Part shown: piece by piece, positions 1 through 64,000 of the stretch | How the letters are laid out: each line of letters opens with the position of its first letter | Position numbering within the stretch: position 1 is the stretch's first letter | IMG/VR virus record: IMGVR_UViG_3300031998_000010 | DNA length: 64,000 bases | Source: a virus | Taxonomy: Duplodnaviria; Caudoviricetes | Direction: 5' to 3' (one strand) | Notes under the pieces: model-generated | Told to the model about the DNA's origin: nothing | Databases searched by the model: none | Seen by the model: only the letters and a program-made list of their open reading frames with translations | Translations under genes and position numbers: made by a program

Positions 1-1184
1 CCATGATAATTATATCCACTACTATCATATACTGTTGTATCACTACGAGTACCACCCATTCCAGCATAACCAGTAGCATGATTTTTGGCTTCTAGTTGAA
101 TATTATAAAATATTGCTTTATTAGCATAATCAGGTCGTAATTCATCATCAATTAAAGCATTAGTAATCCCATTTAATGAACTATCCGCAGTAAAAGTGTA
201 GGTATTATATCCATTATAGATAAAAAATGGAAATGATGTATTGTTATTAAATCTAAACTTCCAATAAGAATCAACAGATATTCCTTTAGCACACATACTT
301 AATGTATATGTCGTTCCACTAACAAGTGCAGGAGTATTTATTCTAAAATATGTATCTGAATTTTCACCTGTAGTCTGTACCGCATTACCATTATCAATAA
401 GGGTAGTTCTACCTCCAGCAGTATAACTTGTAATAAGATTAGTAGTACCCTCTAAATAACTATCTCCCAAAGTATAATGAGCAACTAAGCCTTTACTCAA
501 TTCTTTGATTTCTTTAACTGATAGTGCATGATCATATACTCTTAAATCATTACAATAATATGGGATAGCACACGCTGGACCACTACCAGCGTAAATATGA
601 GCATAATTTATATAAATATCCCTTACTACCGCTTCGGTGAAAGCCGTTATATTAGTAGTAGCATATAATTGCCCATTAAAATATGAAAATAATTTTAAAG
701 CATCTTTATCAAATACAACGCATATATGAATCCACTCATCAAAAGTTATTGTCTTTGTAGTAGTTGTATAATTATTTGCAGGAGTAGCAGTTCTTAATGC
801 TCCAAAAATATTAAGAGCAGATAAAACCCCACTATCTGCATATAAATTATTTGTGGTAAAGCATATCCCGATACCACCATAGCTATTATTACCAATTAGA
901 TTAGCTGTAGCATTTACAGCGGAAGAAGTATATGTCTTTGTTGATACTACGGCTTGAATCTCTGCTTTATTGAATTTAAACCAACCGCATAATGATACAC
1001 TTGTTTTAGTCAAATCTACAGAATACCCTGTATCGAGGTCTCCAGTAGAAGTTGTATGAAAGCAATTTCCTAATTTACCATTACTGGTGATTGAACCATA
1101 AGTCGAAGTAATATTAGGAGCAACTGAACTTACCCCTTGATTATTAGTATCTCTAACAAATGGCAACCATACTTGTAATGACAT
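1..1184 (-). CDS. LamG/concanavalin-A-like domain tail protein (partial, runs off window)
   Basis: Read by hand: ATG at 1184, MSLQVWLPFVRDTNNQG...SLCGWFKF...WIHICVVFD...LFSYFNGQL...NDLRVYDHALSVKEIKELSKGLVAHYTL, a LamG-type pattern. Confidence 0.75.
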   Translation of the reverse strand, partial: MSLQVWLPFVRDTNNQGVSSVAPNITSTYGSITSNGKLGNCFHTTSTGDLDTGYSVDLTKTSVSLCGWFKFNKAEIQAVVSTKTYTSSAVNATANLIGNNSYGGIGICFTTNNLYADSGVLSALNIFGALRTATPANNYTTTTKTITFDEWIHICVVFDKDALKLFSYFNGQLYATTNITAFTEAVVRDIYINYAHIYAGSGPACAIPYYCNDLRVYDHALSVKEIKELSKGLVAHYTLGDSYLEGTTNLITSYTAGGRTTLIDNGNAVQTTGENSDTYFRINTPALVSGTTYTLSMCAKGISVDSYWKFRFNNNTSFPFFIYNGYNTYTFTADSSLNGITNALIDDELRPDYANKAIFYNIQLEAKNHATGYAGMGGTRSDTTVYDSSGYNYH

Positions 1185-1185
1185 A

Positions 1186-2775
1186 TTAAACGAAAACGAA
1201 ATCTATTGATTGGGTTGTAGAATTATATTCCATTCTTGCACCAGATGTATTGGTAGCATTTCCACCTACTGTTACTGAGCCGTTGAAAACGGCATTACCA
1301 TCTCCACTGATTGAAGCTACATTTGCACTAGCATGTCTATAAACTAAACCTCGTGTAGTTGCTCCTGCAAAATAAAAATAACCACCCCAATCTCCTTGAA
1401 CATATCCATGTTTACCACTATTAGCAGTAGTACGCATAGCAATTCCATAATTGGTTACATTTCCAGCACCACCATATAAAGAAATACCTCCTGAAGTACC
1501 TGCAGTTTGACTAACACCTAAATTAGCAGACGCAACAACATTATTAGCAGTTAAAGTGCCATTTGTAGCATACACCTGGTCATCAGAATAAGTTTGAGGA
1601 TTAGCCGCCTGACTTGTAGCACCAATTAAATAAATCTTTGATGAGGTATCAGTAGAACCTGCAGTATTTTTAGTGTCATTATCCTGTTGGTCAAATGTAA
1701 AGGTGGAACCATTAAGTCGTGTAGCGGTAAAAGTTGTTCCACTACGACTGATATCTTTTATAGCTATGGCACTATTGCCTCCAGTAGTAGTGAAATCGTT
1801 AGTTACTGCATAACCATCAGGAACTGTAGTACCATCTGTAAATGTGGTATATGGTGTTAATGTAGTAGAAGCAAAAGGCACAAAGCAACAATTCCAAGTC
1901 TGAGTTGTACCTGATGCAATACTAGCCTTATCGTCATAAATCTCAAAATAATAAAATCCACTAGCATTTACAACAATACGAGTTCGTACTTGAGTATAAT
2001 TACAAGAAGAAATACACTGACAAGTAGAATATGCATATCCATTATGGGAAGTAGTGATATAAAAAGTGGCGTTAGTTACCATTGAACTTCTAGTAGCGGT
2101 TATGTTTAAAAATCCACTGGAACCAACGGTTGCTATTCCGGGAGTAGCAAGGTACAACCTACTCCATGTTTGACCTTTTGTAACTGCAGTCCATCTTTGC
2201 CCTACACTAAAGGAATTATTAACTAGAGTTAAACCCATATCGGCAGAATAAGTTGTACCGACAGGAACTTGCCAACTACCATCATTCCTCAAATATTTAG
2301 TAGTATCTGAACCTAAAGCAGGGCCGTTAGTGACAGTATTAGCACCATTAAATTTTGTGAGATAACCACTTGTACCCGAACCCGTTATGTTATTTGCAAT
2401 ACTAGGTGTTACTGTTACAGTTTGAGCCGTACCACCACTTGGTGTTACTGTAAATCCATTCGTGCCATTGGCAAATGTATAAGTAGTATCATTATCTGTA
2501 AATTTAGGGTTACTACCGATAGTTACACCATTCAGCTGTGTTGCCTGAAGATTTCCGGTTGAAGGATTGAATTTCAAATTACTATTCTTACCAGTCTCTT
2601 CAATGCGAGTAGTATTATCTGCTGTTTGAGAAAACAACACTTCGTAATCAGCATTAGTAGTAGTTGCAGATTGCTTCACGGTTTTAGCCGCATCTGCAAT
2701 CTTCGACTTTACTTCTGTTGCAAGGGTATCAATACCCTCTCTATCTAAATAGTAATTCTTATCAATATCAGGCAT
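1186..2775 (-). CDS. Tail fibre protein
   Basis: 529 aa, T/G/S/N-rich, fibre-type motifs (TKYLRNDGSW, NTAGSTDTSSKIYLIGATSQ), tail-gene context. Confidence 0.7.
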   Translation of the reverse strand: MPDIDKNYYLDREGIDTLATEVKSKIADAAKTVKQSATTTNADYEVLFSQTADNTTRIEETGKNSNLKFNPSTGNLQATQLNGVTIGSNPKFTDNDTTYTFANGTNGFTVTPSGGTAQTVTVTPSIANNITGSGTSGYLTKFNGANTVTNGPALGSDTTKYLRNDGSWQVPVGTTYSADMGLTLVNNSFSVGQRWTAVTKGQTWSRLYLATPGIATVGSSGFLNITATRSSMVTNATFYITTSHNGYAYSTCQCISSCNYTQVRTRIVVNASGFYYFEIYDDKASIASGTTQTWNCCFVPFASTTLTPYTTFTDGTTVPDGYAVTNDFTTTGGNSAIAIKDISRSGTTFTATRLNGSTFTFDQQDNDTKNTAGSTDTSSKIYLIGATSQAANPQTYSDDQVYATNGTLTANNVVASANLGVSQTAGTSGGISLYGGAGNVTNYGIAMRTTANSGKHGYVQGDWGGYFYFAGATTRGLVYRHASANVASISGDGNAVFNGSVTVGGNATNTSGARMEYNSTTQSIDFVFV

Positions 2776-2790
2776 ATCTTAAAATAGTCC

Positions 2791-3990
2791 TTATGCAAAT
2801 AAACTCTGAATGTATGCACTCGGTATCGGCTGGAATGAAGTCATTACTTTTGAATCTGTCCAGTTTGTATTTCCTGTCCAAGCACCTGGTGTTGTTACTG
2901 CCGTAGTACACTCATAAAGTTTTCCGTTATACATAACATAATCACCTAAGGCATAAGTCAAAGTTGTATTAAATGCATCAGCAATTACATCTGACTGTAC
3001 TGCGGTATCCGCTTTTGCTAAGGAAGCCTGAACGGAAGCAGATAAATCAAATGTAATTACATTTGAACCATCAATTGAAATTGTACCTGATGTAGTCGTA
3101 CCGCCTGTGTATAAATCTACAAGGTCTGTGACCTTAATATAAATTGCTGTGCTTGAAGCATTGGCAATTATGAGTTTAATATATTTACCTGCATCAGCCG
3201 CAGTAGCTGTTCCACTTCCTTTAATAGCAGTTGTTACATCGGGTCCTGAAGCTGAACCTTCGTGGAGTGAATCATCGGTGTCAACAAAAACGATTTCAAC
3301 TACAGAACCGCTTTCGACTACCATATCTTTTGGTATGTCGATATTAGCAAGTAATTCTGCAGGAACAGGAGAAGAAGATGAACCATTACCGCCCTGATAA
3401 ATGCCATAACGCTTTGAATATAAATCGCCTGAACCACCTGCGGTTTCTGTAATATATACTGTCTTAGCAGCTACTCCACCACCCGTTGCTTGTGCAATAG
3501 ATTCAATAGCTCCCTGAACGGTGCTTGAACCTGTCTGTGCGGTAGTATCATCAAAAGGTACATTTGTAGCATTAAGAGTTAAACCCTTTACTGTCGGAGC
3601 GCCACTTGCGGTATCTGTACCGAATATGGCTACTTGTCCAGAAGTAAATGATGCACTGGCATCCCCAGATTTTCTGATAACATCATCTTCAGCAAGTCCG
3701 CTATCTACTACTTGACCATTAGAATCCAATGTAGCAATATGACCAGATGTAGCACTTGCTACTTTTGTCATCAATGTAGAAGCGTCAGGGAATGTTACTG
3801 TATATGCTGCAGTAGCTCCTGTTTCTGTCGGGTCAACCTTCCAGAAACTCAATGTAGTAGGTGTTGTCGCAGTATCATAAGTGATATACTTAATTGCCAA
3901 AGCGTCTGCGTCATCCACATACTGCTTTATGAGAGCATCATATTGGGCTAACCCTGCTTTATCTAAATAAAAGAACTTTTCGGTTGCCAT
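2791..3990 (-). CDS. Virion fibre/adhesin protein with C-terminal CBM5/12-like motif
   Basis: AFNTTLTYALGDYVMYNGKLYECTTAVTTPGAW resembles small carbohydrate-binding modules; N-terminus (YLDKAGL) resembles that of 1186..2775 (YLDREGI). Confidence 0.6.
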   Translation of the reverse strand: MATEKFFYLDKAGLAQYDALIKQYVDDADALAIKYITYDTATTPTTLSFWKVDPTETGATAAYTVTFPDASTLMTKVASATSGHIATLDSNGQVVDSGLAEDDVIRKSGDASASFTSGQVAIFGTDTASGAPTVKGLTLNATNVPFDDTTAQTGSSTVQGAIESIAQATGGGVAAKTVYITETAGGSGDLYSKRYGIYQGGNGSSSSPVPAELLANIDIPKDMVVESGSVVEIVFVDTDDSLHEGSASGPDVTTAIKGSGTATAADAGKYIKLIIANASSTAIYIKVTDLVDLYTGGTTTSGTISIDGSNVITFDLSASVQASLAKADTAVQSDVIADAFNTTLTYALGDYVMYNGKLYECTTAVTTPGAWTGNTNWTDSKVMTSFQPIPSAYIQSLFA

Positions 3991-4006
3991 ATCTTATCTC
4001 CTTTAA

Positions 4007-4558
4007 TTAGTAATTGTATAAAGAATCTCCGTGTTCGTTTAATACTCTTTCTATCTTATCTAAATCCTTAAAAGATGCTCGCTCTCTTATGATTCTATAT
4101 ATGGTTCCTACCCAAGTATCTCCAAAATTAGTATAGGCTAAATATATTGCTTCTCGAACTGCTTTGTTCGATAATAAACTGGGAGGTATCTCATCTACAA
4201 GTTCATCTTCTATATAAATAGAACCGTTTTCGGCATAAATTGAACATCCTTTATATGTATATACTTTCCCGTCAGCAGAAGGATATTGATTAGAAATTGA
4301 TGCTCCCTGAGAAACATCATATGTATCAGCATCTTCAATATTACTATTATCTAATATATCTTTAAGTTTTACTAAATCGGAAGTAGATAAATTAGAATAC
4401 ATTCCATCAGGACCTCTATCATCCCACTCTCCGTCAGCATTAAAGAGCTTATCTTCAAACATATCTATCATTGTCTGTTCAAGAAAATCAGCGGTAACTT
4501 CATTAGTATTATAAGTGTTATCAATATAATTTATTAAACTGTCTCTGTCCATTGACAT
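4007..4558 (-). CDS. Hypothetical acidic protein
   Basis: 183 aa ORF with AAGGAG RBS. Confidence 0.7.
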   Translation of the reverse strand: MSMDRDSLINYIDNTYNTNEVTADFLEQTMIDMFEDKLFNADGEWDDRGPDGMYSNLSTSDLVKLKDILDNSNIEDADTYDVSQGASISNQYPSADGKVYTYKGCSIYAENGSIYIEDELVDEIPPSLLSNKAVREAIYLAYTNFGDTWVGTIYRIIRERASFKDLDKIERVLNEHGDSLYNY

Positions 4559-4571
4559 CTTTTATTCTCCT

Positions 4572-6005
4572 TTAATTAAATAAATTATCAATATATTCTT
4601 CTTCAATGCCGTTGAGGGCAATATCCAAGACTTCATAAACAATTTCCATAACCTTATCGTGAAATTCCGAAATTATTTCAGAAATTTCTGCTTCGACTAC
4701 GGCAATCTTATCATCAACATAAATCTTCGTTGCATAATTTTGCTCGACATATAGTTCTGTTGCATAGTTATTTGTGAATGTTACATCATCACCTTCAACT
4801 ATATAGTCCGTGATGTTATGCTCCGTGATTACTTTGATATTATCATCTTCATCTACAAAAGATAAATGGTCTATAGTAGTGATGAAGGTTGTAGGATGAT
4901 TCGGAGAAATCTTATAAGTTCCTCTAATTCTATATAAGGAGGGTTCTAATTCAGATAGGATTATAGGATTTTCAGTAGTACCAACTCTTTCAGGTATTCC
5001 GAACACTTCTAAAAAATCCCAACTCTGTGTTTCTGCGTTCCATACATAATAGTTAGCAGGACCTTCTTCATTATTGACTCTGACCATCTTACCGTTAATG
5101 AGTTTATGGGGGTCAATATTATCTCTCTGTTCTAATGTATCGAGTGTAATAAAAGTCCTGTTAAGTATTTCTGCATCTGCAAGAGTAAATGGCCTTGTAT
5201 AATTAACAACCTTACCGTCTGCTATTCCAGAACCCTGTGTCTTTGTAGTATCAAGAGTACACAATGTTAAATCTATTGCAGAAACAGGAAGTATATCTCC
5301 GTTTTTAATTGATACAAAATACCAACCGAAGTTTTGTACTTCGTTATAAATATACCAACCTACATGAACAACCCATTTAATCTTCGGTTTATTTGATACT
5401 TTTACAATATCACCATCATATAATCTGATGTCTGTTCCAGGGATTACTATGAATTTGCTTTCCGCAGGAGTCGTATCAATATCCTGTAATGTCGGGCGGA
5501 ATTCAGAAGTACCAAGCACCTGCTCTTTTACAATAGTAGATAAGTCTATATCATTTGCAGGAATTATTGACCTATCTTCTAATGATATAAAGTACCATCC
5601 GTTTTCACTTCTATTATTATATGAATACCATCCGTGTTTTGCTACGAGATTTAATCCAGATGATGTAATTACTATGTCATTAGCATAAATCTTGGTATCT
5701 GTAGCATCGCAATAGAGATACTTAATTTCAGGCAACTGTTCTGCTGTCGATTCAGGCTCAGGTCTAACTGCAGTTGATTGTTGATTAGTTTCTTTCGATA
5801 TATTTTTGATATCTACTATATCTATAGGAATAATATACTTATCTACGATAGATACAAAGTACCAGCCATTTTTCTGTGCTTCACCTATCTTATACCAGCC
5901 AGTTTTAGCTATCCACTTACTTTCAGGATAAGTGGATATTGATACAACATCATTGGGATATATCTTTGTATCTGTTTCTTCGCAGTATAAGAAATTTCTA
6001 GCCAT
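4572..6005 (-). CDS. Structural-module protein with three tandem ~60 aa GWY...GWYF domains
   Basis: Three internal repeats (T.I.(I/L)Y..D.V...GWY....GWYF.S); own motif-B promoter. Confidence 0.7.
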   Translation of the reverse strand: MARNFLYCEETDTKIYPNDVVSISTYPESKWIAKTGWYKIGEAQKNGWYFVSIVDKYIIPIDIVDIKNISKETNQQSTAVRPEPESTAEQLPEIKYLYCDATDTKIYANDIVITSSGLNLVAKHGWYSYNNRSENGWYFISLEDRSIIPANDIDLSTIVKEQVLGTSEFRPTLQDIDTTPAESKFIVIPGTDIRLYDGDIVKVSNKPKIKWVVHVGWYIYNEVQNFGWYFVSIKNGDILPVSAIDLTLCTLDTTKTQGSGIADGKVVNYTRPFTLADAEILNRTFITLDTLEQRDNIDPHKLINGKMVRVNNEEGPANYYVWNAETQSWDFLEVFGIPERVGTTENPIILSELEPSLYRIRGTYKISPNHPTTFITTIDHLSFVDEDDNIKVITEHNITDYIVEGDDVTFTNNYATELYVEQNYATKIYVDDKIAVVEAEISEIISEFHDKVMEIVYEVLDIALNGIEEEYIDNLFN

Positions 6006-6040
6006 AAGTATCCTTGTATATAAAAGTATTATATTAAATA

Positions 6041-6049
6041 TACAAGGTT
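6041..6049 (-). promoter_or_regulatory. Motif B (AACCTTGTA), putative late promoter
   Basis: Recurs intergenically upstream of virion genes. Confidence 0.6.
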
Positions 6050-6061
6050 ATGTAGTTATTC

Positions 6062-6655
6062 TTATTCGTCGCCAAATAAATTGAAACTAATTGCAATATC
6101 GTCACCAGGTTCCAATGTTACAGGTGTTTCTAAATATTCTTTAATGAGCAAAAAATCCCCGTCGCTATACTGCCCATGCCAAGCAGTATAAGAACTAGAA
6201 TGATGAATATGAAAAAATAGAGCAATCTCGTCAATGGTAATAGTTTCTGTGCTATTACTATTATTTAGATTTCCCTTTATTAAATAATTATATACATCTA
6301 GCGACGAACCACTAGTAGTCATCATGCCTACTTTTAAACCTGTTGGAACATTTCCTAAAGTATAATCTGGCTCATTTTCTATGCGTTGACCACCTAATAT
6401 ATAAAATCCATTACTCGTATATGTCTTAATGTAACTCCAATCACAATAATTTCCAGGAGCAATAGATGTATGCGTAGTAAAACTGCCATAACTTATATTA
6501 TAAAATAGTGTTTCTCCATGAGAATAATCTAAGCCGTCTTGAACCCCTGTATAACCAGTTATATCTGTAAAATTTTTTATCCATGGTTTAGTGCTTGTAG
6601 ATGATGAGCCTCTAGAAAACAACCTCATCAGCTTCCTAAAATTATTGTGTATCAT
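6062..6655 (-). CDS. Hypothetical tail-associated protein
   Basis: 197 aa; C-terminal ITIDEIALF...PVTLEPGD pattern of tail-collar-like proteins. Confidence 0.55.
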   Translation of the reverse strand: MIHNNFRKLMRLFSRGSSSTSTKPWIKNFTDITGYTGVQDGLDYSHGETLFYNISYGSFTTHTSIAPGNYCDWSYIKTYTSNGFYILGGQRIENEPDYTLGNVPTGLKVGMMTTSGSSLDVYNYLIKGNLNNSNSTETITIDEIALFFHIHHSSSYTAWHGQYSDGDFLLIKEYLETPVTLEPGDDIAISFNLFGDE

Positions 6656-7365
6656 TCAGTAGTTACCTCCACAGAATAATTTAATTGCCCCTCTTTATTT
6701 GAATGACCCATAGCAGATGTTCTATATATTGGTGGTTCTCCTGATGATGGAGATTCAGGCACCCAACTATATACAGGCTCATTATCTACTATTGTTATAT
6801 TTAAAACATAATTACCTGCGGTTATAGGTAATGTTGGAATCTGAGGGATAGGTATATTTGATATTGCCGTATATACCGCACCAGAAGTAATTAACTTTGT
6901 ACTATCTTGCGTTACTGTTGTATCATAATCGGCAGATAGAGTTATTGAACTGTTAGTTTCACTCTCTACAAATGTACTTGTAATATTATCTCCAGCAATT
7001 ACTTTTGAGAAAGTATTTCTCACTGTTACTGTCCACTTATTAGCATTAGTTAATTTATATACATATACCTGATTGCCTTGTTGAGAATCAGTATGCTTGT
7101 TCATAGAGCGATAATACTGGAACTCTACATTTGTAGGATTAGTCATATCTGTAACATAAGCCATGAACGCTAATCGAGTTTGAGAACCTGTCGCAGGATT
7201 ACTGTTAGAAGAGGCTCGGCAATACACTACACAGTTATCTTGATATGCAGTTATAAAATCAGTCCAGGTAGAAATGCCATAGCGAAGAATAACCATTCTT
7301 GCTTTGGCATCTTTTATCTCATATTCAAGATTCCCTGGTAATACGATTTTAGATATATCAGCCAT
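6652..7365 (-). CDS. Putative fibre-associated structural protein
   Basis: N-terminal ISKIVLPGNLEYEIKDAKAR is related to the motif in the neighbour 7375..8196. Confidence 0.55.
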   Translation of the reverse strand: MADISKIVLPGNLEYEIKDAKARMVILRYGISTWTDFITAYQDNCVVYCRASSNSNPATGSQTRLAFMAYVTDMTNPTNVEFQYYRSMNKHTDSQQGNQVYVYKLTNANKWTVTVRNTFSKVIAGDNITSTFVESETNSSITLSADYDTTVTQDSTKLITSGAVYTAISNIPIPQIPTLPITAGNYVLNITIVDNEPVYSWVPESPSSGEPPIYRTSAMGHSNKEGQLNYSVEVTTE

Positions 7366-7374
7366 ATATTTACC

Positions 7375-8196
7375 TTATTGTGCAGTCGGATATACTGTAT
7401 GTGTTACTTCTGTTCCTGTAAATGTTTGAGCTGCTGCGGTTCCTGAAATAGTGCCTGAACTTGCCGAACCTGTAAATGTAAGTTCTGCACCTGTCCCTGT
7501 AAATGAGGGGTCAGTCACGGTATCTACACCGGTTGCTACTGATACGCTAGACACTGTAGGGACTGCCCCAGCAGTAATTGTAAGCACTTCATTTGCTACA
7601 GTATAAGTGGGCATTGAACCTGCGTCTGTCACACTTCCAACACTACTACTTGTAAGCGTTACACCTGTCCCTGAAATTGAACCTGCAGGCGTGTAATTAG
7701 CATTACCGCTTCCTATGCTAATTGTCCCCGAAGGAGTAACGGAACAACTTCCCGTCACAGAACTGGATGAATTACTACCTGAAGGTGTAAGTGTGACATA
7801 TCCAGTATCGACAAAAGCAAATGATTTAAGCGTTCCAATACTTGCACCAAATTGTTGCCAAGCATTAGGGTTTACTTTATCACTAAAAATGTATTCCTGA
7901 CCATTACTATCTTGAACAATATCACCGCCAACGGCAGTAACGCTACTTCCATTAATAGTAATAGGATTAGTTGTTGAACCATCCTCTAATGATGTAGTAG
8001 TAATACCTAACCAATGTGTCGCATTTGCAAGAGCTGATACTGCTGATTCTACATCTGATAATCGTTTTTCAGCTCCTGATGTAACACCATCACCTACCCA
8101 ATTTCTCACATCTTCATCTTTGAAGTAGTAAGTATTGCCACTGGGTAATGTAATTCGCATAATTGTAGGAGTTAAAGTCCAAATGATTGCTGACAT
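7375..8196 (-). CDS. Putative fibre/whisker protein
   Basis: ITLPSGNTYYFKD N-terminus; TP.G and FTGT repeats; S/T/G-rich. Confidence 0.6.
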   Translation of the reverse strand: MSAIIWTLTPTIMRITLPSGNTYYFKDEDVRNWVGDGVTSGAEKRLSDVESAVSALANATHWLGITTTSLEDGSTTNPITINGSSVTAVGGDIVQDSNGQEYIFSDKVNPNAWQQFGASIGTLKSFAFVDTGYVTLTPSGSNSSSSVTGSCSVTPSGTISIGSGNANYTPAGSISGTGVTLTSSSVGSVTDAGSMPTYTVANEVLTITAGAVPTVSSVSVATGVDTVTDPSFTGTGAELTFTGSASSGTISGTAAAQTFTGTEVTHTVYPTAQ

Positions 8197-8208
8197 AATT
8201 TCATCTCC

Positions 8209-8985
8209 TTAATCGGTTGTAAATATTATATGTTGTGAATCTTGTAAATCTATGTAACATCTTACTTTATTATTCCAAGCGGTGCGTTCTTCTGGGGTTA
8301 TATGTATAGCGGAATTTAAGATATGTTCAGTAGATTTTTCATCTACAAAAGGCATATCTATAAGATAAGAAGTCCCGTCTCCTATCTTCACTCCTGGAAT
8401 TTCATTACCTTGAGCATCTACGGCATGGTCGCTATAAACATAAATACACCCTCTTGTTGACATCAACTTAGGTTGACTATCCCAGTATTCTTGAGTACCA
8501 TATAATACTTCTTTTTCGTCTAACTCAGCTTTGTTCCATTGCTGTGTGGCAGAATCCCAAGCAAAATATGCAACACTACCCAAGTAATCATTTACTCTAA
8601 CTAATCTGCCATTAGGTATTTTAGTTTTATCAAGATTATCTCGTTGTGTTACTGTATCAACAGAAATAAATGTTCTATTGAGAGTTTCTGCATCTTCTTG
8701 TGTAAATACTGCGGTGTATCCGACAGCTTTACCATCATGGTAAGTAGAACCTAAAGTTTTTGATGTAGCTAAAGATACTGTAGTCAAGTCTACATAGGAT
8801 ACTGGGAGATTTTCGCCATTATGTATTGCAGAAAAATACCAATCATGAAATTGCGAATTATTAAATATAAACCAGCCATAATGCACCACCCATTTAACAT
8901 TAGGGTGATTAGTCATAGTAACTAAATCACCATCATATAATCTAATATTGGTAGATGGGATAACTATAGACTTCTTTTCTGACAT
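8209..8985 (-). CDS. GWY-domain protein, paralog of 4572..6005, with fibre-type C-terminus
   Basis: IPSTNIRLYDGD...LNRTFISVDTVTQRDN shared with 4572..6005; KIGDGT and HILNSAIHITPEER motifs. Confidence 0.65.
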   Translation of the reverse strand: MSEKKSIVIPSTNIRLYDGDLVTMTNHPNVKWVVHYGWFIFNNSQFHDWYFSAIHNGENLPVSYVDLTTVSLATSKTLGSTYHDGKAVGYTAVFTQEDAETLNRTFISVDTVTQRDNLDKTKIPNGRLVRVNDYLGSVAYFAWDSATQQWNKAELDEKEVLYGTQEYWDSQPKLMSTRGCIYVYSDHAVDAQGNEIPGVKIGDGTSYLIDMPFVDEKSTEHILNSAIHITPEERTAWNNKVRCYIDLQDSQHIIFTTD

Positions 8986-9003
8986 AATAACAGATAAATC
9001 CTA

Positions 9004-9237
9004 TCAACCTGTTGTTATAATATAAATATCATCTAAATCTATCTTAAAAATAGGTTTAATCTCTTGACCAGATTCAGCTTCAAGATACCAACCGCATACC
9101 GACCTATTCCCACCAAAAGAATACCACCCGAATCTGACAATCCAAACTTTAGCATCAAATCTTCCGATTTGAATTTTATTCCCAGGTGATATAGTCGTAT
9201 TAGCATTAGGAACTTCTAAAGTCATTTGTGTTGGCAT
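9004..9237 (-). CDS. Stand-alone GWY-domain protein (77 aa; start revised to MPTQMT)
   Basis: AGGAGA RBS before ATG at 9237; FGWYSFGGNRSVCGWYL; the ORF-track extension crosses a terminator and promoter. Confidence 0.65.
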   Translation of the reverse strand: MPTQMTLEVPNANTTISPGNKIQIGRFDAKVWIVRFGWYSFGGNRSVCGWYLEAESGQEIKPIFKIDLDDIYIITTG

Positions 9238-9274
9238 ATTGAATCTCCTATTTATAAATATATTACATCTATTA

Positions 9275-9283
9275 TACAAGGTT
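9275..9283 (-). promoter_or_regulatory. Motif B (AACCTTGTATAAT), putative late promoter
   Basis: Immediately after a terminator, upstream of a structural operon. Confidence 0.65.
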
Positions 9284-9287
9284 AAAG

Positions 9288-9318
9288 AAACCTCGGTACA
9301 TTTAGTGTACCGAGGCTC
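9288..9318 (-). terminator. Intrinsic terminator
   Basis: CCTCGGTACAC/TGTACCGAGG stem followed by TTTCTTT on the minus strand. Confidence 0.75.
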
Positions 9319-9352
9319 TCGATGAAAGGAAGTAAGAATGATGGGTAGTGTC

Positions 9353-10117
9353 TTAATCAGAATTTTCCTCTGGATTTGGCTCTGGTTCAGGGTCAAATAA
9401 AGGAACTAAAAGATTAGTTTCCAAAGAAAGATATTCTTGACCATTATAAGTTATAATATTAAATTTATCTGTGATAAGCGGTGATATACCACTCGTAGAC
9501 CCACTCGGAATTTGATGTGTTTGACTTACTGTCGATGAATTAAAAAAGTTCTTATCTTCAATTCGTGTGATTACTTTGCCACTTGGGTCGAATAAAACAT
9601 CAGTACAATATTCCAAGGTATCTTCTCCGAATTCATTTTGAGGAGCAACATAATTAAGCATTTTACCATGTTTATATGCGGCTCCTGTTTCTTTGTTACG
9701 AAGAAGATATTCATAAATATGAATATCAGAACCACTACCACCACTCCTCGAAAGCCAGCCTTCATAGTCCCCAGTGTCTAACTTTTCATAGAGATAACTG
9801 AATTTTGCACCACCGCCAAACCATTGAGCAGAATAATCATAAAAGAATAATAATGTATCAGAATACACTAAAACCCATACCATAGGATTACCCCAGTTCA
9901 CCAAGGAATCCTCTTTAGTTGTCCCATCTATTGTAATGTAAGTAAATCCTCTATCTTCTACAGTGATTTTTAAATTAGTACTGTCATCTACTACAAGCTC
10001 TACTCCATTATCTATATTTGTAACAGATAAAAATGGGCAGGATACATCTTCGAAAAATTCCTGTATTTCAGGGACTCTCTGTTCTATAACGCTATTCATA
10101 TATTTATAAGTAGCCAT
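9353..10117 (-). CDS. Hypothetical protein, paralog family P3 copy 1
   Basis: Shares VYSDTLL, YEGW, MLNY, D.NF and Y.S...LLV motifs with the next two ORFs. Confidence 0.7.
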   Translation of the reverse strand: MATYKYMNSVIEQRVPEIQEFFEDVSCPFLSVTNIDNGVELVVDDSTNLKITVEDRGFTYITIDGTTKEDSLVNWGNPMVWVLVYSDTLLFFYDYSAQWFGGGAKFSYLYEKLDTGDYEGWLSRSGGSGSDIHIYEYLLRNKETGAAYKHGKMLNYVAPQNEFGEDTLEYCTDVLFDPSGKVITRIEDKNFFNSSTVSQTHQIPSGSTSGISPLITDKFNIITYNGQEYLSLETNLLVPLFDPEPEPNPEENSD

Positions 10118-10119
10118 AT

Positions 10120-10893
10120 TTATTCCTCAGAATCTTCGTCTTCAGGTTGTTCATATTCATAATCTTCTGCAGGTTCTAATTCTACCAATGTATTTGTATC
10201 AATAGCATAATGTCGTGTTTCTTCAAAGGATACAATTGCATCAACTGGGACATTAGAGCAAGATAAAAAATTATTATCTGCATAAGGAGTAATAACCCAT
10301 TTATTTTCGTCTGCGTCATATCTAAATATTCTGCTATAAGTATAATCTATAGTTTTGAACTTTGTTTTATAAGGCAACATAGGAAAATGTCTTAATTTAT
10401 CTTCCTCATTATCTCTTTCTTTTAATTCTAAACTTTGAAGATATGAACCTCCGTCCCAGCCTTCATACTGCTTGACTACAAATAACCCTTCGGGAGAAAA
10501 AGTTTCTACAATCTCATAAATATAAGTAAAACATCTACTATTATCAAATGCGTGAGCAATATAGAACAGCGTATCTGAATAAAGTATCCAAGTTGTAACG
10601 GTGTGACCATATTCACTAATATTTGTAAAATGTTCGTCGTTTACCTGTAATTCAATACCACTTCTACTATACACATAAGTAATTGTAGTTTTTTCTTCAG
10701 ATTCTTCATCTTCCGCTATTGTCATAATGGTTTTATTTTCAGCAGATTTATATTCAATACTAACCAATGGACAATCTATTTGAGCTAGGATAGCGTCAAA
10801 TAGTTCACTATAACAATAGGGATACCATTCATCATTACCTTCTTCAACTGCAGGAGTTGGTATTATACTTGTTTTTAACCAAATAGCTGGCAT
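10120..10893 (-). CDS. Hypothetical protein, paralog family P3 copy 2
   Basis: LYSDTLF, YEGW, DNNFLSCS, acidic tail. Confidence 0.7.
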   Translation of the reverse strand: MPAIWLKTSIIPTPAVEEGNDEWYPYCYSELFDAILAQIDCPLVSIEYKSAENKTIMTIAEDEESEEKTTITYVYSRSGIELQVNDEHFTNISEYGHTVTTWILYSDTLFYIAHAFDNSRCFTYIYEIVETFSPEGLFVVKQYEGWDGGSYLQSLELKERDNEEDKLRHFPMLPYKTKFKTIDYTYSRIFRYDADENKWVITPYADNNFLSCSNVPVDAIVSFEETRHYAIDTNTLVELEPAEDYEYEQPEDEDSEE

Positions 10894-11561
10894 TATGATT
10901 CTTCTGTCTCCTCTTCAGCTTCGTCCCACATGGCTACTAATATATGTGGACTCATTGAATAATATTCATGCATATTAAAAACAACTACTTGGTCTTCGGT
11001 GACTTCTGTACAAGCGAAGAAATTTGGGTCTACCACAATTTTTGTATCGTTTTGAAATAAAACATCTGAAGTATATAGAATAGTCCCTGGCTCTGTATTG
11101 AAATTTAATCGGGCATTATGAGTATATTGATATCCAGTTTCTTTATCTATAATCGCACCTATCGTACCAAATGAAGTAGTAATATCATTTCTAATCTTTG
11201 TATCCCATTTATATAAATGCATACCACCGACAAGTTCATAAAAGAATCTCCAACTTGCACGAGCATGGTCATAATAACCAGCATTATCAAGAATAGTAAA
11301 CCAAACAAAATCTGGGCTACATACGCAAGTAACAATTGCACCATATGTATTAAGTTCAGACGAAACAGCTGTAGGTTCGTCATTGACATACAGTTCCATC
11401 TGTCGAAGATTACCTTCACCTACGAACTTAAATCGGAACACATCACTTATACAGATAAAACCTTCTTCATCTACAGTTAATAATTCGCAATTCATGCTTT
11501 CAGCGAAATAAATCCAAGCATCCATATCTAGACCGAGTTGTGTTCGCTTAATATCTGCCAT
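10893..11561 (-). CDS. Hypothetical protein, paralog family P3 copy 3
   Basis: KETGYQYTH, YTSDVLF, DPNFFAC, acidic tail. Confidence 0.7.
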   Translation of the reverse strand: MADIKRTQLGLDMDAWIYFAESMNCELLTVDEEGFICISDVFRFKFVGEGNLRQMELYVNDEPTAVSSELNTYGAIVTCVCSPDFVWFTILDNAGYYDHARASWRFFYELVGGMHLYKWDTKIRNDITTSFGTIGAIIDKETGYQYTHNARLNFNTEPGTILYTSDVLFQNDTKIVVDPNFFACTEVTEDQVVVFNMHEYYSMSPHILVAMWDEAEEETEES

Positions 11562-11563
11562 AA

Positions 11564-11923
11564 TTATTCCTCGTCTAAAGGTCGAATTTCTTCAATAACA
11601 GCTTCTTGAATATCAACTTCCAAAGAAGCCAAGCCAATACCACTATAAGCTCTTAATTTTTCTGTCAAAACATCAAGAGCTGTCTGAACATTCGTGGCAT
11701 CAAGTTCACTTGTAGTATTATCATAACTAACTTCAGAGGCTCTAACTTTTTTGCCACCACCGCCTCCACCTCCTGAAGTTCCGAGGTAATCGGCTAATTC
11801 ATTAAGAGTAACACTACGGGTGATATACTTATTGTTGGCTTTTTGCTCAAGAACGAATACATCTTCACCTTCAAGATTAGTTGTTAAACCTATTTTATTT
11901 ATTTGTACTTTATCATTTGGCAT
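11564..11923 (-). CDS. Small structural protein, paralog pair P2 copy 1
   Basis: EDVFV.E.K..NKYIT.SVTL, poly-Gly linker, EVSYDN..SELDATNVQ. Confidence 0.7.
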   Translation of the reverse strand: MPNDKVQINKIGLTTNLEGEDVFVLEQKANNKYITRSVTLNELADYLGTSGGGGGGGKKVRASEVSYDNTTSELDATNVQTALDVLTEKLRAYSGIGLASLEVDIQEAVIEEIRPLDEE

Positions 11924-11942
11924 TTGAATTTATCCTTATATT

Positions 11943-12242
11943 TTACTCATCACTAACTTCTTTTAATTTTTCAGCTAATTCATCAATCGCCTTCTGGACA
12001 TCAGTGGCATCTAATTCACTAATAGCGTTAGAATAGCTGACCTCACGTGCTTTAATATCAGTAGGTTTTCCGCCACCTCCGCTTTGACTAGAAGCGTCAA
12101 GATATTCGTACAACTGCTGTAGAGTGACACTATAAGTTATGTATTTGTTTTCTACTTTTTTCTCAAATACAAATACATCTTCATCGCCAACACTTGCAGT
12201 TCTTCCAATCCTATGTATCGGAACTTTATTATATTTTGCCAT
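11943..12242 (-). CDS. Small structural protein, paralog pair P2 copy 2
   Basis: Same motifs as 11564..11923; first gene after a motif-B promoter. Confidence 0.7.
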   Translation of the reverse strand: MAKYNKVPIHRIGRTASVGDEDVFVFEKKVENKYITYSVTLQQLYEYLDASSQSGGGGKPTDIKAREVSYSNAISELDATDVQKAIDELAEKLKEVSDE

Positions 12243-12281
12243 GCAGTGTCACTCCTCTAACTATCCTTTCTGTATAAATTA

Positions 12282-12290
12282 TACAAGGTT
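12282..12290 (-). promoter_or_regulatory. Motif B (AACCTTGTATAAT), putative late promoter
   Basis: Identical core to the 9275 copy; follows a terminator. Confidence 0.65.
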
Positions 12291-12295
12291 TAAAA

Positions 12296-12330
12296 TAGCC
12301 GCCACCTGAATGAGAAAAGAGGTGGCGGCC
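12296..12330 (-). terminator. Intrinsic terminator
   Basis: GCCGCCACCT/AGGTGGCGGC stem then TATTTT. Confidence 0.75.
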
Positions 12331-12361
12331 GGAGGTATGAACTATAGCCCAAGCAAAGCTA

Positions 12362-12517
12362 TTAGTTGGTTGAATTTAATTTTTCGTGTTCACGAAAATA
12401 TCGTTGAGAATCATTGCTGGTAGGTTCTACTTCTCTAGGTCGCATCTTAATCATAGTTGAATTTGGCTGCACTAGAGTTACATCTTCTGTGGCTATCACT
12501 ATTTTATTATCTTCCAT
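12362..12517 (-). CDS. Small hypothetical protein (MEDNK..., 51 aa)
   Basis: GAGGAGG RBS before ATG at 12517. Confidence 0.55.
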   Translation of the reverse strand: MEDNKIVIATEDVTLVQPNSTMIKMRPREVEPTSNDSQRYFREHEKLNSTN

Positions 12518-12641
12518 AATTTCCTCCTCAAAAGAATATGAATGGCAAATAATCAAGACATAAGATTACTACTCCGCATAGGGCAATAAGTAATATTATA
12601 AATGCAAATATTTCTGAAAAGAATTCATTCATAATTTTGCT

Positions 12642-12815
12642 TTATTCCCACTTTTTTGCTAATCCTGCTTGAAATCCTTTGTAGTAATCATCAGGAATTT
12701 CTGTAGGCTGAGAATCAATAACAAGTAATGCTTCTTCAATAGAATGGCATTTTGAAATTGCAATCTTAACTTTATCTCGACTAATCAAATCACCTTTGAG
12801 ATTGGTCTCTGTCAT
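12642..12815 (-). CDS. Small hypothetical protein (MTETNLKG...)
   Basis: GAGGAG RBS; DLISR motif common in small phage proteins. Confidence 0.55.
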   Translation of the reverse strand: MTETNLKGDLISRDKVKIAISKCHSIEEALLVIDSQPTEIPDDYYKGFQAGLAKKWE

Positions 12816-13134
12816 ATGTTTTCTCCTCGTCTTCAAGTTCAGCAAGCTGTTCTTCTATATGTTCTTTCCAGCTATTGAAAGCTACTTTGTCTAACATGAA
12901 ATCGTTGTCCATTTCATCTAAATATCCTTTTGCTAAAAGAATAAAACAAAGTTTGGCTACTAAATCTTGTTCAACATCTTCATACTTAGACTTCAAATCA
13001 GAGTCAGATATGCGAATTCCTTTAACTCCAATCTGGCCTATCATTTTTATCAAGAATGCAGTCAAAACAATAAAGGAAATTAATGTTCCAATAACACAAC
13101 CTCCTAAGAATACTTGCCAAGGTTCTAGATACAT
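12790..13134 (-). CDS. Hypothetical membrane protein (start revised to MYLEPW)
   Basis: AAAGGAG RBS; N-terminal hydrophobic helix; the ORF-track extension overlaps tRNA-Gln. Confidence 0.65.
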   Translation of the reverse strand: MYLEPWQVFLGGCVIGTLISFIVLTAFLIKMIGQIGVKGIRISDSDLKSKYEDVEQDLVAKLCFILLAKGYLDEMDNDFMLDKVAFNSWKEHIEEQLAELEDEEKTYDRDQSQR

Positions 13135-13157
13135 CTGAACTCCTTTGAAATATGTAT

Positions 13158-13232
13158 TGGTTGAGGATGCAGGAGTTGAACCTGCCCCTACGGTGTCAAA
13201 GACCGCTGTACGAACCGATATACGAATCCTCA
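13158..13232 (-). tRNA. tRNA-Gln(TTG)
   Basis: TGAGGAT/ATCCTCA acceptor, GCGGT-CTTTGAC-ACCGT anticodon arm, GCAGG-TTCAACT-CCTGC T arm, encoded ACCA. Confidence 0.92.
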
Positions 13233-13270
13233 ATATCTAGAAAGGTTATCATTAACCTTTCTCAATAGAA

Positions 13271-13278
13271 TAACGATT
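13271..13278 (-). promoter_or_regulatory. Motif A (AATCGTTA), putative early/middle promoter for tRNA-Gln
   Basis: Recurs at about 15 gene boundaries. Confidence 0.6.
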
Positions 13279-13888
13279 AAGAATTTGGTAACTTTATCTT
13301 GCCGAAAGCCATCTTGTAAATTTCCATTCCATTTGATAACTTTCTTGTATAGTGTAAGTTATCATTAGCAATTTCCATGTCCTTGAAAACATGAGCTTCT
13401 TGTAATATTTCAGGTTCAATAATATACTTGCTTGAGAAGTTATTTCTTATTAATCCTTCGAGGGCTCCACTAGCTTCAATCCAACCATGCTTCAGAGTCC
13501 AACCAAGCTGTTGCTTAAGGGCATCACTTGCACGAAGTTTCTTTGTCTTCCTTTCTTCTTCGTCATCAATACCATAGTATCTATTATTTCCGGCACCAAC
13601 TAACTTGATACCAAACTTCTGCTTAAATACACTCACAGTATATACTTTTGAGATGTCAAAATCATCCATATTCTCAAGCTTGCCGTCATATGTAATATAC
13701 CATAAAAAGGAATTATCGATGAAATCATATTCATCATCAAATGAGTGGAAACCTCCAATATACTTATAAGCAGTATTTAAGAATTCAAATGTATCGGAAC
13801 TCAGCATCTGCTTAATCTTCCTATCAGTAATGAGATGATGTGATGCAGTGATTGCTGTAGAATTAGGACTTACTCTGTAGATTTTCAT
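13277..13888 (-). CDS. Hypothetical protein with basic leader ending ITAS (putative internal virion protein)
   Basis: MKIYRVSPNSTAITAS. Confidence 0.6.
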   Translation of the reverse strand: MKIYRVSPNSTAITASHHLITDRKIKQMLSSDTFEFLNTAYKYIGGFHSFDDEYDFIDNSFLWYITYDGKLENMDDFDISKVYTVSVFKQKFGIKLVGAGNNRYYGIDDEEERKTKKLRASDALKQQLGWTLKHGWIEASGALEGLIRNNFSSKYIIEPEILQEAHVFKDMEIANDNLHYTRKLSNGMEIYKMAFGKIKLPNS

Positions 13889-14406
13889 TTTAACTGCTCC
13901 TTAAACCAAAGTTCGTACTGTTCTCCGCTAAGTGAATGTCCACCATTAATTATAGTAATTCTATTATGCGAAGGATTCAATGTATTCAAGGTTTTCTGGA
14001 TATCAAGTACTTCGTCGGAATCACCTAGAAGTAAGCTATAATTAAAGTTAGTACCTGAATATCTTGTCCAAATACTTCTTAAATCATCAGTAAACATATA
14101 ATCTGAAACTAATTCAGGAATATATTCATAAGGAGGAATACACGGATTAACCAATAAGGTCTTAGCTCCCAATGCTGCACCATAAACATAAGCAAAAAAT
14201 CCACCAAAGGAATTTCCTACAATTATATCAGGTTTAGTACATTCGTGAATTAAATTGAGCAAGAGGACTGACGGTGATATATTCTCGTAATCAATCTGAG
14301 GAGATATGATTTCTACATCATCTCTGTCTTTGAAGTACTCTACTAATGTGTTGTAATTAGTATTGTGACTTGAACCGTTAAGTCCGTGAAGATTGAGGAT
14401 TTTCAT
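13885..14406 (-). CDS. YqiA/YcfP-like alpha/beta hydrolase (esterase)
   Basis: LHGLNGS, nucleophile elbow GNSFGG, LVNP, DEVL, GGHS. Confidence 0.85.
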   Translation of the reverse strand: MKILNLHGLNGSSHNTNYNTLVEYFKDRDDVEIISPQIDYENISPSVLLLNLIHECTKPDIIVGNSFGGFFAYVYGAALGAKTLLVNPCIPPYEYIPELVSDYMFTDDLRSIWTRYSGTNFNYSLLLGDSDEVLDIQKTLNTLNPSHNRITIINGGHSLSGEQYELWFKEQLK

Positions 14407-14430
14407 ATTTGTCACCTCCTTGGTCGCTTA

Positions 14431-14646
14431 CTATAACGATTCTTGTTTTACTTCTTTGCTTTCTCCTCTTCCACAAACATGTTCACCTCGATGAATTCCT
14501 ATCACAGATTCAACATTTACACAGTAGTAGTTATCATGTCTTGCATCAACAGGCAAAGAGTGCTTGCAAGATTTGCAAGGCACTCCTTCCGGTATGTAAT
14601 CTATCATCTTAGGTCGTCTTTTTTGTTCTTCGTCTTCTCTACTCAT
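14431..14646 (-). CDS. Small Cys-containing hypothetical protein
   Basis: 71 aa with CKSCKH. Confidence 0.5.
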   Translation of the reverse strand: MSREDEEQKRRPKMIDYIPEGVPCKSCKHSLPVDARHDNYYCVNVESVIGIHRGEHVCGRGESKEVKQESL

Positions 14647-14647
14647 A

Positions 14648-15568
14648 TCACAATGTAGCTACTCTGTTAAAAATCTGATTAAGTGCAATAGATAAGAAAG
14701 TTGTATTGACAAACATTGCATCTGCAGAAGATTTTCTTTGTCCCTGATGATGAGTGAGATAGTCTGCTGCACCATTGATTGCACCCCAAGCAGTTCCCTT
14801 AAAATTCTGATTATCCTCTGAGTTGTAGCAACTGATAAATTCTGCTCTATTCATATCAAAATTAGTTACCTGACGATTTGTCATCTTTTCGGGGTCATAC
14901 TTGAATACATCATTAAAAATCTTAATCAGCTGGTCCTGTGTAATCTTCTTAGTTGCAAGCTCAGTTGCTGTATCTTCGAATGTAGACATATAAGAAGCAA
15001 CTTCCTGCATCATATTCCTTGCAGTCATCAATCTTGTATCCATCTGAGAAGAATGCACAATTCTAACTGTATTAGAAGCTTCTCTAAAAGCAATATTGAA
15101 CTGATTCTGACAAACAATTCTCAGAGGAGAAATAGTAGCTTTTACTGAATTCATACCATCGTGAGAATTCTGGAAGATGATATAAGGAGTAACTGTGTCT
15201 CCCATAAGAGTTATATCAGGAATCTTGGAAATGATGTAGACAAGACCACTGCTGCTTCCATTAGAAATTTCTCCGGCCTTGACATATTCAAAACCCTCAT
15301 TATCATTTCCAATGTAATCTATGAAGTTGAAAGCGTCACGATTCTGACAAATTTCATACTTAGAAGAAACTACACCAAATACATTGCCTGTAGATTCATT
15401 AACTGTAAGAACCTTATCAGGATAATCATAGAATGTACCGTCATCACCCTGATACTTGATGCTCTTCTTGATTACATTGTAGTTAAGTCCTGCCTTATTG
15501 AGGACTTCTTCAGAAGAATTACAAGATGAAATATCTGTTCCAATGTTTGCAAATGTTGATGTTCTCAT
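14648..15568 (-). CDS. DUF932/DUF945 family phage protein
   Basis: GVVSSKYEICQN..AF, NSHDG, PLRIVCQN, GTAWGAINGAADY. Confidence 0.85.
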   Translation of the reverse strand: MRTSTFANIGTDISSCNSSEEVLNKAGLNYNVIKKSIKYQGDDGTFYDYPDKVLTVNESTGNVFGVVSSKYEICQNRDAFNFIDYIGNDNEGFEYVKAGEISNGSSSGLVYIISKIPDITLMGDTVTPYIIFQNSHDGMNSVKATISPLRIVCQNQFNIAFREASNTVRIVHSSQMDTRLMTARNMMQEVASYMSTFEDTATELATKKITQDQLIKIFNDVFKYDPEKMTNRQVTNFDMNRAEFISCYNSEDNQNFKGTAWGAINGAADYLTHHQGQRKSSADAMFVNTTFLSIALNQIFNRVATL

Positions 15569-15622
15569 GATTGATACCTCCGGTATTTTGATATGCAATA
15601 TAACGATTTAAACTAGTGTAAA

Positions 15623-16090
15623 TCAAATAGAGGACTTATCTTCCGGGATGACTTCATTCTTATCATTTCCGGCATTTTCAGCTTCAGCAGATGCATTAGC
15701 TTGCTGTAAAGAAACAAATAAAGCATGAGCAGCAGTAAGTATATTTGCAGTAAATGTTTCTAAATCAAATCCATTATCAGGATTGATAGAACTAAAAAGC
15801 AGTTTAGCTGCCTCATCAATGATATCACTAACTTTAGTGCCATCTTGAATTTCTATATCTTTGTCTTTGTCTACATTTAAAATAACTTCTACTAAATCTC
15901 TATTTGCATATTTACAAGCGAGTGTGACACATTGATAGAGTGATAACAAATTTCCTGTCATCTGAAAATTAGACAACTCAATCATGGCCTGTCTGCCTGC
16001 AGCCTTTCTATCGTCTTTGACGAATTCTCCCTTATCATCCTGAGATACATCAGGCATAAAAGGAACAAACATGTCGTAATAAAGTTTCAT
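15623..16090 (-). CDS. Hypothetical protein
   Basis: 155 aa, AGGAGG RBS. Confidence 0.65.
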   Translation of the reverse strand: MKLYYDMFVPFMPDVSQDDKGEFVKDDRKAAGRQAMIELSNFQMTGNLLSLYQCVTLACKYANRDLVEVILNVDKDKDIEIQDGTKVSDIIDEAAKLLFSSINPDNGFDLETFTANILTAAHALFVSLQQANASAEAENAGNDKNEVIPEDKSSI

Positions 16091-16110
16091 TTTTATATCC
16101 TCCTAATTTT

Positions 16111-17928
16111 TTAATTTTTACCAAATAAAATATCAAACAATTCTGGATGCTGTTTAAATGATAATTGATTATCGACTATGAATTTTGATATACCATCTTT
16201 GTCTTGAATCAGTTTATACACTTTTTCATCAACAGTGTCCTTAGTAATGATGCTGTATACATTTACAGTAGAAGTAGTTCCGGTTCGATGACATCTATCC
16301 TCAGCTTGCTCCATTGTAGCAGGATTCCAAGGTAAATCATAGAAGATTACATTGTTGGCTACTGTAAGGGTATGTGATACTCCTAATGCACCAACTGTTC
16401 CTATAAGAATAGGGCAACTTGGGTCATTAATGAATTTCTGTTTATCTTGTTCTCTAACAGACTGTTCCATTGTTCCTGTATAACAACATACTTTATAATC
16501 TTTTGCTAGGAATCTATAAATTGTCCTTAGCGATTCAACCCAGTTAGAGAATATGACAACTTTCTCTCCATTTGCTATGATGTTGTTAACTAAATCTAGC
16601 AATCGAGCCATCTTAGAATTTTTAGTGAGATAAGATTTGTCTACTTTAAGGCCTTGGTCTACTAATTCAGGACTACCATTTACCTGCCTAAGTTTAAGCA
16701 TCTTAACCATTGGATTCTTTGACGATAAGATATCATCTCTATGATTGATTGTGTCAGTTAGAATCTTTTTGTAGAGCTTATCCTGATATGCTGTATTTTC
16801 TACATATTCTATAGTATGTAATTTTGGAGGCAAGTCTAATACTTCTGATTTCAATCTTCTTAGCATATTGCCTTGAAGCATCTGCTTTAGTTGAGGAATA
16901 TTCTTATATCCTATTATATCTCCAAAATTTCCATAAATACAGAAATTATCTCTCCAATTGTAGTAACTATTAAATGTATGGCCGTCAATTAATTTGAGAG
17001 GTGTAAATACATCAGTAGGTTTATTGACGATAGGCGTGCCTGTCATAGGCAACCATTCTACTTTAGCAGTACAGTCTTTCTTTAACTTAAGTATCTGCTT
17101 GCCCTGCTTGCTGAGCGGACTGCAGTTTTTGTGGACTTCGTCTAGTATCACCATTCCAATATAACCCTTATTCAAAAGAGTAGTCAATCTTTCTCTAAAT
17201 AAGTAATGTCTATCTTTCCTATAATGAAATGCTTCAATGTTTACAACTAAGAAGAAAGGTAAAAGAGGTTGGTCTTTCTTGCCATACATATGACCGCACA
17301 TCAGGTCTTGTAACTTTTCAGCTCCGCCTCCATCTGTTCTCACTGTACCGTCTCTTTTCAATCTAGAACCTAGAATGTAAGGGCTATATTCGCCATTAGT
17401 ATGTTTCTCAATATCAGCTACCCAGTTATACTTTGCAGAATTGACACATGCTATGATAAGGCAGTGTTTGATTTTATTTACTTTCTTATTGTATAATGCA
17501 AGATTCAATCCTTCAAGCGTCTTGCCCAAGCCCTGCTCATCTGCTAATAAGAAACCACTATAAAGACCTCTTTTCTGTCGGTCAATAGCAAATTTCATAA
17601 AATCTTTTTGATGTTGAAATACATTACTGCCTTCTTGAACATATAATTGTACTTTTGAAATATCAACATCAGGAATATTATTCTGACTTGTGGAATCTAG
17701 CGAAGCATTTTCATACAGATGCTCTGCAGAATATATTTTAAGTTGGTCTGAATACGGACTATTTTTAAATTGTTCAATCAAGAAACCTAATCTGTCAACA
17801 GGAATAGTCCAGTATTTTTGTTCCGGAACATATTGTCGTCCCGGAACATTTTTAACTAACTGAATTACCTCAGGATTATAACTAAACCTGATTTCGTAAA
17901 TATCCTGTTTCTGAACTACTGTAATCAT
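16111..17928 (-). CDS. SNF2-family helicase with HARP-like N-terminus
   Basis: LADEQGLGKT, DEVH, MTGTP, QAEDRCHRTG; N-terminal F.Y...I..VK..PGR.Y....K.W. Confidence 0.9.
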   Translation of the reverse strand: MITVVQKQDIYEIRFSYNPEVIQLVKNVPGRQYVPEQKYWTIPVDRLGFLIEQFKNSPYSDQLKIYSAEHLYENASLDSTSQNNIPDVDISKVQLYVQEGSNVFQHQKDFMKFAIDRQKRGLYSGFLLADEQGLGKTLEGLNLALYNKKVNKIKHCLIIACVNSAKYNWVADIEKHTNGEYSPYILGSRLKRDGTVRTDGGGAEKLQDLMCGHMYGKKDQPLLPFFLVVNIEAFHYRKDRHYLFRERLTTLLNKGYIGMVILDEVHKNCSPLSKQGKQILKLKKDCTAKVEWLPMTGTPIVNKPTDVFTPLKLIDGHTFNSYYNWRDNFCIYGNFGDIIGYKNIPQLKQMLQGNMLRRLKSEVLDLPPKLHTIEYVENTAYQDKLYKKILTDTINHRDDILSSKNPMVKMLKLRQVNGSPELVDQGLKVDKSYLTKNSKMARLLDLVNNIIANGEKVVIFSNWVESLRTIYRFLAKDYKVCCYTGTMEQSVREQDKQKFINDPSCPILIGTVGALGVSHTLTVANNVIFYDLPWNPATMEQAEDRCHRTGTTSTVNVYSIITKDTVDEKVYKLIQDKDGISKFIVDNQLSFKQHPELFDILFGKN

Positions 17929-19163
17929 TAGCCGTAAAGATACTTTTTCTGCTTTTCTGTCAATTCGTCTATTGTCTTATTGAGTGCCTTCAATTTGAGT
18001 CTTGCTACTCTATCGTCAATTTCATCAGGAACATTCATCAATGTTGTAAGAATATTGCCTTCATGCTTAACAAGGAATTCTGCAGAAAGCGCCTGAATTG
18101 CAAAACTCATATCCATTATTTCTGCTGGATGCCCATCTCCACAAGCAAGATTTACTAATCTGCCCTCTCCAAGGACATATACTGTCTTACCAGAAGGAAG
18201 ATTATATCCTACAATATTATTTCTTGCTTCAAATTTGCTTGTAGCAATTTCTTCAATCTGAGACATCTCCACTTCACAATCAAAGTGACCTGCATTGCAA
18301 AGGATAACACCTTCCTTCATATTGAGGAAGTGTTCTTTTGTAATAACATCGCAACAACCTGTAACTGTGATAAAGAAATCACCTAACTTACAAGCTTCCG
18401 ACATTGGCATTACATCAAATCCATCCATGATAGCTTCACAAGCTTTTACAGGGTCAACTTCTGTTACTATTACCTGAGCTCCAAGCCCCTTTGCTCTCAT
18501 TGCTACACCCTTGCCACACCATCCGTAGCCAGCTACTACAGCTGTCTTTCCGGCTACAATGAGGTTTGTTGTTCTATTGATGCCATCCCAAACTGACTGG
18601 CCTGTACCATAACGATTATCGAAGAAATGCTTCATCTTTGCATTATTGACCTTAATCATAGGGAACCTGAGTTCGTCTGCTTTATACATCTGCTCAAGAC
18701 GTAAGATACCTGTTGTAGTTTCTTCACACCCTCCGATGACATTAGGAAGTAAATGAGGGTACTTTGTATGAATTAAAGTTACAAGGTCTCCGCCGTCATC
18801 AATAATGATATTAGGGCCAATTTTGATAACCTGCTCAATATCAGTTTCATACTGTTCGGGAGATGCTCCATGATGAGCAAACACTTCCATTCCTGATTTA
18901 ACAAGAGCTGCTGCAATATCATCTTGAGTAGATAATGGATTAGAACCTGTTACATACATTTCAGCTCCGCCTGCTTTGAGTACTTTACATAAGTAAGCAG
19001 TTTTTGCTTCAAGGTGAACTGAAAGGGCTACTTTCAAATTTGCAAAGGGCTTTGTCTCCTCAAATTCGTTTTCAAGTTGTCTGAGTAAATCACAATGATT
19101 CTTAACCCATTCAATCTTCTGTTCTCCACTCTTGTACAAGTTAATGTCTGTAATTTCTGACAT
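17928..19163 (-). CDS. ahcY: Adenosylhomocysteinase (SAH hydrolase)
   Basis: HLEAKTA, SNPLSTQD, DDGGDL, EETTTG, KHFFDNRYGTGQS, GYGWCGKG, NAGHFD, EGRLVNL, GHPAEIMDMSF. Confidence 0.96.
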   Translation of the reverse strand: MSEITDINLYKSGEQKIEWVKNHCDLLRQLENEFEETKPFANLKVALSVHLEAKTAYLCKVLKAGGAEMYVTGSNPLSTQDDIAAALVKSGMEVFAHHGASPEQYETDIEQVIKIGPNIIIDDGGDLVTLIHTKYPHLLPNVIGGCEETTTGILRLEQMYKADELRFPMIKVNNAKMKHFFDNRYGTGQSVWDGINRTTNLIVAGKTAVVAGYGWCGKGVAMRAKGLGAQVIVTEVDPVKACEAIMDGFDVMPMSEACKLGDFFITVTGCCDVITKEHFLNMKEGVILCNAGHFDCEVEMSQIEEIATSKFEARNNIVGYNLPSGKTVYVLGEGRLVNLACGDGHPAEIMDMSFAIQALSAEFLVKHEGNILTTLMNVPDEIDDRVARLKLKALNKTIDELTEKQKKYLYG

Positions 19164-19282
19164 CTTTAACCTCCGTTGATATTTATATTTGTATCTTTTT
19201 ATCGCTTTAAGTATCTCTTATTTGACCTAATTTTTCTTACTTATCTTATTATAATATAAATCGCTTAAAGATGCAAAATAGT

Positions 19283-19936
19283 TTACCATATGAATTTGTG
19301 ATTGAACATCTCACCATTATCAATTATTATATCTTGAGCAGTGCAGCTCTTATTTACTGTAGCAAGGAAATATATCCAATCTGCAGCTTCTGTAGATGTT
19401 GCCCACTTCTGTAAAGGTGTCATAGACATAATTTTATTCCACTTTTTCATGTCATTCATGACATCCCAATTTACAGGAGAAATAACTCCTCCAAAGCTAA
19501 TACTATTGCAAGTAGCTCCATATTTTGCTATCTCTTTTGCTGTATATCTTGTATAAGCGATAACTCCGCCTTTACTTGCTACATATTCACCAAAATCAGC
19601 ACCTGTGGTTCCTGATGCTGCTGCTTGATTAATAACTGCTCTAATTGCAGAATTCTTAAGTGCATATTTCTCAGTACACCTTATAAGACCTCGAAGATTG
19701 ACTTCCATATCATTTTCGGTGCCTTGAACTCCAGCGTTATTAATTAATACATGAATGTCATCAACCTGGTCAGGGAGTTTGTCTTTTGATATGTCACATA
19801 CATAATGATAATACTTGGGGTCATCTATAGAAGATTCTGCAATATCAATACCCCAAACTTTATGACCTTCAGATAGAAACTTAATTGCAGCCTCTCTGCC
19901 CATTCCTCTTGAGCTACCTGTTATCATCACATTCAT
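19283..19936 (-). CDS. Short-chain dehydrogenase/reductase
   Basis: TGSSRGMG, LINNAG, YVASK. Confidence 0.9.
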   Translation of the reverse strand: MNVMITGSSRGMGREAAIKFLSEGHKVWGIDIAESSIDDPKYYHYVCDISKDKLPDQVDDIHVLINNAGVQGTENDMEVNLRGLIRCTEKYALKNSAIRAVINQAAASGTTGADFGEYVASKGGVIAYTRYTAKEIAKYGATCNSISFGGVISPVNWDVMNDMKKWNKIMSMTPLQKWATSTEAADWIYFLATVNKSCTAQDIIIDNGEMFNHKFIW

Positions 19937-20111
19937 TGTCGTCACCTTCCTTAATCAGCTCGTGAAAGAGTTCGTCTGCATAATCTCCTACAATCATAGT
20001 TATGATTTCTTTGTTCCCATTCGGCAAAGTTTTATATGGGTCAGCTACAATGAGCTGGCTCAAACTATCTTCGTCTCCTTTGACGTATTTCAATATGTAA
20101 AGCTTTTCCAT
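19914..20111 (-). CDS. Hypothetical protein
   Basis: 65 aa, packed in operon. Confidence 0.55.
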   Translation of the reverse strand: MEKLYILKYVKGDEDSLSQLIVADPYKTLPNGNKEIITMIVGDYADELFHELIKEGDDNECDDNR

Positions 20112-20112
20112 G

Positions 20113-20403
20113 TTAGTTTAATATGATTTTAGACTTTTTCATCAATGCCTGATGTACTAATCCTTCAAGTCTTCTTAACGATTCTGCGTCGTAATCTTGA
20201 AGTGCTACAGAAACTTTATCATCTGTCTCAGGTAAGCAGAGACATCTACAACCGTTGTCCTGACAGAAAGAAATAACTTCTTGTAAGATTTCAGAAGTCA
20301 TATCTGGGTCTTTTGTTGAATCATATGTAACAAATATGAATTCATCTTCTTTACAAGTAATAATTTTCTTTAAAGAATCTTGATTTATTTCTTGAATCTC
20401 CAT
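20113..20403 (-). CDS. Hypothetical protein
   Basis: Probable start MEIQE at 20403. Confidence 0.55.
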   Translation of the reverse strand: MEIQEINQDSLKKIITCKEDEFIFVTYDSTKDPDMTSEILQEVISFCQDNGCRCLCLPETDDKVSVALQDYDAESLRRLEGLVHQALMKKSKIILN

Positions 20404-20404
20404 T

Positions 20405-20725
20405 TCATACCTCTCTGTATAATCTAACTTTATCTTTTGTGGCATTAACTTCTAAGAAAACTTTGCAGTCTTCTACACTTTGCCTAGAAATTGTTGAAAA
20501 GTCTTCTAATACCATAGGTTTAATTAATTTTCCAAACATATTAAAAGGATATCTTTGATTCTTCCATCTAAAGTATGTTAATGTCAATTTTTTACCTGTT
20601 CCCGCATTGTCTGCATATTTAGCAAAACGATTATTATCTGCAATGATTGTATAATCAAGATTATTCCATCTGCTGATTCTTTCAAATCTTCGTCCACCGT
20701 TTCGTTCTTTGACTAATGAACTCAT
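20405..20725 (-). CDS. Hypothetical protein
   Basis: 106 aa, AGGAGG RBS. Confidence 0.6.
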   Translation of the reverse strand: MSSLVKERNGGRRFERISRWNNLDYTIIADNNRFAKYADNAGTGKKLTLTYFRWKNQRYPFNMFGKLIKPMVLEDFSTISRQSVEDCKVFLEVNATKDKVRLYREV

Positions 20726-20789
20726 TGTATCCTCCTAATTATAAATTATATTTTATTTATACTAAATTGATATTGAAATAATTTCAATA

Positions 20790-22394
20790 TTAGTCATACC
20801 AACCGGCTACTTTATAGACGAATAATCGATTTTTAGCTCGTGTGCATGCCACATAATACAAATTACTCATTTCTTCATCTTTGTCTATCTGAAAACAATA
20901 AGAATTTACGTTCATGACAAATACATTATCGTATTCAAGACCCTTAACAGAATGAATAGTTCCTACATATAACTCATTTGACTTTATTTCTTCTGCGTGG
21001 TCTTTGACATATTTTAGAAATTCAATTCCAAATAAATCAGAATCAGGAACTCCCATTCCTTTTAATTTGAGTAATTCTTCTACTGCTTTGATTTTCTGCG
21101 CTACTGCTCCAGGAGTTGTAGCAATCTCTCTAAGTTTATTGACCTTTGTTGCGTCTTTTGATATTTTTGAATTATTTCCGTATAAAGATAAGAACCAATT
21201 AATATCAGGGGCTGTCTTATTAGCCGACAATCTTATGTATTCACCATACTTGTCAGATGTCAGATATGAAGCTAACCAACCAATCATATATTCATCTGAG
21301 ACAGAACATTCAAGTAAATGCATAAGTTTTGTATCTCTACTAGATGTATAAGCTATTCCTTTTTCTTTTAGATAAGCGGTAACTTCGGCTAATTCTTTAT
21401 TTGTTCTAACAAGAATAGCTGAGGTCCCAGATAACATATCAAGTTCATTTAGTACATCATCAATACTAGATAATTTGATTGATTCCTGTCTATTTGGAGC
21501 TTCTATGAGTTTAGTGATAACTTTATCTCCATCTCTAGTTGCTTTCATCTCAACACGATAAGAATCTTTAGCATAACTTTTGCTGAATCTATTTGCAAAA
21601 TCAACTATTTCAGAAGTAGAACGATAGTTGGTGTAAAGTTTGATAACTTCCCATCCAGGTGTTTCTGAAAGTGCTTTTATAAATTCATTACTTGTGCCTC
21701 TCCAAGAATAGAGATTCTGTAAACAATCACCACAAAAATAAAAATATGTATTAGGGAAAGAATTTAAGAATTTAATCTGATATGCGTCTGTATCCTGAAA
21801 TTCATCTACAAATATATATTTGTATTTCATCTTATATGGATGTGTTGATGTATGGTCTGCAGCAAACAAATCAGCTACTTCGCTATTTAGTTTATCAAAT
21901 GTAATCAGATTTTCTTGCTTCATCAATCTAAGAACAGCTTTATCATATAACTCAGCTTGGAATTGTTCCTTCTTTGATAATCCTACACGATGTGTTAATT
22001 GGTCAGAAGAAAGTGATATCTTACACTGTGTTTTAGCTCTTTCTTTAATATCTTTTTCTTCGGCTTCTGATGCAATATTAGGCACTGTTGTATATCCTAA
22101 AGCTGACCTAATAGCAAAATCTTTACATACAATTGAATAACAGAAAGAATGGAAAGTCCTAAATTCGGGAGTTAACTGTCCAATATGTTTAGTTTCGTAT
22201 CTTTCTCTCATCTCTGTAGCAGCAGCATTTGTAAATGTTAACGCAAGAATAGACGAAGGCATAACACCATCGTCTACTATCTTTGAAATTCTCTCAATAA
22301 ATGTTGCAGTCTTTCCGCTACCTGCCCCTGCAAGACAAAGAATTCTATCTGATTTGGAATCTACTGCAAGCTGTTGTTCTGTGTTTAAATTCAT
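20790..22394 (-). CDS. UvrD/PcrA-family SF1 helicase
   Basis: AGAGSGKT, LTFTNAAA, TFHSF, VDEFQD, NYRS, TIHSVKGLEYD, YVACTRAK. Confidence 0.93.
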   Translation of the reverse strand: MNLNTEQQLAVDSKSDRILCLAGAGSGKTATFIERISKIVDDGVMPSSILALTFTNAAATEMRERYETKHIGQLTPEFRTFHSFCYSIVCKDFAIRSALGYTTVPNIASEAEEKDIKERAKTQCKISLSSDQLTHRVGLSKKEQFQAELYDKAVLRLMKQENLITFDKLNSEVADLFAADHTSTHPYKMKYKYIFVDEFQDTDAYQIKFLNSFPNTYFYFCGDCLQNLYSWRGTSNEFIKALSETPGWEVIKLYTNYRSTSEIVDFANRFSKSYAKDSYRVEMKATRDGDKVITKLIEAPNRQESIKLSSIDDVLNELDMLSGTSAILVRTNKELAEVTAYLKEKGIAYTSSRDTKLMHLLECSVSDEYMIGWLASYLTSDKYGEYIRLSANKTAPDINWFLSLYGNNSKISKDATKVNKLREIATTPGAVAQKIKAVEELLKLKGMGVPDSDLFGIEFLKYVKDHAEEIKSNELYVGTIHSVKGLEYDNVFVMNVNSYCFQIDKDEEMSNLYYVACTRAKNRLFVYKVAGWYD

Positions 22395-22525
22395 CTCTTC
22401 TCCTGATTATATAACAGATATTAAAATGCTCATTGAGGAGATATTTCTTTTAGTGCGGTTGGTTAATAATAAATGCGGTGATAAGCATATGATACGGAGA
22501 ACCTCAATGAGCACATCAATATCTG

Positions 22526-22879
22526 TTATACGATGTCCTTTAAAATAAGGTACTTATCGAACATATACTGAGTGTATGCAAACAGCTTCCGATAAGAACT
22601 ATTATTCATCTTATATACTCTATGTGTATTCCTAGTGAATCGTGTCATAACTATCTTATGTTTATATGCCCAAGCACTTATGCAAACCAAAATAGGATAA
22701 GTATACCTCCTAATTAATGTAATATGACTTATAGTCAATGCAATAACTAAGCATATAAACCATACTGCAAAGAAAGGCCTTGCTATATCCCACCATTCTT
22801 TGACTTCTTTGATTCCAGATGCTATCAAAACTGATGCAAATGAAATTGTATAAAGTAAGTATAAGATAATCTTTTTCAT
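22526..22879 (-). CDS. Hypothetical membrane protein
   Basis: Two or more hydrophobic segments; coupled start at 22879. Confidence 0.6.
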   Translation of the reverse strand: MKKIILYLLYTISFASVLIASGIKEVKEWWDIARPFFAVWFICLVIALTISHITLIRRYTYPILVCISAWAYKHKIVMTRFTRNTHRVYKMNNSSYRKLFAYTQYMFDKYLILKDIV

Positions 22880-23043
22880 TCTTTCACCTCTGTAACTGCC
22901 CAACATTTAATATGTTTCACAACTAAATTCTTTATCTGTTCATCATTCATACTAGACACTTGTTGCATTTCTTCATAACTCCCTGCACAAGTCTCTAAAA
23001 TAGTTCTTGCTTTTTCAATGTCGATGTCAACAAGTACTTTCAT
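22876..23043 (-). CDS. Small hypothetical protein
   Basis: GAAGGA RBS, motif A upstream. Confidence 0.55.
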   Translation of the reverse strand: MKVLVDIDIEKARTILETCAGSYEEMQQVSSMNDEQIKNLVVKHIKCWAVTEVKE

Positions 23044-23076
23044 ATTTATTTCCTTCACTGAATATAACGATTCTAG

Positions 23077-23793
23077 TTATCCTTCACTTGCTGCCATCTG
23101 GTCAGAAAATTGAATAAGCATAACAAGCGGAATAGAAGAACATTTGTTCAAGTCATTGATGTCATAAGAAGTAACATCGTATGTATACATATGCCACCTT
23201 ATTGCTGCCATTTCTTCAAATGAAAGATGTGTTTCCTTTGTATTACAAAGCTGAGTAATCATTACAAGTGACTGAGGCCCATGCCCAAGACCGATAGAAT
23301 TTTCTTTACATCTATAAGCAGACTGTTCTTCCCAAGCGTGTGTTAGAGGATTCTTAACATTTTTGAAATAGGTTTCATACCTGTCAATTTTACACCAATC
23401 GTGACATAAAGACATAAGTGTAGCCGAACCTTTGTTGACTTCATTGAAGTGCTTTATTTTAGTTAACTCCATTGCATGATTATACACTCTCAGTGAATGA
23501 ACTAGTAATCCACAAGGACAAGCTCCATGATATTTTGTAGAAGCAGGACAACAATAGAAATCTGTTGTTCTCAACCATTCAATGATTATTTTAATTACAG
23601 GGATTACTTTACTAAAATCTCCAGAATTTGATTCAAGCGAATGACTGAGCGAACGAATTGCTAAAGAACCTGCAATTAAACTCTCATAGAGTGTTGTCAA
23701 ATCTTCTTGAGATTTCCTGTTTAAATCATATTCTTGACCTACCATGTCAATGTAATCGGATAAATAAATTTCAAGTAATGATGTATCAATCAT
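23077..23793 (-). CDS. HD-domain phosphohydrolase
   Basis: PASTKYHG...GLLVHS, CHDWCK, GHG..S, AIRWHM, SDQ. Confidence 0.85.
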   Translation of the reverse strand: MIDTSLLEIYLSDYIDMVGQEYDLNRKSQEDLTTLYESLIAGSLAIRSLSHSLESNSGDFSKVIPVIKIIIEWLRTTDFYCCPASTKYHGACPCGLLVHSLRVYNHAMELTKIKHFNEVNKGSATLMSLCHDWCKIDRYETYFKNVKNPLTHAWEEQSAYRCKENSIGLGHGPQSLVMITQLCNTKETHLSFEEMAAIRWHMYTYDVTSYDINDLNKCSSIPLVMLIQFSDQMAASEG

Positions 23794-23885
23794 AAAAATC
23801 CTCCCAAATCGTTTGTTTGAAGGTGTGGTGTTATGTATGTTAACGATTCGGGAGGCACTATAAGTAGAAATGTATGGATTATATG

Positions 23886-24725
23886 TTATATAAACAAGTC
23901 ATCAGCTAAATCCTCTAATAATTCGTGATTTACAGGATAAGAAGGCTTAGATGAGCTATATTCTCCATATACATCAAACAAATCTTCTAACCATTGGGTA
24001 TATGGGTCTGTTAACATATCGAATTCATATGTTTTATATTTTGTGAGGTATATCCTGAGTTGCGGATGTTCTTCCACATCTTTGATTTCCGATTCAACTT
24101 CAATGTCGATATTCCACATATCTTTAACTTCTTTTGAAACTTGTGCATCGAGTAAATGAGTTAAATTATCCGGAACAGGTTTATTGTACCCTCTTAATTT
24201 TTGTATCGCCCATCTACATGCTTTTTCAAAATTATTATCTAAGAATCTTGCGGCTTCGTCTTGCAACTTCCATCTATCTTCTTTTTCTTGGTCGTAAGGA
24301 GTGACTACAAGGACTGGATATTCTTTCTTAGTCCACCCATATAAATCGCCTAAGACCATCATTCTGTGCAATCCTTCTTGTGAATGGTCGGCATAATTAA
24401 GAACAGGGAGCCAGAACTTCTTGCCGCTTTCTAGCATCTCTCTCAGCTCTTCAAGTTGCTTGGCATCAACTCTGCGTTGTCTCTTTAGCTCATTTTCAGA
24501 CACATAATGATTGAAACCGCTGTGACTACATTCCCAAAAATACATATCAGGAGTCATCATCACGATTTTACCGTCACGATTCTTTGCTTTTCGCTTATAA
24601 TCTAATTCCTTGGTATTAAGAAATTCGTTATAATATGACATACCTGTATCAGGAATAATAGGTGTGCCTTCAAATAAACTTGTATCAATGTCTACTTCAA
24701 CCGAAGATTTAATATATCGTTTCAT
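23886..24725 (-). CDS. ParB/Srx-like fold protein with MKRYIKSS leader
   Basis: IVMMTPD.Y, LPVLNY...QEGLHRM...YPVLVV fits a ParB-N-like (D/E)GxHR pattern. Confidence 0.55.
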   Translation of the reverse strand: MKRYIKSSVEVDIDTSLFEGTPIIPDTGMSYYNEFLNTKELDYKRKAKNRDGKIVMMTPDMYFWECSHSGFNHYVSENELKRQRRVDAKQLEELREMLESGKKFWLPVLNYADHSQEGLHRMMVLGDLYGWTKKEYPVLVVTPYDQEKEDRWKLQDEAARFLDNNFEKACRWAIQKLRGYNKPVPDNLTHLLDAQVSKEVKDMWNIDIEVESEIKDVEEHPQLRIYLTKYKTYEFDMLTDPYTQWLEDLFDVYGEYSSSKPSYPVNHELLEDLADDLFI

Positions 24726-24739
24726 AGTTATAGAAAAGG

Positions 24740-25513
24740 TTATTGCTTAAGTAAAACAAAAGAATGCAGTTTATTCTTAGGATTTATTGCGTTAAGGTAT
24801 CGATTTATCTCTTTTAATGTAGCTCCGCTGGTTGCTAAATCATCATAAACTAATACATCTACTCCTTGTAAAGCTTCATACGCGATTTTTTCATCTTCAT
24901 CAGCGAATTTAAGATAGTTGAGAAAGCCTGAACGAATTTCTCGAGGTAAAAACATTTTGATTTCAAATAGCTTATCTGTTTGTTTCAAAGCATCAAATCT
25001 ATAAACTACTTCAGAAATAATTCGCTCTATCTCTCGTTCAGGCATGTTCCTTCTGCGAAGTGCTGTTTTAGCTTTTTCTGCATCAAATGTTACATTCTTA
25101 TATGCTTCTTTGATAAGTTCAAAATCTGACATAGTTGCATCACTATATTCCATAATCCAACTTCCCATCAATTCTATTATATCATGCCCAGTTCGAGATT
25201 GTGGATGTACTGCATAACCTAAGTTATCCAGATTAAAGATATAATCAAGATGAAGTATTCCATATTCAACAAACTGTTGAACATCTTCAGAAATTAATGC
25301 ATTTGCTTTAATAAAATCTCGAAATACTTTCATATCAGCTTTACTCGCATTTTTCTTAAATTCATACCCGTATATAACAGGAATATCACTAATCAATACT
25401 TCTCCATAATTCGGGTTTGCTAATCGCAATATATCGACAGCTTCATTGTCAACATTCCAGTTAAACACAGGTTTAGAATGTTCTATTGTTACACCTGCAT
25501 ATATGTTTTCCAT
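24740..25513 (-). CDS. Phosphoribosyltransferase-like protein
   Basis: PRPP-loop VLVYDDLATSGATL; start MENIYAG after GAGGAG. Confidence 0.7.
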   Translation of the reverse strand: MENIYAGVTIEHSKPVFNWNVDNEAVDILRLANPNYGEVLISDIPVIYGYEFKKNASKADMKVFRDFIKANALISEDVQQFVEYGILHLDYIFNLDNLGYAVHPQSRTGHDIIELMGSWIMEYSDATMSDFELIKEAYKNVTFDAEKAKTALRRRNMPEREIERIISEVVYRFDALKQTDKLFEIKMFLPREIRSGFLNYLKFADEDEKIAYEALQGVDVLVYDDLATSGATLKEINRYLNAINPKNKLHSFVLLKQ

Positions 25514-25532
25514 ATTTTTCTCCTCAAATAAA

Positions 25533-25649
25533 AAGCACCGCCTCGGTATCATAGTGTCAACGCAGATTACTCGATTTAGCGGTGCTTATATCAAATGAAT
25601 GATATCACAAATATTAAATTATTGATACCGAAACGTATCTGCATTGACA
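25533..25649 (-). ncRNA. Candidate structured 5' leader (three mutually crossing helices) of the PRTase-like gene
   Basis: 13, 9 and 9 bp complementary segments in about 120 nt. Confidence 0.5.
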
Positions 25650-25696
25650 ACTTGATTATAATATGTAATAACCTTGATGTCAATATGAATAACGAT

Positions 25697-27295
25697 TCAA
25701 ACTTCGTATTTACATTTATTTGGAAATTTTTCTTCAAAAATATCAATCAATTCCTGTCTAGATTTCTTATAATCTTTTATCTTATCTGAATCGTTGAGAC
25801 ATACAATTTGAAATTCACTGTTGATTATTGCAGGCCTGACATACGATAAATCGTTTTTGATATCTACATACAAAAATCTATGCAAATATTGCACATACTC
25901 TCCAGTTAGATACTGATAGTAAGAATAAATATGTTGGTTCACATTTGTTTTCTTACGTAGCATTGAAACAGATTGCGATAGTTTTTCTCCACATAATCCG
26001 CCAACTTTCTCTAATGTAGATTTAAGCATCGGAATTATTGTGTGTTCTGGCCTCACTATTTCGCCTGCAGGATATTTATCGTGATGAAGTGCATTACACA
26101 TCATATCAATCCCTGTCCTGCTTTGATGTTCAAACATGCTTGTTGGATTCATGTGTATGTGTTCTTGAAAGTAGATATGCGGTTTATCTCCTGTAAAGAA
26201 ATCACTTGCTCCCATTGGATTAAGAGGAAACATATCATCATTGAAATATATGAACTTTTCTGATAAATCAGGAATTCTCCATAAGAATGATTCAATAGTA
26301 CAACTATTAAATGTAGGAAAATATTGTTTAGGAATAAAATCAGAATGATAAACAATCTTAACCTTACTCGTATCTAACCATACAGGAATCTGACTCTCAC
26401 GAGCAACAATTAAGATTATTCGCTTCACAAAGGGCATGTATTCATCAATTCCGCGAATCAGATACTTCAATGTACCCCAAGAACGAAATCTAACTCCTGA
26501 AGCAGAGTAACTTCCTGTTGCTTTATTGAAATCAAGTATCCAATGTTTATCTGCACTATTCACATAAGGAATTACTGCGTCCATTGTGGGCTGCACATCT
26601 TCTTCTGTATATTCTCGCTTATTATTCATTCCCTCAAGTTGTGCATTTGTGAGCTTTCGCATGTAGTTCCAATCATATTCTTTTTCCTTAGCCCAAGTAG
26701 AAGGACATGCTCCAGGGCCTGTATATTTCAACGAAAATTCTTCAATGCATCCTTCAGGAAAATCATATGCTTTATCAGGGAATTGAGAAAAGCATTTTGC
26801 TACAAAGATATCGTCTTCAAAACCTTCTCCCCTTTCTGGGTCAATATCTGGCATATCTATTTTACTGTAGATAGCTTTTGATATTGCTAAAAACATCAAT
26901 GGACAACTTCTATGCCTAATTACTCCAATACCGTCAGGATGCTCATCTATTGTGTTAACATATAACTGAGGGTCAGCTTTCAATATACGACCATCATCAT
27001 CTAACATGATTAAGTAATCATATTTAGAATCTAAAAATTTTCTTCTGAGTTCTTTTCTTGCTCCAAGTATCCCGAGTTTGTCATAGTTATATATTGTGAT
27101 AGTATTAGGTGTAGGAGGTACCTGATAATTTTGCCAATTTTGTGCAATAATCATTATATCAATATCAGGCCATAATTCTCCTAATCTAAGTAATAACTCG
27201 GAGCAACGCCTGGAACGTTCTCTCCGAGTTTCAATATGATATTGACTATCATTATCTGGAAAGTATGAAATAATTCCAAATACTTTACGAATCAT
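25697..27295 (-). CDS. GT2-like glycosyltransferase fused to a Stealth-family hexose-1-phosphate transferase
   Basis: N-terminal LIMLDDD and EDD; Stealth CR1-CR4 (DAVIPYVN..D..W, RFR...LKY.IR, PTFNSCTIE...FIYFNDDMF, CLND). Confidence 0.85.
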   Translation of the reverse strand: MIRKVFGIISYFPDNDSQYHIETRRERSRRCSELLLRLGELWPDIDIMIIAQNWQNYQVPPTPNTITIYNYDKLGILGARKELRRKFLDSKYDYLIMLDDDGRILKADPQLYVNTIDEHPDGIGVIRHRSCPLMFLAISKAIYSKIDMPDIDPERGEGFEDDIFVAKCFSQFPDKAYDFPEGCIEEFSLKYTGPGACPSTWAKEKEYDWNYMRKLTNAQLEGMNNKREYTEEDVQPTMDAVIPYVNSADKHWILDFNKATGSYSASGVRFRSWGTLKYLIRGIDEYMPFVKRIILIVARESQIPVWLDTSKVKIVYHSDFIPKQYFPTFNSCTIESFLWRIPDLSEKFIYFNDDMFPLNPMGASDFFTGDKPHIYFQEHIHMNPTSMFEHQSRTGIDMMCNALHHDKYPAGEIVRPEHTIIPMLKSTLEKVGGLCGEKLSQSVSMLRKKTNVNQHIYSYYQYLTGEYVQYLHRFLYVDIKNDLSYVRPAIINSEFQIVCLNDSDKIKDYKKSRQELIDIFEEKFPNKCKYEV

Positions 27296-27298
27296 TAC

Positions 27299-27634
27299 TT
27301 ACTCCGGGTAGTCTTTAATAATCCACTTTAACTGCTGTGTAGTTTCTTTATTACAAAGAGGGCAAACACCGTTGACACTATCTACTTCTTGTTCGGAAGC
27401 AATCATTGCAGAAATAAAAATTCCTTTGCAATTTTCACATTCTGCAATAAGATGATTGACAATATTGTTTTCAATGTCTATTGCTTCGTCATCTTCTTCA
27501 ATATCATCTACTGTATCTTGAATGTCTTCAATGTTGTCTTGAATATTATCAAGCTGGTCACCTAAAGCTTGGTCATCAGCTTCAAAATCATCAAATTCAT
27601 CGGCAGCAAAAATTGAACGCCTTGTAATTTTCAT
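27299..27634 (-). CDS. Acidic Zn-ribbon protein with leader MKITRRSIFAA
   Basis: CENC/CPLC; motif-B promoter at 27665. Confidence 0.65.
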   Translation of the reverse strand: MKITRRSIFAADEFDDFEADDQALGDQLDNIQDNIEDIQDTVDDIEEDDEAIDIENNIVNHLIAECENCKGIFISAMIASEQEVDSVNGVCPLCNKETTQQLKWIIKDYPE

Positions 27635-27661
27635 ACTTAGACCTCCTATAGATTCATACTT

Positions 27662-27910
27662 CTATAAAAGGTTGTTAAATGTGCATAGACCACATGCGCC
27701 TTGGTTAAAATATGAACAATTGGTTCTATCTGCAAAAGGACACTTATCCGTAGAAGTACTTGATTCTGATGCTTTTCTAATAGAATATATTTTCTGGTCA
27801 ACTAAATGAAATTTTTCATACAATTTAGAATCAGGTGTGAATTTAACAAGGACTTCATCAAGAGCCATTTCAATAAGAAATAATTCTTCGTGAGATAATT
27901 CAACTGTCAT
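27662..27910 (-). CDS. Hypothetical protein
   Basis: 82 aa, GGAGG RBS, Cys-rich tail. Confidence 0.55.
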   Translation of the reverse strand: MTVELSHEELFLIEMALDEVLVKFTPDSKLYEKFHLVDQKIYSIRKASESSTSTDKCPFADRTNCSYFNQGACGLCTFNNLL

Positions 27911-27922
27911 GTTATACCTCCG

Positions 27923-29836
27923 TCAAATATTGAACCTTGCTCTGAAATCTGCTTCTGTTATCTTTTCAATACCAAGCTGTGTAGCTTTTTTATTCTTTGA
28001 ACTTGAGCTATCAGGGTCATCAGTAATCAAGTATTTTGTATCCTTGGTAATATCTCCGACTATGAATCCCTTGTTATTAAGAAGCTGTTCAAATGATTTC
28101 CTCGGAATACTTAACGAACCCGTAATTGCTACCTTAATTTTTGAATTATTACTGTTTTCATTGTCAAATACTAAATTTTCCTTTATTAAATTCAATCTCT
28201 TAAATTTGTCAATATGTTGAATGATTGAACGAGAATTAGCATCACCTAATCTATAAGCCATATTATAAGGAATTTCGCCATTCATCAATTTGACTACATC
28301 TTCAGGATAATGAGATAATAAATCGGCAGTAGCGTCACCTAATCTAGGAATATTAAGAGCCTTGAGAGCAGATATAATAGAAACTTTATTCTTGTACAAA
28401 CCATTGAGCATCTGTGCAAATAATCTATACTGAGCACCAATTATCTGGTCACCTGAAGAGAATCTTGCGGCCATAATAAGATGGTCGTTCTTAGGGTCAT
28501 ATACAGATTCAATGGATATGTTGTCCTTCAAAAATTCTGTAAAGAACTTCAACTTCAAAATATCCCCAAGTCCATCAATAGGTGCTATATTATTACACCA
28601 TACAAGCAAATCTTGAATCTGAATATCTCTGCAATCAGGATTAGGACACTTGAGGTGAACACCTTCTACTGTGAGAGCAGTTCCACAGCAAGGGCAAGTA
28701 TCCGGAACTTCAGGTGCAACTGGCTTAAGTGTTTCTTCAATATAAGGAATGACTTCTCCGCTTCTAAGCATTCTAACTCTTGCCCCTACACCCCAACCAT
28801 TCATTGTGACCATCTTTGCATTACAGCCGGCACATTTCTTGACGGTAGCTCCTGACAACTGAATAGGCTCGACATGAAGAATTGGAATCAAATATTTCAT
28901 CTTACTAAGATTCCACTCAATTCCTGTTATTGTAGTTACTGCAGATTCTGCTTTGAACTTAAATGCAGAAGCATTATAGGAGATATTAGTACCTACTTCA
29001 GCTTGATTAAATGTGATATCATTAGAAGTGATAACAAGCCCATCTGCTGGATAATGTGTATACCAACTTCCTTTTAAGGATTTCATATCATTTTCAAACT
29101 GTTCGAGATTTGAGTACTCCCGAGATACCATACATACAACATTTCTGAAATTAGCAACTAACCAGCTATGCATTGATTCATAATCTGAGAAAGGATAAAG
29201 AGGAAAAGGATATGATTGATTTGATTCAATTCCAATAGCTGTATAAACAACTACTGTTAGATATCTGAGGTCGTCGCTTACTTCTTTCATGCCAATCAAC
29301 CCTGCAGTAGAATTTCTAGGATTCTTTGCATCTTCATGTGTCAGTGAGAACTCTTCAAACTTATCTAAAGACATCAATATCTCGCCTCTAACTGCACCTG
29401 TAAATTCTTTATCTTCAAGAGTGAAGTACTCGGGAACTATTCTATGTATCTTGTCAGTAATGTCAATTCCAATGTTACCATCACCTCTAGTTAGGGCTTG
29501 ATACATTACACCATTTCGATAATACATCGCACAGCTTAAGCCGTCTAACTTGAGCGTTACGCAAGTTTTCTTATCTCTCAGTCCTTTAGGAAATTCATCC
29601 CAACTATGACACTTAGGCAAGCTTCCAACTACACCATATTTATGAGGAAACTTGTCTCCTGAAGTGCTTGAAATATCATAACCATGACCAACTGACAATA
29701 GAGGAGAATTTGGATTCTCAGCCCGTTCCTCTTCAATCAATGCATCAAATTCAGCATCAGAAAGCGGAGATGTTCCGTTGGAATAGTACTTCTGTGATGC
29801 TTCTTTGATTAGTTTCTGTCTTGTTTCAGTATCCAT
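27923..29836 (-). CDS. ligA: NAD-dependent DNA ligase
   Basis: YY...P.SDAEFD, KLDG, ALTRGDG..G.DIT, VRGE, NPRN, RSGEVIP, Zn finger, BRCT. Confidence 0.93.
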   Translation of the reverse strand: MDTETRQKLIKEASQKYYSNGTSPLSDAEFDALIEEERAENPNSPLLSVGHGYDISSTSGDKFPHKYGVVGSLPKCHSWDEFPKGLRDKKTCVTLKLDGLSCAMYYRNGVMYQALTRGDGNIGIDITDKIHRIVPEYFTLEDKEFTGAVRGEILMSLDKFEEFSLTHEDAKNPRNSTAGLIGMKEVSDDLRYLTVVVYTAIGIESNQSYPFPLYPFSDYESMHSWLVANFRNVVCMVSREYSNLEQFENDMKSLKGSWYTHYPADGLVITSNDITFNQAEVGTNISYNASAFKFKAESAVTTITGIEWNLSKMKYLIPILHVEPIQLSGATVKKCAGCNAKMVTMNGWGVGARVRMLRSGEVIPYIEETLKPVAPEVPDTCPCCGTALTVEGVHLKCPNPDCRDIQIQDLLVWCNNIAPIDGLGDILKLKFFTEFLKDNISIESVYDPKNDHLIMAARFSSGDQIIGAQYRLFAQMLNGLYKNKVSIISALKALNIPRLGDATADLLSHYPEDVVKLMNGEIPYNMAYRLGDANSRSIIQHIDKFKRLNLIKENLVFDNENSNNSKIKVAITGSLSIPRKSFEQLLNNKGFIVGDITKDTKYLITDDPDSSSSKNKKATQLGIEKITEADFRARFNI

Positions 29837-29872
29837 ATTTATTACCTCCTACAATATATAACGATTATCATA

Positions 29873-32368
29873 TTATATATTGATATCTGTTACCTGTGTG
29901 AACATTTCATTAGTAATCTGCTGAGGTTCACCATCATTAATCCACATGGTACCACAAATCAGATTATTATTTTTCTGTCCATTTATAACTCCCGAACCTC
30001 GCTGTAAATCTCCTAATTTCAAGATGCCTTGCTGAATATCTTCCCAACATTCTTTGTTAAAATTAGGACGCATTGCAAGTGATACTTTATCTTCACCTAA
30101 GGTCTTTTCTACTACAAATTTAGGACTATATTTTAATGCGAACTTATCATTTTCTTGAACTATGCGAAACTGTAAAACACCTGTACAATTTCCAAAAGAT
30201 AGCGGATGTTTATAAGTATAATAATTACCTCGTTTTGTAGGAGTTATATCAATACTGCACATCAGCTTATTTGAATCGTCAGACAAGTATGCAAGATATT
30301 CAAGAGCATGAACTGCATTTTTGAATGTTTTCTTATCAAATGTTTTGCTATCTGATACTAAATGACCATCTAACAAAATTCTACCTCTGTAGATATCATT
30401 TTCACATATAGGATTCCCATCTTCGATAGTAACTAATATCTTTCCAATACCTTTAGCGCTTACACCGAGTGTATTACCAGATATGTCATTCAATACATTA
30501 ATCTTGCGTAAGGATACTAGATTGCTAGCAGATGCACCTATAGATGCAAATAATTTTGTTACATTTTTCTTAGGTCTATTTTTTAATTTATCTTCAGCTG
30601 ATTTAGGCGGACGAATATTCCTGTAGAAATTATCAGGCAGTCCTAATTCTTTAGCAATAAATGTTTTAATGCGAACAGTTATATCATAATCTGCACCTGA
30701 TACTATACCAATAGAATTAACAGGAAATTTCAATAATGATTGAGATTTATTGTAGTAAACTTTAATATTCTCCCCTGCAGTATCTGCATGTGAACTGATT
30801 CTAGATAATACTTTATCTTCAGGCCAATTTGATTTGAACTGCTTCTCGATATACTCACAGCTGAATTGCAAATTCATCTGCTTAGGTTGCATACATGCCA
30901 TAACAGGTTTACCATTATACTTCTTTGAGAATTCTCTGTATGCGTTTCCTAAATTCTGTCGAACATACAACGTGTTTATGAATGTACTCAACTTCACCTT
31001 AGATTGCTCAATATCATCTATAATATTTACTACTAAGGGTTCATTTGCATAATCAAAAAATCTAATTGTGGATGCATCATGTTTAAGTACGATAGCAGGA
31101 TTGAAATTAGAATACCTTGCTATACATTCATCTTTATATTTATTTAAGATATCCATGACATCATTCTTCTTTGATTTAACAGCCGTAGCTTTATTTATCC
31201 TTGCTAGTAAATCAAGCAATTCTGATTTTGATTTACTTTCATTTATCATATTGCCAGAATTATCAAGCGGCACTACTATCTTGATATTCTTAACTGGAAT
31301 TGATTTATTATTAATTACAGTAATATTGAATACACGAGCATCAAGATTAAAATTCAGCTTATACGGGGAAGTATTTGATTCATTCCACATATCTGTTAGC
31401 GTAGTTTCAACAAGGTATGCATTATACTTGAACAAATCTCTTGTATATTTACGATAATCAATTGCATAATCAGATAAGAGTGAAAGATACATCTTTGCTA
31501 CATTTAAGCAATTTGATTTAGAATAATAAGGGTCGACATCTATATTATCTTTCAGCATTTCAGCCATTGATTGCACAGTCTTTATTGCAAAAATATTATC
31601 TTCACGAGCATAGTTAGGATATGAAGAATAAAATTTTGCAATAGTTGTTATCTTATCAAAGTTTTCTGATTTCTGTAATAAAAATTTACTAGCCCACTGA
31701 GTTTGAGATATATCATCATAACTATCAAGTATCTCTATTACCTGTTTGCAACAAACTTTTATGTTATTTGTTGTCTTATTGAATATGCAATATAATGCTA
31801 GATAATCTAGCAGGTTGTAATCTGCAAAATATTGAGGAGATACTTTGCCTTCATGTTCAATTACATTTGAAATCTCTTTCATGAGGTCAAAGTATGAAGT
31901 ATCAAAATGTTCTTTTATACAAGAGGAACCTACCTGATACATTTTATCTGGAGTATCAGCTCGTCTTATATAAAATAACTTATTTCGGTCTCTACTAGTC
32001 CCACAACATGAACAATAGGATGACCTACTATTTTTTGCTATGAAGTCAAACACTTCTTGTCTATTATCGTTTGCAATATTGAATACTCTTTGTGCAGAAT
32101 CATATATGTTCATTCCATCTTCGTCAATGTGACCATCACTTGTTTTAGACCTTATTACCTGACCAACAACTTCGTATGCACCCTCAGGAACAGCTCCAAC
32201 ACTTGTTGTGTTAAAACTTATAGGTTTAGATATGCCACTGATATCTAAAATCTCGGCATCTTTGTCATAACTTATGTTAGGAGTTACACTATCATGACTT
32301 TCTGCATACTTATTGATGATGTGTTTGATTATCTGATACTTCTTTAGGGTTATATTTTTGTATTTCAT
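29873..32368 (-). CDS. Large hypothetical protein with CxxC...GSSC motif
   Basis: 831 aa; CSCCGTSRDR...YQVGSSC. Confidence 0.65.
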   Translation of the reverse strand: MKYKNITLKKYQIIKHIINKYAESHDSVTPNISYDKDAEILDISGISKPISFNTTSVGAVPEGAYEVVGQVIRSKTSDGHIDEDGMNIYDSAQRVFNIANDNRQEVFDFIAKNSRSSYCSCCGTSRDRNKLFYIRRADTPDKMYQVGSSCIKEHFDTSYFDLMKEISNVIEHEGKVSPQYFADYNLLDYLALYCIFNKTTNNIKVCCKQVIEILDSYDDISQTQWASKFLLQKSENFDKITTIAKFYSSYPNYAREDNIFAIKTVQSMAEMLKDNIDVDPYYSKSNCLNVAKMYLSLLSDYAIDYRKYTRDLFKYNAYLVETTLTDMWNESNTSPYKLNFNLDARVFNITVINNKSIPVKNIKIVVPLDNSGNMINESKSKSELLDLLARINKATAVKSKKNDVMDILNKYKDECIARYSNFNPAIVLKHDASTIRFFDYANEPLVVNIIDDIEQSKVKLSTFINTLYVRQNLGNAYREFSKKYNGKPVMACMQPKQMNLQFSCEYIEKQFKSNWPEDKVLSRISSHADTAGENIKVYYNKSQSLLKFPVNSIGIVSGADYDITVRIKTFIAKELGLPDNFYRNIRPPKSAEDKLKNRPKKNVTKLFASIGASASNLVSLRKINVLNDISGNTLGVSAKGIGKILVTIEDGNPICENDIYRGRILLDGHLVSDSKTFDKKTFKNAVHALEYLAYLSDDSNKLMCSIDITPTKRGNYYTYKHPLSFGNCTGVLQFRIVQENDKFALKYSPKFVVEKTLGEDKVSLAMRPNFNKECWEDIQQGILKLGDLQRGSGVINGQKNNNLICGTMWINDGEPQQITNEMFTQVTDINI

Positions 32369-32429
32369 ACCTGGTACCTCTTGTACTTTTGATGTATAGA
32401 TACTTACACATAGTATAACGATTCTAAAA

Positions 32430-32519
32430 TAAGAAAACCTCCTTCGGAGGTGACGAAGAAGGTTTGCTTGAAAGGAGGTTGTCCAATATGACCATGAACA
32501 ACATACGAATTATTGATGC
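32430..32519 (-). ncRNA. Candidate late small RNA with anti-Shine-Dalgarno motifs
   Basis: Between motif B (32527-32535) and a terminator (32435-32465); contains ACCUCCUUUC and loop UCACCUCC. Confidence 0.35.
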
Positions 32520-32534
32520 AATAATAATAAAGGT

Positions 32535-34319
32535 TTACACATTTATCAAAATATCCTGTGCATTAGTACATTCTTTAACTCCGGCTAAGATAAACTGAAT
32601 ATTAGGAATATTTTTCAAAGTAGCGAATGTATTTTCTATTGATGTAGAATCTAAATGGTCAAATGCATCATCAAGTAGTAAGAGCTTAAGTGGTGACTTG
32701 CTACTATTGATTATACAAATCATCAAAGCTAAGCTGTATGAACATTTTTCACCAGAAGATAACATATCATAAGGAATATAAACTCCATTTCTGACTAATC
32801 CAAAACTGAATGAATTTGCTTTGTTTGATATATTGAAATGAGCCTTTAAATCGCTATTACCATACATCTTTTGAATATATTCTGTCATACCTGCTGCTAA
32901 TTCATCAAATGGTTTAATCATCAGTGTTGTCTGAAGTCCATTAGTGTCTGTTTTCTTAACCCAGTTAGACAATGCTTGACCCTTTAATTCTGCTTCATAT
33001 TTCAGTTTAGTTATAGTTTCAATAGTTTCATTATAACGAATATTTGCTTCTAATTTGTTCTTACTTTCTGTTAAAACAGATATCTCTTGGTCTAAATCAA
33101 ATACAGTCTTATCTGTTTCAGGTTTCTGAGGTAAATCTTGCATAGTCTTTTCAAGAGTTACTACTCTATTCCAAGTTGTCAAGAAATCATTTATACTAGA
33201 TTCGCATTTTCTAATACTGACATGTAATTCATTTAACTTCGTAGAATCTATTTCTATTTCTTTAGACAATTCAAGATTACGAGCTTTTCTTTTAACAGAT
33301 TCATTTCGTATATCATCAATTTTTGCAACAATAGATTTACAAGATTCATTTGTATAGGGACATATTCCCTTACTCTGTATAATTGAATCAGCAGTAGCAT
33401 CTGTAGCTCTTAATGCAGAGAGTGCATTCTGCTTATTAGAAATTAATTGAGATAATTCATTATATTCTTGTTTAAGTTGAGGAAGTTTAGCATTAAGTTC
33501 GTCATAAGCATCATGACCTCCCATATCTGCTATATCTTGATTGAGATGGGCTAATTCTTCTGATGCTGATTTTGTAGCCTCACAAGCTGAATTGTATCTG
33601 ATAAGTTGGTCTCGTAAAGCTCCAAGTGAAAGTAAGTTAGAATTTATTTCTGCTAAATTAGTAGGACCACAATAATCATCATAATAAATAAGTGAATCAA
33701 TTGTATTCTGCAACCTTTGTATTTCTGACTTATTAAAAGATTGCTCATTTTTGAATAATGTATTTGCCTGAATAACTTGGTCTAATATTTCTCCATCTAG
33801 GTTAGAAATCAATGAAAGGCCATATTCAACCATTGAATTTCTATCTTCAAAGTTGCAATCTATAATACTTTCTGTCAGTATCTGATTCCAATTCAAAGTA
33901 CCATTTGTTGTGGGAAGAATATTCTTAATAAAATACTCCTTCAACTTATTAGCGGTTTGACCTACAAACTCATTAAAATTGAAAATAGGTAATTCAAGTT
34001 CTTTTGTAATATCAGCAAGTTCAACTGTTCCCGGTTGAACATCAACCTGATTCATATTCTTATTTATTCTTCGAGTAATGGTAACACCATCTAAATTCAA
34101 CTTAACAGTGATATCACCTTTTGGAGAATGGCGGAGTATAGCTTCTTTTGAATTTTTAGCCGTTCCTGGAATATAACCCAGCAAAGCAAATTGGATAGCT
34201 TGGAGTACAGTAGATTTTCCTGCTCCATTATGCCCAAAGAGATAGGTTATATCTCCAAAATCATAAGTTTTATTTACGGCGTTATGCAGACCGTCTATGT
34301 AAATTGAATTAATTTTCAT
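32535..34319 (-). CDS. SMC/Rad50/SbcC-like ATPase (gp46-like)
   Basis: GHNGAGKST, coiled coils, central CPY hook-like motif, LSSGE, LLLDDAFDHLD. Confidence 0.88.
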   Translation of the reverse strand: MKINSIYIDGLHNAVNKTYDFGDITYLFGHNGAGKSTVLQAIQFALLGYIPGTAKNSKEAILRHSPKGDITVKLNLDGVTITRRINKNMNQVDVQPGTVELADITKELELPIFNFNEFVGQTANKLKEYFIKNILPTTNGTLNWNQILTESIIDCNFEDRNSMVEYGLSLISNLDGEILDQVIQANTLFKNEQSFNKSEIQRLQNTIDSLIYYDDYCGPTNLAEINSNLLSLGALRDQLIRYNSACEATKSASEELAHLNQDIADMGGHDAYDELNAKLPQLKQEYNELSQLISNKQNALSALRATDATADSIIQSKGICPYTNESCKSIVAKIDDIRNESVKRKARNLELSKEIEIDSTKLNELHVSIRKCESSINDFLTTWNRVVTLEKTMQDLPQKPETDKTVFDLDQEISVLTESKNKLEANIRYNETIETITKLKYEAELKGQALSNWVKKTDTNGLQTTLMIKPFDELAAGMTEYIQKMYGNSDLKAHFNISNKANSFSFGLVRNGVYIPYDMLSSGEKCSYSLALMICIINSSKSPLKLLLLDDAFDHLDSTSIENTFATLKNIPNIQFILAGVKECTNAQDILINV

Positions 34320-34473
34320 GTGTCCTCCTTAAATCATCATTCCAGAACTCACATTCTGTAAATAATGCAAAGCTATGGTCTAACCAATACTGTTTGATAT
34401 TGCTTTGATTCCGCTCACAATTCTTATTAGGGCACTTAGCATATCCACAAAATGTTATATCTTCGCTTGACAT
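34309..34473 (-). CDS. Small Cys-rich protein (54 aa, not in ORF track)
   Basis: MSSEDITFCGYAKCPNKNCER; AGAGG RBS; motif A upstream. Confidence 0.55.
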   Translation of the reverse strand: MSSEDITFCGYAKCPNKNCERNQSNIKQYWLDHSFALFTECEFWNDDLRRTHEN

Positions 34474-34540
34474 CTGCGTATTCCTCTGTATCTATATATT
34501 CCTTGCATTTTGCAAGATAAGTATAATAACGATTTGGGAG

Positions 34541-34762
34541 TTATTTCTTCTTCCACCAAGGCACTTTCTTTGCACCTTTTAATTTTTCAATTTCGTCAAT
34601 TCGGTCTTCTTCGTCAAATTTCTTCTTGTAATAATCAAGATTTTCAATTATATCATCTAATTCATCAGAAGTTAGACCTACCTGCTGACGAATTTGCACA
34701 TAATTATATACACCGGAATCAACTAATTTTTCTACAGACCTAAATTGAAACTTTGTAATCAT
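34541..34762 (-). CDS. Hypothetical protein
   Basis: 73 aa ending KKVPWWKKK. Confidence 0.55.
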   Translation of the reverse strand: MITKFQFRSVEKLVDSGVYNYVQIRQQVGLTSDELDDIIENLDYYKKKFDEEDRIDEIEKLKGAKKVPWWKKK

Positions 34763-34992
34763 TCTTCTTTATTCTCTTCAAGGAAATTATAGTTTTTACA
34801 TTTTCTTTTAACACACTTATGTAGTATCGACTGATTTTTAGTTAAGTATGCTTGATAATGTGTGCAGTAAGCATAAGGTCTACAAGTAGGATTGCCATCT
34901 ACTGTTAAGTAGTATTTGTCTAATCTAGCAACTCCTTCATTATTTATTTTGTGCCTTTGTCTTTGAGCTTTAATATTTCCTTGCTTCTTCAT
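34759..34992 (-). CDS. Hypothetical basic Cys/His protein
   Basis: Start revised to MKKQG; YC..H..YLT....HKC...C. Confidence 0.55.
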   Translation of the reverse strand: MKKQGNIKAQRQRHKINNEGVARLDKYYLTVDGNPTCRPYAYCTHYQAYLTKNQSILHKCVKRKCKNYNFLEENKEE

Positions 34993-35018
34993 GTTTGCCT
35001 CTAACCATATGAAAGGTG

Positions 35019-35058
35019 GGAGGCTCAACCTCCCTTGTCGGAGTATTTCCGAGTTCCC
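35019..35058 (-). ncRNA. Duplicated RNA motif D copy 1 (GGGAAC-stem-CAA-GGAGG-UUGAG-CCUCC)
   Basis: Second copy at 35301-35349 with a compensated stem. Confidence 0.55.
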
Positions 35059-35260
35059 TCTATTTCATTTGTATACCGCAAATATGAGGTGAATGGATTA
35101 TTGCAATTCTCCAATGCGGTTTTGTTACGCAAGATTGTCATCTCTTTATTTCCTAGCACCGTAACATGTACTGTGTATCTTCCCTTATCGAAGTAAGATA
35201 TAAGTACGCCTCATTGTCGTTGAAGGTACGTCTCGTTGTGACATGAGGTGAGATGACCTC

Positions 35261-35296
35261 TGGTGATAGGTTTTTAATAAGCTACCTATCAAACTT
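35261..35296 (-). repeat. CCA-ended hairpin repeat R, copy 1
   Basis: AAGTTTGATAGGTAGCTTATTAAAAACCTATCACCA. Confidence 0.8.
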
Positions 35297-35300
35297 ATCT

Positions 35301-35349
35301 GGAGGCTCAACCTCCTTTGTTAGAGTTATCAGGTATTCTCTAAGTTCCC
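35301..35349 (-). ncRNA. Duplicated RNA motif D copy 2
   Basis: GGGAAC-TTAGAG..CTCTAA-CAAAGGAGGTTGAGCCTCC. Confidence 0.55.
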
Positions 35350-35547
35350 GCTACCCAAACCTGATTAGCACAAGGACGGTGTTAGGCTGTGAAAACGGTG
35401 GGTGACTAATCCTTTTGGCATTTAGGAAACCGTGACTCCCTTTTATTCATACTCTTTGTTTTACAAGGCGATGCCTACCTTTAGCACTATATCGATGCCA
35501 CCCGCTGAAGTTTCGCAGTCACGCAAGGTATTCAGAATATACCTTTT

Positions 35548-35662
35548 TGGTGAAGAAGGATAGGATTTGCACCTATCAGCGATAACATTCCTAGCCTGAC
35601 TCAACCTCATTGTGAGTAGTTATCATTACAGGATAACCTGTCTGCTATTCCAGCACTTCTTC
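35548..35662 (-). ncRNA. tRNA-like RNA TL1 (Tyr-like GTA loop, ~40 nt extra arm, 6-bp T stem)
   Basis: GAAGAAG/CTTCTTC-A-CCA; TTATC-CTGTAAT-GATAA; GATAGG-TGCAAAT-CCTATC. Confidence 0.7.
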
Positions 35663-35776
35663 ATATAACAGTTTTCATATTGAAAACTTCGGCTTTACCT
35701 ATAAAAGTCACACCCTCGACGCGGAGTGTACGGAATTTCTTATTGAAATGTCTAAAGTCACGTCTATATGACGATT

Positions 35777-35927
35777 TGGTGAAGTAGAGAGGATTCGAAC
35801 CTCTATGTCCTTGATATTGCACCTGCACCCCCAAGAGTCGAACTTGGAGATAGCCGAACTCGAATCGACTCTCACTCAGACTCGTTACTACCGTTCACTT
35901 AGCATTCACCCACTCTGCCACTACTTC
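35777..35927 (-). ncRNA. tRNA-like RNA TL2 (no clear anticodon arm; ~95 nt insert with two extra T-loop hairpins)
   Basis: GAAGTAG/CTACTTC-A-CCA; D arm TGGCAGAGTGGGTGAATGC; AGAGG-TTCGAAT-CCTCT. Confidence 0.7.
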
Positions 35928-36088
35928 ATATAATGCAGATTTGTTTATCGTAAACCTCTTAGGTCACGTTCACCCGTATGAATACTGTTAGAAGTTCTGC
36001 TTCTCCTAGGTACTGCCGTTATTTCGTGTGCTATACCGTATCTCCACGCTAAGATTTTTCTAGAAGAGGTACTTAGGATTAACCTCAT

Positions 36089-36162
36089 TGGCAAGAACAC
36101 AAGGATTTGAACCCTGACTAGCGGTTTTGGAGACCGATGTGCTACCGTTACACCATGTCCTT
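36089..36162 (-). tRNA. tRNA-Trp(CCA)
   Basis: AAGGACA/TGTTCTT-G-CCA, CGGT-CTCCAAA-ACCG, CAGGG-TTCAAAT-CCTTG. Confidence 0.92.
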
Positions 36163-36350
36163 GTATTTGCAAAGATTGCTTTGGCGTTGCTTATAAAATA
36201 ATCAGAACCCTAGGCATACGATTATTTTGGTCAGATGTCTTTGCGGTCATCTCAGTAGATTAGAGTTCTACCATCTCGATTTCCTTGCTTTCGGAGACTG
36301 AAATCAACTCCGCTTGTGTATTTAGCCGAGGAACACAAGAAAAACCTTAT

Positions 36351-36447
36351 TGGTGAAGTAGGTTAGGACTCGAACCTAACAGCTTTCGGATAGTTTTCCG
36401 TCATAATAATTATGACCACCTCGCGTCTACCTTTGCGCCACTACTCC
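36351..36447 (-). ncRNA. tRNA-like RNA TL3 (non-canonical central arms, 6-bp T stem)
   Basis: GGAGTAG/CTACTTC-A-CCA; TGGCGCAAAGGTAGACGC; GTTAGG-TTCGAGT-CCTAAC. Confidence 0.7.
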
Positions 36448-36552
36448 ATATTTTAGTATAACCAAGCCATCTCCCAACAGTTATACTGTACTCCGCACCG
36501 TCCGATTTCTACAACCTCGGTCAAGGGTTTTGACTAGACGGAGTGTCCCAAT

Positions 36553-36649
36553 TTGTGAAGTAGGTTAGGATTTGAACCTAACTTAGATATAAATATCCCA
36601 TCCAAATTCTATAAGAATCCGACTGCGTATGCCATTCCGCCACTACTTC
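36553..36649 (-). ncRNA. tRNA-like RNA TL4 (Leu-like D arm, elongated anticodon-position stem, 6-bp T stem, ends ACAA)
   Basis: GAAGTAG/CTACTTC; TGGCGGAATGGCATACGC; GTTAGG-TTCAAAT-CCTAAC. Confidence 0.7.
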
Positions 36650-36820
36650 ATATCTAATGTGAGTGTGGAGAATCCCCCGAAGTCATCTGCCTCTTCGTAT
36701 TTCCATGTCATTAGGTAGCACTCACAACTACCTGACACTCTAACGGCGAGTGACTACCGCCCTACTGCTCGACATAATCTGCTAAAGAGATTAGCCTTTG
36801 CGCTAACGCAGTATAGGAAT

Positions 36821-36905
36821 TGGCAAGATGGTTCAAGCGTCAGGGCGCGAACCCTCCGTTACTCTCATTTAAGTTAGTACGAACTTGAACGAACTAACCC
36901 ATCTT
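36821..36905 (-). ncRNA. CCA-ended structured RNA (non-cloverleaf)
   Basis: AAGATGG/CCATCTT-G-CCA closing stem; AGGG-TTCGCG-CCCT hairpin; possible TTCAAG/CTTGAA pseudoknot. Confidence 0.6.
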
Positions 36906-36941
36906 TGGTAATAGGTTTTAAAGAGATACCTATATAAACTC
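36906..36941 (-). repeat. CCA-ended hairpin repeat R, copy 2
   Basis: GAGTTTATATAGGTATCTCTTTAAAACCTATTACCA. Confidence 0.75.
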
Positions 36942-36942
36942 T

Positions 36943-37033
36943 TGGTGGGAGTGGCTTATAGTCATATTTGCAAACCCTTGTTTCTCCAAATATTCGTATG
37001 ATATCCTACGAGATATTCAGATTGACTACTCCC
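36943..37033 (-). ncRNA. CCA-ended structured RNA (non-cloverleaf)
   Basis: GGGAGT/ACTCCC-A-CCA closing stem, TAGTCA/TGACTA inner stem. Confidence 0.6.
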
Positions 37034-37069
37034 TGGTGATAGGTTTTTAGACAAGAACCTACCAAACTT
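37034..37069 (-). repeat. CCA-ended hairpin repeat R, copy 3
   Basis: AAGTTTGGTAGGTTCTTGTCTAAAAACCTATCACCA. Confidence 0.8.
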
Positions 37070-37187
37070 GCGTAGACAATGAAGCAACTATCACTCTACG
37101 GCGGCTCATATTCATTTATATAGCACTCCGAATCTCTTAATAAAGATTAACCTCGTCGGGTTGGTTGCATAGCCATCCGAGTGCTTT

Positions 37188-37222
37188 TGGTGATAAGTTT
37201 TTGAAGAGAACCTACCAAACTC
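37188..37222 (-). repeat. CCA-ended hairpin repeat R, copy 4
   Basis: GAGTTTGGTAGGTTCTCTTCAAAAACTTATCACCA. Confidence 0.8.
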
Positions 37223-37285
37223 TATTCAAGGCACGTTGTGTTTCACTTGCTTTTATATTTTATGTATAATTGCTGTATGTGCCTT

Positions 37286-37320
37286 TGGCGATAGATTTTT
37301 AATAAGAATCTACCAAACTT
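37286..37320 (-). repeat. CCA-ended hairpin repeat R, copy 5
   Basis: AAGTTTGGTAGATTCTTATTAAAAATCTATCGCCA. Confidence 0.8.
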
Positions 37321-37331
37321 ACTATTAAATT

Positions 37332-37340
37332 ATCAAGGTT
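37332..37340 (-). promoter_or_regulatory. Motif B-like (AACCTTGATAAT) directly upstream of the R array
   Basis: Motif start lies 20 nt before repeat copy 5. Confidence 0.5.
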
Positions 37341-37344
37341 CACA

Positions 37345-37460
37345 TATAACCGCCAACCCTCAAATCAGAAGATACCAATATCTGTATGTGGTGACATTTC
37401 AAGCGATAAGGCTATATATTGGCTATATCCACACCCCTAATTTGAGGGGTGGCGGTTACA
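37345..37460 (-). ncRNA. Rod-shaped RNA with long terminal stem and internal bubble
   Basis: TAACCGCCA-CCCCTCAAAT pairs with ATTTGAGGG-T-TGGCGGTTA; inner CCAATAT/ATATTGG; starts just after motif A. Confidence 0.6.
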
Positions 37461-37467
37461 TATATTA

Positions 37468-37475
37468 TAACGATT
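37468..37475 (-). promoter_or_regulatory. Motif A (AATCGTTATAAT) heading the RNA cluster
   Basis: Full consensus, overlaps the stop codon of the upstream ORF. Confidence 0.65.
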
Positions 37476-37629
37476 ATCCTTTCGGTTCTTTTTTCATCGG
37501 GTTTTCGATGAAATGGTCTTCTTTATGCAAAAGACAAGAAGTAAGTTCTGCATCGTTCAGACAACATACTGAATGTAATCCGTTTTCCGAAACTACTGTC
37601 CTTGCGTTTAAACATCTATCGCATCGCAT
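37474..37629 (-). CDS. Small Cys-rich protein (51 aa, not in ORF track)
   Basis: MRCDRCLNARTVVSENG...; AAGGAGG RBS; motif A at 37654. Confidence 0.6.
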   Translation of the reverse strand: MRCDRCLNARTVVSENGLHSVCCLNDAELTSCLLHKEDHFIENPMKKEPKG

Positions 37630-37659
37630 TGTTATATCCTCCTTCAGATATAATAACGA

Positions 37660-37860
37660 TTACAACGATAGATAATCATTCTTTCCGTCGTTGAAACCTT
37701 CACTATATCCATCTTCTTCAGCTTCTTGAATAAGCTGATTAAACAACTCAACGGCATCTGAACCTAATTTCTGCTCAATAATATTTCCAAATTCTACTCT
37801 ATCACTTGAATTTGATTCTGTAAAAAATTTATCGCCGTCTTTTGTTTCAAGATAGAACAT
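37660..37860 (-). CDS. Hypothetical protein
   Basis: 66 aa, AAGGAG RBS. Confidence 0.6.
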   Translation of the reverse strand: MFYLETKDGDKFFTESNSSDRVEFGNIIEQKLGSDAVELFNQLIQEAEEDGYSEGFNDGKNDYLSL

Positions 37861-37866
37861 ATAATT

Positions 37867-38097
37867 TTACTCCTTGCAGAAAATTTGTACATATTCTTCA
37901 AGATATTCAATGACACTCAAGTAAAATCTCTCACTTTTGTCATCATTTGACTCTCTTGCAGTTTTTGCTAGATTCTTTGTATGACGAATAAGTTCAGAAG
38001 TAGACTGAGATTTAGCAATCCCACAATACTGTGCTCTTGCAAGTGCATAGCCCTCTTCTAGGCCTTTGATGTATGCTTTTTCTGTTGCTCTAGCCAT
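37867..38097 (-). CDS. Hypothetical protein
   Basis: 76 aa, AGGAG RBS. Confidence 0.6.
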   Translation of the reverse strand: MARATEKAYIKGLEEGYALARAQYCGIAKSQSTSELIRHTKNLAKTARESNDDKSERFYLSVIEYLEEYVQIFCKE

Positions 38098-38155
38098 TTT
38101 AGTCTCCTGATATATAGATTATATATTTAAAGTAAGAATTGTCAATGGTTTGCTC

Positions 38156-38668
38156 TTACTGCTTATCAGAAAATTCTCCATATAATCTATGATAGTTTTC
38201 ATAATCTGTAGGAGCAAGAAATTTCCCTACACCTTCAAAATAGTCCAATGTAAACTTAAGTGCACGAGATATATATTCTTTATCTGAAATTGAGATATTT
38301 ACTGTAATTGTTCCGGCAGTGTCCTTGAGCGGAGTGTCATTGTTAACTATAGACTCTTCTTCAGCTTTGTAATAATTATAAGCAGAAGGTTCAGGAATTA
38401 TCTGCTTATTTTTCCTAGGTTCTGATTTACTTACAGCCTTAAAGTAAGAATCATACAAATCCTTATCGGGAATAACCTGATGAATTCTGTGGAATGTTTC
38501 TTCCTTAGGCAAATACTTGCCTGATGCATAATCAGAAATTGTTGTCCTATGAACGCCTACAACCTTCCCAAGACCCTTCATAGAAATTTTCTTATCTGAC
38601 ATCTTTTGTCTAAGGAGAGGTCCGAACTCGGTAGACTCCTCAGAATTATGCTTCTTAGTAATTATCAT
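38156..38668 (-). CDS. XRE-family HTH protein
   Basis: FGPLLRQKM...SMKGLGKVVGVHRTTISDYASGKYLP; start revised to MIITKK. Confidence 0.8.
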   Translation of the reverse strand: MIITKKHNSEESTEFGPLLRQKMSDKKISMKGLGKVVGVHRTTISDYASGKYLPKEETFHRIHQVIPDKDLYDSYFKAVSKSEPRKNKQIIPEPSAYNYYKAEEESIVNNDTPLKDTAGTITVNISISDKEYISRALKFTLDYFEGVGKFLAPTDYENYHRLYGEFSDKQ

Positions 38669-38768
38669 ATTGTAGTATCCTCCTAAATAATAAATGATAA
38701 CTACTTTAACGATTCGGACTTTCATAGAAAAGGCGACCTATTACAGGCCGCCAATCCTACGTTATTTA

Positions 38769-39215
38769 TCAAATCTTAGCGACAGCACCACTGAGGATAA
38801 TCCACTTATCCTCTCCAACTTTCGCCCAATTTCCTTTTACTTCGCTAACGATGAGCTTTGTTCCCTTAACATAAACTTTACCTTTCTGCTGGTCAAGTCC
38901 AGGTTTCTTGAATGTAAAAATTCCACTAGGTGATACTACTTGAATCTGATAGGAACTTTCTGTTTTTGGCTCTTCTTTAGCAGCCGGCTCAGTAGTAATT
39001 TCTACTACTTTCTTTCCTACAACCTCTACTTCAGGTTCAGATTTAACTCCCTCTACAGGAGCTTCCTCTACAGGTGTTTCTTCTACAGGAGCTTCCTCTA
39101 CCTTTTTCTTTGATGACTTCTTTGTAGTCTTCTTAGGGGCTTCCTCTACAACTTGTTCTGTAGCTTCAACTTCCTTGATTTCTTCTGTTACTTCTGTCTT
39201 CTTTTTAGTTGCCAT
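38769..39215 (-). CDS. Low-complexity E/K/P protein with C-terminal SH3b-like domain
   Basis: VEEAP repeats; KGTKLIVSEVKGNWAKVGEDKWI. Confidence 0.6.
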   Translation of the reverse strand: MATKKKTEVTEEIKEVEATEQVVEEAPKKTTKKSSKKKVEEAPVEETPVEEAPVEGVKSEPEVEVVGKKVVEITTEPAAKEEPKTESSYQIQVVSPSGIFTFKKPGLDQQKGKVYVKGTKLIVSEVKGNWAKVGEDKWIILSGAVAKI

Positions 39216-39231
39216 AATTAATTTCTCCTAT

Positions 39232-39447
39232 TTATATTAGCTTACCTATATATTCTTGTAAGTCAAAAAGAATTTCATATGCTTCCATGAGTGTAGCTAC
39301 TTCATCTTCACCAAGATAATCTTGAACTTCCTGAGGTGCTACACCGAAATTTGTTACTAAATTTCCAAGGTCATCTGCAACTTGCGAAGTATCCTCTTTC
39401 CAATACTTCAGATAAGATAAATGTCCTTCTCTACTCATATTATACAT
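39232..39447 (-). CDS. Hypothetical protein
   Basis: 71 aa, in operon. Confidence 0.55.
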   Translation of the reverse strand: MYNMSREGHLSYLKYWKEDTSQVADDLGNLVTNFGVAPQEVQDYLGEDEVATLMEAYEILFDLQEYIGKLI

Positions 39448-39811
39448 CTCCTTCTGTGAAGTCCCAAAGTTCTAAAGCTGCTTCAGCTTCTTCTCTAGAT
39501 ACAGTTAAACCGGATTTCTGACTTAAATATTTTCTTGCTTTATCAATATTAGGGCGGAGTGCAGTAGCTTCACTTGGATAAAGTTCCCAGTAACCATCAA
39601 GGAATCTACAAAGTTGCTTTGTCTTCTCATCACCCATTCTGGCAAACCAAGCATATCTTAACCAATCAGATAACTCATCTACTCTTGCATATCCATCTAA
39701 TTCAGATTTATCATTGATAGCTTCAAGAGTTTCATCATCCATATCTTCAAGTATGTCGATAACATCTCTCATTGCATCACAAAATTCTTCAATTTGACTA
39801 ATATCTCTCAT
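39440..39811 (-). CDS. Hypothetical protein
   Basis: 123 aa, in operon. Confidence 0.6.
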   Translation of the reverse strand: MRDISQIEEFCDAMRDVIDILEDMDDETLEAINDKSELDGYARVDELSDWLRYAWFARMGDEKTKQLCRFLDGYWELYPSEATALRPNIDKARKYLSQKSGLTVSREEAEAALELWDFTEGDV

Positions 39812-39815
39812 GGAT

Positions 39816-40205
39816 TTATCCTTTCTTATGTGGCCTATTGTCCCACAATATGTTTAATATTATTCTGATTCGAGACCTTCTAGGTTCGTCATGAACATCT
39901 TGATAATCATATATAAGGTGAAATTTTTTTAAGGATTCTTCATAAGACGCAATTATTGCTCTTTGTATCTCTTTATCGCTTATATATGAAATATAATCTT
40001 TAACTCTATCTAACCTGTGGTCAGGAAAGTCCTTTGGGTCAGGTACAAGCCCATTTGCTACATAATCGAGAGCACAAGCCGTAGTTATTCTGTTGTCTAG
40101 TGCTTCTGTTATTTCACGAGTATTTTCTGCCAATATCATAACAGCCACATAAGGGCCTACTTCAGTTGTTAATTGACGATATGTTGGACTCGCTGCTAAC
40201 GACAT
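39816..40205 (-). CDS. Hypothetical protein
   Basis: 129 aa, in operon. Confidence 0.6.
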   Translation of the reverse strand: MSLAASPTYRQLTTEVGPYVAVMILAENTREITEALDNRITTACALDYVANGLVPDPKDFPDHRLDRVKDYISYISDKEIQRAIIASYEESLKKFHLIYDYQDVHDEPRRSRIRIILNILWDNRPHKKG

Positions 40206-40208
40206 AAG

Positions 40209-40589
40209 TTATTCTTCAAAGTAGTCTGATGTTACTGCCCAATGCTCAAGACAACTAGAAACAATTTCTTCTAATTCTTCGTAATCTCCAATTGTTTCGC
40301 CCCATTTCTCCATGAAATCGCTAAATACAGGAGCTAATGCTTCTTCCATATCTGAATTTCTTGTAAATGCATCATAGCTTTCAGAAGCAAAGATTGCATC
40401 GTCGCAACCTAAAAGTTCACAAGCACAAACAGGATTAGGACAAGCACCCCAAACCTGGAGAATTTCATCTAAACTAAGATTAATGCCCTCTGATAAGAAG
40501 AATTCTTTTACATCTTTAGCAGACCATTTGGTCTTTCCGCTTTCGTCTATCTCTTGTGATAAATCTTCTGCAAGTTCATAAATATTCAT
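40209..40589 (-). CDS. Hypothetical acidic protein
   Basis: Start MNIYE; internal IFAS site. Confidence 0.6.
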   Translation of the reverse strand: MNIYELAEDLSQEIDESGKTKWSAKDVKEFFLSEGINLSLDEILQVWGACPNPVCACELLGCDDAIFASESYDAFTRNSDMEEALAPVFSDFMEKWGETIGDYEELEEIVSSCLEHWAVTSDYFEE

Positions 40590-40729
40590 CTTTTTGCACC
40601 TTCTCACTTTATTAATCTAGGTCTTAAAACCCAATTACGCCTATCCATATTAAATCTTTTATCATACTGAATTTTCATTTGCAAGATTGCAAACATATTC
40701 ATTTACACCAATTAAATAATCCAAATCTA

Positions 40730-40858
40730 TCATCGCCCAAGTACTCTCATTGCTTTAGCATACTTCTTTGCAATCGGGGCAGCATCATTATATCCTCTTT
40801 TTTGAGAATCATTCATAATAGGTTTGTTACTGTTCTTAGGCCTTATATACCTCTTCAC
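40730..40858 (-). CDS. Small basic protein (GTG start, 42 aa)
   Basis: MKRYIRPKN...AKKYAKAMRVLGR. Confidence 0.4.
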   Translation of the reverse strand: MKRYIRPKNSNKPIMNDSQKRGYNDAAPIAKKYAKAMRVLGR

Positions 40859-40904
40859 ACTTCCTGCCTCTCTAAGAAATAATTCAACTGCTTGTTCCAA
40901 TATC

Positions 40905-41132
40905 TCAAAGTTTAAGTATAAGCACACCGTTCTCATCTGTAAGAGTAAGGTATGTTGAACCATAATCTTCAAATTCACCGTCGTGATAGTAATAATCACT
41001 TAATTCAGCTACTGTAGTAATATCTTCGGGGAAACTAAAAAGAAAACGACGAATAAACTGCACGACTTGATTATCATTCATTAATCTAACATTGATTCCA
41101 TCTTTGGTAGTATATGCCAAAATATATCTCAT
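40905..41132 (-). CDS. Hypothetical protein
   Basis: 75 aa, AGGAGG RBS. Confidence 0.55.
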   Translation of the reverse strand: MRYILAYTTKDGINVRLMNDNQVVQFIRRFLFSFPEDITTVAELSDYYYHDGEFEDYGSTYLTLTDENGVLILKL

Positions 41133-41133
41133 A

Positions 41134-42888
41134 TTATTCCTCCTGATTCTTTACAAAATAATTCATTTGTTTATTCCAATACCTAATCCATTCATCTAAT
41201 GTACTCTGAACATCTGATGTCTGGTTAGGATATGCATAATCAATGCAATCTAAATACATATTTACTAACGATTTGATTGTCTCAAGGCTACCCTGGAATT
41301 CATATTTTTGAACCGGAACATAATCACAAGGAAAGTCTAACTGCGGAACTGTGCCTTGTTTCTCTACAAGTAATTCACCCAATGTATCAATCTCTTCGAT
41401 AAGTTCCTTATACATGTCTTCTGCTAAGATATGTAATTTCATCATATCATTTCCAGATGACATCCAATGTATTATGTAGAGATTTCTATAGGCTCTGATT
41501 GCTGCTTTGAATACTTCGCATAAACTAGCACAAGGGTCACATTCACAAGCTTCACAAGGCTCAATATCAAAGCCTTCGTCATCTACTTCAATAGTAAATG
41601 ATTGAGGCTCTTCTGTTAATACAGAAATAAAGTCATCTTGATTAATTATCTCATCAATATCGCTTAAAGTTTCGCTAGGTTGATAATTAGAATTTAATGC
41701 TAATATTGATAAGTCATCAGATGCTTGAACCTTCTTTAGTGTTATACTGATATGCTTACTGCTGTTCAAATCTTCATCGCCTCCATTCGGATTTCCTGAA
41801 CCATCGTCGGAAGGATTTCCTTGGTCGTCGGGAGGATTGCCCTCACCATTTTGGTCTCCTTCTTCCTCAGATTCTTCATATTTTGCATTGTGGTCTATAA
41901 TAGTATCTAAAGATGTTTCTTCGTTAAGTTTCTTTTGATACAAATCACGTAACTGAGCTTGTATCTCTATTAATATAGGCAATACAAGAACATTAGCAAT
42001 ACGTTCTGTATTTTGTTCATTAGCCTTCTTTTCTTCAGCACTCAATTGCTCAGCTACTATAGCTTCTTTATCAATTTGAGTAGATTCATTTACTTCAGAA
42101 GGTTTATGACGAGATTCAACAAATGCAATATATTTTGATACCCATTTTGCACAATCAATTAATTTCTGATTAGTTACTTTTCCTGCGTCATCATTAGCAG
42201 TTTCACACATCAATGTATATCTTAATTCTCTAGTTGCTATTGACTTCCAATATCCTACTTTCACGTATCCTTGAGTTTGAAAGTCTTTTTGAGCTACTTT
42301 TTGCAAGTTAACCCCAAGGAAACCTCCCTCAACTCCTCCATCAGCTCCCTTCTTCATAGCTGTAGCTAATGAAATATCACCTACATATTGTCCATTGTCA
42401 AGTTTTAGAGCAGTGTCACCGATAAGAAATTTAAGTTTAGTAACAACATCTTTTGACTTTATGTGCACCTGTCCGGACTGTTGAGCTTTTTGCTTTGCTT
42501 TTTGATTCTTTTTTCTTTGATTTCTAGAACGAGCTTCTATTTCAGTAGAAGCACTTGCTTCGTCATCGATATCTTCATCATCGGGATTAGTAGGAACTTC
42601 CTCATCTTTGTTAATTCCACTAAATAATGAATTATAGTCTAAGTTATTGATTACATTTGTATATTGCTTAAAAACACTACCAACATTTGTAGCAGTTAAA
42701 TCTACTCTAACGTCAACTTTTTCTCCGTTGATGTCAGTAGTAATGACCATAGAGTTTGTAACTCCGCCTTGACGCTCAGTAACTTTGTTATTTGTAACTG
42801 AATAACCGTCAATAAAATTATCAAATAATTTGAATAGTTTAGATATTATAGATTTTATACCATTCAATGCAGATGACTCATTTGCCAT
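41134..42888 (-). CDS. Multidomain protein with C-terminal Dps/ferritin-like domain
   Basis: NLYIIHWMSSG...KLHILAEDMYKELIEEIDTLGE matches the Dps HW...H...(D/E)..Y.....D...E pattern. Confidence 0.7.
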   Translation of the reverse strand: MANESSALNGIKSIISKLFKLFDNFIDGYSVTNNKVTERQGGVTNSMVITTDINGEKVDVRVDLTATNVGSVFKQYTNVINNLDYNSLFSGINKDEEVPTNPDDEDIDDEASASTEIEARSRNQRKKNQKAKQKAQQSGQVHIKSKDVVTKLKFLIGDTALKLDNGQYVGDISLATAMKKGADGGVEGGFLGVNLQKVAQKDFQTQGYVKVGYWKSIATRELRYTLMCETANDDAGKVTNQKLIDCAKWVSKYIAFVESRHKPSEVNESTQIDKEAIVAEQLSAEEKKANEQNTERIANVLVLPILIEIQAQLRDLYQKKLNEETSLDTIIDHNAKYEESEEEGDQNGEGNPPDDQGNPSDDGSGNPNGGDEDLNSSKHISITLKKVQASDDLSILALNSNYQPSETLSDIDEIINQDDFISVLTEEPQSFTIEVDDEGFDIEPCEACECDPCASLCEVFKAAIRAYRNLYIIHWMSSGNDMMKLHILAEDMYKELIEEIDTLGELLVEKQGTVPQLDFPCDYVPVQKYEFQGSLETIKSLVNMYLDCIDYAYPNQTSDVQSTLDEWIRYWNKQMNYFVKNQEE

Positions 42889-42917
42889 GTCTGATATCCT
42901 CTAAATCTTAAGTAAAC

Positions 42918-42953
42918 AGCCCTGTAGGCAATATCAATAATCACCTACAGGGC
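42918..42953 (-). terminator. Intrinsic terminator
   Basis: GCCCTGTAGG/CCTACAGGGC stem then TGTTT. Confidence 0.65.
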
Positions 42954-42981
42954 CGATGCTGAGTTAAGTAACTTCTAGAAA

Positions 42982-43419
42982 TTACTTGCGATTGCGAAGT
43001 CTGCGGGAAGCAGAAACTCTCTTAGCCCTCTGCATTCTACGAGCTGCTGCAATCTTACGACCACGAACTCTTGTAGACTCCTCAACAATCTCTTCGTCAC
43101 CCTCAGGTGTAACGGTGATTTCTTCCTCACCTACTGTGAAAGTAACTTCTGTTGTCTCATCATCTACTGTGTAGTCAACAGGCTCACCTGTGACCTCTGC
43201 AAGAACCTCTGCAACGTCCTCAACCTCAAAAAGAAGCTCGGACTCTTCAGCCGGAACATCATCGGGAATATCACCACCAAAGTCCTCTTCAACTTCCTCG
43301 AAATCATCAACTTCTTCGATTTCGTCGTCGGACTTGATAGGTCTACGAGATGCACGGACGGGGCGTCTTGCGGAAGTAGCTAATCTTCTGCTTGCACGTA
43401 CTGTCTTTGTTGTCTTCAT
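42982..43419 (-). CDS. Basic-acidic-basic protein, putative prohead core/internal protein
   Basis: Arg-rich ends with VRAS, VRAS, IAAA, VSAS sites; acidic centre. Confidence 0.55.
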   Translation of the reverse strand: MKTTKTVRASRRLATSARRPVRASRRPIKSDDEIEEVDDFEEVEEDFGGDIPDDVPAEESELLFEVEDVAEVLAEVTGEPVDYTVDDETTEVTFTVGEEEITVTPEGDEEIVEESTRVRGRKIAAARRMQRAKRVSASRRLRNRK

Positions 43420-43437
43420 AGTTTTATTTCTCCTTAA

Positions 43438-44148
43438 TTAATTAAGTGCGACTAATTTGTTCTTTTTCGCCTCAAGTTCTGTCCTTATTGCTTCTAATTC
43501 TGCATTAGCTTCAGTTAATAAGGTTTCACCGTCTAGTGCGACATTTGAACCATCTACCCTGTACTTGCTCCTTGTTCGGCCTAATGACTTCTTCATTAAA
43601 GCTTCAGACATTCTTACCAGATAATCTATCCAAGTATCGCTAACTATTTCACTGACATCTTGATAATCAGGAACATATGTTATTGTTACTTGAGTAGGAA
43701 CTGGTTCGCGATGAGCTACATAAACAACTTGATTATCTACATCGTGTTTCCACTGGAAATCAGTAGATAAAGTATTTCTAACTTGAGCCATCGCCATCTC
43801 AGTCATGATAGGGTCAATATTCAATGAAGAAGTTTGACCTATCGCTGAATAAGTATTGACTGCGGCTGCTACTTGAAATACATTTCCGCTGTCGATGGAG
43901 CTCATTACGAGACCAACCCTTGGATAAGCACATTGAACGTTTAAGACTTTTTTCGTCTTTATTCCTAATGCAACAAGGTCAACCCTATGTTGAAAAGGAA
44001 TTGTCAAGTCGACAGGTGTCTTCATATAACGCTTTAATTCACGAAATGCAATGAGTACTGCTTGTTCGATTTGCATCTCCTCAATATTACTATTGGCAGG
44101 CATACCGAGCATAAAGCTTACTTGCTGTACTATCTCTTGCATCGTCAT
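43438..44148 (-). CDS. Head-tail adaptor/neck protein (T4 gp13-like)
   Basis: WI.Y...EALMKKSLGRTRSKY......LDGETLLTEANAE fits the gp13-like C-terminal pattern. Confidence 0.65.
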   Translation of the reverse strand: MTMQEIVQQVSFMLGMPANSNIEEMQIEQAVLIAFRELKRYMKTPVDLTIPFQHRVDLVALGIKTKKVLNVQCAYPRVGLVMSSIDSGNVFQVAAAVNTYSAIGQTSSLNIDPIMTEMAMAQVRNTLSTDFQWKHDVDNQVVYVAHREPVPTQVTITYVPDYQDVSEIVSDTWIDYLVRMSEALMKKSLGRTRSKYRVDGSNVALDGETLLTEANAELEAIRTELEAKKNKLVALN

Positions 44149-44177
44149 GATTAGATGTTATCCTTAGTATTTAAAGA

Positions 44178-44525
44178 TTAAGTACCGGAAGAAGCGCCTG
44201 CAAACTCAAAACCCTGGTCCTTAAGAGCAGGAGCAATCTCGCCAACATACTGAACATCAGCATCTGTTGCTTCCCAATCATAGGAACCAGCACGCATTGC
44301 AGCACGAAGAGCAGCAATGAGACCGGGATGAGCTACCTGAGCATTGAAGAATTCCTCAGGTGTCATGCCTGCACCGTAACCAGGAACATTTGTGTCATAA
44401 TAAGTGCCGTCAAAAACTGCATTATCGCAAGCAGCATTAGCAGGAACATAAGTAGCACAAATCTGTGAAGCAGGTACTACACTCTCATCAACGGGCTTTG
44501 TATAAGTAATGGTGATTGTAGCCAT
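44178..44525 (-). CDS. Small, probably abundant structural protein
   Basis: MATITITY..., AAGGAGG RBS, motif B upstream, capsid-like codon usage. Confidence 0.55.
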   Translation of the reverse strand: MATITITYTKPVDESVVPASQICATYVPANAACDNAVFDGTYYDTNVPGYGAGMTPEEFFNAQVAHPGLIAALRAAMRAGSYDWEATDADVQYVGEIAPALKDQGFEFAGASSGT

Positions 44526-44633
44526 GACTTTTGCCTCCTTATAAGATAAAAAATTTGATAGTTCCTTGATGACCGGTCAAGGATAGCAAATTTCACTTCT
44601 ACCTATATTTAAGGTTATTTTTATTTCATAGAT

Positions 44634-44661
44634 GTAGCCGAGGCATTTCTGTCTCGGCTAC
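44634..44661 (-). terminator. Intrinsic terminator-like hairpin
   Basis: GTAGCCGAG/CTCGGCTAC stem. Confidence 0.6.
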
Positions 44662-44690
44662 AAAGGAAAGAAAGTAAAAGTGGGAAAGAA

Positions 44691-45092
44691 TTAGTCAAAA
44701 TTTGCGTGGTCTAATAAGTATTCTAAGCATTTTTCATCATAATCATAATCCCAAAACATGTCTTCAGCATTCTGACATTGTTCTAAACAAAAATCCATAT
44801 ATGATTCTGTGTTCTCTATATCAGAAGGCGCAGCTAAGTCATAAAAATTCTTTGCGTCTTGAGTCCTTAGATACTTGTCTACTATACTCCAGAAATCTCC
44901 ATATACCCAATCACTAATTATGTTACCAGGTACGGTGCAAGAAGCAGGAACCATGTAATATCTATCTACATCTGACCACTTCGGAACATCTCCATCGACT
45001 ATTTCATCATCAAATGTCTTTGAAAGTCCTTGTGATACATACTGGCTTACTGCTTCATCTTCAATTAATTGTATGTCTGAAAAACTCAACAT
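44691..45092 (-). CDS. Hypothetical acidic protein
   Basis: 133 aa. Confidence 0.6.
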   Translation of the reverse strand: MLSFSDIQLIEDEAVSQYVSQGLSKTFDDEIVDGDVPKWSDVDRYYMVPASCTVPGNIISDWVYGDFWSIVDKYLRTQDAKNFYDLAAPSDIENTESYMDFCLEQCQNAEDMFWDYDYDEKCLEYLLDHANFD

Positions 45093-45095
45093 ATG

Positions 45096-45488
45096 TTATT
45101 CCTTTACTAAAAAACTGACGATATCAAAATCATCTAATGCTTCTGTTTGAGCAGCTTCAATTGCTCCGTATTCATCCTCAGCATCTACTGTATATGTAGT
45201 ATCTGTTCCATTGTATCCTGCAAAGTCAAAAGTTACTTCCCAAACATCTTCATCTAACGATTCTGTTTCTTGTATGCCTAACTCATCAATGAGTTCATAC
45301 ATGTAATCAGTTAGAAGAATTCCTTTTAAACAATCTTTGCTACAATTACTTGGACCTTCAACTTCAATTGTAGTTGTTGAATCTATGTATCCGTTGAAAG
45401 ATATTTCTACTTCATAAGTAACTGTTTTAGGCTCAGTTATTTTATAGCCACGAGATTCTAAATATTTTATCATCTCTTTGATTGACAT
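45096..45488 (-). CDS. Hypothetical protein with internal duplication
   Basis: YEVEISFNGYIDSTTT and WEVTFDFAGYNGTDTT. Confidence 0.6.
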   Translation of the reverse strand: MSIKEMIKYLESRGYKITEPKTVTYEVEISFNGYIDSTTTIEVEGPSNCSKDCLKGILLTDYMYELIDELGIQETESLDEDVWEVTFDFAGYNGTDTTYTVDAEDEYGAIEAAQTEALDDFDIVSFLVKE

Positions 45489-45491
45489 TGT

Positions 45492-45752
45492 TTACATCTC
45501 CGGTTCAGGTGCACTTGTGTCATCAAGAAGTTCACTGATTTCACCAATTGCATCTTGAATAGCAGCAGACAACTTATCCATTATATCAAGAGCATCCTGA
45601 CAATTTCCATCTCTGCAAAGCTTATCAAATCCAGACATTGCATAATCAAAATCATCTGCAAGAGCGTCGCCTTGTTCTTCCACAAGCTCTTCGAGTGTGA
45701 GCTTATTTTCATCTTCGGCTGCAACGATTTTCTTGTTACGTGAAACTTTCAT
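45492..45752 (-). CDS. Acidic protein with leader MKVSRNKKIVAA
   Basis: Leader motif. Confidence 0.65.
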   Translation of the reverse strand: MKVSRNKKIVAAEDENKLTLEELVEEQGDALADDFDYAMSGFDKLCRDGNCQDALDIMDKLSAAIQDAIGEISELLDDTSAPEPEM

Positions 45753-45754
45753 CT

Positions 45755-46111
45755 TTATTCCTCCAAATATTCTGTAAATTCGGGATTAGCATTCTCACAT
45801 TCGTCAATCCACTTGACTATAAGATTGAACCAATTATCTATGTTTCCTGCGTCATAATCAGCTTTGTAATCTTGTGCATCGTCGTAAAATTCTGTTCCAT
45901 TTACATCAAATGCATATTGTACACATTGAAAAATTAATCTATCAGGAAGTACAAATACTCGATATACATTGTGATGATTTATTTTAAATGAATAACAATA
46001 GCCATCATACGCGTCTGTTTTAGCAATGAGTCTATCGCCTAAATAATCAAGAAGTTGTCTGTCTACTGTTCCTATAACTGAATCTGTAGTTGCTTTAATG
46101 TAGAATCTCAT
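45755..46111 (-). CDS. Protein with leader MRFYIKAT
   Basis: Leader motif. Confidence 0.65.
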   Translation of the reverse strand: MRFYIKATTDSVIGTVDRQLLDYLGDRLIAKTDAYDGYCYSFKINHHNVYRVFVLPDRLIFQCVQYAFDVNGTEFYDDAQDYKADYDAGNIDNWFNLIVKWIDECENANPEFTEYLEE

Positions 46112-46126
46112 AAATTCACCTCATTT

Positions 46127-46438
46127 TTATATCAAACGATAATTAGGAATGTAGGTATAGTAATGATATAGCTCAGGACCCCAATCAGAACCTGTGTCCT
46201 CAAGCTCTTCACTTTCATACTTAAGTATTTCGAAATTCTCTTTGATAATATACTCAGACCTTAACAAATCATGCTTCCAATCGCCACAGACATAAATATC
46301 AATGATTCCAATTTCAGGGATAGGTTCGTAAATTCTAACACCATAAGGCTCTACATCATTAATTCCTTCATTCTGAAGAAGTGAAATCATTTCATCTTGG
46401 ATATCATATAGTATATGAATTTTATCTTGGTTATTCAT
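46127..46438 (-). CDS. Hypothetical protein
   Basis: Start MNNQD; GDWKHD motif; motif B at 46485. Confidence 0.6.
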   Translation of the reverse strand: MNNQDKIHILYDIQDEMISLLQNEGINDVEPYGVRIYEPIPEIGIIDIYVCGDWKHDLLRSEYIIKENFEILKYESEELEDTGSDWGPELYHYYTYIPNYRLI

Positions 46439-46484
46439 AATGTATACTCCTATAATAAGCACTATCAAAGTATAGATAAATATA

Positions 46485-46645
46485 AATAAGGTTTACATCT
46501 GTAATAACGATACAACCATGAATCGTTATAACTTTATAAATAATTATTAATATATATTAATATTTTGTCTTAACTATTGATGCTCAAGTTTTACATTCAG
46601 AAGGTCTTTTTAGTAAATTTCATAAACGAAGATATACAATCGTTA
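46485..46645. promoter_or_regulatory. Divergent promoter region (motif B leftward; motif A rightward at 46521 and 46638)
   Basis: Motif orientation follows gene orientation; very AT-rich. Confidence 0.6.
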
Positions 46646-46713
46646 ATATCTATATATAATAATTTATGAAATTTATATTTTATAGGTAAATATATTTATG
46701 AGGAGGACTGAGT

Positions 46714-46914
46714 ATGAATCCCGATGACCTCAACAATGATAACAAGAAATCTCATTTTGAGTATTCAACAGACGGAATCCATTTCAAGCCTATAGGGGCT
46801 GAAAATGAAATGAGTTTTGAAGATGCAATTTGTTTAAGTGTCAGCCTTTCAGAGGAAGATGCTGCTAGATTATGGGCAGCTCTTGACCCGCTAGAAATTA
46901 TAGGAGGTGATTGA
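46714..46914 (+). CDS. Hypothetical protein
   Basis: GAGGAGG RBS. Confidence 0.6.
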   Translation: MNPDDLNNDNKKSHFEYSTDGIHFKPIGAENEMSFEDAICLSVSLSEEDAARLWAALDPLEIIGGD

Positions 46915-47247
46915 ATGATAACTACAGCAGTATCTGATTGCACAAGCAATCATGTAAACTACACAGACTCAACAAAGTATTGCTCAATTTCAAGAGGTGA
47001 TAGTACCGGAGATATTATTTCAATTACAACTACAGGCACATCTCCAATATGGTATACAAATACAACTACAACAAATCGCTATACTATTAGCTCTCCACCG
47101 ATTACCATACAAGATGCTCTCAATAGAATCGAAAAGCGGAGATATCATTGCATCTACTGCGGAACAGAATACATTGAAGAAAAAGAAGGATTTATTCCCA
47201 ACTGCAAAAATTGCGGAGCTATATTGAGGCATAAAGAAAATGATTGA
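46915..47247 (+). CDS. Zn-ribbon protein
   Basis: CIYCG...CKNCG; AGGAGG RBS. Confidence 0.6.
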   Translation: MITTAVSDCTSNHVNYTDSTKYCSISRGDSTGDIISITTTGTSPIWYTNTTTTNRYTISSPPITIQDALNRIEKRRYHCIYCGTEYIEEKEGFIPNCKNCGAILRHKEND

Positions 47248-47419
47248 AATTGATATAGATATGCCAAGTTGTTGCATAGATTGTCCTATTTATGATAATG
47301 AATTCGGCCAGTGTAATTTAATACCTGATAGTTGTTTTTATAACAAAGATACAGGTGAAGAACTTTACGACCCATTTGAAGAAAGAAATAAAGACTGTCC
47401 GCTTAAAGAGAGAAAGTAA
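47240..47419 (+). CDS. Small Cys-rich protein (59 aa, not in ORF track)
   Basis: MIEIDIDMPSCCIDCP...DCPLKE. Confidence 0.6.
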   Translation: MIEIDIDMPSCCIDCPIYDNEFGQCNLIPDSCFYNKDTGEELYDPFEERNKDCPLKERK

Positions 47420-47514
47420 ATATGGAGTTGATTATTGCAATTTGTATGATTATTATGATAATGATGTTACTGTTTGTAAGATAGTATAATTTTACAGAGG
47501 AGAATAAGTCGATT

Positions 47515-47697
47515 ATGAGCTGCATAAAGATTACTAGATTCGAATGGCTAAATCCGCAACAGATTACTTCGGTGTACTACTACGAAAATAACCACTTAGA
47601 AATTAGATTAGCAGACAAGCAATGCTATTCATTTTACGACGAAGCTGCTGTCGAAAAATTCAACCTGCTGAAAGAACATGGAATCATATATGAATAG
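47515..47697 (+). CDS. Hypothetical protein
   Basis: GAGGAG RBS. Confidence 0.55.
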   Translation: MSCIKITRFEWLNPQQITSVYYYENNHLEIRLADKQCYSFYDEAAVEKFNLLKEHGIIYE

Positions 47698-47705
47698 GAG
47701 GCTAT

Positions 47706-47912
47706 ATGACGTTAGACGAAGTTATTTCCTTGATTGAAACTGAACGAGAATGTGTACTTAGACAAGATACACCAAAATGTCAACGATATGAACATGAAGG
47801 CTGTCTAAGATGTGATTTATGTAAAGATACTGAAGATGTTATTGAAGCATACAATAAAACAATCCTTATATTAAGAGATTACCAAAAAATAAAGGAGAGT
47901 TTAGATGATTGA
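47706..47912 (+). CDS. Hypothetical protein
   Basis: AGGAGG RBS; C....C..C motif. Confidence 0.6.
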   Translation: MTLDEVISLIETERECVLRQDTPKCQRYEHEGCLRCDLCKDTEDVIEAYNKTILILRDYQKIKESLDD

Positions 47913-48501
47913 AATGAAAATACCTAAGATTGTAATCACGGGAGGACCTTGTGCAGGAAAGTCATCTGCAATGCCGAGAATACAAGAAGAATTAGGAAAG
48001 CTCGGCTACAAAGTACTTATTGTATCCGAGTCTGCTACTGATTTCTTGACACATGGGGCACAATACAGTGACCCGAAGTTTCAAAGATACTTGATTGAAT
48101 ATCAACTTGAAAAAGAAAGAATCTGCGAAGATTTTGCTAGACATCAAGAAGGTAAAACAGTTATCATTCTAGATAGAGGTTGTCTAGATTGTAAAGCGTA
48201 TATGGCATTAGACGAGTGGTCAGAGACATTAAGAGAACTCCATACTAACGAGATAGAAATTAGAGATAGTTATTATGCAGTATTTCATCTTATGTCAACA
48301 GCCAAAAGTAGTGACCTGATATACACCCAAGAAAATAATGCTGCTAGATTTGAATCTAGCGAAGAAGCAGCAATAGCCGCAGATGACGCAGTATACAATG
48401 TATGGGCATCACATCCTCGAAGGGTTGTCATTGATAATTACTCAAATTTTGAGGATAAAGTTAATAAGCTTATTGGTGAGATATTAAACATTATTGAGTA
48501 A
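47905..48501 (+). CDS. P-loop kinase-like protein (AAA_28/NadR-Ttd14-like)
   Basis: KIVITGGPCAGKSS, ESAT, ILDRG.LD..AY, NNAARFE, W..HP. Confidence 0.8.
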   Translation: MIEMKIPKIVITGGPCAGKSSAMPRIQEELGKLGYKVLIVSESATDFLTHGAQYSDPKFQRYLIEYQLEKERICEDFARHQEGKTVIILDRGCLDCKAYMALDEWSETLRELHTNEIEIRDSYYAVFHLMSTAKSSDLIYTQENNAARFESSEEAAIAADDAVYNVWASHPRRVVIDNYSNFEDKVNKLIGEILNIIE

Positions 48502-48530
48502 ATTGAGCTACATTAAATCTCGTAAGTAAG

Positions 48531-48557
48531 AACCTCCGATGTATTAAGTCGGAGGTT
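48531..48557. terminator. Bidirectional terminator
   Basis: AACCTCCGA/TCGGAGGTT between convergent genes. Confidence 0.75.
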
Positions 48558-48564
48558 TAATTTA

Positions 48565-49398
48565 TTAAGATTTCTCATCAGAATGTTTCCACAAATTCTG
48601 AAGGTATTCATTGTATAATTCTTCTCGAGTTACAATGTTTTTAGGGTCTTCTAAGAATTCTTTCATATACTGAAGTGAATACATATGCATCGGCTGTTTT
48701 GTTGGGTCTTTTTCATAGTCTGATTGAAGAGATTCCAAATATTTAATGAGTTCATCAGCTGTTTCTTTATCAATTCGCTTAGTGCTCATCTTAGGATGTG
48801 TATTGAAACCCTTGTTGATGTAATCATTAATATCATCTATATTAAGCCTTTTGATATTTGATTTTTTGAGAGCTTCTAGTGTTTTAGATTGCATCTCATC
48901 TTCTGTATAATCAGATGACTCAAATTCACTAATTAGAGGAGTAATGACTGTTTCAAAGATGTATGCCAATGTTCGATTCTTGATAAAATCTTTGTTTTTC
49001 ATTGAATCTAAGATAATATTATCAAAGTCAAAAGCTTCATTAGCATCAAATCTTCCTGTTAAATCTCCGCTACTCTTAGCAATTTCTTTTCTAATATCCC
49101 CTACATTATGCAATTTTCTGTGAGTATTCGGCTCTATTATCAAGATATTTTCGGGCCTATGGTCTTTTGGTCTTCCATTTATATGATGAAACCAGAAACC
49201 ATATTCACTATTATCTCCTGTAATTTTCTTCCACTCTAATATAGCATCTCTTATTGCATTAAAGATATGCTTATCTGTAAGGTCCGGAAAGTACTGTCGC
49301 ATGCAAGTGGTCAATACATCTCGAGGCTTTGTAGACGCAATAATACTCTTGCTGCATCTAATATAATTGGAATTATTGTTATGTATTAATAATTTCAT
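48565..49398 (-). CDS. HNH-motif protein with leader ending IIAS
   Basis: FHHINGRPKDHRPENILIIEPNTHRKLH; start revised to MKLLIH. Confidence 0.7.
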   Translation of the reverse strand: MKLLIHNNNSNYIRCSKSIIASTKPRDVLTTCMRQYFPDLTDKHIFNAIRDAILEWKKITGDNSEYGFWFHHINGRPKDHRPENILIIEPNTHRKLHNVGDIRKEIAKSSGDLTGRFDANEAFDFDNIILDSMKNKDFIKNRTLAYIFETVITPLISEFESSDYTEDEMQSKTLEALKKSNIKRLNIDDINDYINKGFNTHPKMSTKRIDKETADELIKYLESLQSDYEKDPTKQPMHMYSLQYMKEFLEDPKNIVTREELYNEYLQNLWKHSDEKS

Positions 49399-49399
49399 T

Positions 49400-50254
49400 T
49401 CAGTTCCAGAACCCCTTGGGCAATGTTCTTCCTGTAGACTCAAATAGATATTCAACTTCTTCTTTATCATCGGAATCATATTTGCCAAAATCGGGAGATA
49501 TCTTAGGGAAGCTATACCATACAATATCATATAAATCATCATATTGATTAGCTTTATCACGACAGTTATTTAGTGTTTCACTAATAGTACCAGCAAGAAT
49601 ATCTCCATCATCAACGCACACTACAAATATATCATCATCTATAAAACCGTAGTATCCGTCATCAATCCATTTATTGAGTTGAGATAATATCTCTGCTCTG
49701 TATTGCTTATTAGTAAAATGTGGTTTCTTCTTAGGGGTTCCAGTTAAGGTTTTCACTTTTGTGCAGCTTATGATATCCGATGGATTTAACACAATGATAC
49801 CCTGACCATTTGATTCTGCAGAGTCACTGTATCTTACAACTATATCAGGATTACCTACTTTTTCAACAATATATCTAATACAATCCTTAGCCTGTATTGG
49901 CATCGGCAGCTCTTCACGCAGTGTTTGGTAGTCAACATCTATACCAAAACCCTCCGTTAATATTGTTTTAACGCTATTAGGGGTGGTCCAGCTCTGACCT
50001 AAACTACCTGAAATCATGTTAGAATATTGGACTGAGGGTGAAATACTGATTTTATATATGTCGTAGTTAACTTTAGGATTTCTCTCTGCAATCAGCTGCT
50101 CTGCTTTTTCTAGCCCATAGCAATGCAATGCTAATTCCCCTACAGCATCTGTTCCCAGTACATACCAATACATTGCTATTGGGTCTTCAACATGTGACGG
50201 AACTGCAATATACCAATCTTCTGAGAATGTTGATGCTTTTACATATATCTTCAT
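49400..50254 (-). CDS. MKIYVKAS-leader protein, paralog of 50686..51147 (putative ADP-ribosyltransferase fold)
   Basis: Shared HC...A, DIY.I, SN.IS, WT, VG.P..V.Y...E....I.L..S.I motifs. Confidence 0.55.
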   Translation of the reverse strand: MKIYVKASTFSEDWYIAVPSHVEDPIAMYWYVLGTDAVGELALHCYGLEKAEQLIAERNPKVNYDIYKISISPSVQYSNMISGSLGQSWTTPNSVKTILTEGFGIDVDYQTLREELPMPIQAKDCIRYIVEKVGNPDIVVRYSDSAESNGQGIIVLNPSDIISCTKVKTLTGTPKKKPHFTNKQYRAEILSQLNKWIDDGYYGFIDDDIFVVCVDDGDILAGTISETLNNCRDKANQYDDLYDIVWYSFPKISPDFGKYDSDDKEEVEYLFESTGRTLPKGFWN

Positions 50255-50652
50255 ATTCGAGCCCTCCTTAAATCATTGCTCAATGTGTTATCTGAAACTT
50301 GTCCTAATTTTCTTATCTTACCATCGCCGAACTTAAACGAACCGTCGTCATAACAAGTTAATTCAAAAGTATATATCCCAGTAACTCCATGAAATTTTGG
50401 CGAAGTATATGGAATACTATATATTCGACAATCATCTTGAGATTCTATTATATGAATAATTTTATCTTCAGGTTCATAGTTTTGTGTTCTACCTAATTCA
50501 TTTCGGCTAGAAGGTGCCGAAAATAGCTTACCATTGAATGTTTTGATATTCATAAGCTGCTGAATAGTATCAGTATCTCTAGTATCGACTTCAGATAAAT
50601 ATTCTTGTATTGTAGGAATTCTAGATTCAGATGCTTTTACATATATCTTCAT
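50251..50652 (-). CDS. MKIYVKAS-leader protein
   Basis: Leader motif, AAAGGAG RBS. Confidence 0.65.
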   Translation of the reverse strand: MKIYVKASESRIPTIQEYLSEVDTRDTDTIQQLMNIKTFNGKLFSAPSSRNELGRTQNYEPEDKIIHIIESQDDCRIYSIPYTSPKFHGVTGIYTFELTCYDDGSFKFGDGKIRKLGQVSDNTLSNDLRRARI

Positions 50653-50685
50653 AATGTTCTATCTCCTTTTGTGTTACCGGATACT

Positions 50686-51147
50686 TTACACTTTTTCTAC
50701 AGATTTAATAATTGATTTATCTAATATGATAATGTCTTCTTCATTTAATTCTATTTCGTTATTATATTTAACAACAGCAGGGCTTCCTACTTCATTAATG
50801 ATATAATCTGCTGCAGTTTCTTTTGTCCATATTTTATCTCGTAAATCTTTAATTATTTGTGCCCTAGAAATGCTGATATCAAATCCAACATTAAGAATTT
50901 CATCAAGGCATTCAACAGAAGTCCATTCTTCAAAATCAGATATAGGATTAGAAAATTTAACTCCAGGATTAAGCTTTATTTCGTAGATATCGCAATCTCT
51001 ATTTTCTGCAAAATATTGAGCCTGCCCTAAACTTCCGCAATGTATTCCTAATTCATACCACCGAAATGATAGAGGGTCTTTACCTTTAGGTACTGCTCTG
51101 TAATATGTAATAGAAGGAACTTCAGTAGCTTTTACATATATCTTCAT
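50686..51147 (-). CDS. MKIYVKAT-leader protein, putative ADP-ribosyltransferase fold
   Basis: YYRA...GIHCGS..QA...IYEIKL...KYNNEIE...IIILD..IIKS. Confidence 0.55.
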   Translation of the reverse strand: MKIYVKATEVPSITYYRAVPKGKDPLSFRWYELGIHCGSLGQAQYFAENRDCDIYEIKLNPGVKFSNPISDFEEWTSVECLDEILNVGFDISISRAQIIKDLRDKIWTKETAADYIINEVGSPAVVKYNNEIELNEEDIIILDKSIIKSVEKV

Positions 51148-51187
51148 AAAACTATTCTCCTTCAAAAATAAATATCACTATAACAGA

Positions 51188-51233
51188 TAAAAGGTTATCT
51201 CACTATTCATAACGATTTTATAAAATCGTTATG
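51188..51233. promoter_or_regulatory. Divergent promoter: motif B plus a perfect 26-bp palindrome of two motif-A copies
   Basis: CATAACGATTTTA|TAAAATCGTTATG at 51208-51233. Confidence 0.65.
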
Positions 51234-51261
51234 TTATGTATCAGACTAAAGGAGGTTATGT

Positions 51262-51723
51262 ATGATTAAAGAAATAACAGAAATACCGAAGCCAGATGTA
51301 TCACCTAAGAATGATAAGCCAGTAGGTTTTTATCGTGAAATTCTCAATAAAGATATCACAGAAGCATTCGATAATAAGATTGCTAAGTTTGAGTTAGTTG
51401 GGTATGATGCAAAGCCGGATTATCTTATTCAGGCTGCAAGAGCTGAAGCATACAATGTATGTAATGAAAAGATATATAAACCAGCTAAGGAGTATGTTAA
51501 GAGAAAACTCAGTAAAGAATATGATAAATCTCATATCAGGTGCTTAACACCTAGAAAGTATTCGCCAAATCATATTATTCGCTTACATGGAGTAACACTC
51601 AAAGACGGAATCAAGCACATGTATTGTGAAATTGATTTCAAAGCAGCAAGAAATTTCAAAAAAGAATTACTTGAAGATAGCAGAGAAAGGACTGAAGATT
51701 TTATACAAAGAGGAGATAAATAA
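51262..51723 (+). CDS. Hypothetical protein
   Basis: AAAGGAGG RBS. Confidence 0.65.
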   Translation: MIKEITEIPKPDVSPKNDKPVGFYREILNKDITEAFDNKIAKFELVGYDAKPDYLIQAARAEAYNVCNEKIYKPAKEYVKRKLSKEYDKSHIRCLTPRKYSPNHIIRLHGVTLKDGIKHMYCEIDFKAARNFKKELLEDSRERTEDFIQRGDK

Positions 51724-51725
51724 GA

Positions 51726-52010
51726 ATGGCAGATAATGAAAATTATAGCACTGAAGAACTCACTCAATATCTTGCAGAAACTCAACAGGGTTTATTGGAT
51801 GCTAGTAAAATTATTGCAAGAATTATTAATGTTTTATGCACACAGGGTGTAATAGATGACACTGATAAAGCATACATATTAGGTAAGATGACTGAAGAAG
51901 ATTACATCAAACATTACAAAGAGTCGCACGATTTGGCAAACATGATGCGACAGATGTTTAATTTTCCGATGCCAACAGAGAAACCTGATGATACAGAAGA
52001 AGGGAGATAA
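51726..52010 (+). CDS. Hypothetical protein
   Basis: GAGGAG RBS. Confidence 0.6.
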   Translation: MADNENYSTEELTQYLAETQQGLLDASKIIARIINVLCTQGVIDDTDKAYILGKMTEEDYIKHYKESHDLANMMRQMFNFPMPTEKPDDTEEGR

Positions 52011-52013
52011 CTG

Positions 52014-52433
52014 ATGAGCGGATTAAGAAAACTTCAATGTGATAACTGCGGTGGAGTAATTGACGGTGTGACGCTTACTTGTCAGTCTTGTGGCATGCAA
52101 TACATGCTAAAAGAAGATATGACACTATGTAAAATGGTTACTTCAAATCTACAGTGGTCAACAATTGGCTGCTGTGTAGCCGTACCTTCTTATGTGTTAT
52201 TTGATATTGGCAAAGAACAGGCAGCTGAAATGACATTACAGCAGATATCAAAAACATTAGCTACTAAACTTCTACCTTTCATGGAATTTCAATCTTCATT
52301 TGACCCTAAACATAATGACATAGTAACTTATGGAAGAATTAGAGTAGCAGAACCAATTGTTAATAGATATGGGCGAGTTCAAATGACAATGCCTGATATA
52401 TCAGATAGCGTATTTCATTGGAATGAGTTATAA
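52014..52433 (+). CDS. Zn-ribbon protein
   Basis: CDNCGG...CQSCG. Confidence 0.6.
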   Translation: MSGLRKLQCDNCGGVIDGVTLTCQSCGMQYMLKEDMTLCKMVTSNLQWSTIGCCVAVPSYVLFDIGKEQAAEMTLQQISKTLATKLLPFMEFQSSFDPKHNDIVTYGRIRVAEPIVNRYGRVQMTMPDISDSVFHWNEL

Positions 52434-52443
52434 TTCAAAATAA

Positions 52444-52465
52444 ACCTCCGATTAATTTCGGAGGT
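52444..52465. terminator. Bidirectional terminator
   Basis: ACCTCCGA/TCGGAGGT between convergent genes. Confidence 0.7.
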
Positions 52466-52475
52466 CTTCTATGTT

Positions 52476-54338
52476 TCATGTTGATTTCCAATCCCAAGTT
52501 ATTGTACCAGAGTCAAATACTTGTATGCACTTGTGTAAATCTACCATCTGCTGTGTTACTTCGCTAGCTTCAATAGCCTGATTATCAGAATTTCTTATCC
52601 ACACACCCTGTTCATCATTGATAGAGACTTCTTTGAATCCCAATGTATAATACAGCTTGCTACTAGCATAAGCCCTATCTGAAGTTGTTATAATATCAGT
52701 AGGACTGTATTCAGAGATAAACTGCTTAAATAATTTGGAAGCACCTCCAACTACGCAAGTATTAAGCTTACTTGCTAACCTAGTTATTTCATATCTATCT
52801 GTATGCTTAATTGCAATTACTTGAATTAGCTCATCCTGATTATAAAGTCCGTAGTGTATGTTGGAATCGCTATATCCTTTAAGATGATTATTCTCTAAAA
52901 ACTTCTTAGCTTCTTCTGAAGACACTTTACAACACTTACACTTACTGGCATGTATCTTATCACTACAACCCAAAATGTTTCGCAACATAGATGTGATAAT
53001 GTTTTTCTTATGAGCCCACTCATATCCGAATATATGAAATAGATGTATTCCTGAAGCTTCACATAAGTCTGTTTTCATTTTATGATAAGTTGAAGGTAGA
53101 GGAGTATCTCCATATGCAGTATATGTAGAATTATGAGTACCCGTAGGATTCATCTCAATTGCTACATTGTACTCAGGTAGATACACATCAAGCTCATAGG
53201 GACTGATAAGAAATCTATTATGTTGTTGAATCTCTAAATCAGGCTTGATATCTTTCAGTATAGCTATGAGCTCTTCTTCAAAATAAGAAAATACTTTATG
53301 TTCAACTAAATCTAGTTTATCTTCATTAGTTAAGAATACTTCAATAGAATGTTCACTAACACCCAATGTAACTTTCAGTTCAGCTATATTGGGTTTATGG
53401 TCAAAATGAGCAGAAATAAAATCTTCAGGGTCACTTAGAAACTGTTTATAATTTTCAGATTTGCTTGGGTCAACCATAATAGATTCACGATGGTTCCAGG
53501 AAGCAGTATAAGAATTAGCTCCATATTTATTTTGGTTAGTTTGTATTAGTTTTGCTTTGACTTTTTGAGACTGAATGGGATGCTCTACACCATATTTTTG
53601 CTTTGATGTTTGTTTAATCTTGCTTTTTATCTTTTCACTTTGAAATACATTATCGACACCATATCGGTCTCGCACAGTATCAATTCGCTTAGCAATAACT
53701 TGAGGAGACTGCAAATGATATCTAACACCATACTTCCTTCTAACAGTATTCGCGTATTTTTTAATGTAGTCATCAGTTTGAGTATACCACTCAACTCCAT
53801 ATTTCTGTTTATTAGTCTCTTTTATCTTATCAATAACTCCAGGAATCTGAAAAGGGTTCTCAACACCTTCGCCATATTTAGCTTGAAGATTTTCTTTCTG
53901 ATGCTGTATAGCAGCTGCTTTATCTGTATGTTGTTGAGCTAAGATATAACGACATTCATCAGAACAAGTTTTATTAGGCTCACGATGAGGGTCATATTCA
54001 AACTGCTTACCGCATAATTCGCAAGTACTGTAATGAGGACCTTCGCAATATTCTTCTCTAATATATCTAGGATGAAACTCTTTTCCGCAACATTTGCACT
54101 TCTTAGTCAACTTACTCCCAGATTCAACTTGACGACGTTTTATTAATTCAACACCACATGCATCACTACAAGTTTTCTTCTGAGGCACTGTAGAACACAC
54201 TCTATCCATTAAATTTCCGCATATTACACAAGGAACTTTAATCGGCCTGTTGCAATTCATCTGACGAGTAGACGTAGGATGAAATGATTGCCCACATACT
54301 TGACATATCTTTGTATAATCAGGACTAAGTTTACTCAT
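52476..54338 (-). CDS. Putative free-standing homing endonuclease (Zn fingers, KYGV repeats, PD-(D/E)xK-like core, GNAT/Mom-like tail)
   Basis: Multiple CxxCG...CS..C; (K/R)YG(V/E/A) repeats; YELDVYLPEYNVAIE; FLENNH..G, EITRLAS...VVGGASKL. Confidence 0.65.
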   Translation of the reverse strand: MSKLSPDYTKICQVCGQSFHPTSTRQMNCNRPIKVPCVICGNLMDRVCSTVPQKKTCSDACGVELIKRRQVESGSKLTKKCKCCGKEFHPRYIREEYCEGPHYSTCELCGKQFEYDPHREPNKTCSDECRYILAQQHTDKAAAIQHQKENLQAKYGEGVENPFQIPGVIDKIKETNKQKYGVEWYTQTDDYIKKYANTVRRKYGVRYHLQSPQVIAKRIDTVRDRYGVDNVFQSEKIKSKIKQTSKQKYGVEHPIQSQKVKAKLIQTNQNKYGANSYTASWNHRESIMVDPSKSENYKQFLSDPEDFISAHFDHKPNIAELKVTLGVSEHSIEVFLTNEDKLDLVEHKVFSYFEEELIAILKDIKPDLEIQQHNRFLISPYELDVYLPEYNVAIEMNPTGTHNSTYTAYGDTPLPSTYHKMKTDLCEASGIHLFHIFGYEWAHKKNIITSMLRNILGCSDKIHASKCKCCKVSSEEAKKFLENNHLKGYSDSNIHYGLYNQDELIQVIAIKHTDRYEITRLASKLNTCVVGGASKLFKQFISEYSPTDIITTSDRAYASSKLYYTLGFKEVSINDEQGVWIRNSDNQAIEASEVTQQMVDLHKCIQVFDSGTITWDWKST

Positions 54339-54440
54339 GATTAACACCTCCTATATCTATATTATAGTATAGAATGGTGCAAAAATAAATGGTATATTTA
54401 TAAACTCAGCGTTATTTGGTTAAATTCAAACAAAATAAAA

Positions 54441-54462
54441 CAGCCTCGATTTCTCGAGGCTG
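54441..54462 (-). terminator. Terminator of the major capsid gene
   Basis: CAGCCTCGA/TCGAGGCTG then TTTTATTTT. Confidence 0.8.
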
Positions 54463-54542
54463 CAATATTTGAAGTGAAATTAGATTTAGTATTTTATCAA
54501 GGCGCAAGTGGTCAATTTGTACCTTGTTAGGTTTGAGGTTTA

Positions 54543-56024
54543 TCAGAAAGCTCCGAGAACCTTGCCGGATACTACGGTTTGAGGATTGATTACGGATGCG
54601 GCAAACATCGTGGCATAACCGCTCTGTACAGAAGCATTAGCGAGGCCAATATCATCTGTTTTCACCATTGGCATGTAAATTCCCAGGAGAGCACTATTAC
54701 GTCTGATGTCGTTGCTCTTAGAGCACATAACCCAAGTATTCGGGTCATAGTAAGGGTCAACGTAGATTGTATACTGGTCAAGTGTACCGAGCTTGTAAGG
54801 TCCAACTGTCTCTTCGTTGGATGCTGCACTGAATCCAGGAAGTCTAGAAACAAGAGAAGCTACCTTTGTACCAACTACGAGTCTGTTAGGTCTTGCAAGG
54901 TTTGTTGCCTGATATACGGAATTTGCTGCGTCATCAAGCTTGAACTTGAAGAGGTTAAGGAAATCCGAAGGCATAACTGCACCATTGAATGCAAGGCTTG
55001 CATCCCAGTTATACTGAGGAGCATATGTTGCGGCCTTAAGGAGTTCGTTGAAGCAATAGCTGTTGATTTCAGCTGTGAGCTCGGAGAAAGCAGCCTCCTT
55101 GGAAATCTCACCGATATTTGCACCATACTCTTGCTGAGCTGCAAATGCGGAGTAGATGGACCAATAAGAAGCAAGCTCATGAGCCTCGGCGATGAGGTTG
55201 ATTTCATCGAGCTGGAGGTAAACCTTACCCATCTTAGCGCCATAGTTACCAGCATCATCAGGACCAACTGTCTCGTTGTCATACTCATAAGAAGCAACGA
55301 TGGAGTCGCCTGTAAGTGTGCCGATAGCACCTGTTGCATAGTTGATTGTACCAGCAGCAGCACCGCCGCCTACAGGAACGATATTGCCTGCGCCGTCGTC
55401 AACATACCTTGTTGTTGTGCCACCTGTTGTAACTTCGAAGGAAACGGAACCAGGAAGGATAGGAGTATAAGCGATTGTTGCATTAGCAATTGTCTCATTC
55501 TTTACTACTCTTCCGGTGAAGTTTGCATCATAACCCTGACGGTTAACAAATGCAGAAGAAAGGATATCACCCTTATGTGTCTCACCCTTTGTATTCTCTG
55601 CAACTACCTTGAAGTAAGGGATAATCTGCTGACGAGACTTCATTGCAACAGAACCGAAAACGTCCTCAACGAGGAGCTTCTGAACGAAAATAGGAAGGAG
55701 CTCTACGAAATCGGGCTTAGCGATGATGTTGGAAGTATTTGTAGCAGCCGTAATAGAAGTAAGTCTACGTGTGTTGCTGATGAGCTGATTAGCAAAGATT
55801 CTCTGCTCAGGTGTGAGCTGAACGGAAGCTGCAACAGACTGTCTTGCAACAGGACGAGCCATTCTAGAACGACCAGCAGCCGTAATAGATGTACCTGCGT
55901 TGATGCTACGAGGAGCAGAATAACCAATTCTTGAAGCCGGACGAGCTACCGGTCTGTTCATTCTGCTAGAAGCCGTAACACGAGTAGAAGGAGTAACTCT
56001 ACGAGTTGTCTTTTTAATAGCCAT
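54543..56024 (-). CDS. Major capsid protein (T4 gp23-like) with ~93 aa basic propeptide
   Basis: DVFGSVAM, L.A.WSI.SA......YG, ELTAEIN, GPYKLGTL..YTIYVDPY, G.YMP; follows the protease gene; strong codon bias. Confidence 0.88.
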   Translation of the reverse strand: MAIKKTTRRVTPSTRVTASSRMNRPVARPASRIGYSAPRSINAGTSITAAGRSRMARPVARQSVAASVQLTPEQRIFANQLISNTRRLTSITAATNTSNIIAKPDFVELLPIFVQKLLVEDVFGSVAMKSRQQIIPYFKVVAENTKGETHKGDILSSAFVNRQGYDANFTGRVVKNETIANATIAYTPILPGSVSFEVTTGGTTTRYVDDGAGNIVPVGGGAAAGTINYATGAIGTLTGDSIVASYEYDNETVGPDDAGNYGAKMGKVYLQLDEINLIAEAHELASYWSIYSAFAAQQEYGANIGEISKEAAFSELTAEINSYCFNELLKAATYAPQYNWDASLAFNGAVMPSDFLNLFKFKLDDAANSVYQATNLARPNRLVVGTKVASLVSRLPGFSAASNEETVGPYKLGTLDQYTIYVDPYYDPNTWVMCSKSNDIRRNSALLGIYMPMVKTDDIGLANASVQSGYATMFAASVINPQTVVSGKVLGAF

Positions 56025-56065
56025 GTTAATTCTCCTAATGTTTAATAGCTTTAATATAGTTTAAA

Positions 56066-57577
56066 TTAAAGGACTGCTAAATCTCCACCGTCACTGTCTA
56101 AATTATCAACTTCTGTAGGCAAAAGTGCTTCTTCATCAAATGAAGGATGGATGCCTATGTTAGCTGTATTTGTTGCTCCTTGGATTAAGTTTTCCAAATC
56201 GCTGACGGAAGTAGACGCAGTTACCTGTAAGCCAGACACTGAAATTCCTATTGCATTTGCATAAATATTAGCATACGCTTGCTGATATTCGAGCAACATA
56301 TCTTCCATTGCCTGAACTCTATCTAATGCAGAATTAAGTTCCTGCTTAGAAGCTGATATTTTAGCTTTGAGATTTTCAATTTGCTCACCAAGGTTTGATG
56401 CTTCTCTCGTTGCATTAGTACTAGCAACAACAGTTTTGTTAAGTTCTGAACGCAACTCGGCAATTTCTATATCTTTTGCCTTAATATCAGAAGAGGAATT
56501 CTCTATCTTCTGTTTATAAATAAGGTTATTTTTATTAACTGATTTCAATTTTTCAGATATTTCAGAATTTGATGCTTGAATACGAGATAATTCTTTACTG
56601 AAATTCTTATTTGATATAATTAATTTTGCATTTGATGCATTCACTTCTTTTAACTTTGATTGCATTAAATCTTGTTGGCTTGATGTTATTCTCTTAAGTG
56701 CTCTAATCTTTCTTCTAGATTCTAATTTAGTAGCAGACAGAATGCTTTCTGTTGAAGCTAATTGTGATTTAAGCTTCTTGTTTTCTGCCTTCTCAGCAAG
56801 ATATAGTTCAGTCATTGCTTTGATTTTCTTGCCCATGACTTCTTCTTTGTCTTCATCAGTGCATTCGGGGCACTCTTCCTCTTCGTCGTCATCAGGAATA
56901 TTTTGGTCTGCTACGCCAATATCTTCTTTACGAGCTTCTAACTTTTCATACTGCTCAGAACCTTCTTTGAACTGCTTCTGCATTGCTTCAATTGTATGAA
57001 TATCAGTTACATCTTGAATATTCTTTTCAATAGCAGCGCAAACTCTCTTAAATTTAACTTGGTCATCTAAATTCTTTGAAGCAGCAATCTGTTGGAATTC
57101 AGGAACAGCATCTGCATAAGCAGGAAATGCTACAAGGTCAAATCCTCTAAATACAAATGTATCGGGGTCAACATTTCCTTCTGCATCTACATCGCCGGCT
57201 CCTCTAATAGATATGCCCCATTGTACTCCGGCGTCTATAAATGATTCAACAATTCTTCCTACAGGAGTATCAATCAAATCAAATGTGCCGTAGATTTCAT
57301 CATCGTCTGTAATTTCCATTGAGGTCATTACAATACATGCATCTTGGAATGTTTGTGCACCTGGGTCTTCAGGGTGGCCAAGATATCCGATGTAATATCT
57401 GTGCTCCATTGCATCTTTATACTCATCAGAAGCAAGCAAGTGTTCAAATAATTCACGATTTAATTTCATATCGTTATTATTGAATACTGCTGCATCACAA
57501 CACTTTCCTGTGAATGTTCCGATGATAGATGATGTTTTTGGCATTTCAGTTGCTTTAATTGCAGTTTTCTTTGCCAT
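56066..57577 (-). CDS. Prohead protease (T4 gp21-like) fused to a coiled-coil scaffold
   Basis: IGYLGHPE, IDTPVGRIV, GISIRGAG, FDLVAFPAY; long coiled-coil C-terminus. Confidence 0.88.
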   Translation of the reverse strand: MAKKTAIKATEMPKTSSIIGTFTGKCCDAAVFNNNDMKLNRELFEHLLASDEYKDAMEHRYYIGYLGHPEDPGAQTFQDACIVMTSMEITDDDEIYGTFDLIDTPVGRIVESFIDAGVQWGISIRGAGDVDAEGNVDPDTFVFRGFDLVAFPAYADAVPEFQQIAASKNLDDQVKFKRVCAAIEKNIQDVTDIHTIEAMQKQFKEGSEQYEKLEARKEDIGVADQNIPDDDEEEECPECTDEDKEEVMGKKIKAMTELYLAEKAENKKLKSQLASTESILSATKLESRRKIRALKRITSSQQDLMQSKLKEVNASNAKLIISNKNFSKELSRIQASNSEISEKLKSVNKNNLIYKQKIENSSSDIKAKDIEIAELRSELNKTVVASTNATREASNLGEQIENLKAKISASKQELNSALDRVQAMEDMLLEYQQAYANIYANAIGISVSGLQVTASTSVSDLENLIQGATNTANIGIHPSFDEEALLPTEVDNLDSDGGDLAVL

Positions 57578-57629
57578 TTATATCGCCTCCAAAATTAAAT
57601 TCTGAAATTATTCTAGATTATTTGAAATA

Positions 57630-57638
57630 ATAAAGGTT
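57630..57638 (-). promoter_or_regulatory. Motif B (AACCTTTAT) upstream of the protease-capsid operon
   Basis: Follows a terminator hairpin at 57653-57682. Confidence 0.6.
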
Positions 57639-57708
57639 ATTTCAACAAAAATATAGCAGATAGAAATTAGCCTACCTGCTATCAAAAAGAATCAAATTGT
57701 ATAAGAAA

Positions 57709-57981
57709 TTAAATTATGTCAACAGCACTATCTATTTCTGCAAGACCTAATCTGAGTTCAATACCTCGTCTAGGTAAGTCTACATAAAACTCCGAATCTA
57801 AAAGGTCGTTATCACTGAGTTCTTTAATTATGCTGATGTCTTCTGTAATATTTTGGTCAGATTCTTTCCAATATTCAAGATTTGCAATCAAATAATCTTT
57901 AGCAGTGTCAATATTAGAGTATATCTTTTCTGCCCAAGTATCATTATATTCATTTGTTGCATATATGACATAAAGTTTCAT
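57709..57981 (-). CDS. Hypothetical protein
   Basis: 90 aa, AGGAG RBS. Confidence 0.6.
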   Translation of the reverse strand: MKLYVIYATNEYNDTWAEKIYSNIDTAKDYLIANLEYWKESDQNITEDISIIKELSDNDLLDSEFYVDLPRRGIELRLGLAEIDSAVDII

Positions 57982-57994
57982 ATGATTCTCCTAA

Positions 57995-58396
57995 TTACCA
58001 CTTGAATCTATTGCGACCATATTCCCTTAACAAATCATGAAATTCATTTTTGATAAATTTAGGATGTTCATCAAGAAACTCACCTAAAGCTTGCTTACCA
58101 AGATTTACATCATTCTCATCATAGAACCAAGAACCTGTAGCAGGATGGGACTGGAATTTTTCACCTGTTGATTCATTTACAAAGATGTAAAGAGGTCCTT
58201 TGTTGGCATATTGATTAAAGTATCTTTCATCTCTACCAGTAGCCCACTTCGAACCTTCAGATAATTTTGCACAAGCATCAAATGTAGTAGGGGAATACAT
58301 TGCCCACTCGTCATCTCTAGCAAGAGGGACTTCATCATTCATGAAAAATGATGCCCTTACATAGTCTGATGGATATTTAGTAAATGTTCTTTTCAT
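57995..58396 (-). CDS. MKRTFTKYP-leader protein with PcfJ-like cargo
   Basis: P.T..A.....GSKWAT....YF.QY...GPLYIF......KFQ.H.....D..D. Confidence 0.6.
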   Translation of the reverse strand: MKRTFTKYPSDYVRASFFMNDEVPLARDDEWAMYSPTTFDACAKLSEGSKWATGRDERYFNQYANKGPLYIFVNESTGEKFQSHPATGSWFYDENDVNLGKQALGEFLDEHPKFIKNEFHDLLREYGRNRFKW

Positions 58397-58436
58397 TGTT
58401 ATTTCTCCTTTACACCTAACCTCTTAATTATTGTGA

Positions 58437-58838
58437 TTATCTCCAACGCTGTCCATCATTGTATCTACGCACGCCATCAAGATATTCTTCCTCACTAATT
58501 GGAGATAGACAAAACATATAGTCGTTTAAATCGCATTGCTCTAATTCATTATCATAAAGATTAAACTTAGCTTCATCCCTATCATAACCAGTAGTAAAAG
58601 CATAATATTCTTGTCTACCACTTCCATCTTCAGGCCAGTATTGCATTACGGCTTGCCAGTATCCTGTACTATCGGAATTATTATTCGATAACTTCCCTTC
58701 AGCCATCTTTTCAGCTTTCCATTTTTCACGAGCCTGATACATAGTATAATTATGTTCTCTCTGTTTATTTATAGCATCATCAGTATATCTACTGCCCTTT
58801 ACATAACTACTAGGATACTTTGTAAATGTTCTTTTCAT
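58437..58838 (-). CDS. MKRTFTKYP-leader protein
   Basis: MKRTFTKYPSSYVKGS. Confidence 0.7.
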   Translation of the reverse strand: MKRTFTKYPSSYVKGSRYTDDAINKQREHNYTMYQAREKWKAEKMAEGKLSNNNSDSTGYWQAVMQYWPEDGSGRQEYYAFTTGYDRDEAKFNLYDNELEQCDLNDYMFCLSPISEEEYLDGVRRYNDGQRWR

Positions 58839-58858
58839 AATCTTATCTCCTCTACCAT

Positions 58859-59536
58859 TTATCTTCTAGGTGCTACTAAATATGAAACATCTTCAATAGC
58901 ATTATTAAATGCATCAGTAACTGTTTTTATATGTCCTACATTTTTAAGACTCATATATCTGCCATCAACTAAAAGTGCTATATCATCATATATTCCCTGA
59001 CCTAAATCGGGAGAATATGCAAAATCGTGTAAAGGGGTCCTAGTTTTTTCAGGATATCTTGTTCGATGTCTCCAACTTTGTTTAATACCATAAACTTCGC
59101 TTAAAAGATAGATGGGGATACTATTTTCAACTGGCTCATCATAAAACTGTGCTTCATCTACCTTAAAATATCTTCTTATGTAATTCATAATTGGCTGCCC
59201 TTCAAGCCAATAAGGTATTTCCGAAATAAAATTATCATCTTTTACACCATAAGCAGGTTTATCGGCAAGTCGGTAACAATAATTTCTGCCATATGAACCA
59301 GTCATCATTTTATATTTATCTTTCTGACTGCCTATCAGATGAGTAATATAATCAAAATTTTCGTCATTTTTAGATAAAATTACAGGTTCTCCAGCCACCA
59401 ATTCAACAGCTTCTTTTGGTCCATATGCCTGTATTTCAACCCAAGAACCGTCCTTCTTATTTTGAACTTCCCATAACCTGAGTTCTTTACTAGCCTTCAC
59501 ATAGTTGCTTGGATATTTAGTGAATGTCCTTTTCAT
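58859..59536 (-). CDS. MKRTFTKYP-leader protein
   Basis: MKRTFTKYPSNYVKAS. Confidence 0.7.
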   Translation of the reverse strand: MKRTFTKYPSNYVKASKELRLWEVQNKKDGSWVEIQAYGPKEAVELVAGEPVILSKNDENFDYITHLIGSQKDKYKMMTGSYGRNYCYRLADKPAYGVKDDNFISEIPYWLEGQPIMNYIRRYFKVDEAQFYDEPVENSIPIYLLSEVYGIKQSWRHRTRYPEKTRTPLHDFAYSPDLGQGIYDDIALLVDGRYMSLKNVGHIKTVTDAFNNAIEDVSYLVAPRR

Positions 59537-59553
59537 GGTTCTTTATTTCTCCT

Positions 59554-59802
59554 TTAACCTAATCTTCTAAGTATTTCTTCTTCAAGTAAATCGAGAATAT
59601 CTCCGAGTTCGTGATTTGGGGCAGTAATTGCTGAACCTTCACACATGAGTAAATATTTTTTGAAATGACTCAACAAATCTAATCCAGATAGCCCTTGAAT
59701 AATTTTAATCTTATCTTCCCGTTCTTCTGGCGAAAGAGGTTCAGTACTAGAATAAGATGCTTTAATATAATTATTAGGATATTTAGTGAATGTTCTTTTC
59801 AT
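59554..59802 (-). CDS. MKRTFTKYP-leader protein
   Basis: MKRTFTKYPNNYIKAS. Confidence 0.7.
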   Translation of the reverse strand: MKRTFTKYPNNYIKASYSSTEPLSPEEREDKIKIIQGLSGLDLLSHFKKYLLMCEGSAITAPNHELGDILDLLEEEILRRLG

Positions 59803-59818
59803 GAGATATATTCTCCTT

Positions 59819-60193
59819 TTATTTCTTCAGGTCGTCACCAAGGACTTTACCTGTTAATCTGACCATTCCGCCAACTGCCAGTGTCTTAAGGATTTCACTA
59901 ATGATTCCTGCTTCAATCGGAGCATCTTCGGGAATATCAGCAAACTGCTCATAATCTGTATTGTCTATTTCTTCATAAGTAGCATCGTTGATTTCGGCTA
60001 CTTCGTCAACAGCTTCGGGTTCAACTTCAACAGGCTCGGCTTCATTCTTATTAATAGTATAAACTGACTCTCCAATTGTTACTTTAACAGTAGAATCATT
60101 TTCATCTACTGTTATTGCATAATCGGCTAATTCATCTATCTGACAAAGAAAGTCCAACAAAGCTGCTGGAGTAAACAATGTTTCTTCATTCAT
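59819..60193 (-). CDS. Acidic protein with internal IEAG site
   Basis: 124 aa; acidic body, then a hydrophobic/basic tail after PIEAG. Confidence 0.6.
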   Translation of the reverse strand: MNEETLFTPAALLDFLCQIDELADYAITVDENDSTVKVTIGESVYTINKNEAEPVEVEPEAVDEVAEINDATYEEIDNTDYEQFADIPEDAPIEAGIISEILKTLAVGGMVRLTGKVLGDDLKK

Positions 60194-60195
60194 GA

Positions 60196-60663
60196 TTAAT
60201 GCCTTCTTTCATAACATACTGTATCGGCTATTTCTTTTGCTATATCTAATCCGTAAGTACCCTTTAATTCTGCTACTATAAGTGACCATCCTGCACCAGA
60301 ATCTCTATAAGCATCCACTAACTGGTCAAATTCTTGTGCAGATATTTCAGGATATGTTGCAGCTTTTACATAATTACTTGGATACTTTGTACCACACTTG
60401 ATACTAGTTGAAGCATAAGTAGATTTAGGCTGATATTCTCCGTTAAAATCAATCCACCCACCGGCAACAATATCAGCACCCTCTTCCATTGCATTAAGGA
60501 AGTTTATGCAGTCTTCATCAGTATATCTTGATACAATATCAAAGACTTCTTCATTTGCAATGTAATTATCGTCTTCAGTGCAGATTTCAATATCAGAAAA
60601 TCTTTCTTTTGTAACTGTGTCACTGAGAATATAATCAATAACTTCTTGCCTTAAATCATTCAT
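60196..60663 (-). CDS. Protein with an internal copy of the leader (TKYPSNYVKAA)
   Basis: Residues ~91-101 match the leader of the neighbouring genes. Confidence 0.65.
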   Translation of the reverse strand: MNDLRQEVIDYILSDTVTKERFSDIEICTEDDNYIANEEVFDIVSRYTDEDCINFLNAMEEGADIVAGGWIDFNGEYQPKSTYASTSIKCGTKYPSNYVKAATYPEISAQEFDQLVDAYRDSGAGWSLIVAELKGTYGLDIAKEIADTVCYERRH

Positions 60664-60724
60664 ATAAAGGTATACTCCTTTAGTAATATTAAAAATAAAA
60701 GGTTTGATGCTTGCTATAACGATT

Positions 60725-61048
60725 TCATACTCGTTCTGCGTCTTTTATCATGCCCTTAAATTGTTCCCAATCTTCTTTATCATACTTCGGTCGACAATAT
60801 GTTGAAACCCACTTGAGTTCATCATTCTTGGTCAACATATAATCTTCTACACAGCCATTTTCTTTCTGCAATACGTGAAGATATCCTTGGCTGCTGATAT
60901 AGAATATTTGACCATATTGTTCATTTACATAGAATTGATTTGGAGTCCATGACCTCATTCCATTTGTGAGGCGTTCAAAAGTCTCTAGCGACTTTCCTTC
61001 ATATTTTCCGATTGTTCCGGCTGCATGAGCCTTAATGTATCTCTTCAT
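60725..61048 (-). CDS. MKRYIKAH-leader protein
   Basis: Start revised to ATG at 61048 after GAGGA. Confidence 0.65.
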   Translation of the reverse strand: MKRYIKAHAAGTIGKYEGKSLETFERLTNGMRSWTPNQFYVNEQYGQIFYISSQGYLHVLQKENGCVEDYMLTKNDELKWVSTYCRPKYDKEDWEQFKGMIKDAERV

Positions 61049-61056
61049 GATAGTCC

Positions 61057-61713
61057 TCAATATTCAAAGTTATTATCAGGGTATACTAACTTATCGCCTT
61101 TGAAGTATGTAGAATATGAGATGTCATCGCATCTTCCACACATGAATTTCTTTTCCTCTCTATCATATTCGTCTTTGATATATACTTGCTTATCGGTGGG
61201 ATATGCAATAGGCTTGATAGTGAAGTATTCGCCTTTCTTCAAAGAACGAAGAGGAACTGCTTTGAATTCCCAATCGTCGGGATTAGGTTCTATTGCTGCT
61301 TTGATTGTATCACAACCTGCTATAGACTCTTCATAATCTCCAATACACTTAAGATATTCTGTGTCAAACTTCTGTAAAAGTTCCGGAACATATTTCTTCA
61401 AATCACTGGGATATTTAATTCTTCGCATATCAATCGGTTTATCTAATTTGATATTAAAGAAAAAATCATCTACGTCTACATCAACATCTAACTTATTGTC
61501 GTCTTCAATGTAGCAGCGAAGATTAATGGGGTCGTCTTGTTGGAAATTATAACATTCTTTAGCTCTGATTGCTTCTTCAAGCGGAATCTCAATATATTCG
61601 ATACAATCATCTCGTGTAAAGAATCCATCTTCAATACCTAAGAAGTTATCGCACTCAATTCGTTCTTTAGCTTCCCATTCTAATTGTCTTTTTGATGCTT
61701 TGATATGCTTCAT
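61057..61713 (-). CDS. MKHIKAS-leader two-domain protein (internal IKAA)
   Basis: AGGAGA RBS before ATG at 61713. Confidence 0.65.
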   Translation of the reverse strand: MKHIKASKRQLEWEAKERIECDNFLGIEDGFFTRDDCIEYIEIPLEEAIRAKECYNFQQDDPINLRCYIEDDNKLDVDVDVDDFFFNIKLDKPIDMRRIKYPSDLKKYVPELLQKFDTEYLKCIGDYEESIAGCDTIKAAIEPNPDDWEFKAVPLRSLKKGEYFTIKPIAYPTDKQVYIKDEYDREEKKFMCGRCDDISYSTYFKGDKLVYPDNNFEY

Positions 61714-61727
61714 AAATATATCTCCTA

Positions 61728-63128
61728 TTAATGTGATGACCAAATATTCCAAACTTCTTCAGGATACTGAGAAGGATAGATATATCTTAAACCGTTCAAC
61801 TGCTGTAATCCGCCTAATTGTAATTTCCAAACTACCTGGGCTACTTGATTCTTTCCAATTCTAAGTATACTTTGTTGAACCTTCTGTCTATTTTCTTCTT
61901 TAGTCATGTCTTTCCAAGTATACTCAGTGCTTGTTGTTGTATATGTTACTACAATAGGGGCACTATCTTGAGGTGCCTCACTAAATACAATAGCATTATC
62001 AACTAATTCATAAGAAGTTACTTGCTCTCCATGAATTGTTACTGATAAAATTTCGCTTACTTCTTTATCTAATTCAAATGTTGTTGTAACTCCATCACCT
62101 ACAAATGATTGCTCTAATCTAACATCATATATTTCGTCATCAGCAGGAAGAATCCTATATCCTGCTAATAAGCCGTTATCTCCGCTTGTATCATAATAAC
62201 TTCTTGACCAAAGGCCGGCTTCAGTTATGTAGATATAATCATTTCCACCTCTAAAATCTTTTAATGCACCAGTTGAAATGAATGCAGAATAAATAACATC
62301 AAGAGTATTTGGAATTTCTGCTTGAACCTCAGGAACGATATTACGATAAGTTATCTTACTGCGAAGTGTTGATGTTTTAATCAGCTCGCAATTTATAGCT
62401 TCGTCACTTGCTACTTTATACTGGATTGCTATTCTTCCACTATAAGAAGTTCCATTAGTAATTGTTACTTTAGTCCCTGAAGAATCAAGTGAATAATTAC
62501 TTGCCGATATGCCGGCTCTACTTATCAATGTATTATGCATATCCTGATTGATTACTCCATCAGGATATACAATTATAGAAACAATATTAGATTTAGACTT
62601 ATCAAGTACTTGTGAAGATAGTGTGTATGTATTTGAACCGGCATCTCCAAAGAATTGTTCTAATTTTGCTGGCTTATCAGAATAAGGAAGACCTAACCCA
62701 AACCATTCGCGGTCATTGTTCACATTATCGCTATATCCGTCTGCACCAAAACCAGGCGTCTGATTAAGATATTCAGTAAACCTTAACACTGTATTTAACT
62801 CTTCTTCAGTATCAGTAGCATCTGAAGGAGCTAAAGGAGTAGAGCCTAAACCTATAGGCAGATAATCACTATCAGCATCTTGAGAAACTAATCCCATAGT
62901 TCCTAATGAAATATATTGAGGAACCCAAGCAGAAAGAATATCTCCTCCTTGGTTAAATACACCATCGCCCATTAAGTAATGAGCAATTCCTGTTAGAAGT
63001 GAATTAGTCGCAGAATTATGCCCTACATGCTCTTGAACAACCTTACCTGTAGGTTCATCAATAATACGAATAGTTACATTCTGCTTTACATCTAATCTCT
63101 TAATTATATCTAACGGATTTTCAATCAT
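61728..63128 (-). CDS. Tail/baseplate-associated structural protein
   Basis: HN..TN, ITEAGLWS (collar-like), F.GDG.TT.F.L beta-sandwich repeats. Confidence 0.6.
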   Translation of the reverse strand: MIENPLDIIKRLDVKQNVTIRIIDEPTGKVVQEHVGHNSATNSLLTGIAHYLMGDGVFNQGGDILSAWVPQYISLGTMGLVSQDADSDYLPIGLGSTPLAPSDATDTEEELNTVLRFTEYLNQTPGFGADGYSDNVNNDREWFGLGLPYSDKPAKLEQFFGDAGSNTYTLSSQVLDKSKSNIVSIIVYPDGVINQDMHNTLISRAGISASNYSLDSSGTKVTITNGTSYSGRIAIQYKVASDEAINCELIKTSTLRSKITYRNIVPEVQAEIPNTLDVIYSAFISTGALKDFRGGNDYIYITEAGLWSRSYYDTSGDNGLLAGYRILPADDEIYDVRLEQSFVGDGVTTTFELDKEVSEILSVTIHGEQVTSYELVDNAIVFSEAPQDSAPIVVTYTTTSTEYTWKDMTKEENRQKVQQSILRIGKNQVAQVVWKLQLGGLQQLNGLRYIYPSQYPEEVWNIWSSH

Positions 63129-63802
63129 TATGGTATCTCCGATACTTCTGAATTTTCATCGTGATAAAAATGCTCAACACCTCTATAAGAATTTAATCCT
63201 CCGACGAATACTGAATATTGGTCAGGAGAAACATTAGAGATTAACAAATAATATACTATATTAATTATTGCTTTATCTTCAGGGGCAGAAGTCAATGTAA
63301 CTTTTCTATTGCTAGAGTTGAATGAATATTCAGCTTCTTGATTATTTACTGTAACTTCTACTACATCTTCTATATCTGTATGATTAACTAAAGTAAATAC
63401 TTTTGTGCTTCCATTTCCTATGAATTTTTCTTCATGAAAATCAATAGAAATGTCACCGGGAAGTTCATTATCAATTCTTCGATGTAGATATGGTTTTGTT
63501 AATCCTGATTCATCTCTTGCTATATCGGATGCAGAAGCAAGCTTCACAGGTCCTTGAGCATAACTAAAATCAATCTTATACACTACTGATACTATTACAC
63601 CAGCAGCCGGAGCAGAACTCAGTATTATTGTATCATTCTCTAAATCAAATGTATAAGAACTTGTTTCGGTGCCATTTACTATTACTGAAATAATTTCAGT
63701 TGCAATTTCACTGAGTTGAAATTCAGTAGCATTTCCACTTCCAATGAATTCATCTTGAAATTCATATTCTGTAATTGGATTATACTGAAAATCTTCTGGC
63801 AT
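63128..63802 (-). CDS. Structural protein with two F.G.G....F.L...L.SAP repeats
   Basis: Repeats shared with 61728..63128; motif B at 63827. Confidence 0.6.
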   Translation of the reverse strand: MPEDFQYNPITEYEFQDEFIGSGNATEFQLSEIATEIISVIVNGTETSSYTFDLENDTIILSSAPAAGVIVSVVYKIDFSYAQGPVKLASASDIARDESGLTKPYLHRRIDNELPGDISIDFHEEKFIGNGSTKVFTLVNHTDIEDVVEVTVNNQEAEYSFNSSNRKVTLTSAPEDKAIINIVYYLLISNVSPDQYSVFVGGLNSYRGVEHFYHDENSEVSEIP

Positions 63803-64000
63803 AGTTAATGTACCTCTTTGAAGTTATAAAAGGTTATGTAGATGTGAATTTGATTCCTACAACATGTGCATAAGTATTTGATGATATATAATTTCTACTG
63901 ATATATACAATCGAGTATGTATTATAAGGATTAAACACATACATAAGTGCATATTCATCTTTCAACTCATACATGTTATTAGAAGGAATAAATATATTTA

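Follow-up and report, generated by a model that had tools for sequence, protein, structure and literature searches.

The minus strand of the window (the whole 64,000-nt stretch of DNA analyzed here) carries five copies of a short repeat that ends in CCA, scattered through an ORF-free RNA operon together with a tRNA-Trp and several conserved structured RNAs (Table 1), which raises the question of what these elements are and what they do for the RNAs around them. The initial annotation had described them as microhelices of 35 to 36 nt. Their number and positions are real, as the pattern gave five matches in the window against 0.91 expected and none of 100 shuffles reached five, while their size and fold had to be revised.

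Table 1 Repeats and other RNAs of the operon, in order of transcription after the operon itself. Paired strands are given 5'/3'
Feature	Coordinates	Strand	A of CCA	P1 or closing stem	P2	3' tail	Predicted G+1	Remarks
Whole ORF-free RNA operon	35029..37659	-						~2.6 kb; five pseudoknots, tRNA-Trp, and other structured RNAs
Pseudoknot copy 5	37286..37322	-	37286	GUAAG/CUUAU	GGUAGAU/AUCUAUC	GCCA	37314	First array element; loop 1 UUU; predicted CCA end 37286
RNA after copy 5	37225..37285	-		AAGGCAC/GUGCCUU				Starts at the base after the CCA; 7-bp closing stem; z -2.8
Pseudoknot copy 4	37188..37224	-	37188	AGAG/CUCU	GGUAGGU/ACUUAUC	ACCA	37216	P2 includes a G.U pair
RNA after copy 4	37072..37187	-		AGCACUC/GAGUGCU				Domain closed by this stem; 2-nt gap after the CCA
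Pseudoknot copy 3	37034..37071	-	37034	GCAAG/CUUGU	GGUAGGU/ACCUAUC	ACCA	37063	Consensus copy
RNA after copy 3	36943..37033	-		GGGAGU/ACUCCC		ACCA		91 nt; starts at the base after the CCA; z -2.8
Pseudoknot copy 2	36906..36943	-	36906	AAGAG/CUCUU		ACCA		Degenerate; loop 1 UUUA (one extra base)
RNA after copy 2	36821..36905	-		AAGAUGG/CCAUCUU		GCCA		85 nt; starts at the base after the CCA
Four tRNA-like RNAs with long inserts	35548-36649	-						Within the RNA operon
tRNA-Trp	36089-36162	-						Within the RNA operon
Pseudoknot copy 1	35261..35298	-	35261	AUAAG/CUUAU	GAUAGGU/ACCUAUC	ACCA	35290	Near the array 3' end; junction of 2 nt (AG)

Structure of the repeats and likeness to the tRNA acceptor arm

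Comparison among copies lends good support to a model in which each repeat would fold on the minus strand as an H-type pseudoknot of 37 to 38 nt. A first helix of 4 to 5 bp that is free to covary (P1, NNRAG with CUYNN) is followed by a UUU loop 1, a second helix of 7 bp (P2, GGUAGGU with ACCUAUC), an A-rich loop 3, and a single-stranded ACCA tail. The 4 to 5 nt before UUU, left out of the shorter unit, pair with CUYNN, and this segment, formerly read as the loop of a hairpin, is the 3' strand of P1, so that the element is a pseudoknot and not a microhelix. The P2 hairpin folds in all five copies of the window, and the stem substitutions originally described hold (G-C to A-U in copy 5, G.U to A-U in copy 1, and G.U in copy 4). 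Copy 2 has a U.U at the first P2 pair and a fold of -3.9 kcal/mol (z -0.4), and the A that begins this copy also completes the ACCA of the RNA upstream.

The pattern used to find copies left P1 unconstrained. The 76 distinct copies, from contigs of phages and metagenomes, fell into 46 P1 haplotypes, positions 3 and 4 of this helix showed A-U, G-C, U-A, and C-G pairs, and the observed pairing was matched by none of 10,000 shuffles. A gapless alignment of 32 copies had 92.7% of cells paired, versus 45 to 55% with slid partners, with double-sided changes at six pairs and values equaled in 0 of 500 shuffles. A plain hairpin is superseded by the P1 covariation, and an alternative GUUU/AAAA pseudoknot pairing was rejected, as it leaves zero-length loops and has no support from covariation because neither side varies. 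P1 drifts, but P2, loop 1, and ACCA hold their sequence. Of the 76 copies, 74 have G1 and 67 a G-C at pair 1; all 11 family copies recovered by a scan that set no condition on loop 1 have UUU there, and about 94% of copies retain R73-CCA.

These features give good support to acceptor-stem mimicry, already proposed in the initial annotation, and to an imitation of the whole acceptor/T arm of a tRNA, as judged from sequence comparison. P2 has the 7 bp of an acceptor stem with G1:C72 and R73-CCA, and P1 would stack on it to reach about 12 bp, the length of the arm. The tRNA acceptor-T arm minihelix likewise has about 12 bp and N73-CCA, but it folds as an ordinary hairpin around a T loop, which is absent from the phage element, where the strands are permuted (P1 5', P2 5', P1 3', P2 3'). 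Nothing beyond the arm appears to belong to the unit, because it spans only 37 to 38 nt and lies flush with its downstream and sometimes its upstream neighbor.

[quoted passage not shown] The viral structures are whole L-shaped mimics that occur once, at the 3' terminus of a genomic RNA, whereas the phage element is the arm alone, in many copies, inside the transcripts of DNA phages; it has covariation in both helices of the pseudoknotted acceptor arm and no equivalents of the anticodon arm and elbow of a complete L-shaped mimic. The same design in DNA phages points to its evolution again in a different setting, in a version that is 38 nt long, multicopy, and modular, with strong covariation and an exact zero-nucleotide link to the next RNA.

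Searches of known families did not recover the element. Rfam 15 gave no match at E values up to 5, with the curated families of tRNA-like structures included, no published description of the family was found, and in the cultured-phage collection INPHARED the tRNA-Trp was the only match and the pseudoknot had none. ARAGORN and Rfam called none of the five copies a canonical tRNA (RF00005). Many other pattern matches, among them those in L004 and L007, were chance matches within coding sequence.

Genomic setting and transcribed strand

Transcription from the minus strand, as initially proposed, is supported by two observations: all 180 tRNAs found within 2 kb of the repeats share their strand, and P2 contains 88 G.U pairs that would be A.C mismatches on the opposite strand. 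The family comprises more than 100 copies in large gut and rumen phages, always adjoining tRNA genes in the same orientation. There is good support for considering it the smallest and most frequent building block of the operons in the tRNA regions of these large phages, in which structured RNAs with CCA ends follow one another head to tail. The provirus of Peptostreptococcaceae bacterium VA2 (contig JMMB01000007) has one copy. In a complete phage of 467 kb, the repeat sits flush between tRNA-Asn and tRNA-Val. The family provides a handle on the largely unexplored CCA-ended RNAs of phage tRNA regions. The hosts are probably Gram-positive bacteria (Clostridia-type) of the gut or rumen. Flanking genes encode a CHAP/SH3 endolysin, a 3D domain, a zinc ribbon, and proteins of unknown family, and no tRNA enzyme (synthetase or transferase) was detected among the neighboring genes scanned.

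The array is absent from the closest phages by the SbcC-like gene (L001 and L002, 66 to 67% identity). A search of relatives for cassette gain or loss had been suggested initially, and cassette exchange between relatives was found, with the swapped cassettes bordered by the repeats. The RNA after copy 5 has homologs in L137 and the one after copy 4 has homologs 92% identical in L100 and L101.

Repeats that mark cassette borders could be a signal at the DNA level, such as a promoter or a recombination site, and the 5' part of copies 1 and 5, TAAGTTTG, resembles a Bacteroidetes -7 promoter box. Against this, covariation tolerates G.U on one strand only, the hosts appear to be Gram-positive, and the promoters in L006 are of the sigma-70 type. 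Pseudoknot-folding repeats of about 36 nt also recall ToxI and pseudo-ToxI, repeated RNAs that are sometimes phage-borne, tandem without spacers, and cut by ToxN. We know of no ToxI unit with a CCA end or a tRNA context, the copies described here are interspersed and not tandem (spacers from 61 nt to 1.6 kb), and no ToxN-family gene was seen among the flanking proteins scanned. The decoy of host CRISPR repeats (Racr) put forward in the initial annotation is rejected: one genome from each of 185,579 species was scanned for the pattern, and the 30 stretches recovered include no CRISPR-like array in which this repeat is regularly spaced; the true copies were located in prophage-like contigs. Together, these DNA-signal, antitoxin-like, and CRISPR-decoy explanations are scarcely probable.

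Junctions with the next RNA and predicted processing

In copies 2, 3, and 5 the CCA had been described as followed, without a gap, by a stem closing the next RNA. Folding recovers such flush stems at copies 5, 3, and 1, and also the 2-nt gap reported at copy 4; at copy 2 the 7-bp closure followed by GCCA is present, and relatives conserve it, although the minimum-energy fold is a different one. The spacers had been given as 63 to 118 nt, which is approximately right for copies 5 to 2 (61, 116, and 90 nt) and fails for copy 1, located 1.6 kb farther downstream. Across 72 contexts, a stem of at least 6 bp closed by NCCA begins at offset 0 after the CCA in 31, and at every other offset in 0 to 3. 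By comparison, tRNA-to-tRNA spacers at the same loci measure 3 to 10 nt, with a peak at 4 to 5 nt, and are of 0 nt in only 1 of 95 cases. This highly nonrandom junction favors the earlier idea that one cut would yield both a CCA 3' end and the 5' end of the next RNA. A terminator scan of the array found none at any repeat, each copy running into ACCA and then the next RNA, and the identification of the repeats as intrinsic terminators was discarded, with no G+C-rich hairpin plus U tract at any copy. The CCA of each repeat is internal to the operon and would be terminal only after processing.

The explanation that we prefer, with a probability of roughly 0.45, is that the pseudoknot may be a portable mini-pre-tRNA processed by host RNase P; it would set the ends of RNAs and would itself be released as a small CCA-ended RNA. 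The host machinery for tRNA ends would treat it as a small precursor. The RNase P cut that forms the 5' end of the next RNA is predicted to fall on the base after the CCA, and the pseudoknot would therefore gain a finished ACCA-3'OH without a trailer. A second cut, in loop 1, could free it from the upstream RNA. The repeat carries all the known RNase P determinants (U at -1, a G+1:C72 pair, and R73-CCA at the 3' end of the helix). A small H-type pseudoknot requires a 3' RCCA for cleavage in loop 1 by bacterial RNase P, with U at -1 as the best residue; TYMV is cut likewise, and RNase P is known to cut the plant-virus tRNA-like structures (PMC12710915). The engineered substrate, a biotin aptamer with 3' GCCAC, is like the phage element a small H-type pseudoknot with a 3' RCCA, and its loop-1 cleavage was slow in vitro (PMC12710915); this molecule is synthetic and its cleavage has been shown, whereas the phage element shares the features by sequence alone. 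A loop-1 cut would destroy P1, which is a counterpoint to the processing reading, and the conservation of P2 sequence alongside the drift of P1 is left unaccounted for by processing alone.

The phage element may be a poor RNase P substrate, because it lacks a T loop. Elsewhere, tRNA-like elements within polycistronic transcripts, as in mitochondria and in the case of MALAT1 and its mascRNA, are excised by tRNA-processing enzymes and set the ends of the neighboring RNAs, and phage tRNA clusters hold small stable RNAs, such as RNAs C and D of phage T4. To our knowledge, all of these have a cloverleaf-like or unrelated fold and none is a 38-nt pseudoknot. The small size of the phage element permits its direct trial as an RNase P substrate, as a processing tag for multiplexed RNAs, and as a decoy for tRNA-end toxins.

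In the preferred reading, as in the initial annotation, the repeats would act as punctuation. Between two CCA-ended units the pseudoknot appears to be dispensable for this, because such units also abut directly without it, as in 7/15 ATAGGAC-type RNAs and in L101, where a different CCA-ended RNA lies directly 5' of the homolog of the RNA that follows copy 2, so the role does not hold as a requirement.

An end cap would serve the upstream RNA instead: the pseudoknot would stay joined to an RNA or mRNA and give it a structured end in CCA that keeps 3' exonucleases out, can be repaired by the CCA-adding enzyme, and is functionally equivalent to a terminator hairpin. In a provirus, a lone copy lies 3' of a tail gene; in a relative with 74% identity, the corresponding place is taken by an intrinsic terminator, an observation that also counts in favor of the mini-pre-tRNA reading. 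In the window, the RNAs at 37225-37285 and 37072-37187 each lack a CCA and have a pseudoknot after them. However, a fixed register to upstream stems was sought and not found, and repeats also follow CCA-ended RNAs and real tRNAs, such as the tRNA-Asn mentioned above, that need release to function. In addition, copy 5 and the single copy of L006 each stand at the head of their array, where no RNA lies upstream. We consider the end cap quite unlikely.

Possible roles of the released RNA

A released pseudoknot could act in trans. In this reading, multiple released copies with a CCA-3'OH would soak up or mislead host readers of uncharged tRNA 3' ends, for which toxSAS toxins (FaRel2, CapRel), MenT-type nucleotidyltransferases, and the T-box leaders of Firmicutes are candidates; the toxins neutralized would be those of abortive infection that pyrophosphorylate or extend the CCA end. 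Phage tRNA regions are now viewed as counter-defense loci. The repeat occurs in several copies per array (five in this window), it is dispensable for processing, its CCA end would be exact and trailer-free, unlike those of real tRNAs, and the parts conserved in sequence are P2, loop 1, and ACCA. The toxSAS toxins, moreover, read only the first five acceptor pairs and the CCA, and a minihelix suffices as substrate for several acceptor-end enzymes, FaRel2 among them (bioRxiv 10.1101/2024.07.05.602228). On the other side, no partner gene was found, the neighbors being endolysin-type or of unknown family, P2 has no consistent match to the acceptor stem of any one tRNA, and proviral repeats occur as single copies inside a late structural operon without a downstream RNase P site. 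We regard such a decoy as unlikely. Should it prove right, phages would have provided their first described RNA decoy of tRNA ends, a kind of which a full-text literature search returned no example.

Charging of the released RNA is very improbable. A mini-tRNA of this kind would be aminoacylated and serve as an amino acid carrier or bind EF-Tu. Minihelices are known substrates of synthetases, and the retention of R73-CCA would suit this role. The architecture is also that of the acceptor arms of viral tRNA-like structures that can be aminoacylated, with TYMV being valylated (PMC12710915). Nonetheless, the anticodon and elbow are absent, pair 2:71 varies (G.U, U.U, or A-U among the 76 copies), there is no conserved identity element such as G3:U70, and no synthetase or transferase gene lies nearby.

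Overall, the initial annotation is partly supported, as acceptor-stem mimicry, the single cut, the minus strand, and cassette exchange are consistent with the sequences, the microhelix and the CRISPR-repeat decoy are not, and the processing enzyme and the charging stand as predictions. Two observations touch on the preferred mini-pre-tRNA reading from the opposite side: the CCA is mutated in about 5 of roughly 83 copies, and the upstream register is not fixed. Mimicry of one specific tRNA was also considered and rejected: two phage genes for tRNA-Glu and one for tRNA-Ser come within one base of the P2 sequence, but these isotypes are diverse in other respects.

Fold of the repeat element

Five repeats had been described in the window by the initial annotation as covarying microhelices. 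All five were recovered: the repeat's 3' half is present five times, always on the minus strand (0.91 expected), every copy folds into a hairpin followed by RCCA, and the listed stem differences were found correct. The covariation of the stem stands, but the simple microhelix gives way to a pseudoknot because a further helix, P1, covaries as well.

Viral, genome and metagenome collections were scanned with patterns whose only fixed elements were GTTT, part of the stem and AAA...RCCA, and well over 100 copies were returned. In these, the 4 to 5 nt before UUU are always complementary to the CUYNN that directly follows the 5' stem strand (CAGAG/CUCUG-type, ACAAG/CUUGU, AGGAG/CUCCU, AUAAG/CUUAU, ACAG/CUGU, UGAG/CUCA). 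Since the patterns left the P1 positions unconstrained, the test of this helix is unbiased. There are 46 P1 haplotypes among 76 distinct copies, with A-U (36), G-C (32), U-A (2) and C-G (1) at position 3 and A-U (33), C-G (10), U-A (8) and G-C (8) at position 4; shuffling the partners among haplotypes reached the observed pairing in 0 of 10,000 trials. A gapless alignment of 32 copies had 92.7% of cells paired, versus 45 to 55% with slid partners, and both-sided changes in six pairs, values reached by none of 500 shuffles. P2, the 7-bp stem, changes from U3-A70 to C-G and from G5-C68 to A-U or C-G, while pair 2:71 stays weak (G.U, U.U or A-U). Many of the tRNA-Glu and tRNA-Ser genes that phages carry in these arrays (contigs L182, L183, L154, L003, L137 and others) resemble P2 in that a G2.U71 wobble follows G1-C72.

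On this comparative evidence, the element is an H-type pseudoknot (the knot), running from the P1 5' strand through UUU (loop 1), the P2 5' strand (7 nt), 1 to 2 nt, the P1 3' strand, an A-rich loop of 4 to 8 nt and the P2 3' strand to ACCA. By the usual rules for H-type knots, loops of these lengths can span the two grooves, and the stacked helices would measure about 12 bp, as long as the acceptor and T arms of a tRNA combined. Plant-virus tRNA-like ends are built on the same structural principle. The knot had no match in Rfam or among cultured phages and no description in a full-text literature search, and use of the principle by DNA phages, in the form of a multi-copy module of 38 nt, appears to be undescribed.

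Junctions, neighbors and hosts

The 180 tRNAs found up to 2 kb from any of 79 distinct copies all share the strand of the knot, and the opposite strand would turn 88 G.U pairs of P2 into A.C. In 31 of 72 distinct contexts, the base that follows the knot's CCA is the first of a stem of 6 bp or more closed by NCCA, against 0 to 3 contexts at each offset from 1 to 15, and the RNAs that follow with zero gap are 85 to 160 nt long. Spacers from tRNA (CCA) to tRNA at the same loci peak at 4 to 5 nt, with one zero spacer in 95. The 5' side of the knot has no preferred register with upstream stems. In the window, spacer folding agreed with the flush stems proposed after copies 5 and 3 and the 2-nt gap after copy 4, and placed another flush stem after copy 1; for copy 2, the proposed 7-bp closure (AAGAUGG/CCAUCUU-GCCA) is available, the confirming folds being those of the other four copies.

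Flush ACCA junctions also join units other than the knot, and it is at these borders that modules have been shuffled from phage to phage. In L101, a metagenome contig, a 141-nt CAGAGCA...ACCA RNA replaces the 91-nt RNA plus copy 2 of the window and directly abuts the 85-nt RNA, with no knot between. The knot is therefore the smallest and commonest unit of a head-to-tail modular operon, dispensable as a separator. A 95-nt RNA closed by ATAGGAC/GUCCUAU-ACCA (L099, L121, L153, L157, L178, L183, L187) invariably begins, with no gap, behind an upstream ACCA, whether from a knot or another CCA-ended RNA, so zero-spacer head-to-tail packing characterizes the non-tRNA units as a class.

Four copies are present in a complete 467-kb phage, and all of them fall within its tRNA region; one is flush between tRNA-Asn and tRNA-Val, the latter beginning with the base next to the knot's CCA (ARAGORN). 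True copies in bacterial genomes were found in a Peptostreptococcaceae isolate (strain VA2), a Peptostreptococcaceae MAG and a Clostridia MAG, and the VA2 copy is identical, flanks included, to that of a provirus-classed IMG/VR contig (L045). A CHAP/SH3 endolysin recurs beside knots, which points to Gram-positive hosts.

Proposed RNA end formation and possible roles

The fold and the junction statistics are directly supported, and beyond them we infer a processing mechanism. RNase P cutting at position +1 of the next RNA would leave a knot with a trailer-free ACCA-3'OH; a second possible site is loop 1, given the 3' RCCA and the U at -1. Bacterial RNase P cuts an engineered pseudoknot and TYMV in loop 1, relying on these same features (PMC12710915), which the phage knot sequence shares, and all 11 family copies had UUU as loop 1 when the scan left that loop free. 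Because of the zero-gap CCA junction and these RNase P features, we favor, at a probability of roughly 0.45, a portable module of mini-pre-tRNA type, which sets the ends of RNAs and is itself freed as a small RNA ending in CCA. In a provirus, a single knot follows a tail gene and occupies the very site at which a 74%-identical relative has an intrinsic terminator, an arrangement that fits a cis role in forming RNA ends.

Evidence against a purely cis role comes from the dispensability of the knot between CCA-ended units, its several copies per array, its exact 3' end and the conserved sequence of P2 and ACCA beside a drifting P1. The knot could then be a decoy with a function of its own, which is plausible because toxSAS-class toxins read only the acceptor-stem top and CCA and accept minihelices (bioRxiv 10.1101/2024.07.05.602228); no partner for such a decoy was found, and we consider it less likely than the processing module.

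Genomic setting of the array

The window is a portion of a large phage genome, coding nearly entirely on the minus strand (NAD-dependent ligase, SbcC-like ATPase, helicases, major head protein and head protease). Positions 35029-37659 contain no credible ORF; ARAGORN and Rfam detected a tRNA-Trp and two tRNA-like genes with long inserts there. The two phages closest by the SbcC-like gene (66 to 67% identity) have ordinary small ORFs and no RNA array at this site, so the array is an accessory module.

RNA features and an adjoining gene in the window and other contigs
Source	Position (strand)	Feature	Remarks
Window	35548-36649 (-)	Four paralogous tRNA-like genes	Common acceptor stem GAAGUAG/CUACUUC; long inserts
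Window	35548-35665 (-)	GUA (Tyr) anticodon loop	Judged by eye
Window	35780-35927 (-)	Rfam tRNA model match, 148 nt	36.7 bits, spanning ~75-nt insert
Window	36555-36649 (-)	95-nt tRNA-Ile(UAU), ARAGORN	One of the four paralogues
Window	35914-36091 (-)	~175-nt structured RNA directly after tRNA-Trp	87-93% conservation in the 467-kb phage and other contigs; no Rfam match
L003	1101-1279	Same ~175-nt RNA
L006	5461-5620	Same ~175-nt RNA
Window	36641-36823 (-)	~180-nt RNA module	95-96% conserved in several metagenome contigs (L157, L167, L101); starts a few bases past GCCA of the 85-nt RNA
Window	37329-37356 (-)	Weak sigma-70-like promoter	TTGGCG, 16 nt, GATAAT
L005	3815-3884 (-)	Odd RNA right after a knot; may be a permuted or rearranged tRNA-like gene	Closed by GGAGAG/CUCUCC; perfect T arm (GUCCGGUUCGAGUCCGG), then D-arm-like segment
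L173	359-3007 (-)	883-aa SNF2-family helicase adjoining RNA array	LAGLIDADG/Hint insertion, probably an intein

Transcription from this promoter would begin approximately with the first base of copy 5, so that the primary transcript would open with this knot at its 5' end.
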